A DNA stretch of 49,654 bases from an uncultured Alphaproteobacteria bacterium (GTDB taxonomy: Bacteria; Pseudomonadota; Alphaproteobacteria; RF32; CAG-239): assembly GCA_944391375.1 (NCBI GenBank), contig CALXTJ010000004.1, forward strand, positions 1 through 49,654, read 5' to 3'. Under the pieces are notes generated by a model. That model had not been told where the DNA came from. It did not search any database and saw only the letters and a list, made by a program, of their open reading frames with translations. A program made the translations under genes and the position numbers. Positions 1-49,654 of the stretch are shown one piece after another (the first letter of the stretch is position 1; each line of letters starts with the position of its first letter).

Positions 1-99
1 AGTGAGCGAATGCTTGAAGAGCAGATGTGCTTACAGAGCATGAAGACGGCCTATATAGATTATGAGCTGTCTCATGAAAAAAATAAGGGTTCCTATTAG
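1..99 (+). CDS. 3' end of a hypothetical CDS entering from the left edge (...SERMLEEQMCLQSMKTAYIDYELSHEKNKGSY*)
   Basis: Frame 1 is open from base 1 to TAG at 97-99, which lies in the loop of a terminator hairpin. Confidence 0.5.
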   Translation, partial: SERMLEEQMCLQSMKTAYIDYELSHEKNKGSY

Positions 100-115
100 A
101 GGAACCCTTATTTTT
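79..115. terminator. Bidirectional intrinsic terminator
   Basis: AAAAATAAGGGTTCC-tattaga-GGAACCCTTATTTTT perfect inverted repeat between convergent genes. Confidence 0.85.
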
Positions 116-134
116 GTTTTAAGGCTTGAAATGA

Positions 135-377
135 TTACATATCCAAAGCTTTACGATAAGTATCAAGCAAAAATTCCTGTTCATCGCGGTCGGCGGCATT
201 CATTTTACGAAGTTTTAAAATGGCCCGCATAACCTTAACATCAAAGCCGGCACTTTTAGCTTCGGCAAAAACTTCCCGAATATCCGTGGCAATTTCTTTT
301 TTATCTTCTTCAAGTTTTTCAATGCGTTCAATCAGGGAACGCAATCTGTCGGTGGCAATTCCTCCAACTTCAGCCAT
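135..377 (-). CDS. DUF2312/UPF0335 family protein (GapR-like nucleoid-associated protein)
   Basis: LRSLIERIEKLEEDKKEIATDIREVFAEAKSAGFDVKVMR...EQEFLLDTYRKAL is the typical DUF2312 sequence; AAGGAG SD upstream. Confidence 0.9.
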   Translation of the reverse strand: MAEVGGIATDRLRSLIERIEKLEEDKKEIATDIREVFAEAKSAGFDVKVMRAILKLRKMNAADRDEQEFLLDTYRKALDM

Positions 378-507
378 AATTTTACTCCTTTATATAAAAA
401 ATTAACCAAATTGCTGTTAAAGAAAGTAACAAAAATGATTATATTTTACAAGTGGTAATTTTTGTTATATAGATAATAAAAATTATAAAATGAAAGAGAG
501 AAGTAAA

Positions 508-1929
508 ATGCCAGAAAATACACATACCAAAATATTAGCTACTTTAGGGCCGGCCACTTCCGATAAGGAAATGCTTGAAAAATTGGTTGAAGCCGGAGCC
601 GATGCTTTTCGTTTTAATTTTTCGCACGGCACGCATGAAGAACATGCCAAACGTTATCAGGTGGTAAGAGATATAGCCGATTCGTACAAGCGTCATATCA
701 GTATCATTGCCGATATGCAGGGACCGAAATTGCGTGTCGGTCGCTTTGCCAATGGTAAGATTACGCTCCAATCCGGACAAGAGTTTGTTTTGGATTTAGA
801 TGAAAAATTAGGGGATGAACATCGGGTACATTTGCCGCATAAAGAAATTTTTGCAGCGGTAAAAAAAGGCGATATTTTGCTGTTAAACGATGGTAACATT
901 GCTTTGGAAGTTCTGTCATGTGACGATTCTCATGCCGTGACCAAAGTTAAAGTCGGAGGCGAGTTATCAGATCACAAAGGAGTTAATTTACCCAATATTA
1001 CCTTACCGATATCGGCCTTAACCGAAAAAGATAAGGATGATTTGGAGTTTGCTCTAAGCTTGGGAGTTGACTGGATAAGTTTGTCTTTTGTGCAAAAAGC
1101 TCAAGATGTAAAAGAAGCCAAAGCCCTGATAGGCGATAGAGCTTTAGTTATATCCAAGCTTGAAAAGCCGAGTGCCATAGAAGAATTGGAAGATATTGTA
1201 AAGTTATCCGATGCCATTATGGTAGCCCGCGGCGATTTAGGTGTGGAATGTCCGATAGAAACGGTTCCGGTCCTGCAAAAGAAAATAGTAGCGACATGTC
1301 GTAAATATGCCAAACCGGTAATTATTGCCACGCAAATGTTGGAATCAATGATAAATTCACCGATGCCGACGCGTGCCGAAGCCTCTGATGTGGCAACGGC
1401 GGTATACGACGGAGCCGATACGGTGATGTTATCGGCCGAAACGGCAGTTGGTAAATATCCGGCGGAAACGGTAGCCATGATGCATAAAATTATTTCCGAA
1501 GTTGAACATCATACGGGTCTATGTAAATGTTTCCTTGGGTGCGAAGTCGGTATTTGTGAAACCGAAGCCAAAGGTATTACTTATGCTGCCAGTGAACTGG
1601 CCAAAGTATTACCCAATGTTGCGGCCATAGTTACTTACACATCATCGGGCTTTACAACCTTTTCCATGGCCAGAGAGCGGCCTGATTTGCCGATTTTGGC
1701 CATTACCCCGAGCAAAAAAGTTGCCAATCAATTAGGTATTGTTTGGGGCGTAAGGAGCTTTATCAATAAAGATGTATTTTTAAGTTTTGATTTAATAGAG
1801 GAAATTGCGGTAAAATATGTAAAATCGTGCGGTTACGGCAAATCCGGCGATTACATTATATCAACGGCCGGTTTCCCGCTTGGCCAGCAAGGGAGGACCA
1901 ATTTATTGCATACCATAAAGATTCCTTAA
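508..1929 (+). CDS. pyk: Pyruvate kinase
   Basis: TKILATLGPAT, RFNFSHG, DMQGPKLRVG, IMVARGDLGVE, ATQMLESM, PTRAEASDVA motifs; start could also be ATG 490. Confidence 0.97.
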   Translation: MPENTHTKILATLGPATSDKEMLEKLVEAGADAFRFNFSHGTHEEHAKRYQVVRDIADSYKRHISIIADMQGPKLRVGRFANGKITLQSGQEFVLDLDEKLGDEHRVHLPHKEIFAAVKKGDILLLNDGNIALEVLSCDDSHAVTKVKVGGELSDHKGVNLPNITLPISALTEKDKDDLEFALSLGVDWISLSFVQKAQDVKEAKALIGDRALVISKLEKPSAIEELEDIVKLSDAIMVARGDLGVECPIETVPVLQKKIVATCRKYAKPVIIATQMLESMINSPMPTRAEASDVATAVYDGADTVMLSAETAVGKYPAETVAMMHKIISEVEHHTGLCKCFLGCEVGICETEAKGITYAASELAKVLPNVAAIVTYTSSGFTTFSMARERPDLPILAITPSKKVANQLGIVWGVRSFINKDVFLSFDLIEEIAVKYVKSCGYGKSGDYIISTAGFPLGQQGRTNLLHTIKIP

Positions 1930-1932
1930 AAT

Positions 1933-1970
1933 AAAAAAATTCCCGTTTTTGCAAGACGGGAATTTTTTTT
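1933..1970 (+). terminator. Intrinsic terminator after pyk
   Basis: AAAAAAATTCCCGTTTT-tgc-AAGACGGGAATTTTTTTT hairpin with T-tract. Confidence 0.8.
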
Positions 1971-2080
1971 GCAACAATTTAGAAATAAATGTTGATTGAA
2001 GATAGTAATCTTTAAGGTTGTTTATTAAATAAAGTCTGTCATTATAATGGCAGGAAAAATTAAATGTGGAGAAAACAATT

Positions 2081-4699
2081 ATGGTACAAAAAGAAGTAAA
2101 ACCGGTAGATGAAGCCGCTGAAGAAAAATATATTGACGAGTTGGTAGAAAGAGTAAGCAAAGCTCAAAAGAAGTTTGCCGAATACAGTCAGGAACAAGTT
2201 GATGAGATTTTTCGCCGCGTAGCTTTAAAGATGAGCTCGTTAAGAATTCCGCTGGCCAAAATGGCGGTAGAAGAAACCGGCATGGGAGTTGTGGAAGATA
2301 AAGTAATAAAGAATCATTTTGCTTCCGAGTACATTTATAATAAGTTCAAAAACACCAAGACCTGTGGAATATTGGAGGAAGATAAAGATAACGGCTATAT
2401 TAAAATCGGCGAACCTTTGGGTGTAATTGCCGGTGTTGTACCGACCACCAATCCGACATCAACAACCATCTTCAAAACCTTAATAGCCTTAAAAACGCGT
2501 AACGGCATTATCTTTTCGCCGCATCCGCGTGCCAAAAAATGCACGGTAGAAACGGCTCGTTTAATGCTTGAAGAAGCCGTTAAGGCCGGAGCTCCGGAAG
2601 ATATTATCGGCTGGATTGACGAGCCGAGTATTTTGCGTACGCAATATTTAATGAAGCACCCCAAGATTGATACAATTTTAGCCACCGGCGGTCCGGGAAT
2701 GGTAAAATCGGCCTATTCATCGGGCAAACCGGCATTGGGCGTAGGTTCGGGAAATGTTCCGGCGGTTATTGATGAAACAGCCGACATTCAAATGGCAGTA
2801 AGCTCTATTTTAATGTCAAAAACCTTTGATAACGGCATGATATGTGCCTCTGAGCAATCGGTAATTGTTGTAAAAGATATTTACGATGCGGTTAAGGCCG
2901 AATTTTTGAAACGGGGAGCCTATATTTTATCAGCCAAGGAAAAAGAAAAATTAGGCAAGGTGATTATGATTGACGGCAAGTTAAATTCCGCCATTGTCGG
3001 CCAGAAAGCTGCAACCATAGCCGCCATGGCCGACATTAAAGTTGCTCATGAAACCAAAGTTCTGATTGCCGAAGTTTCCAAAGTCGGCCAAGAAGAGCCG
3101 TTTTCGGCCGAAAAGTTATCGCCGGTATTAGCCATGTACAAAGCCCCTGATTTTGAGGCAGCGGCAAAACTGGCCAAAGAGCTTGTAACTTTCGGCGGCA
3201 ACGGCCATACATCGGTATTGTACACCGATCCGCATAATGATGAACGGATAAAACACTTCGGACACTTGTTGCATACCGGCAGAGTAATGATTAACTGCCC
3301 TTCATCGCAAGGTGCAATAGGCGATATTTATAACTTTAGACTTGAACCGTCTTTGACCTTGGGCTGCGGCTCCTGGGGCGGAAACTCGGTTAGTGAAAAT
3401 GTGGGAGTAAAACATCTGATGAATATTAAAACGGTAGCACAAAGAGAAGAAAATATGTTGTGGTTTAGAGTACCTCCGAAAGTATACTTCAAACCCGGTT
3501 GCCTGTCCTTTGCATTAAAAGAGTTGGCAGGCAAAAAGAGAGCCTTTATCATTACCGATAAATCGTTGTTTGATTTGGGCTATACTTCAAAAGTAACGGA
3601 TATTTTGGAACCGTTGGGTATTCAATGCCAGATATTCAGTGATGTTCGTCCGGATCCGGATTTGACAACCATTAACAAAGCTAAAGCCATGGTAGACAGT
3701 TTTAATCCTGATGTTTTGATAGCGTTGGGCGGTGGTTCACCGATTGATGCGGCCAAAATTTTGTGGATTATGTACGAACACCCTGAATTGAAGTTTGAAG
3801 ATTTGGCAATGCGTTTTATGGATATTCGCAAACGTATTTTTGAATTTCCTCACTTGGGGCAGAAGGCAGAGTTGGTGGCCATTCCGACCACATCGGGAAC
3901 AGGTTCGGAAGTAACTCCGTTTTCAATTATTACCGATGATTCTACGGGTATTAAATATGCCATTGCCGATTATGTATTAACTCCGAGCATGGCGATTGTA
4001 GATTCGGATTTGGTGTTGACCATGCCTAAAGGCTTGTGTGCGGCATCGGGTATTGATGTAATGACTCACGCACTTGAGTCGTATGTATCATCCATGGCCA
4101 CCGAATATACCAGAGGATTATCGCTGGAAGCAGGCAGATTGGTATTAAAATATCTGCCGGATTCTTACAAAACGGCTAATACGATGGCTCGTGAAAGAAT
4201 GCACCATGCGGCAACCATAGCCGGTATGGCCTTTGCCAATGCCTTTTTAGGAGTTTGTCACTCCATGGCTCATAAGCTGGGAGCGGCTTTCCATATTCCG
4301 CACGGATTTGCCAATGCGTTGTTAATTTCGCAGGTAATTCGTTATAATGCGACGGATTGTCCGGCCAAACAATGTGCATTTCCGCAGTATCGTTATCCGA
4401 ATGCGAAAGCGGCCTATGCAGCCTTTGCCGAAGGTTTGGGTCTAAAAGGTAAGACCGATGATGAGAAGGTAGATAACTTGATTAAAGCAATTGAAGATTT
4501 GAAAAAAGAGCTCAATATACCGCTGTCAATCAAAGATTGGGGAATTTCCAAGGAAGACTTTACCAAAGCGATGGAAACCTTGCCTACCTTGGCCTTTGAC
4601 GACCAGTGCACCGGCTCCAATCCGCGTTATCCGCTGATTGAAGAGATTGAAAAATTGTATTGGTACGCCTACGAAGGCAACTACAATTTTAACCTGTAA
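2081..4699 (+). CDS. adhE: Bifunctional acetaldehyde-CoA/alcohol dehydrogenase
   Basis: ALDH domain (PTTNPTST, ATGGPGMV, KTFDNGMICASEQ), linker GCGSWGGNSVSENV, Fe-ADH domain (GGGSPID, PTTSGTGSE, GVCHSMAH); ATG 2081 has a GGAGA SD, GTG 2066 is the alternative. Confidence 0.97.
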   Translation: MVQKEVKPVDEAAEEKYIDELVERVSKAQKKFAEYSQEQVDEIFRRVALKMSSLRIPLAKMAVEETGMGVVEDKVIKNHFASEYIYNKFKNTKTCGILEEDKDNGYIKIGEPLGVIAGVVPTTNPTSTTIFKTLIALKTRNGIIFSPHPRAKKCTVETARLMLEEAVKAGAPEDIIGWIDEPSILRTQYLMKHPKIDTILATGGPGMVKSAYSSGKPALGVGSGNVPAVIDETADIQMAVSSILMSKTFDNGMICASEQSVIVVKDIYDAVKAEFLKRGAYILSAKEKEKLGKVIMIDGKLNSAIVGQKAATIAAMADIKVAHETKVLIAEVSKVGQEEPFSAEKLSPVLAMYKAPDFEAAAKLAKELVTFGGNGHTSVLYTDPHNDERIKHFGHLLHTGRVMINCPSSQGAIGDIYNFRLEPSLTLGCGSWGGNSVSENVGVKHLMNIKTVAQREENMLWFRVPPKVYFKPGCLSFALKELAGKKRAFIITDKSLFDLGYTSKVTDILEPLGIQCQIFSDVRPDPDLTTINKAKAMVDSFNPDVLIALGGGSPIDAAKILWIMYEHPELKFEDLAMRFMDIRKRIFEFPHLGQKAELVAIPTTSGTGSEVTPFSIITDDSTGIKYAIADYVLTPSMAIVDSDLVLTMPKGLCAASGIDVMTHALESYVSSMATEYTRGLSLEAGRLVLKYLPDSYKTANTMARERMHHAATIAGMAFANAFLGVCHSMAHKLGAAFHIPHGFANALLISQVIRYNATDCPAKQCAFPQYRYPNAKAAYAAFAEGLGLKGKTDDEKVDNLIKAIEDLKKELNIPLSIKDWGISKEDFTKAMETLPTLAFDDQCTGSNPRYPLIEEIEKLYWYAYEGNYNFNL

Positions 4700-4717
4700 T
4701 CGGTATTGTTTTCAAAT

Positions 4718-4747
4718 AAAAAGCCTCGCAATTATGCGAGGCTTTTT
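4718..4747. terminator. Bidirectional terminator between adhE and ldh
   Basis: AAAAAGCCTCGCA-atta-TGCGAGGCTTTTT. Confidence 0.85.
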
Positions 4748-4759
4748 AGATTTGGCTTT

Positions 4760-5686
4760 TTATTCTTGTTCGGAATAGTCCTTCATTTTTTGAGCACTGA
4801 TTTTTAAAAGTTCGTGTTCTTCGGCAGATAAATGCGGATAAATTACGCATTCAACCCCGTTTTGGTTAATCACCGAAGGCAAGGAAACGCAAACATTTTT
4901 AACACCTTCCACATCTTCATGAAAAGAGGATACGGTTAAAATAGCATTTTCATTGGCACTTATGGCTTGGCATATACGGCATAATCCGCCGGCAATTCCG
5001 TAATAAGTGGCACCTTTGCCCTCAATAATTTTATAAGCGGCATTACGAACATTGTCATCAATTTGAGCTTTAACTTCAGGGGTAAGCGGACGATGAAGAT
5101 CTTTGGCCAGATCTTCCACGGACAAAGTTCCGGCATCGCCGTTGGACCATATCAAAACTTCGCTGTCGCCGTGTTCACCCAAAACATAGGCATGAATAGA
5201 TTTTGAGGATAATCCTAAATGTTCGCCGAGCAAAGTCTTAAAGCGGGAAGTATCTAAAATGGTACCGCTGCCGAATACGCGGTTTTTAGGCAAGCCTGAC
5301 AGCTTAAGAGCAAGATCCGTCATAATATCCACCGGATTGGAGGCCATTACAATAATAGCATCGGGAGCATTTTGTACCAACGGTTTGATTATACTCTGCA
5401 ATATGGTGGTATTTCTGGCCATTAAATCTATACGGGTTTCACCGGGTTTTTGATTAGCTCCGGCAGTGATAATTACTACTTGAGCATTTTTTAAGTCCGT
5501 ATAATTTCCGGCATAAATTTTACTGGCATAAGCAAAGGTAGTAGCATGAGAAATATCCAAGGCTTCGGCTTCGGCCTTTTTTTGGTTAGAGTCAATCAGT
5601 ACTACCTCATCGGCAACGCCCCGCATAACAAGAGCAAAGGCCGTGGCACTGCCGACAGCTCCGACACCTATAATTCCGACTTTCAT
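4760..5686 (-). CDS. ldh: L-lactate dehydrogenase
   Basis: GVGAVG Rossmann motif, AGANQKPGETRIDL (Gln specificity residue of LDH), SNPVD, GTILDTSRF, GEHGDS, KGATYYGI. Confidence 0.95.
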   Translation of the reverse strand: MKVGIIGVGAVGSATAFALVMRGVADEVVLIDSNQKKAEAEALDISHATTFAYASKIYAGNYTDLKNAQVVIITAGANQKPGETRIDLMARNTTILQSIIKPLVQNAPDAIIVMASNPVDIMTDLALKLSGLPKNRVFGSGTILDTSRFKTLLGEHLGLSSKSIHAYVLGEHGDSEVLIWSNGDAGTLSVEDLAKDLHRPLTPEVKAQIDDNVRNAAYKIIEGKGATYYGIAGGLCRICQAISANENAILTVSSFHEDVEGVKNVCVSLPSVINQNGVECVIYPHLSAEEHELLKISAQKMKDYSEQE

Positions 5687-5949
5687 ATAAAATCTCCTTA
5701 TAATAAAAAACTAAACTCATGTTAAATATAGTCGTATTTTTAGAAATAACAATCATAATTATGCACTAAAATACAACTATTTGCCATATATACAAAGTGC
5801 GTATTTTCAATAAGTTATCCACAAAAATAACGATTTTTTACGCTTATTTTAAAAAAAAGCTTGTCAAATGATATAAAATTGTGCTAACAACTCAATCAAG
5901 GTTGTCAAAGACCTGAAATTTGTTTTAATATTTATTGAGGTTTAAATAC

Positions 5950-6183
5950 ATGACTGATACCGCAAATCGCGTTAAAAAGATCGTAGCTGAACACCTTGGT
6001 GTTGAAGAATCTAAAGTTACCGAAAGTGCAAGCTTTATTGATGACTTAGGTGCTGATAGCTTGGATACTGTAGAATTGGTTATGGCATTTGAAGAAGAAT
6101 TCGGTTGCGAAATCCCGGATGAAGCTGCTGAAAAGATTCTTACCGTAAAAGATGCTATTGACTATCTTTCTAAGAATGCGTAA
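5950..6183 (+). CDS. acpP: Acyl carrier protein
   Basis: [20 protein letters not shown] phosphopantetheine motif; GAGG SD before ATG 5950. Confidence 0.97.
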
Positions 6184-6209
6184 GTCTTGTGGCTTAGATT
6201 AAGTGTAAG

Positions 6210-6237
6210 AACTCGCTGCGATTAGGCGAGTTTTTTC
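6210..6237 (+). terminator. Terminator/attenuator between acpP and fabF
   Basis: AACTCGC...GCGAGTT followed by TTTT. Confidence 0.6.
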
Positions 6238-6270
6238 ATATAGGGTATGAACTTTAAAGAGGTTGATTAA

Positions 6271-7539
6271 ATGAGAAGAGTTGTTATCACTGGTCTTGGA
6301 GTAATTTCGCCTTTGGGAAGAGGCGTTGAGCACAACTGGAAAAGATTGCTCAACGGCGATTCCGGCATTTCCAAGATAGAAGATATAGATTTAAAAGACA
6401 TACCGGTGCGTATTGCCGGCCGAGTTCCATGGGGTGAAGGCGAGGGAGAGTTTAATCCCGACAGTGTGTTGCCGCCCAAGGATCAAAAGAAAAATGACCA
6501 CTTCATTCTTTATGGTTTAGCAGCAGGAGCAGATGCCATTCGGGATTGCGGATTTATACCTGAAACCGAAGAAGAAAAAAATCGTTTCGGAATAATGATG
6601 GGTTCCGGTATCGGCGGATTACAGACCATATATGAAAATTCCTTATCATTTAATGAGTCCGGAATTAAGCGGATATCGCCGTTTTTTATACCGGCATCTT
6701 TAATTAACCTGATTTCGGGAAATTTATCCATACAGTTTGGTTTAAAAGGTCCCAATCATGCGTGCGTAACGGCCTGTTCAACGGGAACGCATGCCATTGG
6801 CGATGCGGCCCGCATTATTGCCATGAACGATGCCGATATGATGGTAGCCGGCGGAGCTGAATCTGCGGTAAATGTATTAGGCTTGGCAGGTTTTGCCCGT
6901 ATGCGTGCGGTTACTTCCGACTTTAATGATGAACCGACCAAAGCTTCGCGTCCGTGGGATAAAAAACGCAGTGGCTTTGTTATGGGCGAGGGTGCCGGAG
7001 CGGTAGTTTTGGAGGAATTGGAACATGCCAAAGCCCGCGGTGCCAAAATTTATGCCGAAGTTGTCGGTTACGGTATGAGCGGAGATGCTTACCACATTAC
7101 GGCTCCTTCCGGCGACGGTGCTTATCGGGCCATGAAAATGGCTGCCGATCACGCCAAAGAACACGGGGTTGAGTTAAAAGATATCAACTATATCAATGCT
7201 CACGGCACATCAACTCCGGCCGGTGATGTCGGCGAGGCCTTAGCCGTTAAAAGACTGTTCGGTGATAACATGAAGTATGTTTCCATGTCATCAACCAAAT
7301 CGGCCATCGGGCACTTGTTAGGTGCCGCCGGTGCGGTTGAAGCCGTTTATACGGTTTTGGCACTCCGCGATCAAATTTGTCCGCCGACTTTGAATTTGGA
7401 AGAAGTTGAAGATGAAATTGCCGATATTGACTTAGTTCCCTTAAAAGCCAAGAAAAAAGAGATAAAAGCCGCTATGTCTAACTCTTTTGGCTTTGGCGGA
7501 ACCAACTCATCTTTGGTATTAAAGAAATATCAAGATTAG
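6271..7539 (+). CDS. fabF: 3-oxoacyl-ACP synthase II
   Basis: RRVVITGLG, TACSTG catalytic Cys, INAHGTST, KSAIGHLLGAAG, SNSFGFGGTN; follows acpP. Confidence 0.97.
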   Translation: MRRVVITGLGVISPLGRGVEHNWKRLLNGDSGISKIEDIDLKDIPVRIAGRVPWGEGEGEFNPDSVLPPKDQKKNDHFILYGLAAGADAIRDCGFIPETEEEKNRFGIMMGSGIGGLQTIYENSLSFNESGIKRISPFFIPASLINLISGNLSIQFGLKGPNHACVTACSTGTHAIGDAARIIAMNDADMMVAGGAESAVNVLGLAGFARMRAVTSDFNDEPTKASRPWDKKRSGFVMGEGAGAVVLEELEHAKARGAKIYAEVVGYGMSGDAYHITAPSGDGAYRAMKMAADHAKEHGVELKDINYINAHGTSTPAGDVGEALAVKRLFGDNMKYVSMSSTKSAIGHLLGAAGAVEAVYTVLALRDQICPPTLNLEEVEDEIADIDLVPLKAKKKEIKAAMSNSFGFGGTNSSLVLKKYQD

Positions 7540-7552
7540 TCAGAGTTAATAT

Positions 7553-7588
7553 AAAAAACACCTCAGATAAAAATCTGAGGTGTTTTTT
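7553..7588. terminator. Bidirectional terminator between fabF and tRNA-Ala
   Basis: AAAAAACACCTCAGAT-aaaa-ATCTGAGGTGTTTTTT. Confidence 0.85.
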
Positions 7589-7593
7589 ATAAA

Positions 7594-7669
7594 TGGTGGA
7601 GCCAGGGAGGATCGAACTCCCGACCTACTGATTGCGAACCAGTCGCTCTCCCAACTGAGCTATGACCCC
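7594..7669 (-). tRNA. tRNA-Ala (anticodon CGC)
   Basis: GGGGTCATAGCTCAGTTGGGAGAGCGACTGGTTCGCAATCAGTAGGTCGGGAGTTCGATCCTCCCTGGCTCCACCA; cloverleaf, G3:U70 pair, loop TT-CGC-AA, encoded CCA. Confidence 0.95.
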
Positions 7670-7738
7670 ACATCAATCCGAACATCGTGTTTATAAAGCA
7701 AAAGATAACTAAAATCAATACCTATTTTTTATAAAACA

Positions 7739-7767
7739 ACCGGCCCCGCAAAAACTGCGGAACCGGT
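7739..7767 (-). terminator. Terminator after clpB
   Basis: Minus strand ACCGGTTCCGCAG-tttt-TGCGGGGCCGGT followed by TGTTTT. Confidence 0.65.
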
Positions 7768-7784
7768 AGCAGAAAGCTTAAAGT

Positions 7785-10289
7785 TTAGCCGATTACGAGC
7801 TTGTCTTTATCGGCAGTTATCTTAACTTCGCTGTCATCTTTGATATCACCGTTTAAGAGCTTAATGGCGAGAGGATTTTCCACCTCTTGCTGAATAAGTC
7901 TTTTAAGAGGTCTTGCACCGAACTCTTTATCATAACCGTTTTCGGCAAGCCAGTTCAAGGCTTTGTCATCAAACTTTAAGGTTATGTGGTGATCATCCAA
8001 TCGTTTTTGCAAACGAGCCAGTTGAATTTCAACAATTTTTCTGATACTCTCCTTGCTAAGTGCATTAAAGACGATAATTTCATCCAAACGGTTAATAAAC
8101 TCCGGCCGGAAGAAACCTTTCAAGGCCTCACGCACATCCTTAACATTAGGATCGGCAATTAGGTTGGAAGTCATGATAAGAAAGGTATTTTTAAAATCTA
8201 CCGTTCTTCCCTGACCGTCGGTTAAACGACCGTCATCTAAAACTTGCAACAAAACATTAAACACATCCGGATGAGCCTTTTCCACCTCATCAAACAAAAT
8301 TACCTGATAAGGACGGCGTCTGACGGCTTCGGTTAAAACTCCGCCTTCATCGTATCCGACATATCCCGGAGGAGCACCGATTAAACGAGCAACGGAGTGC
8401 TTTTCCATATACTCGGACATATCAATTCTTAAGTAAGCGTTTTCCTCATCAAACAAGAACTCGGCCAAAGCCTTGGCAAGCTCGGTTTTACCGACACCCG
8501 TCGGACCTAAGAACAAAAATGAGCCTATCGGACGGTTCGGATCGCTTAAACCCGAACGCGAACGACGCACGGCGTTGGCCACGGCCGTAATGGCCTCATC
8601 TTGTCCGACAACGCGTTTGGCAATGGCGGTTTCCATATGGACCAGTTTTTCACGCTCGTTACTCATTAACTTGTCAACCGGAATTCCCGTCCATTTGGAA
8701 ACAACCTGAGCAATAACATCCGACGTAACGGTTTCTACGGCCGTATGTTCCTGAGCATGAGCGTTAATCTCGTTCAAGCGTTTTTCCAAATCCGGAATTT
8801 CTTTATATTGCAACTCTCCGGCTTTTTCGTATTGTCCGGCACGCAAAGCTTTATCAACCTCAATGCGGGCTTTATCCAAAGATTCACGGAGCTTTCCGGC
8901 TTCTTGAACGCTGCTCTTGCTGGCGTTCCATTTAGCATTTTCATCAGCCGATTCTTTTTCCAGCTCTTCAATTTCCTTTTCAATTTTTGCCAAACGCTCT
9001 TGGGAAGCCTTATCGGTTTCTTTCCGTAAAGCTTCGCGTTCAATTTTAAGCTGAATTAAGTGTCGGTCAATTTCATCCAAGTGTTCCGGCTTAGAGTCAA
9101 TGGCCATTCTTAAGCGGCTTGCGGCTTCATCAATAAGGTCAATAGCCTTATCGGGCAAAAATCTGTCGGTGATGTAACGATTAGACATTACCGCAGCAGC
9201 CACCAATGCGGCATCGGAAATTCTAACTCCGTGGTGCAGCTCATATTTTTCCTTAATACCCCGCAAGATGGAAATAGTATCTTCAACTTGCGGCTCATTT
9301 ACGAATACCGGTTGAAAACGACGAGCAAAGGCTTGGTCTTTTTCAATATATTTTTGATATTCTTTTAAGGTTGTGGCACCAATGCAGTGCAATTCACCGC
9401 GAGCCAAAGCCGGTTTTAACAAGTTGGAAGCATCCATGGAGCCCGATGTTGCACCGGCACCGACTACGGTGTGCATTTCATCAATGAACAATATAATTTG
9501 TCCGTTGGCGGCACTTACTTCTTGCAGCACGGCTTTTAACCGTTCCTCAAATTCACCGCGATATTTGGCTCCGGCAATAAGAGCACCCATGTCAAGGGCC
9601 ATCAAGCGTTTATGTTTTAAGCTTTCCGGAACATCACCGTTGACGATTCTTAAAGCCAACCCTTCAACAATGGCGGTTTTACCTACACCCGGCTCACCGA
9701 TTAAAATCGGGTTGTTTTTGGTTCGCCTGGAAAGTACCTGAATGGTATGTCTGATTTCCTCATCGCGTCCGATAACCGGATCAAGCTTACCTTGTGCCGC
9801 TCTTTCGGTATAATCGGTGGCATACTTTTTTAAGGCATCCATGGTATCTTCGGCAGTGGCACTCTGGGCGGTTCTGCCTTGCCGCATGTTGTTAATTACC
9901 TGATTAAGTTTTTTTAGGTCTACTCCATACGATTTGGCAGTTAATAAGGCCTGTAATATCCGCTCTACCGTTACAAATGAATCTCCGGCTTTAAGAGCGG
10001 TTTGTTCGGCCAAATCCAAAGCCTTAAAAAAAGCCTGCGAAGCCGAAATTTGTACCGAGTTCCCTTCAACTTTCGGGAGCTTGTCTACATCTTCATTAAC
10101 CTGCTCACGCACTTTTTCAACATCGGCACCGGTTTGGGCAATCAAGGACGAAGCCATACCTTCCTTATCATCCAGCATAACTTTAAGCAAGTGCTCAGGA
10201 GCCAAAAACTGGTTAGAATTTCTGGCGGCCAAAGATTGAGCAGCTTGAATAAAGCCTTGTGATCTGTCGGTTAATTTTTCCATATTCAT
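7785..10289 (-). CDS. clpB: ATP-dependent disaggregase ClpB
   Basis: Two AAA+ domains ([16 protein letters not shown]), KYRGEFEER, coiled-coil middle domain, GAPPGYVG. Confidence 0.97.
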
Positions 10290-10317
10290 GTTTTTAGTAT
10301 CCTTTCATAGTATTTAA

Positions 10318-10346
10318 ATATAGGAAGAGATATTCAAACCTGCAAG
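10318..10346 (-). promoter_or_regulatory. Putative RpoH (sigma32) heat-shock promoter of clpB
   Basis: Minus strand CTTG-N18-CCTATAT, matching the alphaproteobacterial CTTG-N17/18-CYTATNT pattern. Confidence 0.6.
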
Positions 10347-10445
10347 ATAACACCGATAATAAAACGCATATAAAATTGTTAATAAGGTTATAGTTAAGGT
10401 ATTAAAATCGTTGCAAAGGTGTAATATATGTTATGAGGAAATAAA

Positions 10446-11186
10446 ATGAACCGACGCGACTTTTTAATAAATTCAATACTGGCAATAGGCGGCAGCTATG
10501 TATTATCCGGCTGCGATGAAAAGCCTGTGCGTCAAGTTACATCAAACCAAGGAGGAAACATGAAAGTTTTAATGATTAACGGCAGTTCTCATGAAAAGGG
10601 TTGTACTTTTACTGCATTAAGCGAAGTTGCCAAAGAACTGAATAAAGAAGGCATTGAAACGGAGATTATTCAACTGGGTACGGCGGCATATCGGGATTGC
10701 ATAGGCTGCGGAGCCTGCCGCAAATTAAACGGACGCTGCGTTTTTGATGATGACATAGTCAATAAAATTATAGAAAAGGCAGAAAGTTCCGATGGTTTTG
10801 TATTCGGCTCACCCGTATATTATGCCCACCCGTCGGGAAGATTATTATCGGTTTTAGACAGAGCTTTTTATGCCGGAGGCAAGGCCTTTGCTTTTAAGCC
10901 GGCAGCGGCGGTTGTTTCGGCTCGTCGGGCAGGTACGGTGGCTTCCATTGATGTTATCAATAAATACTTTACCATAAATAAAATGCCGGTTGTTTCATCT
11001 TCTTACTGGAATGAGGTTCACGGCAGTACGGCCGAAGATGTCTTACAAGACAAAGAAGGCGTGCAAACCATGCATAACTTAGGCAAGAATATGGCATATA
11101 TGTTAAAAGCCCTTGCCCAAGCCAAACAGCAAGGACTTACCTGGCAAGAATTGGAAACCGGCAACCGCACCAATTTTATAAGGTAA
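10446..11186 (+). CDS. Iron-sulfur flavoprotein / flavodoxin-fold FMN reductase with N-terminal Tat-lipoprotein signal
   Basis: MNRRDFL twin-arginine, LSGC lipobox, then MKVLMINGS, CIGCGAC..GRC 4Fe-4S motif, GSPVYY. Confidence 0.85.
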   Translation: MNRRDFLINSILAIGGSYVLSGCDEKPVRQVTSNQGGNMKVLMINGSSHEKGCTFTALSEVAKELNKEGIETEIIQLGTAAYRDCIGCGACRKLNGRCVFDDDIVNKIIEKAESSDGFVFGSPVYYAHPSGRLLSVLDRAFYAGGKAFAFKPAAAVVSARRAGTVASIDVINKYFTINKMPVVSSSYWNEVHGSTAEDVLQDKEGVQTMHNLGKNMAYMLKALAQAKQQGLTWQELETGNRTNFIR

Positions 11187-11282
11187 TTTACAGACCATAT
11201 TTTACTAAAATTTGCTTGCGGAAAACACAAGCATTGTGGTACAATAACCCATTATTAGTATGGTAACCGGCGGAGATTGATT

Positions 11283-12017
11283 ATGAATAAAAAAACTATC
11301 GTCGTATTGGGTATAGGCCTACTGGTGTTGGTGTCGGCTTTAATTAGACAGTTGATGTTTAATAAAGTATTTTTGTATGCCGGTACCATAGAAACCACAA
11401 AAGTTATGATATCTTCAAAATTAAGCTCTGACATTGTTGAATATAAAGTAGATGAAGGTGATACGGTTACTAAAGGACAGCTTCTTATAGAATTAAGCTG
11501 CGATACTTATAAAGTTGCAGCTCGGCAGATAAATAATGACTATGAACGAGCCGCAGCTCTGGTGCAAAAAGACCATATTTCCAAAGCTGCCTACGATGTT
11601 GCCGAAAAAAATAAACGCGATAATGATTTAAAATTACAGTGGTGTCAAATAACTTCGCCGTTAGATGGTACGGTTATTACCAAGTTTAGAGAAAACGGCG
11701 AGGTCGTTGCCGCCGGAGAAACCTTGTTGTCCATTGCCGATACTTACGATGTTTATGCTTACTTTTATGTTCCGCATAATGAAGTTTACAAATTAAAAGT
11801 CGGGCAAAAAGTTATCGGTATTTTGCCTGAAGATAACAATCGTCGGTTTACGGGGCATATTACCAAAATCAGCGAAGAGGCGGAATTTACGCCCAAAAAT
11901 GTTCAAACTCGTGAAGAAAGAACGCGTTTGGTATACGGCATAAAAGTAGAGTTTGACAATCCGGATTTAATCTTAAAAGCCGGTATGACCATAGAAAGTT
12001 CTTTAAGCAATGAATAA
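11283..12017 (+). CDS. HlyD/YbhG-family membrane fusion protein
   Basis: N-terminal TM, VDEGDTVTKGQ lipoyl-like motif, ITSPLDG, AEFTPKNVQTREER. Confidence 0.9.
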   Translation: MNKKTIVVLGIGLLVLVSALIRQLMFNKVFLYAGTIETTKVMISSKLSSDIVEYKVDEGDTVTKGQLLIELSCDTYKVAARQINNDYERAAALVQKDHISKAAYDVAEKNKRDNDLKLQWCQITSPLDGTVITKFRENGEVVAAGETLLSIADTYDVYAYFYVPHNEVYKLKVGQKVIGILPEDNNRRFTGHITKISEEAEFTPKNVQTREERTRLVYGIKVEFDNPDLILKAGMTIESSLSNE

Positions 12018-12741
12018 CTTTGCCATAGAAGTTACCGATTTATGCAAAAGGTTTGGCGATATTGAAGCGTTGAAAAAGGTTTCCATGAGCTTTCAAACCG
12101 GAAAGCTTTACGGAATTATCGGACCGGCAGGAGCCGGCAAGACCACACTTTTCAGAATAATGCTGGGCTTGATGAATAAAGACAGTGGTAACATAGCCTA
12201 TCAATTTAACTCAAAAGATATTACGGTTGATGAGTTTCGTAATTATACGGCATATATGCCGCAAACGCAGAGTTTATACGCTGATTTGTCGGTAGAAGAG
12301 CATCTGGAATTTTTCAGGGATTTGTATGGTATTTCCGGTCAAGATTATTTGGATAAAAAGCAAGAACTGCTAAAAATGACGCGTCTTGATAAGTTTTTAT
12401 CTCGTCCGGCCGGACAATTATCGGGCGGCATGTATAAAAAGTTAGGTTTGATGTGTGCTTTGTTAAGATCTCCTAAGGTTATGCTTTTAGATGAGCCGAC
12501 CAACGGGGTTGACCCGATAAGTCGTCGGGAGTTTTGGGATATGTTGCACATTTCAGTGGAACAGGGCATTTTAGTTTTAATGACAACAGCCTACATGGAT
12601 GAAGCCGAGCGATGTTCGGAAGTGGTGCTGATGGAGGAAGGGCATGTTTTAGGCAGCGGCGAACCCAAGGAGTTGTTACAAAAAGCTCAAGTTAAAGATT
12701 TTGACGAATTCTTTTTACAAAGGGGAGGCGTCAAAAAATGA
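12010..12741 (+). CDS. ABC exporter ATP-binding subunit (YbhF-like, first half)
   Basis: Walker A GPAGAGKT, LSGGM, LLDEPTNGVDP. Confidence 0.92.
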   Translation: MNNFAIEVTDLCKRFGDIEALKKVSMSFQTGKLYGIIGPAGAGKTTLFRIMLGLMNKDSGNIAYQFNSKDITVDEFRNYTAYMPQTQSLYADLSVEEHLEFFRDLYGISGQDYLDKKQELLKMTRLDKFLSRPAGQLSGGMYKKLGLMCALLRSPKVMLLDEPTNGVDPISRREFWDMLHISVEQGILVLMTTAYMDEAERCSEVVLMEEGHVLGSGEPKELLQKAQVKDFDEFFLQRGGVKK

Positions 12742-13649
12742 GTGATTATATTGTTGAGGTAGAAAATTTATCGGTAAAATTCGGTAATTTTTATGCGGTA
12801 AAAAATATATCATTTAAGGTAAAAAAAGGCGAAATATTCGGCTTTTTGGGAGCAAACGGTGCCGGAAAAACTACCACCATTCGTGTTTTATGCGGATTAT
12901 TACCGGCAAGCGAAGGTAAAGTTATTATAGACGGAGTAGAGTTTGTGAAAGGTAAAGAAAATATCATCAAACAGAAAGTCGGCTATATGTCGCAACACTT
13001 TACCTTATATGATGACTTATCAATTAAAGAGAATATGGATTTTGCCGCCGGTATTCGTAAGCTTGCCAAAGATGAGTATGAAACTCGTCGGCAAAAATTG
13101 CTGGAATTTATAGATTTTAAGCAGGATTTATCAACCGTTGTCAAAGATTTACCGGGAGGTATCAAGCAGGAAATAGCTTTATGCCAGTCGCTTTTGCATA
13201 ATCCTAAGCTGGTGTTTTTGGATGAGCCGACTGCAGGTGTGGCTCCGGCTGCTCGTTATCGTTTTTGGGAGCTCATTAGGACTTTGGCACATCAAGGTAA
13301 AACCATTTTTGTAACCACTCACTACATGGACGAAGCGGAAAATTGCGGCCGTATAGCCTTAATGCGTTCCGGTGAGCTTATAGAATTGGATTCGCCGGAG
13401 AATTTGAAAGCCAAAACTTTTAAGCGGCAGATGTATAATTTTACTCCCAAGACAAAAGAGTGGATATTGCCGGATAAAAAAGACTTTGCCATTTTTGAAC
13501 CTTACGGACAGCACTATCATGTTTTGTTTAATGATAATGCCGATGAAGAAAAGCTCTTAAAAAAACTGAGTAAAAATTTTGAAATTGAAAAAATAAATCC
13601 GTCGTTGGAAGATGTTTTTATTCGTGTGGTGGAGGGACAAAACCGATGA
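12738..13649 (+). CDS. ABC exporter ATP-binding subunit (YbhF-like, second half)
   Basis: GANGAGKT, LPGG degenerate signature, FLDEPTAGV, THYMDEAE, C-terminal PSLEDVF. Confidence 0.92.
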   Translation: MSDYIVEVENLSVKFGNFYAVKNISFKVKKGEIFGFLGANGAGKTTTIRVLCGLLPASEGKVIIDGVEFVKGKENIIKQKVGYMSQHFTLYDDLSIKENMDFAAGIRKLAKDEYETRRQKLLEFIDFKQDLSTVVKDLPGGIKQEIALCQSLLHNPKLVFLDEPTAGVAPAARYRFWELIRTLAHQGKTIFVTTHYMDEAENCGRIALMRSGELIELDSPENLKAKTFKRQMYNFTPKTKEWILPDKKDFAIFEPYGQHYHVLFNDNADEEKLLKKLSKNFEIEKINPSLEDVFIRVVEGQNR

Positions 13650-14767
13650 AAATGTTTTCTTGCACACGAGCCGGAGCGATTTTTAAGAAAGAATTTAAGC
13701 ACATTTTTCGTGATCCTTTTACTCTGATGATGGCATTGTTGTTGCCGCTTTTGATTGTGTTGATTTTAGGAAATTGCATAGAATTTAATGTTCAGGAAAT
13801 AGATTTAGCCTATTGGGACCAAGATAAAACCGAAAGCTCACGCAAATTGGTGGAAACCTTTGGCAGTTCGGATTATTTTCGCCCCTATGAGGTAAACGAT
13901 CCCGACAAAGGCTTTGCCGATGTGGTTTCCGAACATGCCAAGGCGATGCTGATTATTCCCCCTGAGTTTGAAAAAAATTTTGTAACGGGCCGCAAGGCAG
14001 ATGTGCAAATCTTGCTAGACGGTGCGGATAATTCCTCCATTTCGGCCATTAACAATTACCTTAACACCATAAATACCGATGCCGTATATAAAATAAAAGA
14101 CATCCCGCCGACAGATGATTCTTTGCTGCAATTTAAAACGCGGTACTTGTTTAACCCGGAATTAAATTCCAAATGGTTTTCCATACCCGGAATTTCGGCG
14201 GTAATTATTGCCCTGGTGGCCATTATGCTAACGGCTCTGACCATTTGTAAAGAGTGGGAGCAAGGTTCTATGGAAATGTTGCTTTCTACGCCGGTAACAT
14301 CAATGGAAATAATGTTTGGCAAGCTTCTGCCGTATGCGGTTTTAAGCTTTTGCGGATTTATAATTGTATATGTGGCGGCCAGGCTGATTTTCGGTATACC
14401 GTTTGTCGGGAGTTATTTTATTTTGATTTTAGCTACCGTATTGTTTATTTTTGATTATCTGGCATTAGGATTATATGTTTCGGTCATAAGTCATGAACAG
14501 CAGGTGGCAATTCAATATGCGGCAACGATAGGTTTGCTGCCGACGGCATTATTATCGGGATTTATTTTCCCGATACAGTATATGCCGCAGATATTTCAGT
14601 GGGTATCGGCTTTATTTCCGGCCCGATTTTATATTGAGATATCCCGAGATCAATTTTTAAAAGCCAGCAGTTTTGAGGATTTAATTGTTCCGTTTACGGC
14701 ACTTTTTATTCAGGCAGTGGTGTTAATGAGTGCCTGTGTTTGGCGGTTTAGGAGGACCTTGGAATGA
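13646..14767 (+). CDS. ABC-2 type permease (YbhS-like)
   Basis: KEFKHIFRD, FNPEL, EWEQGSMEMLLSTP, multiple TM helices. Confidence 0.9.
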   Translation: MKMFSCTRAGAIFKKEFKHIFRDPFTLMMALLLPLLIVLILGNCIEFNVQEIDLAYWDQDKTESSRKLVETFGSSDYFRPYEVNDPDKGFADVVSEHAKAMLIIPPEFEKNFVTGRKADVQILLDGADNSSISAINNYLNTINTDAVYKIKDIPPTDDSLLQFKTRYLFNPELNSKWFSIPGISAVIIALVAIMLTALTICKEWEQGSMEMLLSTPVTSMEIMFGKLLPYAVLSFCGFIIVYVAARLIFGIPFVGSYFILILATVLFIFDYLALGLYVSVISHEQQVAIQYAATIGLLPTALLSGFIFPIQYMPQIFQWVSALFPARFYIEISRDQFLKASSFEDLIVPFTALFIQAVVLMSACVWRFRRTLE

Positions 14768-15852
14768 TTTTATTAAGCTTTATAAAAAAGGAGCTGATAA
14801 GCTTATTAAGAGATCCGGTTATGTTAGCCGCCATTTTGATTATGCCGATGGTGCAAGTTGTGGTGTTAAGCCAAGCCATTACCATGGAAGCCCGCAATTT
14901 GCATTTGGTGGTAGATAGCAACGGTGATGATTATGTGTTAGACCGTATTTACGATCACGCTTTAGGTTCGGGGTGGTTTGAAAAAGTTGCCCCGCTTCAA
15001 GAAAGTGCTATGGAAGCCGTACAATCCGGTAAAGCCGATGTTGCCATAATAGCGCCCCCGGGGGGATTGACCAAATCGTTATTAAGAAACGAAGGACGGC
15101 TGCAAATTTTAATTGATGCCACCAATGTGCTGAAGGCTCAAAGCATTGAAGGTTATTTGCAGGCTATTATCTCTCAGGTTATGCAAGAAGAAATGCATAT
15201 TAAGGTATCACAGCCGATAATTTTTAATACACGGATTTTATTTAATCCGCAACTGGATACGCAACATTTTTTAATTCCGGCGATTTTGGCCATTTTGGTA
15301 TTGATGTCGCTTTTAACTTTGATATGTATTTCTTTAACCCGAGAAAAGGAAAGAGGAACGATAGAAACTTTAATTTCGGCGCCGATATCCAAATATGACA
15401 TTATTTTCGGTAAAGTTGTTCCGTATATTTTGGTAGCACTGGTTAATATGTTTCTTATTCAAAGCATCGGGGTATTGTTGTTTGCCTTACCGTTTAAGGG
15501 ATCATTTTTAATGTTTATGGCCTCGTTTGTGTGTTTTTGCGTTCCGGCAACGGCAATTGCGGTATGGCTTTCCACCTATACGCACACGCAGCAACAAGCA
15601 ATGCTGGGAATGATAATTATTTTATTTTTATCACTGATGTTATCGGGAGCCTTATTCCCGATAGAAAATATGCCGTTGGTATTGCAATATGTAGCACAAT
15701 TAAATCCGCTCACTCATTTTACTTATTTAACCCGAAATATTATCTTAAAAGGAGCGGGGTGGAATTACTTTTTTGAACATGCTTCGGTAATGTTGGGAGT
15801 GGGAGCTTTTATAGCCTTTTTTGCCATAAAGAGATTTAAGACCACTTTATAA
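14764..15852 (+). CDS. ABC-2 type permease (YbhR-like)
   Basis: KELISLLRD, FNPQL, REKERGTIETLISAP, LSGALFPIENMP. Confidence 0.9.
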   Translation: MILLSFIKKELISLLRDPVMLAAILIMPMVQVVVLSQAITMEARNLHLVVDSNGDDYVLDRIYDHALGSGWFEKVAPLQESAMEAVQSGKADVAIIAPPGGLTKSLLRNEGRLQILIDATNVLKAQSIEGYLQAIISQVMQEEMHIKVSQPIIFNTRILFNPQLDTQHFLIPAILAILVLMSLLTLICISLTREKERGTIETLISAPISKYDIIFGKVVPYILVALVNMFLIQSIGVLLFALPFKGSFLMFMASFVCFCVPATAIAVWLSTYTHTQQQAMLGMIIILFLSLMLSGALFPIENMPLVLQYVAQLNPLTHFTYLTRNIILKGAGWNYFFEHASVMLGVGAFIAFFAIKRFKTTL

Positions 15853-15918
15853 AATTATGGCAACTTGACAATAAGTTTCGGATTAGGTAGTTTAAAACCA
15901 AATAAAAGAGGGAAACAG

Positions 15919-16887
15919 ATGAGAAGTTTTTTAGTTAAAGGCTTAATGGTTTTAATAGCCTTGCAGATACCGTTTAGTTTTTTTAACTGGCAAGTTCATA
16001 AACCATTGTCGATGACAAGCCCGATTGTGGTGGAAATGCCCAAAGGTGGCAATGCCGGGGTATTAGCTAAACAGTTAAAAGAAGAAGGAGTGGTAAAATT
16101 TCCGTTATGGGTAAAGTTGACTTCACGAGCTTTTGGCTATGATAAAAAGTTAAAAGCCGGAGAATATAAGTTATTACCGGGGATGTCGTTATTGGATGTA
16201 TTGGAAAAGGTGTCATCGGGAAAGGTAGTTTTACACCGCTTGACTTTACCGGAGGGTTTAACCACAAACCAGATGCTCAAAATTATAGAAAATAACGAGT
16301 TATTGACAGGTCCGATAACCGAGCCGGTTAAAGAAGGGGAACTGTTGCCGGAAACTTACAGTTTTCATAAAGGGGAGAGTCGTAACAAGTTTATTGTCAA
16401 TGCCAAAAAAGCCATGGATAAAGCCTTAAACGAGGCATGGGAAGGAAGGGATGAAGACCTGCCTTTAAATTCTCAAGAGGAATTGTTGATTTTAGCTTCC
16501 ATTATTGAAAAAGAAACAGGTGTGGATGCGGAAAGACAAAAGGTGGCCTCGGTCTTTGTTAATAGGTTGAATAAGGACATGTTACTACAAACCGATCCGA
16601 CGGTAATTTATGCCATAACACTGGGAAAGGAAGACTTGGGAAGGAGTTTAAAGCGGAAAGATTTACAGGTAGATAGTCCTTATAACACTTACAAAAACAA
16701 GGGCTTGCCGCCGACACCGATTTGCAATCCGGGGTTGGAGGCTTTACAGGCGGCGGCACATCCCGCAGATACCGATTATTTATTTTTCGTGGCCGACGGT
16801 AAGGGAGGGCATAATTTTGCCAAGAGTTTGGATGAACATAATCGTAATGTAAAAAGTTGGGTAAACAGTTTAAGGAAACAGAAATGA
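15919..16887 (+). CDS. mltG: Endolytic transglycosylase MltG (YceG)
   Basis: [49 protein letters not shown]; ATG 15919 after GAGGG. Confidence 0.95.
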
Positions 16888-17366
16888 TAAAAAACTTCAT
16901 AAATGAGTTTAAGAAGTTTGCCTTAAGGGGCAATGTAATAGATATGGCAGTAGGTATTATTATCGGAGCCTCTTTTAGCAAGATAGTGGATTCCTTGGTA
17001 AAAGACATAATAATGCCGCCACTGGGCTTATTGTTGGGAAAAGTAGATTTCACGAACTTATTTTTAGTATTGAATGATGGCGTAACCGAAGGACCTTACG
17101 CATCATTGGAGGCGGCCCAAAGTGCGGGAGCCATAACCTTAAATATCGGTTTATTTATAAATACACTGCTAAGTTTTGTAATAGTAGCGTTTGCGATATT
17201 TTTACTGATAAAGAGCATCAACACTTTGCAAGATAAGGTACTGGCAGCGGAAAAAAGGGCGGCAGATAAAGAGGAAGCGGCAACCACAAAGACTTGCCCG
17301 TATTGCTGTAGCGATATACCGTTACAAGCCACGCGTTGCCCGCATTGCACCTCCAAGTTAAAGTAG
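16884..17366 (+). CDS. mscL: Large-conductance mechanosensitive channel with C-terminal zinc-ribbon
   Basis: [24 protein letters not shown]; tail CPYC...CPHC; ATGA overlap with mltG. Confidence 0.93.
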
Positions 17367-17391
17367 TGGTTTTTAGATACATTGCTTTAAT

Positions 17392-17435
17392 CAATCAAAA
17401 AAAAGACCATTTTTCATGGTCTTTTTTATTGGAGC
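17392..17435. repeat. Left copy of 44-bp direct repeat (terminator plus 3' end of tRNA-Gly), att-like
   Basis: CAATCAAAAAAAAGACCAT-TTTTC-ATGGTCTTTTTTATTGGAGC, matching 18396-18439. Confidence 0.8.
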
Positions 17436-17504
17436 AGCTTGCTATGTAATTATCGGACTAATTTCATGAATATATGAATTTGAAAAGAAAAAAATAAATA
17501 CCGC

Positions 17505-18245
17505 TTATATCTTTTTAACATCAAAAATAAAAGAGTAGCTACCTTGAATATCATTTTCATCTGGATATGCTAATAATCTACTTTGTTTAAGTATGTTTTC
17601 TTCACTATAATTATACAAATTTTCAAAAGAGAAATTTAAATCTTTTTCTATTTTTAAAACTTGAGTAATTACCTTATTGATAAATGATTGTCCGAGAATT
17701 TTATTAATATCAAAGCCAATTGCCTTTAAATTATCAACCATTTCATTAAATTGAATGACAGAAAGATGAAAAGGGTCAAGACTTTTACCCTTCTCACTTG
17801 TCACTTCATAGATTGCATTTGGGAAAGATAGAATTAAACGCCCTCCAGCAGGCAAAATATTATAAAACTTTTTGACAACATCAAATGGTTTAGGCGTATG
17901 TTCAATTGTTTCAAAGCTAATAATTATTGATGGCCTATATTGAGATAAGTGAATATCTTTGGTTAAATCTGTTTTTAAAAATTTTAAATTATGTTTTGCG
18001 TATTTCCGCTTAGCAATATTTAAATAATTATCGTTTATATCGTAACCAATGACATACTTAGCCTTGTCTGCTAATAAAGCACTTCCATATCCTGTTGCAC
18101 AAGAAATATCAGCAACAATATCAGTATTTGAAATGATATCCAATGCATAGAGATAGCGTCCGCAATGCTCAAGTTTCATAAAAAAATTTTGCGGAATCTT
18201 ATCAAATGGATTGCAATATTCATTATTTGCGTAATCGTTAATCAT
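17505..18245 (-). CDS. Class I SAM-dependent methyltransferase (AT-rich islet cargo)
   Basis: EHCGRY, VADISCATGYGS motif I, SFETIEH, GGRLILSFPN; visibly more AT-rich than its flanks. Confidence 0.85.
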   Translation of the reverse strand: MINDYANNEYCNPFDKIPQNFFMKLEHCGRYLYALDIISNTDIVADISCATGYGSALLADKAKYVIGYDINDNYLNIAKRKYAKHNLKFLKTDLTKDIHLSQYRPSIIISFETIEHTPKPFDVVKKFYNILPAGGRLILSFPNAIYEVTSEKGKSLDPFHLSVIQFNEMVDNLKAIGFDINKILGQSFINKVITQVLKIEKDLNFSFENLYNYSEENILKQSRLLAYPDENDIQGSYSFIFDVKKI

Positions 18246-18395
18246 GATTGTAATTCTTACATAGAACACACTAAAATTTTATTAAAAGTCTGATAATTTT
18301 ACTTAAATAATCATTTTCAAAATTGATAATTAACGATCCAGGAAAGCATATAGCGACCGTAGCGAACTTAGATGCCAAAGAGGTATTCCCGTCCG

Positions 18396-18439
18396 CAATC
18401 AAAAAAAAGACCATGAAAAATGGTCTTTTTTGTTGGAGC
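18396..18439. repeat. Right copy of 44-bp direct repeat, including the tRNA-Gly terminator
   Basis: CAATCAAAAAAAAGACCAT-GAAAA-ATGGTCTTTTTTGTTGGAGC. Confidence 0.8.
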
Positions 18440-18507
18440 GGGTAACGGGAATCGAACCCGCATTAAAAGCTTGGGAAGCTCTCATTCTACCATTGAATTA
18501 TACCCGC
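18434..18507 (-). tRNA. tRNA-Gly (anticodon CCC)
   Basis: GCGGGTATAATTCAATGGTAGAATGAGAGCTTCCCAAGCTTTTAATGCGGGTTCGATTCCCGTTACCCGCTCCA; 74 nt, loop TT-CCC-AA, U73-CCA end. Confidence 0.95.
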
Positions 18508-18544
18508 AAACATTACCGCAACAGGCAATCTTTACCACCGATAT

Positions 18545-20638
18545 TTACGATAATATTCTTACCAATTCAAGTGCTATATCCAATTTATAAACACCTCTGT
18601 TTTGTTCATTTTTAGGATAAAGCGGCACTAAATCAAGAGCAAATATGTTGGCTTGCTGATTTATAAACTCGTGCCCGTAGGTTATGGCCGGAATATTGCT
18701 CTCCAAATATTTGCGTAATTCATCAATTTCTTTGGTTTTGTTTTTAGATGAACCGGAACGTTTCATAAACAATTCCGAATATTCAAAGATAATATAAACA
18801 ATACCGGCCAAAACCAAGGAGCTTATAAGTTTAATATATATGCTCATAAATAACACTGCCAACACAATAAAAATTGCTGCCAAACTTTTCAAAACATATC
18901 CGGTTATTTTTGATTTATATTTTTTACGCAATACCCATACATAAAAAGCGATTGTTAAGGTTGAGGAAAACAAAATCAAGCCGGTCTGCAACGGGTTAAT
19001 GCCTAAATAAGCAATGGCAATTTCGGTTAAAATAAGCATACCGATACTAAACAACAAATAGCCGATATTTAATTGCAACGAAAGCATTTTTAAGGCCATT
19101 TTGGCACTTTTTTCCATGATATTTTCGGCACGATTAAATTTAAGCATATTGGCATCATTGGCCGTAATTACCGATTCTTTGCCTAAAAACAGATTATTGA
19201 CGGCTTTTCTTTCGGCTCTGTTTAGATCAGCCAAATTATCGGTTTTTTTAATAAGCAAAACCGAACCGTCTTGTTTTTGAATGTCAATAATATTCTTTTT
19301 ATACATATCAAGTAAAGAGGCCACAAAAGCCGTTTTATCAAATTTTCCGGTTAATAAAAAGCGGGAGATAAGTGCGGTTTGCTTAAACGAAGTTTTAAGT
19401 TTAAGCTTATTTTTTTGCAAATACTTCCAAGACAATATGTAAGAAATCAGCACGGCGGCAAGTCCGGCAAAAGCAAACAAAATATCGCCGTAATCGGTAA
19501 CAAACCAAACAAATTTGCGGCTCATATCCGGCTCCATAAATACATTTTTATCTAAAGATACCAACAAGTGCATTCCCTCTGCCGGCAATAACGGAGTGGT
19601 GGAAGCAAATCCCAAAGCGTTGGTATCTAAGCTGGCAACAACCGCTCGGTTAGAAGACAATCTTTTGGGGTAGCCGACAATAACATTTTGCGATAAAAAG
19701 TTTTTACCGTCCGGAATGGAAACTATGGCATTGGCCGAGGTTATTACCAAGTTTAAGTAACTTCCGGCCACATCCCAATAAAACTCGGTAAAGTCATCAT
19801 AATACCAAAGTTTGCGGTCAACCAAATAGTTAAAAGTGTAAGTATAAACACCGGACTGTAAGATATATTCCTGTTGCGGTTTTATATAAATTTTGTTGCC
19901 GATTTCTTCTAATACATAGGGTAGTTGTTTACCGTTTACGGAAACACTCATGAGCTGAACATCAAGCTTTTTTTCCACACCGGCCCTTGATTTTGAAAAC
20001 TTGGGCAATACTTTAATTAAGCCGTGTTTTAACTTTTGGCCGTTGGCAACAACCGTAATATCTTCCCTTACCTGAATTAAGCCGGAAGGCAAAATATTAA
20101 ACGAGGCCAAGAGGTAAGGAATATGCTCTTTAGCCGGAGCCAAAATATTTTTACCGGTAGGGAGCGTAACATTTACTACCGGAATATTGGGCTTGGAAAG
20201 TTCATCTATGGCAGCTTGTTGTTGTTCGGGGGCCAACTCATAGAAAGTAGTAAAAGTATTCTCGCTATTTTCATTTTGTGAGTTGCCGGATATGCGTTGC
20301 ATAGCCTTATCATAAATTTTTTCAAAGGTAGATTTTTTTTCTTCCTGCATTTGGGCAATATATTCGGCACTATGCTGTACATTTATGGCATCTGAGCGGT
20401 TTAAATCTCCGAGATTATCAACATGAGTTACTGCGGCATTTTCAAATCTTTCTTTAAAAAATGACAATACTTCCGGCAGATTATTGGGATCGGGCATACC
20501 TTCACCCTGTATAGATTCGGGTGTATATGTGGTTTGGGGTTGTTCGGAAATCTGATTTACCTCCACAACGCGTGCGTGTGCGGCATTTTGAGCCAGCAAA
20601 AGTATATTGAAACAAACTGCAAGAAAAAGTTTTTTCAT
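18545..20638 (-). CDS. DUF2207-family membrane protein with signal peptide
   Basis: Signal peptide MKKLFLAVCF..AHA; VREDITV, YTYTFNY, DDFTEFYWDVAG, C-terminal TM helices. Confidence 0.75.
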   Translation of the reverse strand: MKKLFLAVCFNILLLAQNAAHARVVEVNQISEQPQTTYTPESIQGEGMPDPNNLPEVLSFFKERFENAAVTHVDNLGDLNRSDAINVQHSAEYIAQMQEEKKSTFEKIYDKAMQRISGNSQNENSENTFTTFYELAPEQQQAAIDELSKPNIPVVNVTLPTGKNILAPAKEHIPYLLASFNILPSGLIQVREDITVVANGQKLKHGLIKVLPKFSKSRAGVEKKLDVQLMSVSVNGKQLPYVLEEIGNKIYIKPQQEYILQSGVYTYTFNYLVDRKLWYYDDFTEFYWDVAGSYLNLVITSANAIVSIPDGKNFLSQNVIVGYPKRLSSNRAVVASLDTNALGFASTTPLLPAEGMHLLVSLDKNVFMEPDMSRKFVWFVTDYGDILFAFAGLAAVLISYILSWKYLQKNKLKLKTSFKQTALISRFLLTGKFDKTAFVASLLDMYKKNIIDIQKQDGSVLLIKKTDNLADLNRAERKAVNNLFLGKESVITANDANMLKFNRAENIMEKSAKMALKMLSLQLNIGYLLFSIGMLILTEIAIAYLGINPLQTGLILFSSTLTIAFYVWVLRKKYKSKITGYVLKSLAAIFIVLAVLFMSIYIKLISSLVLAGIVYIIFEYSELFMKRSGSSKNKTKEIDELRKYLESNIPAITYGHEFINQQANIFALDLVPLYPKNEQNRGVYKLDIALELVRILS

Positions 20639-20731
20639 AAAGAGTATCCTTATGTTAACAAATAAAACATATTTAGTATGATATATCACATATATTAAAA
20701 GATAATGAAAAATTATAAGGAGAACCATAAA

Positions 20732-21463
20732 ATGAGTAACAAAATTGCGGCAGTAATTTTAGGAGCGGGCAAAGGGACGCGTATGAAGTCTGATTTACCT
20801 AAAGTGATGATGCCGGTATGCGGAAAATCCATGATAAAGCATATTATAGATACATTGGAAGAAATGAAGGTGGATGAGATTGTAACGGTCATTTCGCCCG
20901 ATGGGGAAATGGTTAAAAAAGAGGTTGCTCCTTACAAGACCTGCGTACAAGACAAGCAGTTGGGAACCGGACATGCCGTTAAGTGCAGCGAAGAGCTGTT
21001 AAAGGGTTTTGACGGTGCGGTTATGGTTATTTTCGGCGATACTCCTTTAATCACCAAAGAAACCTTTATGCGTTCGGTAAATAAGGTCAGAGAAGGTTAT
21101 GCCGTTGTGGTTTTGGGCTTTAAGCCGGAAGATGCCGCTCGTTACGGACGCTTAAAAATGGACGGTGATGAATTGGTTTCCATTGTGGAATATAAAGATG
21201 CCACCGAAGAGGAACGCAAAATCAACTTTTGCAATTCCGGATTTATGGCCTTTGACGGCAAGCACCTTTTTGAAATTTTAAATAAAATCGGCAATGAAAA
21301 TGCCTCAGGTGAGTATTATTTAACAGATGCTGTCAAAATCGCCCGTGATATGGGGTTAAAGTGCACGGCTTTTGAAGGTAATCCGCAAGAAGTTGCCAGT
21401 GCCAACACTCGTGAAGAATTAGCTTTGTTGGAAACTTATGTTAAGAATAGAGAGAATGCTTAG
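20732..21463 (+). CDS. glmU: N-acetylglucosamine-1-phosphate uridyltransferase (GlmU N-terminal domain only)
   Basis: LGAGKGTRMKSDLPKV, QLGTGHAV, GDTPL, YGR, IVEYKDA, EYYLTD; ends before the left-handed beta-helix acetyltransferase domain. Confidence 0.85.
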   Translation: MSNKIAAVILGAGKGTRMKSDLPKVMMPVCGKSMIKHIIDTLEEMKVDEIVTVISPDGEMVKKEVAPYKTCVQDKQLGTGHAVKCSEELLKGFDGAVMVIFGDTPLITKETFMRSVNKVREGYAVVVLGFKPEDAARYGRLKMDGDELVSIVEYKDATEEERKINFCNSGFMAFDGKHLFEILNKIGNENASGEYYLTDAVKIARDMGLKCTAFEGNPQEVASANTREELALLETYVKNRENA

Positions 21464-21980
21464 GTTTATAAAAATACATTGGTTCGGACTTATTTTAACG
21501 GTTATCGGCGTATTTTATGCCCTGATATTTATTTTGGTATTTTTGTCGCCGCGTCAAGATGAACTTAAACGAGGCTTTATACCCTGTACCGAAACTTTGG
21601 TTAAAGAGATGTTTGATTGCAATGGTAAGGCTTGGTGTATGAGTAAAGCCATCGTTAAAAATACCGGATGCGATACCAAAATCGTTTTGGACGGTTTTGG
21701 TAATTGGGTTGAAGGTAAACAGCCAACTCCGTGGGCCAATTATTTGTTTGAACCGGAAATAGGTAAAGACCAAAACAAGGAGGAAATTCATCCCGAACTT
21801 GAAGAGTTTTATAAAGATAATCGGGATATAAAAGCCGATATGGAAAAGTTAAATAAACAGTGGCAGGAGCTTGAAAAATCATTCAGTGATGATAAAATAG
21901 CCGAAGTTCCCGTTAAAAAGCAAGAAGCAGAGGAAAATAAGGAGGAAACAGCAGATGAGCAAACAGCAAGTAAAGAATAG
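21456..21980 (+). CDS. Hypothetical membrane-anchored protein (4 Cys, acidic tail)
   Basis: N-terminal TM; overlaps both neighbours in operon fashion. Confidence 0.75.
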   Translation: MLRFIKIHWFGLILTVIGVFYALIFILVFLSPRQDELKRGFIPCTETLVKEMFDCNGKAWCMSKAIVKNTGCDTKIVLDGFGNWVEGKQPTPWANYLFEPEIGKDQNKEEIHPELEEFYKDNRDIKADMEKLNKQWQELEKSFSDDKIAEVPVKKQEAEENKEETADEQTASKE

Positions 21981-23751
21981 TCTTCCGGCATGGGATTTGT
22001 CAGATTTATATAAAGGCATTGATGATCCTGAAATTAACAAAGACCTGGAAAATTATCGTAAAACTACTTTGAGCTTTGCTAAAAAGTACAAAGGTAAGTT
22101 AGGCTCGTTAAGTTCCGAAGAAGTCTTAAAGATGCTTAAAGTTAAGGAAAAACTGGCAACTTTGGGAGGTCGTTTGGGAGGTTTTGCTTACCTTAATATG
22201 TCAACGCAAATGAAAAATTCCGAAGCTATGCGGTTTTATCAAAACATTTCCGAAAAGCTGACCGATTACGCTAAGCCGATGGTGTTTTTCAGCTTAGAGT
22301 TTAATGCTTTGCCGGAAGCCAAAATCAAAGAATGGCTCAAAGATAAAAAGGTAGCTTTTTACAAACCGTACATTAAACGGATTCGTAAGTACAAAAAATA
22401 TGAGTTAAGCGAAGCTGTTGAAGAAATTTTACTTGAAAAATCCATCACCTCATCGGAGGCCTGGGTTCGGTTGTATGAAGAAACTTCGTCACGGCTAGAG
22501 TATAAAGTTGACGGCAAAACTTATAACGATGCCGAAATTAGCAAACTTACCTTAGATGCCGACCAAAAAGTTCGTCATGCCGCCGGAGCGGAAATCAATC
22601 GGGTTTATAAGCAAAATTCCTCATTGTTTACTTTGGTTTATAACATGATTATCAAAGACAAAGCCATTGAAGATGATAAAAGAGGCTTTGCCAAACCTGT
22701 TTCGGCTCGTAATTTGGCCGAAGATGTGCCCGATAAAGTCGTTGACGCTTTAGCACAAACCGTTAAAGCCAACTACAAAAATTTGGCCCATCGTTTTTAT
22801 AAATTAAAAGCCAAATGGTTGGGTGTAAAAAAAATCAGTTATTGGGACAGGAATGCACCGCTGCCGTTTTCCTCGGATATTCATTACGAATGGAATGATG
22901 CGGTTAAAACGGTATTAAACGGTTATTACAATTTTTCGCCCAAACTCGGCAAAATTGCCCAGGACTTTTTTGATCATCCGTGGATAGATGTACCGCCCCG
23001 CGACGGTAAAAGAAGCGGAGCCTATTGCAGCGGACCGTTGGCTTCCCAGCATCCGTATTTATTTTTAAACTTTACCGGCAAGCAAAACGATGTTTTGACT
23101 TTGGCTCACGAATTAGGCCATGGCTGCCACCATCAACTTCGTACCCAAAACGGGGAGTTAAACGAAACCTCGCGTATGACCACCGAAGAGGTTGCCTCCG
23201 TATTCGGCGAGATGTTGGTTTTTCAAGATATGCTTAATAACTTGGATAATGATAAAGCTAAATTGGGCTTAATTGCTTCCAAGGTTGGCGATATGTTAAA
23301 TACGGCAGTTCGTCAGATTGCCTTTCACTTTTTTGAAACTCGTGCCCATGAAGAGCGTAAATCGGGAGAGCTTTCCGAGGAAAGGTTAGCCGATATTTGG
23401 CAGGAGGAAATGCGTGACAGCTTAGGCGAATATGTGGAAGTAGGAGATGACAGCCGCTACATATGGTCTATGGTCGGACACTTTTTCTTTTTACCGTTCT
23501 ATGTATATGCTTATTCCTTTGCCGATTGTCTGGTAAATTCGCTTTATCAGGTAAAATTGGAAGGCAGTGTTGAAAACTTTGCCGATAAGTATTTAAAACT
23601 GTTGTCACAAACGGCTATCGGTGAATATGAAAACATTTTAAGACCGTTCAATTTAAATCCGAATAATCCGGATTTTTGGCAGAAGGGATTAAATTTAATT
23701 TCATCGTATATAGATGAATTGGAACGCCTTGATAAAAAGCTTAAGCTGTAA
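21955..23751 (+). CDS. M3B family oligoendopeptidase (PepF-like)
   Basis: LPAWDLSDLY, GKRSGAY, TLAHELGH zinc motif, EVASVFGE, FYVYAY. Confidence 0.93.
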   Translation: MSKQQVKNSLPAWDLSDLYKGIDDPEINKDLENYRKTTLSFAKKYKGKLGSLSSEEVLKMLKVKEKLATLGGRLGGFAYLNMSTQMKNSEAMRFYQNISEKLTDYAKPMVFFSLEFNALPEAKIKEWLKDKKVAFYKPYIKRIRKYKKYELSEAVEEILLEKSITSSEAWVRLYEETSSRLEYKVDGKTYNDAEISKLTLDADQKVRHAAGAEINRVYKQNSSLFTLVYNMIIKDKAIEDDKRGFAKPVSARNLAEDVPDKVVDALAQTVKANYKNLAHRFYKLKAKWLGVKKISYWDRNAPLPFSSDIHYEWNDAVKTVLNGYYNFSPKLGKIAQDFFDHPWIDVPPRDGKRSGAYCSGPLASQHPYLFLNFTGKQNDVLTLAHELGHGCHHQLRTQNGELNETSRMTTEEVASVFGEMLVFQDMLNNLDNDKAKLGLIASKVGDMLNTAVRQIAFHFFETRAHEERKSGELSEERLADIWQEEMRDSLGEYVEVGDDSRYIWSMVGHFFFLPFYVYAYSFADCLVNSLYQVKLEGSVENFADKYLKLLSQTAIGEYENILRPFNLNPNNPDFWQKGLNLISSYIDELERLDKKLKL

Positions 23752-23771
23752 AAAAACGCACCCTGATAAAC

Positions 23772-23800
23772 ACACCCCCGAAAGTTGCTTTCGGGGGTGT
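23772..23800. terminator. Hairpin terminator between convergent genes
   Basis: ACACCCCCGAAAG-ttg-CTTTCGGGGGTGT. Confidence 0.75.
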
Positions 23801-23820
23801 TGAGTTTAGCTTTAATAAAG

Positions 23821-24207
23821 TTATTTATTGTTTTCGTTGCACATTTCAGGGTAGAGCCATTGGCCGTCTAAAACATTACAACCCTCTTTTACAAAATTAA
23901 ATTTACAATTTTGAGTTTTGAGGTTGTAAGCTTTCTGGTTACGCAGACAAATTGTTTTAACCATATCCTGCGTTATGCAGTTAGCGGTTTTGCAATTTTG
24001 GATAATGTCAATTTCCTCATCGGTAAGTTTAATACATCCGAAGTCTTCACCCCATTTAAAGCAGTCGGTACGGCAGGTTTTTTTATCATAATCCCACACG
24101 CCGCCATTTGCAGGGCATTGTTTTATCCGATAATCACGATACGAAGCAAATAAAACCGCAATTACAACAATTGCCAACAATATCCATAATAAATGCTTTA
24201 CTTTCAT
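23821..24207 (-). CDS. Hypothetical Cys-rich membrane-anchored protein
   Basis: N-terminal TM, ~10 Cys, C..GGVW and C..DGQW segments; last gene behind the atp operon. Confidence 0.7.
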   Translation of the reverse strand: MKVKHLLWILLAIVVIAVLFASYRDYRIKQCPANGGVWDYDKKTCRTDCFKWGEDFGCIKLTDEEIDIIQNCKTANCITQDMVKTICLRNQKAYNLKTQNCKFNFVKEGCNVLDGQWLYPEMCNENNK

Positions 24208-24234
24208 AAAACAACCTTTCATAAACGATAAAAT

Positions 24235-24582
24235 TTAACCAAATACTTTAAGGTATTGTGCTATACTTTTATAAAAGTTATCTTCTTTAGATAAGAGCTC
24301 AATTTGACTTAAATCAACTTTGGCTAAATCAACAACTTTATCGGCGGCAACTTTGCACACATTGTTTGCCACATCGGCAAAGCCGCCGCTTATAAACCAC
24401 CGTTTAATAATTTTGTTGTTACTGTCCATGGTAGCCACTAAGCCTAAAGTCAACATTAAAGAAGTTGGAGCTTTGTCATCAATTACCGTTAAAGTACCCT
24501 CAGGTACGGGCAACAAAATTTTCACGACTTTTTCGTCGGTTAAAAGTTGTTCCGGAGTACAAAGCTGTAATTGCACTGACAT
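24235..24582 (-). CDS. atpC: F1 ATP synthase epsilon subunit (divergent, short C-terminus)
   Basis: Position after atpD; QLCTPE, FISGGFADV. Confidence 0.85.
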   Translation of the reverse strand: MSVQLQLCTPEQLLTDEKVVKILLPVPEGTLTVIDDKAPTSLMLTLGLVATMDSNNKIIKRWFISGGFADVANNVCKVAADKVVDLAKVDLSQIELLSKEDNFYKSIAQYLKVFG

Positions 24583-24583
24583 C

Positions 24584-26050
<1,467 letters not shown>

Positions 26051-26071
26051 TTAATTCTCCTTTTAATATGG

Positions 26072-26992
26072 CTAAAGTGCCTCGGCACCGGAAATAATTT
26101 CGGTCAATTCGGTAGTAATGGCCGATTGACGCAAACCGTTATATTTTAAGGTTAAAGAGCTTATCATATCTTTGGCACTGCGAGTTGCGTTATCCATGGC
26201 CGCCATGCGGGCTCCCTGTTCGGAAGCTTGCGAATTGGCAATACTTACAAAAATCAGATTAACAACAAGCTTGGGAAGTAAATTTTCCAACAAGCTTATT
26301 TTATCGGGTTTATAGTAGTAATAAGCATCGCCGACATGGGTTAAATTTTTATCTTCTTCGGTAAGTTTTAAGGCCGATGATGATAAAGGATAAATCTGTT
26401 CGGCAACAATTTCACGACTTAAGGCCGAGTGAAATTTGCTGTATAAAATTTCGCACACATCGCACATTCCGCCGTTATAGCAGTCGGCAATTTTTTTGGC
26501 CAAAGCCACGGCTCCGTTAAAAGACAAATCTTTGGTATCAAGAGCCGGATTGCTTTCAATAACATCGGCTGCAAATTGCTTTTTAATAACATTAAAAGCC
26601 TTTTTGCCGTAACAAATAACTTTGACTGTTTTACCGGATTCTTTTAAGGCTTTAATGCGAGTTAAAGCAGCCTTTCCGAGGTTATGGTTATAACTTCCGC
26701 ACAAGCCGCGGTCTGATGAAAACACAAACAACAAATAATCTTTGGCATTAGGTTTATCACGCATCAGTTCGGGCAAGAGGTAAGTAATTTTTTTCTCACT
26801 CTCTTCTTCGGCAATGGCGGCCAGCAAGCGTTTAATGTTAGTATTTAACAATTGCGAATAAGGCTTACTGTGATTTAATGCCAACTCGGCTTTACGCAGC
26901 TTGGAAGCAGCCACCATCTTCATAGCCGAAGTTATTTTCTGGGTGGATTTAATGCTTTCCAAGCGATTGCGTAATTCTTTTAACCCTGCCAT
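26072..26992 (-). CDS. atpG: F1 ATP synthase gamma subunit
   Basis: KITSAMKMVAASK, SDRGLCG, RQSAITTELTEIISGAEAL. Confidence 0.97.
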   Translation of the reverse strand: MAGLKELRNRLESIKSTQKITSAMKMVAASKLRKAELALNHSKPYSQLLNTNIKRLLAAIAEEESEKKITYLLPELMRDKPNAKDYLLFVFSSDRGLCGSYNHNLGKAALTRIKALKESGKTVKVICYGKKAFNVIKKQFAADVIESNPALDTKDLSFNGAVALAKKIADCYNGGMCDVCEILYSKFHSALSREIVAEQIYPLSSSALKLTEEDKNLTHVGDAYYYYKPDKISLLENLLPKLVVNLIFVSIANSQASEQGARMAAMDNATRSAKDMISSLTLKYNGLRQSAITTELTEIISGAEAL

Positions 26993-28542
26993 TATGCTGC
27001 CTTTTCGGAAACCGTAAATTCATTTAACTGTTCGGTATAAAAAGTCTTCAACTTTTCCTCCAATTCCGGCGAAATTATTTTTTGTTTGGCAATTTCCTCC
27101 AGATATTCGGGGTGTTGAGCTTTCAAGGTCTCCAAAGTTTGTTGTTCAAACTTTTTAATATCACTGATATCAAGCTTATCTAAAAAGCCTTTCACACCGG
27201 AAAAGATGGAAACCACCTCATCTTCAACCGCCATCGGATGGTAGACCGGTTGTTTTAAGAGCTCGGTTAATCTGGCACCTCTGTCCAATAGGTTTTTGGT
27301 AGCGGCATCCAAGTCGGATGAAAACTGGGAAAATGCCGCCATTTCACGGTATTGAGCCAAATCCAGCTTCATACTTCCGGCAACTTGTTTCATAGCTTTA
27401 ATTTGAGCCGAAGAACCCACACGGCTAACCGAAATACCGACATTTACGGCAGGACGAATACCTTGATAGAATAAGCCTGTTTCCAAGAATATTTGTCCGT
27501 CGGTAATGGAAATAACATTGGTCGGAATATATGCGGAAACATCTCCGGCCTGAGTTTCAATTACCGGCAAAGCGGTTAAAGAACCGGCACCTTCTTCATC
27601 GTTCATTTTGGCGGCTCTTTCCAGCAAGCGGGAGTGTAAATAGAACACATCTCCTGGGTAAGCCTCACGCCCGGGCGGACGACGGAGCAACAATGACATC
27701 TGCCGATAAGCCGTGGCCTGCTTGGATAAGTCATCATAAAAGATAACGGCGTGCATACCGTTATCGCGGAAATATTCGCCCATGGCACAGCCCGAATAAG
27801 GAGCAATAAATTGCAACGGGGCAGCCTCAGAAGCAGTTGCGGCAACCACGATGGTATAATCCATGGCCCCGTAATCTTTTAAGGTTTTAACAACCTGAGC
27901 CACCGAAGAGCGTTTTTGCCCTACCGCAACATAGATACAGTAGAGTTTATCTTTTTCGGATTTAGCCGCATCGTTAATTTTTTTCTGATTGATGATGGTA
28001 TCTAAGATTATGGAAGTTTTTCCGGTTTGTCTGTCGCCGATGATAAGTTCGCGTTGTCCTCTACCGATAGGGATTAAGGCATCAATGATTTTTAAGCCGG
28101 TTTGCACCGGTTCATGGACGCTGCGGCGTTCAATAATGCCCGGAGCTTTAACTTCCGAATTACTGAATTGCTTGGCTTTAATTTCACCTAATCCGTCAAT
28201 CGGTTCGCCCAAGGCATTGACAACACGGCCTAAAAGCTCTTTACCGACCGGAACGCTAACAATTTTATCGGTGCGTTTAACCGTATCGCCTTCTTTAACG
28301 CTTTCATCGGAACCGAACAACACCACGCCGACGCTGTTTTCTTCCAAGTTTAAGGCCATGCCTTTAACACCGGATTCAAACTCCACCATTTCGTTGGATT
28401 GCACATTGTTAAGTCCGTAAACCTGAGCGATACCGTCGCCGACGGATAAGACGCGGCCAACCTCGCTCATATCGGTATCAAGCTTATATTGCTCAATTTT
28501 TTCTTTTAAGATTGATGAAATTTCGTCAGCTTGTGTAGACAT
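26992..28542 (-). CDS. atpA: F1 ATP synthase alpha subunit
   Basis: [31 protein letters not shown]. Confidence 0.98.
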
Positions 28543-29093
28543 TATTTATTACCTTTCATAACCTGTTCAAGGGTTTTGAGTTTTGCGGCGATTGAATCAT
28601 CTATACACACGGAGTTATAGCTTATTTTCAAACCGCCGATAATTTTTGGGTTAATATTATAGTTAAGAATTATTTTCTGATTTAAAAGTTTTTCCAGACC
28701 GTTTTTAAGTTTTTTATTTTGTTCGGCCGAAAGTTTTTGCACGCTTTCAACCTCAACTTCCAAAATTCCCTGATTTTTATGGTAAAGATGCGTAAATTGT
28801 TCCAATATGGCAGGTAGCTCATTAAAGCGACGCTTGGAGGCCACCAATTCCAAGAAGTTTTGAGAAGTTTGAGAAAGTTGTAACGATGAGGCAATATCGG
28901 TTATAATATTTTTTTTCTCTTCGGATTTAAAAACGGGATTGTTTAGTATGTTTAGTTGTAAAAGTCCTTCATTGTAAGATTGTAATTTTTGGCAGTCTTT
29001 CCATACATCGGGCAGGGTATTTTCGGCCAAAGCGGCTTCTAAAAGGGCATTTGCATAATTATTTGCGATTTGTATTTTTGAAAGTTTAGCCAT
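28542..29093 (-). CDS. atpH: F1 ATP synthase delta subunit
   Basis: [16 protein letters not shown]...IDDS; position before atpA. Confidence 0.93.
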
Positions 29094-29134
29094 TTTATTA
29101 TTTAACCCACCTAATTACATAACATCAGACTGTT

Positions 29135-31357
29135 TTACACAAAAGAATAAGGATCAACATCCGTTTCCACTCTTACGGTACTAGGAATATTTACCATTTT
29201 TAACCATTTTTTCAATATCACCTGAATATTTATATTTCGTAAAGTTTTTAAAAGCAAGCGATATCGGAATTTTCCCCTCAGCATAAAAATCGGAGCCGGG
29301 GCCGGACCAAGGACGGACACACCGTTTTCCGTCGGGGCATATTTTTTAAGCATATAGGCGGTTTTTTCCACCATATCTGGGTTAGTGCCCGATACAATAA
29401 GTGCGGCAAGTTTTCCGTAAGGGGGGAGTTTTAAGGCTTTTCGGGATTGTTTTTCCAGTTCCAAAAACTTAGTCCGATTGTTTTCGGCCAAGGCTTGTAA
29501 AACGGCATTTTCCGGATAGAGGGTTTGAACATAGACCGTGCCTTTTTTGTTGCCTCTGCCGGCTCGTCCTGCCACTTGCGATAAAAGTTGAAAAGTTTGT
29601 TCGGCGGCTCTTAAGTCGCTGCCCATCAAGCCTAAATCAGCATCTACGATTCCCACTAAAGTAAGAGTGGGAAAGTGGTGCCCTTTAGCCAGTATTTGCG
29701 TGCCGATAAGAATATCAATTTGTCGGTTTTCCATCCGCTGTATAACCTCGGATACTTCCTTAAAGGAGGAGGTTGTGTCGCTGGATAAAACTTCAACTTT
29801 AGCATTAGGAAAGCGTCCTTTAACCTCTTCGGCGATTCGCTCCACTCCCGGACCGCAGGCGGTTAAGCCGGTTTCGGAACCGCATTCGGGGCAAGTTTTG
29901 GGAGTATCGGTCATATAGCCGCAATGGTGGCATATGAGCTTTTTGGAGCTGCGGTGTTCGGTAAGCCAGGCTGTGCAGTTCGGACATTGAATACGGTGTC
30001 CGCAGTCACGGCAGATTAACAGCGGTGCATAACCGCGGCGGTTTAAAAACAGCATGGACTGTTCTTTTTTATCTAAGTTTTCTTGCAAAGCCTGACACAG
30101 GCTCGGCGATAACCATGACATTTTGGGCTTTTGAATATTTTCTTCCCGCTCATTGGGGTTTAAGGGTTGGGCAGTCCACTTTACGGGTTTGTCTTTTTTA
30201 AGATCAATAATTTTAATATCGGGCAGTTGTGCGGCGGCAAACCGACTGGTTAATTGCACGCAGTCATATTTATTGTTTTCAACATTATAAATGGTTTCCA
30301 AATCGGGTGTGGCGGTAGAAAGGATTATCGGCAGATTTTCAAGTTTGGCTCTGACCACGGCCATATCGCGTGCCTGATAATTAACCACATCTTCCTGTTT
30401 AAAAGAGTGATCATGACTTTCATCAACAACAATCAAGCCCAAATCGGCAAAAGGCAAAAACAAGGCACTTCTGGCTCCGACCAAAACTTTGGCCCGATTT
30501 TCCGATACGGCTTTCCAGGTTTGAGTCCGTTCGGTAGCACTCAAGCCCGAATGCCACTTGGCAGGTTTGACGCCAAAGCGTTGTTCGTAACGATTAAGCC
30601 ACTGAGTGGTTAAAGAAATTTCCGGAACTAAAATTAACACTTGCCGGCCTTGTTCCAAGACCTTGGCGGCGGCTTCAAAGTAGACCTCGGTTTTGCCCGA
30701 ACCCGTAACGCCGTCCAAAAGTGTTACCGAAAATCCGCCGTCACATTTGGCACATAAATAATCGGCGGCTTGTTGCTGCTCTGGTGTTAAGGTAACTTTG
30801 TTAAAATGGATTTTGGGCGGTAAAAACTCTTTTTGTTTTTTTACCGGCAACGGTTCTAATAAGCCGGCATCAATCAAGGTTTTGATAACACTTTGGCAAA
30901 CTCCGGCACCCTGGGCAATTTCCGCCCGTGAGTAGGGGGCATGTTTTAACAAATCAATCACCCGCCAACGGGCATCGGAATTTTTAAGTTTGGCTTCAGC
31001 CAAGGTTTTGCCGGTTAAACGATATAAAAAATTGTATTTTTCATCTTCAAAGGCACCTTTGGCACACAGCACCATTTTTAATACCAGACCGGTAAAGGCC
31101 AGATTGTATTGAGCTACCCAATCCACAAACTTCATAAGTTCGGGTTTTAGGGGATTAAGCGGCAGATACTGTTCAATAGGTTTAATTTTTTTATCATCTA
31201 AGTTAGAACTTTTGCCGATTTTCCAGATAACACCGAGTTGTTTTTCCCTACCGAAAGGCACACGAACTATTTGCCCGATTTTAGCCTCATCGGTTGCCAG
31301 ATAATCAAAAACATCATTAAAGGGCAGGCCAAGCATAACCCCGACGATTTTTCCCAT
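29135..31357 (-). CDS. priA: Primosomal protein N'
   Basis: GVTGSGKTEVY, DESH, LNRRGY, Cys-rich Zn region, QVAGRAGR; priA-atpH synteny is typical of Alphaproteobacteria. Confidence 0.97.
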   Translation of the reverse strand: MGKIVGVMLGLPFNDVFDYLATDEAKIGQIVRVPFGREKQLGVIWKIGKSSNLDDKKIKPIEQYLPLNPLKPELMKFVDWVAQYNLAFTGLVLKMVLCAKGAFEDEKYNFLYRLTGKTLAEAKLKNSDARWRVIDLLKHAPYSRAEIAQGAGVCQSVIKTLIDAGLLEPLPVKKQKEFLPPKIHFNKVTLTPEQQQAADYLCAKCDGGFSVTLLDGVTGSGKTEVYFEAAAKVLEQGRQVLILVPEISLTTQWLNRYEQRFGVKPAKWHSGLSATERTQTWKAVSENRAKVLVGARSALFLPFADLGLIVVDESHDHSFKQEDVVNYQARDMAVVRAKLENLPIILSTATPDLETIYNVENNKYDCVQLTSRFAAAQLPDIKIIDLKKDKPVKWTAQPLNPNEREENIQKPKMSWLSPSLCQALQENLDKKEQSMLFLNRRGYAPLLICRDCGHRIQCPNCTAWLTEHRSSKKLICHHCGYMTDTPKTCPECGSETGLTACGPGVERIAEEVKGRFPNAKVEVLSSDTTSSFKEVSEVIQRMENRQIDILIGTQILAKGHHFPTLTLVGIVDADLGLMGSDLRAAEQTFQLLSQVAGRAGRGNKKGTVYVQTLYPENAVLQALAENNRTKFLELEKQSRKALKLPPYGKLAALIVSGTNPDMVEKTAYMLKKYAPTENGVSVLGPAPAPIFMLRGKFRYRLLLKTLRNINIQVILKKWLKMVNIPSTVRVETDVDPYSFV

Positions 31358-31517
31358 ATCATCTCCTTAAAACTTAAAAGATAATAGGTTATTTATTTAC
31401 ACATTTCCAGACTAATAGCTTTTTTCCCACAGTTTTAATTAAGGATTTATTATGTATTGATAAATTATCAGTACATAATATATAGATTAAAAATTTTTTA
31501 TGCAAAAAGGAGCACCA

Positions 31518-33437
31518 ATGCACGGACTTCATCCCTTGATTATAGATTTAACCTTAATAGCCGTATATGCGGCGATTACGACTTTAATTTGTAAAAAATT
31601 GCATCAACCGATGGTGTTGGGTTATTTATTGGCGGGTATTTTTGCCGGTCCGTATTTTAATTTTGTGCCAACCGTGACCGATAGGGCCAATTTAGCTTTA
31701 TGGGCGGATATCGGGGTAATTTTTTTACTTTTTGGTTTAGGGTTGGAGTTTAGCTTTAAAAAGATGGTAAGTGTCGGTAAATCGGCAATGATAACGGCCA
31801 CATTAAACATTTTTTTAATGTTGTTTGTAGGCTATTACATAGGCTTGTTCCTTAACTGGACGGCCATAGACAGCTTCTTTTTAGGGTCCATGATTTCCAT
31901 GTCGTCAACTACCATTATTATCAAAGCGTTTGATGATTTAAATATCAAAAAGCAAAAGTTTACCGACTTAGTATTCGGAGTTTTGATAATTGAAGACATT
32001 ATGGGTATTTTATTGTTGGTTTTACTTCCGACCGTAGCCATCGGCACGGGCATTAACGGCCAAGAGTTGGGACTGGGTATACTCAAGCTGTTATTATTTT
32101 TGGTAGTTTGTTTTATTATCGGAATTTATTTAGTGCCGACTGTTTTAAAAAAACTGGCTGATTTTTTAAATGATGAGATGTTACTGATAGTAACCATGGC
32201 ATTATGTTTAAGTTTGGTATGTTTGGCGGTATATTCCGGATTTTCATCGGCATTAGGGGCGTTTATCATCGGATCCATTTTATCGGAGACGGGGGTTGTA
32301 AAACGGATAGAAGGGGTTATTAAGCCGCTGAAAGATTTTTTCGGTGCGGTATTTTTCGTAACGGTAGGCATGATGGTAGATCCGTCCATGTTCATAGAGT
32401 ATGCATACCCGATTTTTATTATAACCTTGGTAGTATTGATAGGTAAAGTAGCCTTTTCGGTATTTGGATTTGTTATTTCGGGGCAGAATTTAAAAACGGC
32501 GATATACAGCGGTTTTTCATTGGCACAGGTCGGAGAATTTGCCTTTATTATTGCGGCTTTAGGTATGAGTTTGGGAGTAATTGATAATTTTGTATATCCG
32601 ATTATCGTAGCGGTATCGGCAATTACCACTTTTTTAACGCCGATTATGATAAAATCCTCCGGATATATGTATAAGCTGGCCGAAAAATATCTTCCGCAAA
32701 AATGGAAAGATTACATTGATCAAAGTGCCAAACCGGGGGTTACGACGGTTACCGAGGAAAAGCTCTGGAAGCTGTTATTTAAGAGTTATTTTCTGCGGAT
32801 GTTTTTATTTTCGGTTATATTGTATGCAATAATTGCTTTTGTAGACAGGATAGTTCGGCCGTATGCGGCAATGATTTTGCCCGATGTTCCCAAGCGGATA
32901 TTTTTAACAATACTGGCGTTTGTGATGATGGCTCCGTTTTTAAAGGCATTAACGAGTTGGAGTTTTGTTATTCCCGATTTGTTAAATAAAATATTGATTA
33001 AGTTGCATTTAAAGCCAAAGTCGGAAACTTGTGAGGAAAAATGCGAAGGAGACCTGCCGATAAACAGTGTTTGCGTTCCCTCATCTCAGGTTTTAAGGCA
33101 GGAAGTTTTAAAGGAAAATGCGGTAAGCACATTTTTAGTTTCCAATCAGCGGATTGCCCGTATTTACGCCGTATTGTGGTATGATAGACCGGCCAACCGA
33201 CTGCCGTTGTTGATTTTAACCGGCTTAAGATTGTTATTGGCGGCCTTTTTTATAGCCACGGCGGTTTATCAGCTTTTAACGGAAAACCCTAAGGCCGTAT
33301 TTGTACTGTTGGTCTTTTCGGTATTGCTTATCACCCAATCTAAATGGTTGTTAAATCAGTATTTAAAAATTGAGAATCAATTTTTAAGCAATCTGCAGGG
33401 CGAGCCGGAAGATGAGAATAAAAAAGAGGAAGAGTGA
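31518..33437 (+). CDS. CPA2-family cation:proton antiporter
   Basis: GVIFLLFGLGLEFS, SSTTII, LIIEDI, PLKDFFGAVFFVTVG, QVGEFAFII; AAGGAG SD. Confidence 0.9.
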   Translation: MHGLHPLIIDLTLIAVYAAITTLICKKLHQPMVLGYLLAGIFAGPYFNFVPTVTDRANLALWADIGVIFLLFGLGLEFSFKKMVSVGKSAMITATLNIFLMLFVGYYIGLFLNWTAIDSFFLGSMISMSSTTIIIKAFDDLNIKKQKFTDLVFGVLIIEDIMGILLLVLLPTVAIGTGINGQELGLGILKLLLFLVVCFIIGIYLVPTVLKKLADFLNDEMLLIVTMALCLSLVCLAVYSGFSSALGAFIIGSILSETGVVKRIEGVIKPLKDFFGAVFFVTVGMMVDPSMFIEYAYPIFIITLVVLIGKVAFSVFGFVISGQNLKTAIYSGFSLAQVGEFAFIIAALGMSLGVIDNFVYPIIVAVSAITTFLTPIMIKSSGYMYKLAEKYLPQKWKDYIDQSAKPGVTTVTEEKLWKLLFKSYFLRMFLFSVILYAIIAFVDRIVRPYAAMILPDVPKRIFLTILAFVMMAPFLKALTSWSFVIPDLLNKILIKLHLKPKSETCEEKCEGDLPINSVCVPSSQVLRQEVLKENAVSTFLVSNQRIARIYAVLWYDRPANRLPLLILTGLRLLLAAFFIATAVYQLLTENPKAVFVLLVFSVLLITQSKWLLNQYLKIENQFLSNLQGEPEDENKKEEE

Positions 33438-33444
33438 TAAACAA

Positions 33445-33897
33445 CTATCGTTTTTGTTTAAAGAAATCTTTCAAAATAGTTGAAGCTTCTTCTTCCAAAA
33501 CGCCAAAAACCACTTCCGGCTTATGGTGGCAGGTGGGCTGATTAAAAAACTGCACGCCGCTTACCACGGCACCGCCTTTTGTATCAATCGCACCGAAAAT
33601 CAGGCGGCGGATTCGGGCAAAAGAAATGGCGGCGGCACACATTGTGCAGGGCTCTAAGGTAACATATAAGTCTAAATTCCACAGGCGTTTAGAGTTAAGT
33701 TTTTTGCAAGCCTTGTTGATGGCCGTAATTTCGGCATGGGCGGTGGGGTTGTTACCGTGTTCGGTTTTGTTATAGGCTTTGGCAATAACTTTTCCGGTAT
33801 CGGGATTTACAATAACCGCACCTATCGGCACCTCATCTTGCAAGTAGGCCTTTTGAGCCTGTTGTAAGGCAATTTTCATAAAATCTTCGTTGGTCAT
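33445..33897 (-). CDS. tadA: tRNA adenosine deaminase / nucleoside deaminase
   Basis: EVPIGAVIV, AHAE, TLEPCTMC. Confidence 0.9.
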   Translation of the reverse strand: MTNEDFMKIALQQAQKAYLQDEVPIGAVIVNPDTGKVIAKAYNKTEHGNNPTAHAEITAINKACKKLNSKRLWNLDLYVTLEPCTMCAAAISFARIRRLIFGAIDTKGGAVVSGVQFFNQPTCHHKPEVVFGVLEEEASTILKDFFKQKR

Positions 33898-33965
33898 AAA
33901 TATCCTTTGAGTTTTTAAAAATTTAGGGTATATTACAGCAAAAATTACAAATAGGAAAGATAAAA

Positions 33966-34688
33966 ATGGCAGAAAGATTGGCAAAATTTATGTCGCATTC
34001 GGGAGTATGCTCCAGAAGAGAGGCCGAAGAATATATCAAGCAAGGCCGAGTAACCGTAAACGGTGAAGTTGTTTCAACTCCGGCATTTAATGTTGAAGGC
34101 ACGGAAAAAATTTTGTTTGACGGTGAGAAGTTGCCGCAAAAAGATAAAACCCGTTTGTGGCTTTATCACAAGCCGTCGGGTTTAATTACCACGCACAAAG
34201 ACGAGCAGGGGAGAGAAACGGTGTTTGATCATTTGCCGATTGGCATGCCCCGAGTTATAAGTGTCGGCCGATTGGATTTAAATTCGGAAGGTTTGCTTTT
34301 GCTTACCAATAACGGAGAGCTGTCAAGAGAGTTGGAGTTGCCGCAAAATGCATGGAGCCGCCGTTATAGAGTAAGAGTTCACGGCAAGGTTGATAAGCAA
34401 AAACTGGAGAGCTTGGCCAAAGGTGTTGAAGTTGAGGGCGTGGCTTACGGTAAGGTTATTGCGGTTATAGATTCTCAAAACAGTAGCAATGCCTGGCTTA
34501 CGGTAACCTTAAACGAAGGCAAAAATCGCGAAATTCGTAAATTGATGAAGTTTATCGGCTTGGAAGTGGCTCGTTTAATCAGAGTTTCTTACGGGCCTTT
34601 CCAACTGGGAAGCTTAAGAAAAGGCGAAGTTCGCGAAGTACCGCAAAAAGTGTTAAAAGAGCAATTGGGCGGAAGGTTTGCTTTATGA
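33966..34688 (+). CDS. rluB: rRNA pseudouridine synthase (RsuA/RluB family, S4 domain)
   Basis: ERLAKFM..SRREAE, VGRLDLNSEGLLLLTN, EGKNREIR. Confidence 0.85.
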   Translation: MAERLAKFMSHSGVCSRREAEEYIKQGRVTVNGEVVSTPAFNVEGTEKILFDGEKLPQKDKTRLWLYHKPSGLITTHKDEQGRETVFDHLPIGMPRVISVGRLDLNSEGLLLLTNNGELSRELELPQNAWSRRYRVRVHGKVDKQKLESLAKGVEVEGVAYGKVIAVIDSQNSSNAWLTVTLNEGKNREIRKLMKFIGLEVARLIRVSYGPFQLGSLRKGEVREVPQKVLKEQLGGRFAL

Positions 34689-35230
34689 GAATAATTGCCG
34701 GAAAATATCGTGCCAAAAAACTGTTTACGCCGGAAAACAAGGAGGTTCGTCCCACTTCCGATAGGGCCAGAGAGGCGGTTTTCAGCATTATCTATTCGCG
34801 TCTCGGCAGTTTGAGTGGCTGCAAAGTATTGGATATTTTTGCCGGTACCGGAGCCTTTGGCTTTGAGGCTTTATCAAGAGGGGCGGAAAGTGTTTGTTTT
34901 ATTGATAAAGATGTAAAGCTGGTTAGAAAAAATTTGAATTTGTTTGATAAGGAGATTTCCAAAGTAAAAGTAGTATGTTCCGATGCTTTGTGTTTACCTC
35001 CGGCTTTAAGCGGGTATAATTTAATATTTTCGGATGCTCCGTATGCTCAAGATTTAAGTCAAAAAGCTTTGGAGGAAGCGGCGGCTAAGGGCTGGATTGA
35101 AGACAATGCTTTATGTTTGGCAGAAACCCGCAAAGATGAAGAGCTGAATTTGAGTTCGGCTTTTAAGCTTACGGATACCCGCATATACGGCTTAGCCAAA
35201 GTGTGGATATATGTTTATAAAAAACTTTAG
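34685..35230 (+). CDS. rsmD: 16S rRNA m2G966 methyltransferase
   Basis: MRIIAGKY, RPTSDRAREAVF, DIFAGTGAFGFEALSRGA, DAPY. Confidence 0.93.
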   Translation: MRIIAGKYRAKKLFTPENKEVRPTSDRAREAVFSIIYSRLGSLSGCKVLDIFAGTGAFGFEALSRGAESVCFIDKDVKLVRKNLNLFDKEISKVKVVCSDALCLPPALSGYNLIFSDAPYAQDLSQKALEEAAAKGWIEDNALCLAETRKDEELNLSSAFKLTDTRIYGLAKVWIYVYKKL

Positions 35231-35250
35231 GGTGTTTTGACAAAAAAAGA

Positions 35251-35279
35251 TTGATATTTAATTCGGAGTGTGGTAAATT
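35251..35279 (+). promoter_or_regulatory. Putative sigma70 promoter of the 706-aa orphan
   Basis: TTGATA-17 bp-TAAATT. Confidence 0.5.
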
Positions 35280-35327
35280 TCAGACAGATAACAGATATCA
35301 GATAAAAGTAACATACGGAGCTTATTC

Positions 35328-37448
35328 ATGGCACAGACTTATTTAGAAACCAATACGGTTAATCACAATTACCAAGCAAACAGTTGCGAAAATATAGAGG
35401 CAGAGTTAGCCGCACAGGAAAAACACCTGCAGGATAATTTGTCGCGTATCCGGGAGGAGATGCTGAACGCCGGCGATAATGCCGAAAATTTAAAAGCCGA
35501 AGCTGCCGGTTATCGTAACATTTTAAAGCAGGTATATGAGGATAAAGCTTTGCTTGAAAAATATCCTGATGTTTTCCCATATTTATATTCGGTAAGGGAG
35601 CGAGGCAAGGCTGATGACATGGAAGGCAAATTTACCGAAGTTTTGCAGCAGGAAGGAGATATTATTACCGAAGTTCAAGACATAGCTCCGCAAGAAGAAA
35701 GGCTTGAATTAAGCTATGAGTTAGATGGTATACCGTTTAGCATATCGGCTGATCCGTACGATAAGCCCGGAGAAGATGAGCGTCAATTAAAAGGACGCAT
35801 AAGTTTTTCAAATAAGGCAATAGATGAGTTAAACGAGTCGCGTTTGAAAGCAATTTTGGAGTTTTGTGAAAAGAGAGGCCTGTCGGTATATGATTTAGAT
35901 ATTCCGATGAAAGACGGAGTAATAGATTTAGACGGCAAGCTTGCTGAATTAACCCAAAAGATTTTAGAGGAAAGAAAGTTACAAGATATAGAAAATCCGG
36001 GGGCCGGTCCGGAGGATGACAATCCCGAGCATTATCACACTCTTGAAACGGACGGACAAGGTGCGTTATCGGCAGTTGACGGGGCAATGATAGCAGGTAC
36101 GAACGGTAAGCCTCAAAAGAAGGCACCGCCCAAACCTGTAGAGTTTGGTGATCTTCGTCAAGAATTGATAGATATGCTTGAAAAAGACATGAAGAAGACG
36201 CGTGGGTTGAGTTATTTTGAAACCACGCAGACCATTAAAGGTGTTCGTTTAAAGGTATTCAGCATTTACGACAAACCTGATGCCGACAACATGAAAAAAG
36301 ACGGCGTTAAAGACAAGAACGGCATTTATGTTCCGACCTACAGCCACCGTTTATACATGGGGCAAGATCCCAAAGACGGTCATTTTGTGTTCGGTTACTC
36401 TACACCTAACAGTAAAAAAATGGACGATACAATGGCCGGAGACTTTATGGGTATTGTTAAAAAAACGGGAGCCACGCATGTTCGGTTTTCAGATTTACAA
36501 AATTTGGATAAAGGAGTATGGATGGTAGCCTGTGCGGAGAAAGGTTTGGTCCCGATAGGCATAAGCATCAATCAGGCCAAAGCGGTTATGATGGTAGAGG
36601 CGGCTCGTAAAAAGTTAAGTAGTGAGGATTTTAACCTATTCAAGAAGCGTTTAGGAGAGCAATTATTAGAAAATGCCGCAAAGAAAAACGGTTCGGATAA
36701 GAAGTACTTTGGTTTGCCGAAATCGGAATATGACTACATTCAAAATTTGAAGAAGGGATATGAATTTGGTAACTTCAAAGATGCTTATGAAGATGACGGA
36801 GGACTGTACACCACCACCTTACATAAAATTGAAGAAGGGGCGGCCGACAGCAAAGAAGGGGCGGCTACAACCTTTGGTGCTATGGGTACATTAAGAGATG
36901 TGTTTGATATTTATATGAAGTATCAGCATGAAACATTCGGTTGTTTTTTGGAGCAAGGTACTTCCGGTCGTCGTCAATTTACCAAAGAAGAATTGGAAGC
37001 ATTAAAAGCCATACCGGCCAACAAGCCGATGATGGAATTGAGCAAGGCGGATTTTATGACCATTTACAGTGTGTTGTTGCCGCGTCGTATAGAAGATGCC
37101 AAGAAGGACATATACGAAGCCTACAAGCGTGAATTGAAGCGGAATCCGAAGCGAGCCGACGGTGTTATTTTGGGCAGCGATGTTTTCCCCAGATACAAAT
37201 CGGAAGTCAACGGCATTAACATTTATCTGACGCGTAACGGTATAGATACTTTAACCTTACCTAACGAACATAACGGTTTGGAATTTGCCCGACCGGAACA
37301 GTTACAGCCTGGAGCCCAAAACACGCAGCAACAGTCCCAAAACACGCAGCAAGATAAGCAAAACAACGAGGGCAAAGCCAAAGTCAACAACAATAGCGGG
37401 AATGCAGCGGTAAATGCCCAAGCTCAAAACTCTGCCAATAGCAGGTAA
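35328..37448 (+). CDS. Hypothetical 706-aa hydrophilic protein with Q/N-rich tail
   Basis: Long ORF with GGAG SD and its own promoter and terminator; no family recognised. Confidence 0.85.
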   Translation: MAQTYLETNTVNHNYQANSCENIEAELAAQEKHLQDNLSRIREEMLNAGDNAENLKAEAAGYRNILKQVYEDKALLEKYPDVFPYLYSVRERGKADDMEGKFTEVLQQEGDIITEVQDIAPQEERLELSYELDGIPFSISADPYDKPGEDERQLKGRISFSNKAIDELNESRLKAILEFCEKRGLSVYDLDIPMKDGVIDLDGKLAELTQKILEERKLQDIENPGAGPEDDNPEHYHTLETDGQGALSAVDGAMIAGTNGKPQKKAPPKPVEFGDLRQELIDMLEKDMKKTRGLSYFETTQTIKGVRLKVFSIYDKPDADNMKKDGVKDKNGIYVPTYSHRLYMGQDPKDGHFVFGYSTPNSKKMDDTMAGDFMGIVKKTGATHVRFSDLQNLDKGVWMVACAEKGLVPIGISINQAKAVMMVEAARKKLSSEDFNLFKKRLGEQLLENAAKKNGSDKKYFGLPKSEYDYIQNLKKGYEFGNFKDAYEDDGGLYTTTLHKIEEGAADSKEGAATTFGAMGTLRDVFDIYMKYQHETFGCFLEQGTSGRRQFTKEELEALKAIPANKPMMELSKADFMTIYSVLLPRRIEDAKKDIYEAYKRELKRNPKRADGVILGSDVFPRYKSEVNGINIYLTRNGIDTLTLPNEHNGLEFARPEQLQPGAQNTQQQSQNTQQDKQNNEGKAKVNNNSGNAAVNAQAQNSANSR

Positions 37449-37463
37449 GTGATTGATGTAAAC

Positions 37464-37494
37464 AAAAAAAACGCCCTTGATGGGCGTTTTTTTT
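37464..37494. terminator. Bidirectional terminator
   Basis: AAAAAAAACGCCC-ttgat-GGGCGTTTTTTTT. Confidence 0.85.
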
Positions 37495-37506
37495 GCAGCG
37501 GATTTC

Positions 37507-38229
37507 CTATACATCCCATACAAAGGTAAGATAACAAGAGCTTTTTTGATCGCACACTTTACAAGCCTCTGCAAAATCATTAAGAGTTAAATTTTTACAA
37601 CATAGCAGATTGGGATTGCTACAATAAGTATCTCCGTAACATTTATAGGAATATGTGGTGGTAGATGAGGAGCTTTCTTGATTAGATATGGCTATATAGC
37701 TTAATTCAGGGCTATAGCTAAGGGCGTTTTGATAAAGATTTTGGCATACCTCAAAAGAATTATTATTAAGTAACTGGTAGAGCATCGCTGTTTCGCTAAA
37801 ACTTGGGGCGTAGTTGTTTCTTAAAGTTATGGTTGAACCGAAAACATCCTGCAGGGTACCATCACTTTGCACCATATCTTCAGGTATTAACCCCATTTTG
37901 ATGTAATAAGGAGTTAGGCTAGTAAGTTTATCAAATTTCCATTCATGCCGATATTGGCTCATGATGCTAAAAAGATTATTAACCTGATCGGCCTGTTTGT
38001 TGAGTTTGTACTTCATCATGGCCTTAGAGTAACCGGCAATGGCTCCAACCGATAAAACGCCGATTATGGCCAGAACACCTAACATTTCCACCATACTTCT
38101 TCCGGAAAAAGTCGCATCTACTTGCAATTTTGCTCCTCGTGTACCTCTTATTGTACACTTCGTCGCAAAATAGCGGCGTATCTGCACCCTTTTGCGGAAG
38201 AAAGACCGTTTAAGTTCATTAAATTTCAT
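37507..38229 (-). CDS. Type IV pilin-like protein (copy A) with extended leader
   Basis: SG|RSMVEMLGVLAIIGVLSVGAIAGY class III signal (E at +5), DVFG motif, Cys-rich C-terminus. Confidence 0.85.
   Translation of the reverse strand: MKFNELKRSFFRKRVQIRRYFATKCTIRGTRGAKLQVDATFSGRSMVEMLGVLAIIGVLSVGAIAGYSKAMMKYKLNKQADQVNNLFSIMSQYRHEWKFDKLTSLTPYYIKMGLIPEDMVQSDGTLQDVFGSTITLRNNYAPSFSETAMLYQLLNNNSFEVCQNLYQNALSYSPELSYIAISNQESSSSTTTYSYKCYGDTYCSNPNLLCCKNLTLNDFAEACKVCDQKSSCYLTFVWDV
38097..38202. repeat. ~106-bp imperfect palindromic element (RPE/MITE-like) inserted in frame in the pilin A leader
   Basis: Nested inverted repeats TTCTTCCG/CGGAAGAA, AAAAG/CTTTT, TTTTGC/GCAAAA, GTGTAC/GTACAC; the leader is 36 codons longer than in paralog B. 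Confidence 0.75.
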
Positions 38230-38321
38230 AAAACATCTCCAAAAAAATTAGTAAAAAGAGCTTTAAACGAAATCTTAAACCGTTTTTTTTTTTGCAATTT
38301 TAAAGTTAAACCGGTGGATAA
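38221..38321 (-). promoter_or_regulatory. Pilin promoter cassette copy A: TTGCAA-(A-tract, 14-bp spacer)-TAAGAT
   Basis: Near-identical to 48878-48980; T11 run at 38283-38293 on the + strand. Confidence 0.75.
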
Positions 38322-38342
38322 CAAAGTGCTCAACCGATGAGG

Positions 38343-38625
38343 TCACTGTCCGAAAGAGGCCGTGTTCTTATTCAAAGTATATATGCTCCTGTCTTCTTTA
38401 CGGTTGTAAAATGTATTCTATGTTGACCAAGCTTTCTTTATCATAAGTGTTGTAGGCTTGTAATACTTTTCTATCCAAATAAACCGGAAATACCGCCCTT
38501 AAAGTGTTTTCTATCCTTCTGGAAAACGAATTTTGAAATGCCGCCGAAGTAATAATGTTGGCCACCATAATGCTGCCATCCTTTAAATGCTCCTTTACCA
38601 TCATGAAAAAGAAGTCGGGCAGATA
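38343..38625 (-). pseudogene. 5'-truncated, frameshifted remnant of a spermidine-synthase-like (SAM-fold) gene
   Basis: DFFFMMVKEHLKDGSIMVANII...VNIEYI, then a shifted frame YNRKEDRSIYTLNKNTASFGQ*; no proper 5' half. Confidence 0.45.
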
Positions 38626-38754
38626 AGAAAATTCATCTCTGACAACTTAGGCAAAGAAAACTTAGCCGTATTTGATTCGCTTTGGGTAGGCAAAAATGAT
38701 GAACGAGCCGTACAAATCGCTCAAATGCAGTCTTTTATCAATAAGGGAAGATAA
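38610..38754 (+). pseudogene. Possible 3' remnant of a second gene (...IRKFISDNLGKENLAVFDSLWVGKNDERAVQIAQMQSFINKGR*)
   Basis: Protein-like open frame ending at TAA 38752-38754, without a convincing start. Confidence 0.35.
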
Positions 38755-38823
38755 TAATTATCCTTTACCGACAGATAGTGTTTTTTTACCGATTAAAAAG
38801 TGCGTTTTATCAAGAGAATGTGC

Positions 38824-38852
38824 TTGCAAATTAAAAAAAAATGGTGTAAAAA
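38824..38852 (+). promoter_or_regulatory. Putative rpoBC promoter
   Basis: TTGCAA-17 bp-TAAAAA with TG upstream of the -10. Confidence 0.5.
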
Positions 38853-39088
38853 CTTTGCAAAATAAAAGCCTATTATTTGGTGAATCTGGTCCGAGTTTGG
38901 CTCTATGCCTAGGGGTTCGGCCGATTCGGCCGTATTTTTTTGCGTTTGTAAAAATGCTTAAAAAATATGTAAAAAACGTTTTTTATATTAACCTTCTGTT
39001 TGCGGGGTTTGGTGTTGCTTGTTAAAGCCAAGATAATGCCGATAGAATGGCTGCAGAATTATAGCTTAAAGAAAAGGATAAAAGTGCA

Positions 39089-42000
39089 ATGAAGGAATCT
39101 TATACGAGCAAAAGACGTGTAAGGAAAAACTTCGGTAAAATTGATGCATGCATTGATATGCCGAGTTTAATTGAGGTTCAAACCGGTTCTTATTCCAGTT
39201 TTATCAATAATGTTGATGCATACGGAGAGCATTGCGAATTCGGTTTGGAAGAAGTGTTCAAATCTATTTTCCCGATAAAAGATTTTTCCGGTAACGGCGA
39301 ATTGGAATTCGTTAAATACGAATTGGAAGAGCCTAAATACGATGTTGATGAGTGTATCAAACGCGATATGACTTATGCTGCACCGATTAAGGCTACTTTG
39401 CGTTTGGTAGTTTGGGATATTGACGAGGCTACCGGAGCCAAATCCGTTCACGATATTAAAGAACAAGATGTTTATATGGGCGATATTCCGTTGATGACCG
39501 ATAAAGGTACCTTTATTTTCAACGGTACCGAGCGTGTAGTTGTTTCCCAAATGCATCGTTCCCCGGGTGTGTTCTTTGATCATGACAAAGGCAAGACCAT
39601 GTCTTCCGGTAAATATTTGTTTGCGGCCCGTGTTATTCCGTATCGCGGTTCATGGCTTGATTTTGAGTTTGATGCCAAAGACTTGATTTATGCCCGTATT
39701 GACCGTCGTCGTAAATTGCCGGTAACATCCATTTTGTATTCTTTGTACTCCAAAGAAACCGAAGATCGTATCAAAGCCGGCGAAAAAGTTCCTGCCGAAG
39801 AAATTAAAGGCATGGATAAAGAGGAAATTTTAAATTACTTCTATGAAGCCGACGAATATATTGCCAACAAAAAAGGCTGGAAAGTTAAATTTAATCCCGA
39901 ACGCATGAAGGGTGTTAAATTCCCGTTTGATTTGGTAGATGCCAAAACCGGTAAAGTGGTTTGGGCTCAGGATAAAAAAATTACCCCGAGAACAGCCAAT
40001 AAATTGGTTGAGGACGGCTTGGAATACTATCAGGTTTCTGAGGAACAGCTGTATGGCAAGTTTTTGGCCAAGGCTGTTTTCAATGCCAAAACCGGTGAAA
40101 TTATTGCCGATGCCGGAGCTGAATTAAATGAAGAAGTTTTAGGCAAAATCAATGAAGCCAAAGTTAAAGAATTGAGCATTTTGTACATTGACGGCGTTAA
40201 TGTCGGACCTTATATCCGCAACACTTTGGAAGCTGATAAAAATCACTGCCGCGAAGAGGCTTTGCTGGATATCTACCGCGTTATGCGTCCCGGCGAACCG
40301 GCCACATTAGATGCTTCTTACCATCTGTTTAAGGCTTTGTTCTTTGATGAAGAGCGTTACGATTTATCGTCGGTCGGTCGTGTTAAAATGAACTTGGCTT
40401 TGGACATTCCTTTTGAGGAAGCTCCCGATACATATCGCACCTTGCGTAAAGATGATATTTTGCGTATTGTTAAACATATGATAGAATTGCGTGACGGTAA
40501 GGGCGAAGTTGATGATATTGACCACTTAGGTAATCGTCGTGTTCGTTCGGTCGGTGAGTTGATGGAAAATCAATATCGTATGGGCTTGCTTCGTATGGAA
40601 AGAGCCATTCGCGAAAAAATGAGTGCCGAAGTCTTAAACAATGTTAAACCGCAAGACTTGGTAAATGCTAAGCCGATAGCTTCGGTTATCAGAGAATTTT
40701 TCGGTTCTTCACAACTTTCGCAATTTATGGATCAAAACAACCCGTTGTCGGAAATTACCCACAAGCGTCGTTTATCGGCCTTGGGCCCCGGCGGTTTGTC
40801 TCGTGACAGAGCCGGCTTTGAAGTCCGCGATGTGCACCCGACACACTACGGTCGTATCTGCCCGATTGAAACTCCTGAAGGTCCGAACATCGGTTTAATT
40901 AACTCTTTGGCAACTTATGCCCGCATTAACAAATACGGCTTTATTGAATGTCCGTATCGTAAAGTTATTGACGGAGTTGTTACCAAAGATGTGGTATATT
41001 TGTCAGCCGATGAAGAAAGTAAATACATTATCGCCGAAGCTAACGCCAAAGTAAATGATGACGGACGCTTTGCTAACGATATGATTGCCTGCCGTAAAGC
41101 CGGTGAAGTTATTTATGCGGCACCTTCGGAAATTAACTTAATTGACGTTTCGCCAAAACAATTGGTTTCGGTTGCAACCGCTTTGATTCCGTTCTTGGAA
41201 AACGACGATGCTAACCGTGCGTTGATGGGTTCAAACATGCAGCGTCAAGGTGTTCCGTTGTTAAGAAGCGAAGCTCCGCTCGTCGGTACCGGTATTGAAG
41301 CAACCGTTGCCAAAGATTCCGGTGCTACATTGGTAGCTAAATATGACGGTGTTGTAGATTCGGTTGATGCCAACCGTATCGTTATTCGTTCCGATGATCG
41401 TCATGCCAGCAAGGTCGGTGTTGAAATTTATCGTTTGCAAAAATTCCGTCGTTCCAACCAAAACACCTGCATTAACCAAGTTCCGCTTGTTAAGGTAGGC
41501 GATAAAATTAAGGCCGGCGATATTATTGCCGACGGTCCTTGTACCGATATGGGTGAGTTGGCCTTAGGCAAAAATGTTTTGGTAGCATTTATGCCCTGGA
41601 ACGGATTAAACTACGAAGATGCTATTTTGTTATCCGAACGCATTTCTCGTGATGATGTTTTAACCTCCCTTCACATTGAAGAATTTGAGGTTATGGCTCG
41701 TGATACCAAATTAGGTCAGGAAGAAATCACTCGTGATATTCCCAATGTCGGTGAAGAAGCTTTACGCAACTTGGATGAAGCCGGTATTGTTTACATCGGA
41801 GCTGAGGTTAAAGCCGGTGATATTTTGGTAGGTAAAGTAACACCTAAAGGAGAATCTCCGGTAACTCCCGAAGAAAAATTGTTAAGAGCCATCTTCGGTG
41901 AAAAAGCCAGTGATGTTCGCGACACCTCGTTGCGTGTACAACCCGGTATTGAGGGTGTTGTGGTAGATGTTCATGTATTCTCCCGCAGAGGTGTAGAAAA

Positions 42001-43255
42001 AGATGAACGTGCTTTGTCTATTGAACAACAGGAAATTTCGCAATTGGCCAAAGACCGTGATGATGAAATTGCCATCGTTCGCAAGAGCTTTGATGCCCGC
42101 TTAAAAGAAATGTTAATCGGACAAACGGTGGTAGATGCCCCCAAGGGTATTGATAAAAAGGCTACCATCACTGCCGAAATGTTGGATGGTATTCCGTCCT
42201 CACAATGGCGTAAGATTGTAGTCAAAGATGAGAGCGTTATGGCTCAGATTGAAGAATTTTCGGCCGCTTTTGATGAAAGAGTTGCCAAAGTTCATAAGCA
42301 CTTTGACGACAAAGTAGAAAAAGTACAACGCGGTGATGATTTATTGCCCGGTGTATTAAAGATGGTAAAAGTCTTTATAGCCACCAAGCGTAAGATGCAA
42401 ACCGGTGATAAAATGGCCGGTCGTCACGGTAACAAAGGTACGGTATCCCGCGTATTGCCGTTAGAGGATATGCCTTACATGGAAGATGGTACGTCGGTAG
42501 ATATCGTATTAAATCCTTTAGGTGTTCCTTCTCGTATGAATGTGGGACAAATTTTGGAAACTCACTTAGGTTGGGCTGCCAAAGAGCTCGGCAAGCAATT
42601 AAACGAGATGTGCGAACAATACAAGAAGGGTGAAAAGACAATTGAGGAATTAAACAACCGCTTGCGTGAAATTTACGGCGACAAGCAGTACAAAGCCGAA
42701 ATTGAACCCTTAACCGAACCTGAAAAAATGGAAATGATATCCAACCTGAAAAACGGTATTCCGATGGCAACGCCGGTATTTGACGGAGCCAGCGGCGAAG
42801 ATATCAACCATATGCTGGAAATGGCCGGTTTACCGACCTCAGGTCAAATTGACTTGTACGATGGTCGTACCGGTGAAAAGTTTGATCGTAAGGTAACCGT
42901 AGGTATCATTTACATGATTAAGTTGCACCACATCGTAGATGAAAAGATGCACGCCCGTTCGGTAGGACCTTACAGTCTTGTAACTCAACAACCGTTAGGC
43001 GGTAAAGCTCAATTCGGCGGACAACGTTTCGGTGAAATGGAAGTTTGGGCATTGCAAGCTTACGGTGCAGCCTACACCTTGCAGGAAATGCTCACGGTTA
43101 AATCCGATGATGTCAACGGCCGAACCAAGGTTTATGAAGCCATCGTTCGCGGTGAAGACACATTTGATACCGGAGTACCGGAATCATTTAATGTTTTGGT
43201 AAAAGAAATGAAGTCTTTGTGCCTTAATGTTGAAATGTTGAACGAAGAAGTTTAA
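39089..43255 (+). CDS. rpoB: RNA polymerase beta subunit
   Basis: [54 protein letters not shown]. Confidence 0.99.
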
Positions 43256-43275
43256 GGATAAGGAGTTTTATAAAT

Positions 43276-46200
43276 ATGAATGATGTAATGAAATTTTTTG
43301 GTCAGCAGCCGGCTGAAGAGAGTTTTGATGAAATCAAGATTTCTATAGCTTCTCCTGAGCAAATTCGTTCTTGGTCATACGGTGAGGTTAAAAAGCCCGA
43401 GACCATTAACTATCGTACATTTAAGCCGGAAAGAGACGGTCTGTTTTGTGCCCGTATTTTCGGTCCTGTTAAAGATTACGAATGTTTGTGCGGTAAATAT
43501 AAACGCATGAAATATCGTGGTATCGTATGCGAAAAGTGCGGTGTTGAAGTAACATTGTCCAAAGTTCGTCGTGAAAGAATGGGCCATATTGAATTGGCAG
43601 CACCGGTTGCTCACATTTGGTTTTTAAAATCATTACCGAGCCGTATTTCAATGTTGACCGATATTCCGATGAAGTCATTGGAAAGAGTGCTGTACTTTGA
43701 AAGCTATATTGTAATTGAACCGGGTTTAACCGATTTACAAATGCACCAATTATTAACCGAAGACGAATATCAAGAGGCTTTGGATAAATACGGTGAAGAT
43801 TCGTTTAGAGCCGGTATCGGTGCCGAGGCTTTGCGTGAAATTTTGGCCGCCATTGATTTGGAAGCCGAACGTGCCACGATGCGTGCCGAATTAAAAGAAA
43901 CCAATTCGGAAGCCAAACGCAAAAAGTTGGTAAAACGTTTAAAGATTGTTGAATCGTTTATAGATTCCAACACCAAACCGGAATGGATGATTTTAACGGT
44001 ATTGCCGGTAATTCCGCCGGAATTGCGTCCGTTGGTACCGTTAGACGGCGGTCGTTTTGCCACATCGGATTTGAACGATTTGTATCGTAGAGTAATCAAC
44101 CGTAACAACCGTTTGAAAAGATTGTTGGAATTACATGCTCCGGAAATTATCGTTCGTAACGAAAAGAGAATGTTGCAAGAGTCGGTTGATGCCTTGTTTG
44201 ATAACGGTCGCCGTGCTCGTGCCATTACCGGAACCAGTAAGCGTCCGTTGAAATCGTTATCGGATATGCTCAAAGGTAAGCAAGGTCGTTTCCGTCAAAA
44301 CTTGTTAGGTAAACGTGTTGACTACTCCGGTCGTTCGGTTATTACCGTAGGTCCGGAATTGAAGTTGCAACAATGCGGATTGCCTAAAAAGATGGCCTTG
44401 GAGTTGTTTAAGCCGTTCGTATATTCCAAATTGGAATTGTACGGACACGCTACAACCATTAAAGCTGCCAAAAGAATGGTAGAAAAAGAGCGTCCGGAAG
44501 TATGGGATATTTTGGAAGAAGTGATAAGAGAGCATCCGGTATTGTTAAACCGTGCTCCTACTTTGCACCGTTTGGGTATTCAAGCATTTGAGCCGGTACT
44601 TGTGGAAGGTAAAGCCATTCACCTGCACCCGCTGGTTTGTACGGCATTTAACGCCGACTTTGACGGTGACCAAATGGCAGTACATGTACCGTTATCCATT
44701 GAAGCTCAATTGGAAGCTCGTGTCTTGATGATGTCAACCAACAACATTTTATCGCCGGCATCCGGTAAGCCGATTATCGTTCCTTCACAAGACATGGTAT
44801 TAGGTATCTACTACTTAACTTATGAAGCCGATGATGTAATGGGCGAGGGCGGAATTTACGCCGATGCCGATGAGGTAATGTTGGCCTTAAACGCCAAAGT
44901 TGTAGACTTGCATGCTAAAATCAAGTGCCGTATGGAATATGTTGACGACAACGGCGAGACCAAATATGGCTTGGTAGATACCACTCCGGGTCGTATTATC
45001 GTTTCCGACATTTTGCCCAAGAATCCGAACATACCGTTTTCTTTGGTAAACCGCTTGTTAAAGAAGAAGGAAATTTCGGAAATCATTGACACGGTATATC
45101 GTCATTGCGGCCAAAAAGAAACCTGCATCATGGTAGATAAAATCATGACCTTAGGCTTTACCAATGCATGTAAGGCAGGTATTTCGTTCGGTAAGGATGA
45201 TTTGATTGTACCTGATGCCAAGAAGACCTTAATTGAAGAAACCACCAAACAGGTAAAAGAGTTTGAAGCACAATATCAAAACGGTTTAATCACGAAGGGT
45301 GAAAAATATAACAAAGTGGTAGATATTTGGGCAGCCTGCACTGACAAGATTGCCGATGAAATGATGAAAAACATTTCCAAGACCGACCATGGTTATATTA
45401 ACTCCGTATACATGATGGCACACTCCGGAGCTCGTGGTTCTGCTGCTCAAATGCGTCAATTGGCAGGTATGCGTGGTTTGATGGCCAAACCGAGTGGTGA
45501 AATTATTGAACAACCGATTATTTCCAACTTTAAGGAGGGATTAACGGTGTCTGAGTACTTTAACTCCACCCACGGTGCACGTAAGGGTTTGGCCGATACG
45601 GCATTAAAGACCGCCAACTCCGGTTATTTAACGCGTCGTTTGGTAGATGTAGCCCAAGATGTTGTGGTAACGGAAACTGATTGTGGAACCGAGAGAGGCA
45701 TTATAGTTCGTCCGGTAGTTGACGGAGGTAATGTAATTGTTTCCATCGGTGACAGAATTTTGGGACGAACCATTCAAGAAGATATTATCCACCCCGAAAC
45801 CGGTGAAGTTTTGGTTAAAAAGGGTAAGCTGATTGATGAAAACGATGCCGAATTGGTAGAAAAAGCCGGTGTTGAGCAAGTTAAGATTCGTTCGGTATTA
45901 ACCTGTGATTCCGAGCATGGTGTATGTGCGGCATGTTATGGTCGTGACTTAGCCAGAGGAACTCCGGTTAATGTAGGTGAAGCGGTAGGCGTAATTGCCG
46001 CTCAATCCATCGGTGAGCCCGGTACGCAATTAACGATGAGAACCTTCCACATCGGTGGTGCGGCTTCCAAGTCTGCCGAGCAATCCAGTGTTGAAGTACC
46101 GTTTGCCGGTGTTTTGAAATTGGACAACAAACATACGATAACCGATTCTGAAGGTCATTTGATTGTTTTATCGCGTAACTGTGAAATTATCATAGAAGAT

Positions 46201-47475
46201 GCCCAAGGTCGTGAAAAATCGCGTCACCATGTTCCTTACGGTACCAAAATTTTGGTAGAAGAAGGAGCCAAAGTTAAGAAAGGTCAAAAAGTTGCCGAGT
46301 GGGATCCGTTTACGATTCCGGTCATTTCGGAAAAAGCCGGTACGGCTCAACTGGTAGACTTGATTAACAATGTTTCGGTAAAAGAGAGCATGGATGAAAC
46401 GACAGGTATTGTATCTAAAGTTGTAATAGATTGGCGTAGCGGCTCATCGGCCAATGCTTCGTTAAAGCCGAGCATTGTTTTAAAAGATGCCAAAGGCAAG
46501 TCTGTCAACTTTGATAACGGCAAGGAAGCCCGTTATTATCTGTCGGTAGATGCGGTATTAACGGTAGACAACGGCAGTGAGGTTAAGGTAGGTGATGTAA
46601 TCGCTCGTATTCCGAGAGAGAGCTCCAAGACCAAAGATATTACCGGTGGTTTACCGCGAGTTGCCGAATTGTTTGAAGCTCGTCATCCTAAGGATCAAGC
46701 ACTCATTTCCGATATTGACGGTATGGTAGAGTTTGGTAAGGATTACAAGGCCAAACAACGTATAAGCGTTATACCGGCCAAAGGCGAACCGATTGAATAT
46801 TTAATTCCGAAGGGTCGTCACCTGGTAGTACAAGACGGCGATATTGTTAAAAAAGGTGATTTACTGGTAGAAGGCACACCTGCACCGCATGATATTTTAA
46901 GAGTATTGGGTGTAGAAAAGTTAGCTGAATACTTAGTAAAAGAAGTTCAAGATGTATATCGTCTGCAAGGTGTTAAAATCAACGATAAGCACATTGAAGT
47001 GATAGTATCGCAGATGCTCAAGAAAGTTGAGATTAAGACGCCCGGAGATACAACCTTCTTGGTAGGCGAGCAGGTAGACAAGGATGTATTTGAGGCAGAA
47101 AATGCTAAGGTGATAGCTGAAAACGGAGAACCGGCAACGGCAGATCCGGTATTGTTAGGTATTACCAAGGCCTCATTGCAGACCAAGTCGTTTATATCTG
47201 CGGCCTCATTCCAAGAGACCACGCGTGTCTTGACGGAAGCGGCAGTTGCCGGCAAGGTAGACAAGCTGACCGGATTGAAGGAAAATGTAATTGTCGGTCG
47301 TTTAATTCCGGCCGGTACCGGTACGGTATTGCGTTCATTGCGTAGAGTTGCAGCCCAAAACGACAAAGAGATTTTGGCTCAACGGGAAGCAGAAGCCAAT
47401 GCCAAATTAGCAAGTGCCAACAGCAACACCGAAGCGGAAAAACCCGTTACGGCGGAAGAAACTCCGGCTGAATAG
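43276..47475 (+). CDS. rpoC: RNA polymerase beta' subunit
   Basis: [12 protein letters not shown], Zn-finger [23 protein letters not shown]. Confidence 0.99.
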
Positions 47476-47490
47476 CTTAAATTAGCAACT

Positions 47491-47526
47491 AAAAACCCTC
47501 GCTTTAGCAATAAGGCGAGGGTTTTT
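47491..47526. terminator. Bidirectional terminator after rpoC
   Basis: AAAAACCCTCGCTTTA-gcaa-TAAGGCGAGGGTTTTT. Confidence 0.85.
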
Positions 47527-47559
47527 GTTTGGATTAAAGTAAACTTATAAAATCATCTG

Positions 47560-48273
47560 GGCTCTTGACTAGTATCTTTTAAGAAGATAGGGTTAAAGGC
47601 AATGAAATACAATAGATTAAGCAGATATAAAATAAAAAAAATAATAGTGTGTTTTTCTGAGGACATAACAGCGACCTCGGCAAGTAAAATTTTAGGCATA
47701 AACAGGAACACCATAAATTCGTATTATAACGAATTCAGAGAACGCATATTAGAAGAAAGTTTGCTAGAACAAGAGAAAGAGTTAGGAGAATATGAGCTTG
47801 ACGAAAGCTATTTTGGAGCAAGAAGAATAAGAGGTAAAAGAGGACGAGGAGCAGCCGGAAAGACACCTGTTTTTGGATTATTGAAAAGGAATGGAAAAGT
47901 ATTTGTCAGTGTTGTTCCCAACTGTTCAAAAGAAGAGCTAATGCCCATAATACAAGGAAAAATCTTAGAAGGAAGCACTATTCATACAGATGGATGGAGA
48001 GCTTATGATGGTCTTATTTTGAATGGATATAATCATTACAGAGTGTTTCATCATGAGAATGAATTTGCTAGAGGAAAATCTCATGTAAATGGGATAGAAT
48101 GTTTTTGGAGTTATGCAAAAAGAAGAATGGCTAAATTTAATGGTTTGACTGACGACAAATTCATCTTGCATTTAAAGGAGTGTGAGTGTAGATTTAATCA
48201 TAGAAATGAGAATTTTGCATCCTTCATTGAGCATATTTTTTTCAAAAATAAAAAAAGATACTAGTCTAGAGCC
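47560..48273 (+). mobile_element. IS1595-family insertion sequence (IS1016-like group), 714 bp
   Basis: 21-bp terminal IRs GGCTCT(T/A)GACTAGTATCTTTT with 1 mismatch; 7-bp target duplication TCATCTG at 47553-47559 and 48274-48280. Confidence 0.92.
47602..48264 (+). CDS. IS1595-family (ISXO2-like DDE) transposase
   Basis: HTH, ELDESYFG, GKRGRGAAGK, IHTDGWRAY, HVNGIECFW, LKECECRFN. Confidence 0.95.
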   Translation: MKYNRLSRYKIKKIIVCFSEDITATSASKILGINRNTINSYYNEFRERILEESLLEQEKELGEYELDESYFGARRIRGKRGRGAAGKTPVFGLLKRNGKVFVSVVPNCSKEELMPIIQGKILEGSTIHTDGWRAYDGLILNGYNHYRVFHHENEFARGKSHVNGIECFWSYAKRRMAKFNGLTDDKFILHLKECECRFNHRNENFASFIEHIFFKNKKRY

Positions 48274-48886
48274 TCATCTGATAATAAAAAATGCAAATGT
48301 CTTTGTCTTCGCAAACGTTACAAAAGTCTTCCATTTCAGCAAGGGTTAAATCTTTAAGGCATTTACGGTCAGATGTGCAATAATTATCGCCATTAACTAT
48401 GTTGGCCGAGGAATTTTCTTCACCTTTGGTTGTTTCAAACTTGGTACGCCAAAGTTGCTCTCTTTTGGCTTTAGCGATTGTAAATAAATTCATGCACGAT
48501 TCTTTTTGTCCTTTATTCAAGTATGTCATAAACTCAAAGGTATAACCGCCATCGCCGCCAGTGTAATTTTTTAAAGCTATAGTAGTGCCGAAAACATCAA
48601 ATATTACATCATTTATGTTTTCGCGTATCATTTCTTGCGGGATAACGTTTAATTTTTTAAGTATAGGTACCATATTTTCGGCAATAGAAGTTTTTGAGCG
48701 CTTAAAATCGTCCATATGAATGTTGACGTAGTCTAAAATCGAGCCGATTTGTTCGGTCTGTTTATTGAGTTTATACTTCATCATGGCCTTGGAATAACCG
48801 GCAATAGCCCCGACAGACAGTACGCCTATGATTGCAAGTACGCCAAGCATTTCCACCATGGAACGACCTGATTGATAAAATTTCAT
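48266..48886 (-). CDS. Type IV pilin-like protein (copy B)
   Basis: MKFYQSG|RSMVEMLGVLAIIGVLSVGAIAGY, DVFG, GDNYC..C..LTL..C..C..C; GGAGG SD. Confidence 0.88.
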   Translation of the reverse strand: MKFYQSGRSMVEMLGVLAIIGVLSVGAIAGYSKAMMKYKLNKQTEQIGSILDYVNIHMDDFKRSKTSIAENMVPILKKLNVIPQEMIRENINDVIFDVFGTTIALKNYTGGDGGYTFEFMTYLNKGQKESCMNLFTIAKAKREQLWRTKFETTKGEENSSANIVNGDNYCTSDRKCLKDLTLAEMEDFCNVCEDKDICIFYYQMRL

Positions 48887-48980
48887 TTAAAACCTCCAAA
48901 AAAATTAGTAACAAAAGCTTTAAACGAAATCTTAAACCGTTTTTTTTTTTTTGCAATTTTAAAGTTAAGCCGGTGGATAA
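48878..48980 (-). promoter_or_regulatory. Pilin promoter cassette copy B: TTGCAA-(A-tract, 16-bp spacer)-TAAGAT
   Basis: Near-identical to 38221-38321; T13 run at 48940-48952 on the + strand. Confidence 0.75.
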
Positions 48981-49045
48981 AATAAAGTTACATCAAGTAT
49001 CGCACATACAAGTAAAGTAACCTTGTCAAAAATGTAGATGTTGCT

Positions 49046-49654
49046 TTAAGAACTTATTCTTCCCCAAAGAATGGAAAAATTACAATAGCTTTTTGAACTA
49101 TCACAAGTAGAACATAAATCATCTATCTCGGATAGCGTCAAGTCCTTAATGCACTTCAGGTTATCTCCACAATAGGTGTCTCCAAATGTTCTGTTACCGT
49201 ATTGTGTGCTACCGTCTTCTTTATCTTTGGTAAACATTACTTGCCACAAACCGGCTGAACGTAATTGTGCCATTTGATATAAATTCATGCATATTTCATG
49301 AGCATCTTTGTCCAAAGATATTTGTAATCCATAATATATATTATAAGTATCATCGTTTAAAAAAGGCCAAACAGCATTTCCGAAAACATCTTTTACATAA
49401 CCGGTGTCAGCCGAATTTTCAACTATCATTTCAACAGGAATGGCTCCTAATTTTTGCAATAGAATACCAAAATTCATGGAAAAATCATGAGTAAATTTAT
49501 CGGAATTGATGGTGACATAGTCTAAAATGCTGCCGATTTGTTCGGTTTGGCGATTAAGTTTATATTTCATCATGGCTTTGGAATAACCGGCAATAGCCCC
49601 GACAGACAGTACGCCTATGATTGCAAGTACGCCAAGCATTTCCACCATGGAACG
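49046..49654 (-). CDS. Type IV pilin-like protein (copy C), 5' end beyond the window edge
   Basis: ..RSMVEMLGVLAIIGVLSVGAIAGYSKAMMKYKLN, same Cys pattern as copies A and B. Confidence 0.88.
   Translation of the reverse strand, partial: RSMVEMLGVLAIIGVLSVGAIAGYSKAMMKYKLNRQTEQIGSILDYVTINSDKFTHDFSMNFGILLQKLGAIPVEMIVENSADTGYVKDVFGNAVWPFLNDDTYNIYYGLQISLDKDAHEICMNLYQMAQLRSAGLWQVMFTKDKEDGSTQYGNRTFGDTYCGDNLKCIKDLTLSEIDDLCSTCDSSKSYCNFSILWGRISS

Follow-up and report, generated by a model that had tools for sequence, protein, structure and literature searches.

Pilin genes in the window

The window is the whole 49,654-nucleotide contig CALXTJ010000004.1 (assembly GCA_944391375.1) of an uncultured alphaproteobacterium that lives in the chicken gut. 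It contains three pilin open reading frames, all on the reverse strand, and several associated features:

37463..37495, no strand: perfect hairpin, 14-nt arms and 5-nt loop, 100% complementary, with A/T runs flanking both sides
37469..38781, no strand: strain-variable segment holding pilin copy 1
37507..38229, reverse: class 2 pilin copy 1, encoding a prepilin of 240 aa (leader, 43 aa, with Gly as its last residue; mature protein, 197 aa)
38104..38229, reverse: long 'type A' leader of copy 1, in which an insert that keeps the frame and forms a hairpin (-34.6 kcal/mol, z -2.95) separates the MKF.. start from Gly-1
38230..38321, reverse: promoter/5'UTR module of copy 1, TTATCCACC..AAAATTGC, the A run, CGGTTTAAGAT.. 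and GGAG, with A11 at 38283-38293
47560..48273, forward: IS1595-family insertion element bounded by 21-nt terminal inverted repeats; its transposase ORF, of 220 aa, occupies 47602-48264 (PF12762, 2.3e-28)
48266..48886, reverse: class 2 pilin copy 2, encoding a prepilin of 206 aa (leader MKFYQSG, 7 aa; mature protein, 199 aa)
48887..48980, reverse: promoter/5'UTR module of copy 2, with A13 at 48940-48952
49046..49654, reverse: class 2 pilin copy 3, forming a tandem pair with copy 2, its 5' end lost at residue +1 by the contig end; 202 aa visible

An identical 34-residue string, RSMVEMLGVLAIIGVLSVGAIAGYSKAMMKYKLN, is present in all three pilins, which diverge strongly outside the N-terminus and a set of kept motifs (overall identity 41-52%). 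These motifs are IP.[DE]M (IPEDM, IPQEM and IPVEM), DVFG in all three, C.NL (CQNL, CMNL and CMNL), and the common tail GD.YC...C.K.LTL...C..C...C; judged from the sequences, such sharing is beyond chance. The shared exact N-terminus followed by divergence around kept motifs, as described in a first-pass annotation of this DNA, thus holds for each of the three reading frames.

Copies 1 and 2, the two complete genes, each begin with a start codon preceded by a GGAGG ribosome-binding site and the shared upstream module. In a collection of 5.8 billion proteins the head of copy 1 (residues 80-240) matches only its own 99% cluster. Copy 2 is conserved in synteny, its orthologues in sister species also following rpoC. 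The hairpin at 37463..37495 looks like a bidirectional terminator between copy 1 and a convergent 706-aa gene. The IS1595-family element abuts copy 2, overlapping its last codons, and is missing in other strains, in which 47552 is joined to 48274 (X3 and X6 contigs). Housekeeping genes account for the 20 largest non-pilin ORFs of the window, among them those for pyruvate kinase, AdhE, ClpB, ATP synthase and PriA; rpoB and rpoC are also present. As had been noted at first, the window contains no pilus-assembly genes; the T2SSE, T2SSF, secretin and Peptidase_A24 matches of this genome all lie on contigs C1 and C48.

Size and distribution of the family

The first-pass annotation recognized three paralogues, and these are real, but they are only three of 30 ORFs carrying this N-terminus in the 1.33 Mb genome, 28 of which are cysteine-rich (class 2); a separate search returned 34 matches. 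In ten of the 11 other genomes of the genus, matches number 44 to at least 77 per genome. No class 2 copy was found in G008, whose two weak matches are probably class 1 (see below). Counts with profile A1 are 105 in G013 and 22 in G024. Since this genome has about 30 copies and its relatives have 44 to about 100, the window pilins are clearly not the only members. We found no published description of this pilin family in the literature, and on balance we assign the window ORFs to a lineage-specific family, a very large one, whose genes encode alternative type IVb major pilins in uncultured small-genome gut Alphaproteobacteria.

Class 2 proteins as type IVb pilins

The class 2 proteins carry a class III signal, consisting of Gly-1, Glu+5 and a hydrophobic helix, with Arg as residue +1. 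Many of the leaders are 43-64 aa in this genome, and they reach 77 aa elsewhere, longer than the 6-26 aa given for prepilin leaders in excerpts of a review (PMC4471445); like Arg+1, this counts against the pilin assignment. An AlphaFold model of a class 2 pilin (pLDDT 84.8) yielded six Foldseek matches at E ≤ 0.001, all of them to structures of type IVb pili, with TcpA (8uhf_E, 5.5e-5, TM 0.60/0.63) and an ETEC structure (9iuf_A), both subunits from assembled filaments, at the top. PilS (3fhu) followed at 1.8e-3, and CofA was also matched. Signal and fold together bear out the earlier proposals that these are type IV pilins and that it is the alpha-1 helix that stays constant and the globular head that varies.

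Class 2 proteins resemble the type IVb major pilins (TcpA of Vibrio cholerae, CofA/LngA-type pilins of ETEC, PilS of Salmonella Typhi/R64 and BfpA bundlin) in predicted fold, with TM ~0.6 to filament TcpA, in a mature length of ~200 aa, and in having Glu+5 and a residue other than Phe at +1. One cysteine in the mid helix and one near the C-terminus (A1 positions 125 and 183) are spaced much like those of the TcpA disulphide. Unlike the known pilins, class 2 proteins have Arg at +1 and an additional cysteine pair, 164/170, with a third pair in a subset; they share only 13-15% sequence identity with them and fall below the cut-offs of the curated models (N_methyl 16.7 vs 21.2; PilS 18.4 vs 22; TIGR02532 15.4 vs 16.3). 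They are also encoded by tens to about 100 dispersed genes, rather than by one gene within an assembly operon. A profile-profile comparison (probability 99.95, 143 columns) connects them to a conserved sister class of pilins, class 1, which scores above the Pfam cut-offs for PilS and Bundlin. This class is kept in 24 of 24 other genomes of the family, with 1-7 per genome in 23 of them and 25 in G015, and as a conserved, low-copy class it could provide the real major subunit.

Contig C1 carries a cluster encoding, in order, a TcpQ/PilL-like protein, a secretin, PAP_PilO, an unassigned protein, a T2SSE ATPase, a T2SSF platform protein and a pilin-like gene, which is the gene order of the R64/ColIb-P9 thin-pilus pil operon (PilL-PilV). 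It adjoins a type IV secretion system (matches to TrbC/VirB2, VirB8 twice, and CagX). The T2SSF matches of this genome are confined to a single ORF, and one Peptidase_A24 (prepilin peptidase) gene was found. The genome thus possesses one R64/Tcp-like type IVb cluster and a peptidase, on contigs other than that of the window, and does not lack T4P/T2SS machinery. The class 2 genes very probably encode pilins that are handled by the machine on C1.

Promoter modules and the A run

Most copies have a promoter module of ~95 nt that contains a run of A10-A19. Each of the 16 copies with complete upstream DNA has its own start codon, ribosome-binding site and upstream module, in agreement with the earlier view that these are complete genes with their own promoters, unlike Neisseria pilS. 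Homopolymers of at least 10 nt number 28 in this genome, and 25 of them are pilin promoter A runs, with lengths of A10 (one), A11 (three), A12 (15), A13 (three), A14, A15 and A19. Lengths of 7-12 are seen among 12 G024 copies, 9-14 in G001 and 9-13 in G002; two of three orthologous G001/G002 promoter pairs differ by one A, and the third has A12 in both. Promoter types that have diverged still retain the run, and their flanks compensate for its length, with either A12 + 5 nt or A10 + 7 nt preceding TAnnAT.

The concentration of A runs in pilin promoters suggests slipped-strand switching; that the run acts as an on/off or rheostat switch we rate as plausible, though somewhat less likely than not. 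Several observations tell against it. When TTGCAA is taken as the -35 the modal spacer is only 15 nt, and an alternative -10 (TAAAAT) just upstream would place the A run where the transcript begins. The genome encodes MutS and MutL. The G001/G002 pair with equal lengths, the uniform A10 of copy-2 orthologues and the promoters of the G013 expansion (see below for both) point the same way. Contigs from RNA library X17 span the run at 48898-48940 and are weak evidence against switching, because DNA carry-over or read-through is possible. The excerpted text of PMC2268961 describes vlp, maa2 and vmm as switched by spacer length, which is a precedent; as a counterexample, the vpma promoter of M. agalactiae has a T-tract that takes no part in switching. 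Class 2 genes are like Mycoplasma hyorhinis vlp (also maa2 and vmm) in being complete, each with its own A-run promoter, and in having run lengths that differ by copy and orthologue. They differ in encoding type IV pilins rather than lipoproteins and in forming a family of up to about 100 genes; the vlp homopolymer lies in the -35/-10 spacer, whereas the run here may lie in the spacer or at the transcript start.

Selection and turnover of the repertoire

Among 26 copies in this genome, residues 1-30 are invariant in the protein despite a synonymous pS of 0.68, and since synonymous sites are near saturation the N-terminus is held by purifying selection rather than by gene conversion. The heads have a median identity between paralogues of 25% and dN/dS of 0.13-0.39. 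By these sequence comparisons the heads are old and anciently diverged, each under purifying selection, and the earlier label 'hypervariable' is misleading.

The repertoire is fluid, with presence and absence differing by strain and species. Copy 1 and its segment are absent from five sister species (G003, G005, G006, G007 and G010), and contigs of two public runs (X3 and X11) join 37468 to 38782; another X3 contig does include copy 1, and an X6 contig has 658 other letters where the segment would be. With copy 1 missing from these species and some strains, the pilins are not a set of fixed one-to-one orthologues. Copy 2 has head orthologues at 93% in G005 and G006 and at 77-88% in G003, G010 and G007. 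Its head DNA is 93.0% identical to that of G005, compared to 82.5% for the adjacent rpoC, and the head has a dS of 0.13 where the N-terminal pS is 0.67.

A proposed variable pilus surface

We infer that each class 2 gene specifies a prepilin whose leader would be cut after Gly-1 by the single prepilin peptidase, and that the invariant alpha-1 helix would admit every paralogue to one R64/Tcp-like type IVb machine, packing in the filament core. The ~160-residue head, presumably braced by the conserved cysteines, differs between paralogues, so that the pilus exterior would change with the subunit used. Because each copy's module holds a slippage-prone A run, beside or within the core promoter in this genus, the copies are probably switched or tuned singly, and the repertoire would be remodelled as heads are gained, lost, replaced or recombined between species. 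With this family the cell can probably alter what a single pilus exposes, and we favor use of the repertoire in surface or adhesion variation; interchangeable subunits, as first suggested, might serve antigenic, phage-receptor or host-range variation.

It is less likely, though deserving serious consideration, that the class 2 proteins are accessory, minor or co-polymerising pilins, each with a specialized and conserved binding function, under ordinary regulation beside a class 1 major pilin and with the A run as a static promoter/5'UTR element. Purifying selection on each head, the synteny of some heads across species (as with copy 2), and the presence of class 1 throughout the family fit this explanation. 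So do the A10 found in all four copy-2 orthologues with a visible promoter (G005, G006, G010 and G007) and the ~100-copy expansion of G013, which mostly lacks the A-run promoter (seven pattern matches; the 12 loci viewed have upstream modules of other kinds), many copies having a riboswitch-like leader instead. However, the type IVb minor pilins TcpB, CofB and PilV are much larger than the class 2 proteins, which at 197-202 aa and with a TcpA-like fold resemble major pilins. Moreover, copy number ranges from none found (G008) to about 100 in one genus, presence varies within species, and run length differs among near-identical promoter modules, all of which tell against a fixed toolkit.

It seems improbable that the class 2 proteins stay out of filaments and use the pilin-like N-terminus only as an export or anchor signal, with the pilus or secretion machine displaying or releasing the heads as in the archaeal bindosome. 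Proteins with class III signals need not build pili, according to excerpts of PMC4471445, and both the scores below curated cut-offs and the unusual Arg+1 would suit such a role; but the entire protein models as a type IVb major pilin with its best matches from filaments, and Glu+5 and the whole hydrophobic helix are invariant in 35 of 35 aligned sequences.

Neisseria pilE/pilS similarly pairs a single pilus machine with a stored set of variable heads on a constant N-terminal helix, and the PilV shufflon of R64/ColIb-P9 joins a constant N-terminus to alternative C-terminal parts that set specificity. A cassette system of either type, with copies as donors to one expression site or with DNA inversion, could be steered by the shared N-terminal coding block, and might explain the different histories of the copy 2 head and 5' end (head dS 0.13 vs N-terminal pS 0.67) and the differing leader types of orthologues. 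We nonetheless consider it highly doubtful: unlike in Neisseria, each stored copy is a full gene that has its promoter, start codon and leader, the N-terminal DNA shows no homogenisation (pS 0.68), there is no single expression locus, and only one 5'-truncated remnant was seen in this genome (C45:9808-9927). Nor does the window contain inverted repeats bracketing pilin promoters or heads, and many whole genes take the place of Rci-mediated segment inversion inside one pilV, with a variable protein of major-pilin size and fold rather than a large PilV adhesin. Neutral or selfish spread of the promoter-leader-N-terminus module as repeated DNA, many copies being unused, is very unlikely: in-frame palindromic inserts in leaders, pilin promoters or N-termini at 22 of 146 contig ends, and the IS element adjoining copy 2 would be in keeping with it, but all 30 ORFs are open, head dN/dS is far under 1, the N-terminal protein is invariant at saturated synonymous sites, and sister genomes with 44 to about 100 copies measure just 1.3-1.6 Mb.

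Leader inserts

The hairpin insert in the leader of copy 1 is of a kind found, in this genome, in pilin leaders only. Rickettsia palindromic elements insert in frame into protein-coding genes, and the leader inserts are similarly in-frame hairpin repeats in ORFs of a small-genome alphaproteobacterium, here within a prepilin leader that would be cleaved off. They differ from the Rickettsia elements in being limited to pilin leaders, and the sequences are unrelated as far as seen.

Three pilin genes with a constant N-terminus

The window carries three open reading frames (ORFs) of one family, all on the minus strand.

37507-38229, minus strand: pilin copy 1, ORF of 240 aa
48266-48886, minus strand: pilin copy 2, ORF of 206 aa
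49046-49654, minus strand: pilin copy 3, 202 aa visible, the ORF being cut by the contig end

The first-pass annotation described a shared N-terminus followed by the motifs IP.[DE]M, DVFG and C.NL and a Cys-rich tail, and these are indeed present in all three ORFs. The N-terminus is G|RSMVEMLGVLAIIGVLSVGAIAG, identical over the 34 residues that follow Gly-1; outside the kept motifs the products diverge, and they are 41-52% identical overall. A six-frame scan finds G|RSMVEMLGVLAIIGVLSVGAIAG in 30/30 ORFs of the family in the genome, and in an alignment (A1) of 35 sequences, 26 from this genome and 9 from its relatives, with Gly-1 numbered as position 1, G1, E6 and the greater part of the helix are the same in 35/35. 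The class III signal of type IV pilins, as PMC4471445 describes it, has Gly as the last leader residue and then a stretch of about 21 residues, mostly hydrophobic, with Glu at +5; judged from its residues, G|RSMVEMLGVLAIIGVLSVGAIAG fits this signal.

The Cys-rich, expanded pilins that include copies 1-3 (class 2) are invisible to current annotation. The best N_methyl score is 16.7 bits against a cut-off of 21.2, the best TIGR02532 score 15.4 against 16.3, and PilS (PF08805) scores 18.4 on copy 2 against 22; the first two shortfalls reflect a detection threshold and not a biological criterion. Because the curated models narrowly miss the family, its sole named homologue, from an Alphaproteobacteria metagenome-assembled genome, is labelled 'hypothetical protein'.

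The rest of the window consists of housekeeping genes, with rpoB and rpoC between copies 1 and 2. A 706-aa ORF at 35328-37448 has no Pfam family and a Gln/Asn-rich tail, in which a 21-nt tandem repeat (37315-37356) has one additional unit in public sequencing run X6; its DNA is 64-68% identical to that of sister species, versus 84-85% for rpoB.

Family size and distribution

The host genome is a 1.33 Mb assembly of 73 contigs, 97% complete, in which the window is contig C4. The genome-wide count of the pilin N-terminus that had been proposed as a check extends the family well past the window's three members, to 30 ORFs: 28 of class 2, and two of a conserved low-copy kind (class 1) that end in ..VAWKYY and lie on contigs C8 and C11. 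Since 22/146 contig ends fall in a pilin promoter or N-terminus, the 28 class 2 copies are a lower bound, and the family evidently breaks short-read assemblies. The only clear pilin fragment seen is a 5'-truncated C-terminal class 2 remnant at C45:9808-9927, just downstream of another copy.

A survey of 41 genomes gave 57, 61, 76, 44, 77, 77, 76, 2, 53, 76 and 76 matches in the 11 other genomes of the genus, the counts for relatives G003, G005, G006, G007 and G010 being lower bounds with 76 of 86-106 candidates scored. Other genera of the family have 1-84 matches per genome, and 2/16 genomes outside it have any. With profile A1 there are 105 matches in G013 (another genus, 1.5 Mb) and 22 in G024. 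A search with the head alone, the variable globular part that follows the constant helix, returned 243 clusters at E <= 0.001 from 1.84 billion representatives at 50% identity, 66 of them at E <= 1e-10. Class 1 heads occur in 24/24 other genomes of the family, at 1-7 copies each and 25 in G015. One genome of the genus, G008, appears to be without class 2, because class 1 heads are present and its two family matches are weak (E 2.7e-18). Large prepilin-like families are known in Elusimicrobia and Planctomycetes; a literature search, supplementary files being outside its scope, found no publication on the class 2 family or on expanded type IVb pilins.

Class 2 proteins resemble type IVb pilins in predicted fold

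In alignment A1 positions 1-29, D91, C125, G160 and C183 are almost invariant, C164 and C170 are near-invariant (>= 90% of the 35), and an additional Cys pair is present in a subset only. Type IVb major pilins have a disulphide-bonded C-terminal region, and C125, C183, C164 and C170 are candidates for such bonds. The AlphaFold model made from A1 (pLDDT 84.8, pTM 0.77) has a type IVb pilin fold in the class 2 head, which agrees with the pilin identity suggested earlier: Foldseek gives six matches at E <= 0.001, and all are type IVb pilus subunits, namely five TcpA chains of 8uhf and the ETEC chain 9iuf_A. The best is TcpA 8uhf (5.5e-5, TM 0.60/0.63), and the next are S. Typhi PilS 3fhu (1.8e-3), CofA 3s0t and TcpA 3hrv. 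The relation was reached by fold search alone; a profile-versus-sequence search of solved structures gave no significant match, TcpA having E 0.63.

Class 1 proteins lie above the Pfam cut-offs (PilS 53 bits; Bundlin, PF05307, 48-52 bits), and their AlphaFold model (pLDDT 76.4) finds 9iuf_A at 2e-7. An alignment of the two classes spans 143 columns (probability 99.95). This alignment, the shared fold and the conservation of class 1 in the family identify class 2 as an expanded branch that has diverged from a conserved type IVb pilin. By predicted fold and machinery, its members probably work like, and are, divergent type IVb major pilins.

The assembly machine and an adjoining type IV secretion system

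That no pilus assembly genes lie near the window copies holds true, and the search for pilB/C/D counterparts located them elsewhere in the genome, with T2SSE, T2SSF, PAP_PilO and secretin genes on contig C1 and Peptidase_A24 on contig C48. Between 21.7 and 33.1 kb of C1, on one strand, are in order a TcpQ/PilL-like gene, a secretin, PAP_PilO, an unassigned coiled-coil protein, a T2SSE ATPase (554 aa), a T2SSF platform protein (371 aa) and a Bundlin/PilS-like protein (222 aa), which is the order of the R64 thin-pilus genes. Pfam matches in the cluster include PF06864 (9.4e-20), PF10671 (1.6e-17) and PF00263 (3.9e-16), and a second ATPase of 319 aa is on the opposite strand. T2SSF matches are confined to a single ORF of the genome, and Peptidase_A24 is represented by one gene (C48:1932-2633, 233 aa) with no other detected domain. 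PAP_PilO is present in 44/61 genomes of the family, including the low-copy genomes G008, G014 and G018; this distribution makes the machine ancestral, with a lineage-specific expansion of the pilins.

The pilin-like gene within the cluster (C1:22748-23416, equivalent to 1748-2416 on the minus strand of locus L038) matches Bundlin at 6e-5 and PilS at 0.0018. By eye its product is without the Gly/Glu+5 class III motif at the N-terminus, and is perhaps a pilin that has degenerated or become anchored. Type IV secretion genes adjoin the pilus cluster: TrbC/VirB2, two VirB8 and CagX/VirB9. This region (C1:33500-58700; loci L038, L061 and L062) also encodes a T2SSE-family ATPase and two large proteins, one of 1206 aa that matches beta-flower, DUF3659 and RHS repeats and one of 1522 aa without a Pfam family.

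Selection on the N-terminus and heads

Two explanations for the constant N-terminus, gene conversion and purifying selection, make different predictions for its DNA, and dN/dS by domain had been suggested at the outset. The DNA encoding residues 1-30 varies freely at synonymous sites, with Gly-Arg-Ser written as GGTCGTTCC or GGAAGAAGT; mean pS is 0.68 (325 pairs among the 26 own copies), and the pN of 0.07 arises from the six-fold Ser and Arg codons. Gene conversion as the source of the invariance is rejected because synonymous sites are near saturation, and the comparison of codons indicates that the invariance is purifying selection on the protein and not homogenisation. This favours the use of every copy by one and the same peptidase and machine.

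Head identity among the paralogues of this genome has a median of 25% (range 17-80%). Head dN/dS is 0.13-0.26 in six of the 14 closest paralogue pairs, those with unsaturated dS, and 0.17-0.39 among orthologues of copy 2; no gene-wide positive selection on heads is seen by dN/dS in these two sets. In the copy 2 orthologue cluster (106 relatives) variation falls in loops at ~58-66, 83-88, 95-116, 145-159 and 165-168, and the helices and Cys motifs are conserved.

Gain, loss and exchange of pilin genes

Had the copies been fixed minor pilins, each would be a one-to-one ortholog conserved across strains; copy 1 is absent from five species and from some strain contigs. The 1.39 kb segment that contains it (37449-38838) has no counterpart in G003, G005, G006, G007 and G010, in which the 706-aa gene is ~200 bp from rpoB. 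In contigs of the public chicken-gut runs X3 and X11, 37468 is followed by 49 other letters and then by 38782; another X3 contig does carry copy 1, and a contig of X6 has 658 other letters at the site. The copy 1 head falls with its own 99% cluster only, among 18 candidates from a collection of 5.8 billion proteins, in a search that requires shared 5-residue words. The variable segment also contains ~500 nt of further, unassigned DNA (38330-38838) with a 68-aa ORF (38398-38604) lacking a Pfam match, and a contig of the RNA library X17 covers 38328-38568.

Copy 2 has syntenic orthologues downstream of rpoC in G005, G006 and G003, with DNA identities of 93.0%, 90.4% and 86.1%, respectively, and identical stretches of more than 100 bases; the adjoining end of rpoC is 82.5%, 82.4% and 81.7% identical. 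Relative to G005, dS is 0.13 in the head against a pS of 0.67 at the N-terminus, and the two promoters differ in type. The pattern points to a recent exchange of the copy 2 head between species, with a breakpoint near the start of the head. Run X11 is without cover of 47550-48393 and contains a joint from 47475 to 48972, the intervening DNA not being known; this joint is the one hint of a loss or replacement of copy 2 in X11. An insertion sequence lies at the very 3' end of copy 2:

47560-48273: IS1595-family element with 21-nt inverted ends

The element reaches into the final codons of copy 2, whose C-terminal residues are unlike those of the orthologues, and it is absent from the X3 and X6 contigs. 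For G001 and G002, which have 58 and 48 sites, 30 promoter loci of each were compared, and only 2 pairs had downstream sequences that were 90% or more alike across 450 nt or more.

In-frame palindromic inserts in the leaders

Prepilin leaders are short and hydrophilic, of 6-26 aa, according to PMC4471445. Among the 28 class 2 leaders 14 are of a short, 7-aa kind (MKFYQSG and similar; two cut by contig ends), 13 are long, with an in-frame insert of type A or B between the MKF.. start and Gly-1, and one is cut. Type A leaders are of 43-49 aa (43 in copy 1) and type B leaders of 64 aa where complete, four being cut by contig ends. Both inserts occur in the genome only within pilin leaders, and both are predicted to form hairpins (type B, -65.1 kcal/mol, z -8.15; type A, -34.6 kcal/mol, z -2.95).

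The same variability is seen among orthologues: in the copy 2 cluster leaders are of 6-10 aa in 51/114 and of 21-77 aa in 63/114, the long ones being repeated translated palindromic modules, in which the G005 and G006 orthologues differ. Palindromic leader elements (window 38104-38229; L011:2062-2247; proteins P0002-P0111) also vary between near-identical heads. The variability suggests that the cleaved leader may tolerate, or exploit, mobile palindromes. The inserts recall the palindromic elements of Rickettsia, which are inserted in frame.

A promoter module with a poly-A run

A module of ~95 nt is common to 14/18 own copies that have at least 300 nt upstream, with the layout TTATCCACC..CTTTAAAATTGC, A run, CGGTTTA[AG][GA]AT.., GGAGG, ATG. 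The genome contains 28 homopolymers of at least 10 nt, and 25 of them are A runs of pilin modules (3/25 in degenerate modules); the other three are at C21:14, C53:5819 and C59:4012. Run lengths are A10 (one), A11 (three), A12 (15), A13 (three), A14, A15 and A19. In every promoter type seen the A run is between TTGC and TAnnAT: G005, G006, G007 and G010 have ATATTGC, A10, CGCGAGC and TAAAAT, G001 and G002 have A12, CGGTT and TA[AG]AAT, and G009 has A11. The distance from TTGC to TAnnAT is held at 17 nt by compensation (A12+5 or A10+7).

Pattern searches gave 58 sites in G001 (A9-A14, mode 12), 48 in G002 (A9-A13, mode 12) and ~95 apiece in G005 and G007 (A10 as the mode, some A9), the last figure being an estimate because reverse-strand sites appear twice; a reversed-pattern control gave 0 sites. 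Run length varies among 12 copies in G024 from A7 to A12 in otherwise near-identical modules, and 2/3 orthologous G001/G002 pairs differ by one A (13 versus 12, 10 versus 11), the third being equal. Slipped-strand switching by a promoter homopolymer is described for vlp, maa2 and vmm in PMC2268961, and the A-run facts fit such switching.

Several observations speak against it. All four orthologous copy 2 promoters seen carry A10, a -35 of TTGCAA would leave a modal spacer of 15 nt, and the ~100 copies of G013 are mostly under other upstream modules. Contigs of RNA library X17 cross the A run, which counts weakly against switching, and another TAAAAT, upstream of the run, could be the real -10, in which case the mRNA would begin with the run. 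The M. agalactiae promoter T-tract is irrelevant to switching, according to PMC2268961.

Two exact-pattern scans of JGI metagenome contigs for run lengths at the strain level gave 0 matches. The 24 public runs were available as contigs and not as raw reads. At 38282 and 48940 the indel rows are hundreds to thousands deep, against a local depth of 10-40, and therefore come from paralogous promoters; they were dropped as run-length variation at one locus. Run X17 is without cover of the window pilin heads and the organism is scarce there, so it is uninformative on expression. Both MutS and MutL are present in the genome, a further point against switching, and loss of mismatch repair as an aid to slippage was discarded. 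TTGCA is present with no GG at the 10-nt distance required of a sigma-54 promoter, and this candidate was discarded. Rfam gave no family at the A-run promoter in the six loci searched.

A possible contingency pilus

One reading, which we put forward tentatively and consider rather less probable than its negation, is a 'contingency pilus': one type IVb machine that would be supplied by up to ~100 independently switchable major-pilin genes with heads traded between species. Its first layer would be fast, reversible slippage of the promoter A run, gene by gene, and its second, equally fast and reversible, the acquisition or loss of hairpin elements inserted in frame into the cleaved leader. Co-resident species would trade heads and so share a community wardrobe of pilus surfaces, and a gut bacterium of 1.3-1.5 Mb would devote ~5% of its genome to the repertoire. 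Because the assembly cluster adjoins type IV secretion genes and resembles that of the R64 thin pilus, the pilin in use may determine which partner cell or which host surface is engaged, in the way the PilV shufflon works in conjugation.

Type IV pili are known to vary by gene conversion from silent cassettes, by DNA inversion and by glycosylation. Class 2 resembles the vlp-type families of mycoplasmas, since it too consists of separate complete genes whose promoter module contains a homopolymer. Class 2 differs from Neisseria pilE/pilS in being many complete, dispersed and separately promoted genes, a contrast that the first-pass annotation had already drawn for the two fully visible copies; silent cassettes of that type are ruled out by the start codon, ribosome-binding site and promoter module of each copy, and the N-terminal DNA is not homogenised. 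The R64 shufflon likewise differs from these many complete dispersed genes, and a shufflon or invertible promoter (R64 PilV or Moraxella type) is dismissed for want of bracketing inverted repeats, none flanking the pilin segments at either window locus. The single-gene Tcp, Cof and Bfp systems differ from the multi-gene organization.

If the contingency reading is true, tens to ~100 separately promoted major-pilin genes would amount to a different strategy, nearer to the surface-lipoprotein families of mycoplasmas. The hosts are uncultured gut Alphaproteobacteria that are abundant, yet very little is known of their biology. Class 2 would be a tractable test bed for how one machine accepts many subunits, for gut selection of pilus surfaces by IgA, phages or adhesion niches, and for homopolymers and in-frame leader palindromes as possible gene switches.

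A structured leader RNA

A conserved structured leader RNA precedes most class 1 genes (C11:~10000-10120, which is L030:1354-1436; L025:1367-1450; L020), with counterparts in relatives (L063-L069, L071 and L074); it is also found before the class 2 genes at C6:20573 and C10:13477 and before many in G013. Rfam gives a sub-threshold match to sRNA-Xcc1 only (31-35 bits against a gathering score of 53). The RNA has a 9-bp closing stem, two inner hairpins, a terminator-like hairpin, a U run and the ribosome-binding site, and compensatory changes are present in 9/20 predicted pairs among 12 sequences. It looks like a candidate riboswitch or attenuator.

Follow-up and report, generated by a model that had tools for sequence, protein, structure and literature searches.

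Repeats placed in or near the −35/−10 spacer give graded or on/off transcription of Neisseria porA and opc, Haemophilus hif and Helicobacter sabA, the last through a T-tract "rheostat". In Bordetella fim2 and fim3, a poly(C) tract lies between the activator site and the −10 element, and the paralogs switch independently. In the ON state, the tract of the vlp genes of Mycoplasma hyorhinis is 17 A long and takes up the whole spacer. At contingency loci, the spread of repeat lengths is usually wide. A different route to pilin variation is taken by the pilS copies of Neisseria, which are promoterless and recombine into a single expression site. For the vlp family, one report describes the switching of transcription by insertions and deletions in a poly(A) tract that each vlp promoter contains (PMC10502178), and another gives a family size of 3 to 8 genes (PMC4198240). 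A promoter homopolymer can also be a fixed allele, since the report on N. meningitidis nspA describes a 5A/6A promoter tract that alters expression while phase variation was undetectable (PMC6389960).

The window analysed here is the whole of contig C4 (49,654 nt) of the source genome, G000, the 1.33-Mb genome of an uncultured gut alphaproteobacterium. Two of its pilin genes, A and B, are preceded by a common cassette that on the coding (minus) strand reads TTATCCACCGG(T/C)TTAACTTTAAAA-TTGC-A(n)-CGGTTTAAGATTTCGTTTAAAGC...GGAG-N-ATGAAATTT and is 91% identical between the two over 101 nt. The features of the locus are given below, a slash marking the end of each pilin leader.

37462..37496, no strand assigned: hairpin with A- and T-runs on either side, directly 3' of the pilin A stop
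37507..38229, minus strand: pilin A, 240 aa, long-leader class (MKFNELKRSFFRK...ATFSG/RSMVEMLGVLAIIGVLS)
38237..38240, minus strand: RBS GGAG of pilin A, read from the sequence and conserved across copies
38272..38277, minus strand: candidate −10 TAAGAT of pilin A, from pattern search and reading
38283..38293, minus strand: poly(A) of pilin A, 11 nt, spacer 14 bp
38292..38297, minus strand: candidate −35 TTGCAA of pilin A, whose two final A's are also the first of the tract
38313..38321, minus strand: upstream motif TTATCCACC of cassette A, 5' border of the conserved cassette
47602..48264, plus strand: IS1595-family transposase (PF12762, E 2.3e-28), with rpoC on one side and pilin B on the other
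48266..48886, minus strand: pilin B, 206 aa, short-leader class (MKFYQSG/RSMVEML...), type IVb-like pilin fold in the predicted model
48893..48897, minus strand: RBS GGAGG of pilin B, read from the sequence
48929..48934, minus strand: candidate −10 TAAGAT of pilin B, from pattern search and reading
48940..48952, minus strand: poly(A) of pilin B, 13 nt, spacer 16 bp
48951..48956, minus strand: candidate −35 TTGCAA of pilin B, from pattern search
48972..48980, minus strand: upstream motif TTATCCACC of cassette B, read from the sequence and the conservation profile
49046..49654, minus strand: pilin C, a 5'-open frame whose 5' end and promoter lie past the contig end

The initial annotation had described the ~100-bp upstream regions of A and B as near-identical and far more conserved than the pilin heads, with TTGCAA-A(n)-CGGTT-TAAGAT carrying A11 (14-bp spacer) in A and A13 (16-bp spacer) in B. 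This description stands: the coordinates agree, both promoters are recovered by the pattern TTGCAA-N-TANNNT, and the 91% DNA identity of the cassettes compares with 40% identity over 199 aa for the mature pilins, whose first ~38 residues, N-terminal helix included, are identical and whose heads have diverged. Conservation sets in sharply at TTATCCACC, 28 nt 5' of TTGC. This motif is followed by a cassette tract at 23 of its 34 sites in G000, related motifs (TTATCCCCAC and CTTATRCACAG) are carried by other cassette forms, and we regard it as a candidate regulator site. The hairpin 3' of pilin A (−21.3 kcal/mol, z −5.5) has a T-run 3' of its stem and a stability that none of 200 shuffles equalled; it is likely a bidirectional terminator for pilin A and the convergent gene at 35328-37448, and it was not among the matches of a consensus scan. 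At the other end of the locus, contigs of run X8 link 47552 to 48274, the IS1595-family transposase being absent.

N-terminal sequence and a predicted structure together indicate that the products of the cassette genes are type IVb-like pilins. The leader ends in G, E is found at +5 and a hydrophobic helix follows; G/RSMVEMLGVLAIIGVLSVGAIAGY shows no variation among 23 aligned relatives and is carried by ~30 G000 genes. Profile matches were sub-threshold for pilin B in Pfam (N_methyl 16.7 bits, cut-off 21.2; PilS 18.4 bits, cut-off 22), with no Pfam match for pilins A and C, and NCBIfam matches fell far under cut-off, with none for pilin A. The model of pilin B (pLDDT 85.4) has a helix at residues 8-56 plus a sheet, and its top Foldseek match was TcpA (8uhf; E 9e-5, TM 0.58), with S. 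Typhi PilS (3fhu), an ETEC type IVb pilin (9iuf) and CofA (3s0t) as further top matches. Of the assembly machinery, G000 encodes one Peptidase_A24 match (prepilin peptidase) as well as three T2SSE ATPases, whose open frames measure 555, 326 and 326 aa.

Beyond the two genes of the window, the cassette is a genome-wide family found throughout the genus. G000 contains 25 cassette tracts, and 25 of its 28 A/T runs of at least 10 nt lie inside cassette copies; BLAST with the cassette returned 30 matches, many at contig ends, which puts the family at ~25-30 copies. Each of the 21 complete cores in G000 lies upstream of an MKF... pilin start or a contig end (13 complete pilins, 4 cut pilins and 4 cut before the ATG). 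All 12 genus genomes carry cassettes, with 5-92 copies each, in two types whose modal forms are A12+CGGTT (type 1; 59, 26, 42, 51, 53 and 5 copies in six genus-mates) and A10+CGCGAGC (type 2; 45, 72, 55, 75 and 92 copies in the other five genomes). Reversed-pattern controls gave 0 matches in every genome searched, and the sharing of the cassette is far beyond chance.

The family resembles pilE/pilS in its large pilin repertoire, constant at the N-terminus and variable in the heads, but unlike pilS each copy comes with a promoter, RBS and start codon of its own, to which pilin A adds a likely terminator. With fim2/fim3 it shares fimbrial subunit genes, a homopolymer that sets spacing and an upstream activator site (a candidate in the cassette), whereas the fim tract is of C, the fim promoters depend on BvgA, and they serve three or four genes for chaperone-usher fimbriae rather than type IV pilins. 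The porA/opc, hif and sabA repeats belong to single pathogen genes, in contrast to a dispersed family sharing one promoter. Compared with the vlp ON tract, the cassette has A10-A13 plus 5-7 fixed bases. The likeness to Vlp is that of a surface-protein multigene family with a conserved promoter and an A tract for each gene, in which, as that report describes it, gene-by-gene switching produces combinatorial surfaces (PMC10502178). The two differ in that Vlps are mollicute lipoproteins and the cassette serves alphaproteobacterial type IVb-like pilins in 5-92 copies per genome; cassette tract lengths, moreover, are strongly modal, and switching of the cassettes is a proposal.

Conservation supports well the reading of the cassette as a sigma-70-type promoter whose spacer is the homopolymer. 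TTGCAA is invariant in both types, the −10 variants of the family (TAAGAT, TAGAAT, TATGAT, TATAAT and TAAAAT) all match TAnnAT, and the two hexamers survive in type 1, type 2 and more distant MAGs where flanks and UTR have diverged. They conform to the sigma-70-type pair TTGnnn/TAnnnT, with the homopolymer between −35 and −10 as in promoters that phase-vary through simple-sequence repeats; the modal spacer of 15 bp lies outside the 16-18 bp of sigma-70-type housekeeping promoters, as does the 14 bp of pilin A, and the 16 bp of pilin B lies within it. Other classes of regulatory element did not match. The GG and GC elements of the sigma-54 consensus (TGGCAC-N5-TTGC), a promoter type often found upstream of type IVa pilins, stand ~11 nt apart, and in direct reading the nearest GG (in CCGG) is 16 nt 5' of the GC of TTGC. 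An invertible promoter of the Bacteroides or fimS type would be flanked by inverted repeats, which the cassette is not: the repeats detected were A/T arms of low complexity and a single one within the pilin A leader. Neither cassette matches an Rfam family (E up to 1, 37000-49654), such as a riboswitch or another known cis-regulatory RNA. The putative rpoB promoter, said to use the same TTGCAA at 17 bp, was not recovered: the pattern TTGCAA-N14-19-TANNNT has 6 matches in the window, none on the plus strand upstream of rpoB (38322-39088).

A histogram of tract lengths across paralogs, proposed in the initial annotation, shows that lengths do vary, both between copies and between species, around a strong mode. 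Type 1 ranges from A8 to A14 (n=259), with A12 in 180 copies (69%), A11 in 36, A13 in 22 and A14 in 3; type 2 ranges from A6 to A12, with A10 in 123 (82%) of the 150 copies listed. Spacers of at least 16 bp occur in 25 of 259 type 1 and 14 of all 339 type 2 copies, and only 3 of 409 listed copies have an interrupted tract. Overall, 15-50% of copies are one base or more from the mode, and this share is greater where the tract is longer (24-50% in A12-type genomes with at least 21 copies, 15-21% in A10-type genomes). The pilin A position has A12 in three relatives (G001, G002 and G004) and A10 in G009, where the leader class is the same; the pilin B position has A12 in G009. Both types have their mode at a 15-bp spacer. 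Since two types of differing tract length both arrive at this value, direct selection for 15 bp is pointed to, and it is 15 bp, not 17 bp, that evolution maintains. The tightness of the mode argues against free switching.

The spacing preferred by the rest of the genome differs from this mode. Among 1049 non-cassette upstream regions of G000 (crude ORF calls, mononucleotide shuffles), TTGnnn-N-TAnnnT was found 175 times against 80 shuffled at N=16 and 175 against 81 at N=17, with no enrichment at N=15 (73 against 77.5). The hexamer pair TTGCnn/TAnnAT is enriched genome-wide too, with counts of 26 (4.2 in shuffles) at 16 bp, 18 (3.4) at 17 bp and 4 (3.0) at 15 bp. The tRNA-Lys promoter of G000 is TTGCAA-17-TATATT with an A-run; it was found in 3 of 12 genomes with spacers of 17, 17 and 16 bp, the A-run being broken by a substitution in G009. 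Spacer length is thus kept here even where the run is not, in contrast to the almost uninterrupted cassette tracts. Three cassette-less pilins have candidate promoters with 17-18-bp spacers. The modal pilin promoter is thus 1-2 bp short of where other G000 promoters peak. The claim that A (14 bp) is weaker than B (16 bp) gains from this a reasonable basis, given the 16-17 bp preference. The related claim that A14, giving 17 bp, is the optimum is not supported: it is 15 bp that is maintained, and A14 is limited to 3 of the 259 copies of type 1.

From the observed anatomy, copy number, hexamers, tract purity, length distributions, spacing norm and syntenic differences, a slippage switch or rheostat, Vlp-like or fim-like, can be proposed to act on the pilin family promoter, a proposal whose chances we judge to be about even. 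The ~100-bp cassette would serve an expanded type IVb-like pilin family as shared promoter and 5'-UTR, its elements running 5' to 3' from the TTATNCAC motif through an A/T-rich block, the −35 TTGCAA, a spacer that is nearly all one unbroken poly(A) run, the −10 TAnnAT and a ~36-nt leader with the GGAG RBS to the ATG. Each pilin gene would form one transcription unit. Because the modal 15-bp spacer is 1-2 bp under the genome norm, the default promoter would be weak or activator-dependent. Slipped-strand gain or loss of one A would change the spacer by 1 bp; a spacer of 16-17 bp, as in pilin B (A13), would raise the output of that paralog alone, and one of at most 14 bp, as in pilin A (A11), would lower it, so that lineages, and perhaps individual cells, could make different sets of pilins. 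Inference here covers where transcription starts, how spacer length bears on output, the reversibility of length changes and a possible adaptive role. The earlier suggestion of independent switching by slippage is partly supported: the promoter reading and the differing lengths among paralogs and syntenic positions stand, but the family is not freely variable, and selection for 15 bp would hardly be expected if that spacing were simply OFF. Nor has mismatch repair been lost in a way that would raise slippage, as all 12 genus genomes have MutS and 11 of the 12 have MutL.

The same data can be read as a co-regulated family promoter of fixed geometry, in which the 15-bp A-tract spacer is a functional optimum held by purifying selection, owing for example to a dedicated activator at TTATNCAC or to A-tract stiffness or curvature, and off-mode copies are neutral or mildly deleterious slippage mutants without adaptive switching. 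The identical mode in two types of differing tract length, the 69-82% of copies exactly at the mode across 12 genomes, the fall on both sides of the type 1 mode (A11 36, A13 22, n=259), the conserved upstream motif, the mismatch-repair genes and the higher off-mode frequency of longer tracts, which is expected under mutation-selection balance, all fit such an optimum. However, 15 bp is not enriched in other G000 promoters, the tRNA promoter, which shares the −35 and has an A-run, uses 17 bp, and 15-50% of copies off the mode is a heavy load under strong selection on length. Length constraint alone needs no uninterrupted homopolymer, so an extra structural role for the A-tract has to be added, and we consider a fixed optimum rather unlikely.

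It could also be that the length differences, A11 and A13 included, are homopolymer sequencing or assembly errors and that the true tracts are uniform. The genomes are consensus assemblies of short-read MAGs, in which single off-mode calls such as A11 and A13 could be assembly errors, and the cassette, being repeated, interrupts assembly: many copies lie at contig ends, among them two off-mode copies of G000 (C50 and C57), and Logan k=31 contigs of four runs end inside it. Yet twelve independent assemblies return the same narrow, structured distribution, exact agreement of about 70-85% indicates that lengths are mostly called consistently, A9 copies have their own flanking variants in several genomes, and tracts A and B are internal to a 49.6-kb contig; error as the general explanation is very improbable. 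Scarcely credible is a reading in which TTGCAA/TAAGAT is not a promoter and the A-run is UP-like or transcribed, for example from TAAAAT just 5' of TTGC, with reiterative transcription or an effect on the mRNA as the mechanism. An A/T-rich TAAAAT/TAAAGT/TAAATA block does lie 5' of TTGC in all types, a consensus scan gives TTGTTA-16-TAAAAT overlapping cassette A, and an RNA-library contig spans an A12 tract, possibly by DNA carry-over; but the TTGTTA −35 is peculiar to copy A and unconserved elsewhere, the family consensus has no TTG-type hexamer 16-18 bp upstream of TAAAAT, and no hexamers are better conserved across the diverged types than TTGCAA and TAnnAT.

The slippage switch, extended to the whole genus, would be a contingency system of uncultured gut Alphaproteobacteria in which each of 20-90 type IVb-like pilin genes per ~1.4-Mb genome is held by a pure poly(A) spacer that lacks a single base for working promoter spacing, and a +1 slip turns one paralog on. 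We put this forward tentatively, as possible rather than probable. If true, one-base slips, paralog by paralog, would generate combinatorial pilus variation, and the family would be, to our knowledge, the largest under a simple-sequence promoter switch, the first such system in this lineage and the first for type IV pilins.

Pilins A and B, the two window pilin genes with a common upstream cassette of ~100 bp, both lie on the minus strand; their positions are given below with those of their poly(A) tracts and of a transposase gene:

37507-38229, minus strand, pilin A, cassette upstream
38283-38293, poly(A) tract of pilin A, 11 nt, giving a 14-bp spacer between -35 TTGCAA and -10 TAAGAT
47602-48264, IS1595-family transposase gene, between rpoC and pilin B
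48266-48886, minus strand, pilin B, cassette upstream
48940-48952, poly(A) tract of pilin B, 13 nt, giving a 16-bp spacer between -35 TTGCAA and -10 TAAGAT

On the coding strand the cassette reads, at both loci, TTATCCACCGG(T/C)TTAACTTTAAAA-TTGC-A(n)-CGGTT-TAAGAT-TTCGTTTAAAGC...GGAG(G)-N6-ATGAAATTT, and its conservation sets in abruptly at TTATCCACC, 28 nt 5' of TTGC, and extends through to the start codon. The near-identity of the two upstream regions described in the initial annotation was confirmed at 91% over 101 nt (BLAST), and the A11/14-bp and A13/16-bp spacers were re-derived; the mature pilins share 40% identity, their N-terminal helices being the same and their heads divergent. The rpoB promoter with TTGCAA at 17 bp could not be reproduced. 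A strong hairpin with A- and T-run flanks lies at the end of pilin A, and the gene would thus seem to be transcribed as a unit of its own.

Pilin A is of a long-leader class in which 43 residues precede G|RSMVEM; the leader of a third pilin class runs to ~70 residues. The pilin A leader DNA has a GTGTAC...GTACAC palindrome with an imperfect inverted repeat of 25 nt (38097-38121 / 38178-38202) around it and, by reading, an in-frame GAGGAG-N5-TTG that would yield an ordinary 9-residue leader; the extra DNA may serve for alternative start sites or as a structured regulatory RNA. The 706-aa ORF at 35328-37448, which converges on pilin A, has no Pfam or NCBIfam match. The Rfam His_leader match at 47420-47530 is sub-threshold (35.6 bits; gathering score 49), coincides with a 17-pair terminator hairpin after rpoC (47490-47527), and is most likely merely that terminator.

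The likeness of the two cassettes thus stands, but in the window's own genome, G000 (1.33 Mb, 73 contigs, 39.9% GC), they belong to a family and not a pair: the 101-nt cassette returns 30 BLAST matches, many at contig ends. Cassette tracts account for 25 of the 28 A/T runs of at least 10 nt in this genome. Each of the 21 complete cores is followed by an MKF... pilin start or by a contig end, and the invariant prepilin motif G|RSMVEMLGVLAIIGVLS is present in ~30 genes. Intact tracts (n=23) are A12 in 15 copies, A11 and A13 in three each, and A10 and A14 in one each; two further copies (A15 and A19) have A's in place of TTGC. Copies of this last kind (G000:C16:8297-8311, G000:C40:11871-11889 and locus L134, with 15, 19 and 20 A directly 5' of CGGTT) reflect either loss of the -35 element or artefactual assembly of the repeat.

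Curated family models applied to the pilins gave scores below threshold only. The AlphaFold model of pilin B (23 relatives; pLDDT 85.4) has as its best structural matches the type IVb pilins TcpA, S. Typhi PilS, CofA and the ETEC type IVb pilus (TM ~0.55-0.6), and G000 encodes one prepilin peptidase and three T2SSE ATPases. On this modelling, the cassette gene products are pilins. Three G000 pilins have no cassette (L147-L149; C6:20260-20590, C10:13369-13700 and C11:9880-10213); they have mutually similar ~290-nt leaders with a terminator-like hairpin just 5' of the RBS, and their promoter candidates have spacers of 17-18 bp. These leaders look riboswitch-like; their only Rfam match, sRNA-Xcc1, is sub-threshold (35 and 31 bits; gathering score 53).

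Among the 11 genus-mates of G000, six contain the type 1 pattern TTGC-A(8 or more)-CGGTT in 59, 26, 42, 51, 53 and 5 copies (reversed control, 0), a pattern that skips copies whose tract is below 8 A's or whose CGGTT is altered, such as the A10-CAGTT copy at the pilin A position of G009. A histogram of tract lengths over the paralogs, the check proposed with the original claim, bears out that lengths differ: in these six genomes and the 23 intact G000 copies (n=259), A12 accounts for 180 (69%), A13 or longer for 25, A11 or shorter for 52 and interrupted tracts for 2. That such differences are artefacts is improbable. The other five genus-mates are without type 1 and carry 45, 72, 55, 75 and 92 copies of a type 2 cassette, ...CTTATRCACAGCAYRGACTCGTAAATA-TTGC-A(n)-CGCGAGC-TAAAAT..., of which G000 has no copy. 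Among the type 2 matches listed (150 of 339), 123 are A10 (82%), 20 A9 and three A8, with A6, A11, A12 and A10+G once each. At the pilin A syntenic position the tract is A11 in G000, A10 in G009, and A12 in G001, G002 and G004; at that of pilin B it is A13 in G000 and A12 in G009. Off-mode states are thus not passed on at these positions. The ORF at 38696-39025, poorly conserved and with stops in relatives, served solely to locate the syntenic intergenic region. Across the order, most of the 61 genomes sampled have 1-4 TTGC-A9+ sites, and at least 11 copies were found in nine genomes of four genera (g1, g33, g13 and g12).

In three relatives (G011, G001 and G004) the same promoter core also lies 5' of non-pilin genes (L159, L166, L161, L162 and L169). 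One such target is a signal-peptide protein, MNFLKNNIFIILAF..., with two paralogs (A9 and A13); another has a perfect TATAAT with tracts of A9, A9 and A14. Across genomes, A9 copies (12-bp spacer) are in slight excess over A10 copies, 12 versus 9. The notion that each genome has exactly one copy with a spacer of at least 16 bp fits G003, G005 and G007 and was rejected, as G006 has 3 and G010 has 8. G005, at 97% completeness, is alone among the 12 genus genomes in having no MutL (PF01119) match, and it has the highest -1 tract share among type 2 genomes (A9 in 14/72); this may be coincidence. Many pilin leaders of type 2 species carry in-frame insertions of perfect hairpin repeats (...CACTCCGGTCAAGCCGGAGTG...; L058, L063, L070, L071, L073, L085, L096, L105, L122 and L132), which resemble miniature inverted repeats within the coding leader.

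In more distant MAGs, TTGC-A12-CGGTT is kept with a -10 element of TAGAAT, TATGAT or TATAAT, and the UTRs are wholly different. The retention of TTGCAA and TAnnAT as footprinted elements while UTRs diverge indicates that the promoter assignment is sound, and we consider it very improbable that transcription starts from a different promoter. Since the spacer comes to 15 bp with A12+5 and with A10+7, what is maintained is the spacer length and not the tract length. Among 1049 non-cassette G000 upstream regions, TTGnnn-N-TAnnnT exceeds its shuffled count at 16 bp (175 versus 80) and 17 bp (175 versus 81), with no such excess at 15 bp (73 versus 77.5), and the stricter TTGCnn/TAnnAT gives 26 versus 4.2, 18 versus 3.4 and 4 versus 3.0 at 16, 17 and 15 bp, respectively. 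The modal spacer of the pilin promoters is therefore 1-2 bp below the standard of their genome. The initial annotation had each pilin gene switched by slipped-strand mispairing, with A off and B weak or on; what survives of these two states is the spacing rank, the 16 bp of B lying within the G000 norm and the 14 bp of A further out. The G000 tRNA-Lys(CTT) promoter, TTGCAA-[A8 TTAGGGGGT]-TATATT, has a 17-bp spacer (C59:3997-4025, L170); this promoter was found in 3 of the 12 genomes, and two genus-mates keep 17 or 16 bp with a shortened A-run, shortened by substitution in G009. The pilin cassette may descend from a TTGC-A9+ site of this kind. None of the four Sigma70_r2 frames in G000 (720, 306, 297 and 172 aa) could be linked to the cassette, and an Rfam search on the cassettes gave no match. 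A sigma-54 reading of TTGC was rejected on direct reading, as the spacing is unsuited; an invertible promoter element was likewise rejected, as no inverted repeats flank the cassette.

Whether the tract acts as a switch or merely sets a fixed spacing was weighed on several grounds. The homopolymer is pure apart from 3 interrupted tracts among 409 copies listed, which counts for a switch, as a constraint on length alone would tolerate interruptions. Off-mode copies make up 15-21% of the A10-type and 24-50% of the A12-type, in which slippage should be faster. Also counted in favor are the lack of inheritance of off-mode states at syntenic positions, the targeting of a large surface-protein family in a host-associated bacterium, and the M. 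hyorhinis Vlp precedent (PMC10502178). Counted against a switch are the presence of MutS and MutL and a tract distribution that is tight, stable across species and convergent on 15 bp in both types, the outcome expected of direct selection for this length. Classic contingency loci have broad length spectra, from which the narrow spectrum of the cassette tracts differs. A fixed geometry, with 15 bp as the optimum spacing, draws on the attainment of this value in two cassette types and its stability across species; set against tract purity, it strikes us as possible but doubtful. A reading that combines promoter and slippage-tuning has, in our judgment, evenly balanced chances: 15 bp would constitute a deliberately weak promoter core, which may rely on a factor acting at the conserved TTATNCAC motif, and single slips away from 15 bp would tune individual paralogs.

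Most sequencing runs containing the window carry a chicken gut or bird label. Assembled contigs of four runs (X1, X2, X8 and X17) aligned to the window end at or inside the cassette (X1 stops at 38103 and resumes at 38293), and the indels at 38282 and 48940 stem from A12 repeat unitigs shared with other copies and are not locus-specific. The RNA run X17 has near-zero cover over the pilin A and B bodies and a depth of 2-5 in unique rpoB/rpoC bins; such low cover does not count as evidence on expression, and the strain there may lack both genes. Pattern scans of public metagenome contigs returned 0 stretches. X8 contigs are without the transposase gene, 47552 being joined directly to 48274, and in X2 and X8 contigs the pilin A/B loci are rearranged or replaced (joints 37470->38603 and 47475->48972), which indicates that the pilin loci are strain-variable. 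On either reading of the spacer, assembly breaks at the cassette because it is repeated across the genome, which accounts for the fragmentation of these MAGs; mis-assembly is to be expected at the pilin loci of such MAGs.

The Mycoplasma hyorhinis vlp promoters are closest to the cassette in architecture, and the Bordetella fim and Neisseria porA/opc promoters in logic; the cassette differs from all of these in lineage, gene family, copy number and its strongly modal tract. Literature searches on RF32/Alphaproteobacteria pilins and on homopolymer-promoter phase variation of pilins and fimbriae, at the level of titles and abstract openings, brought up no account of such a system. The interest of the family lies in its scale, with individually promoted pilins making up 2-5% of a small genome, and in its being testable on existing read data from metagenomes. 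If 15 bp is a fixed optimum, the cassettes would represent a natural, conserved promoter class outside the spacing norm of their own genome. If instead the tract is a switch or dimmer, pilus variation in these abundant but uncultured Alphaproteobacteria of bird and human guts would proceed by a mechanism hitherto described chiefly in mycoplasmas and a few pathogens, and at a much greater scale, which would bear on commensal evasion of IgA and of pilus-specific phages.
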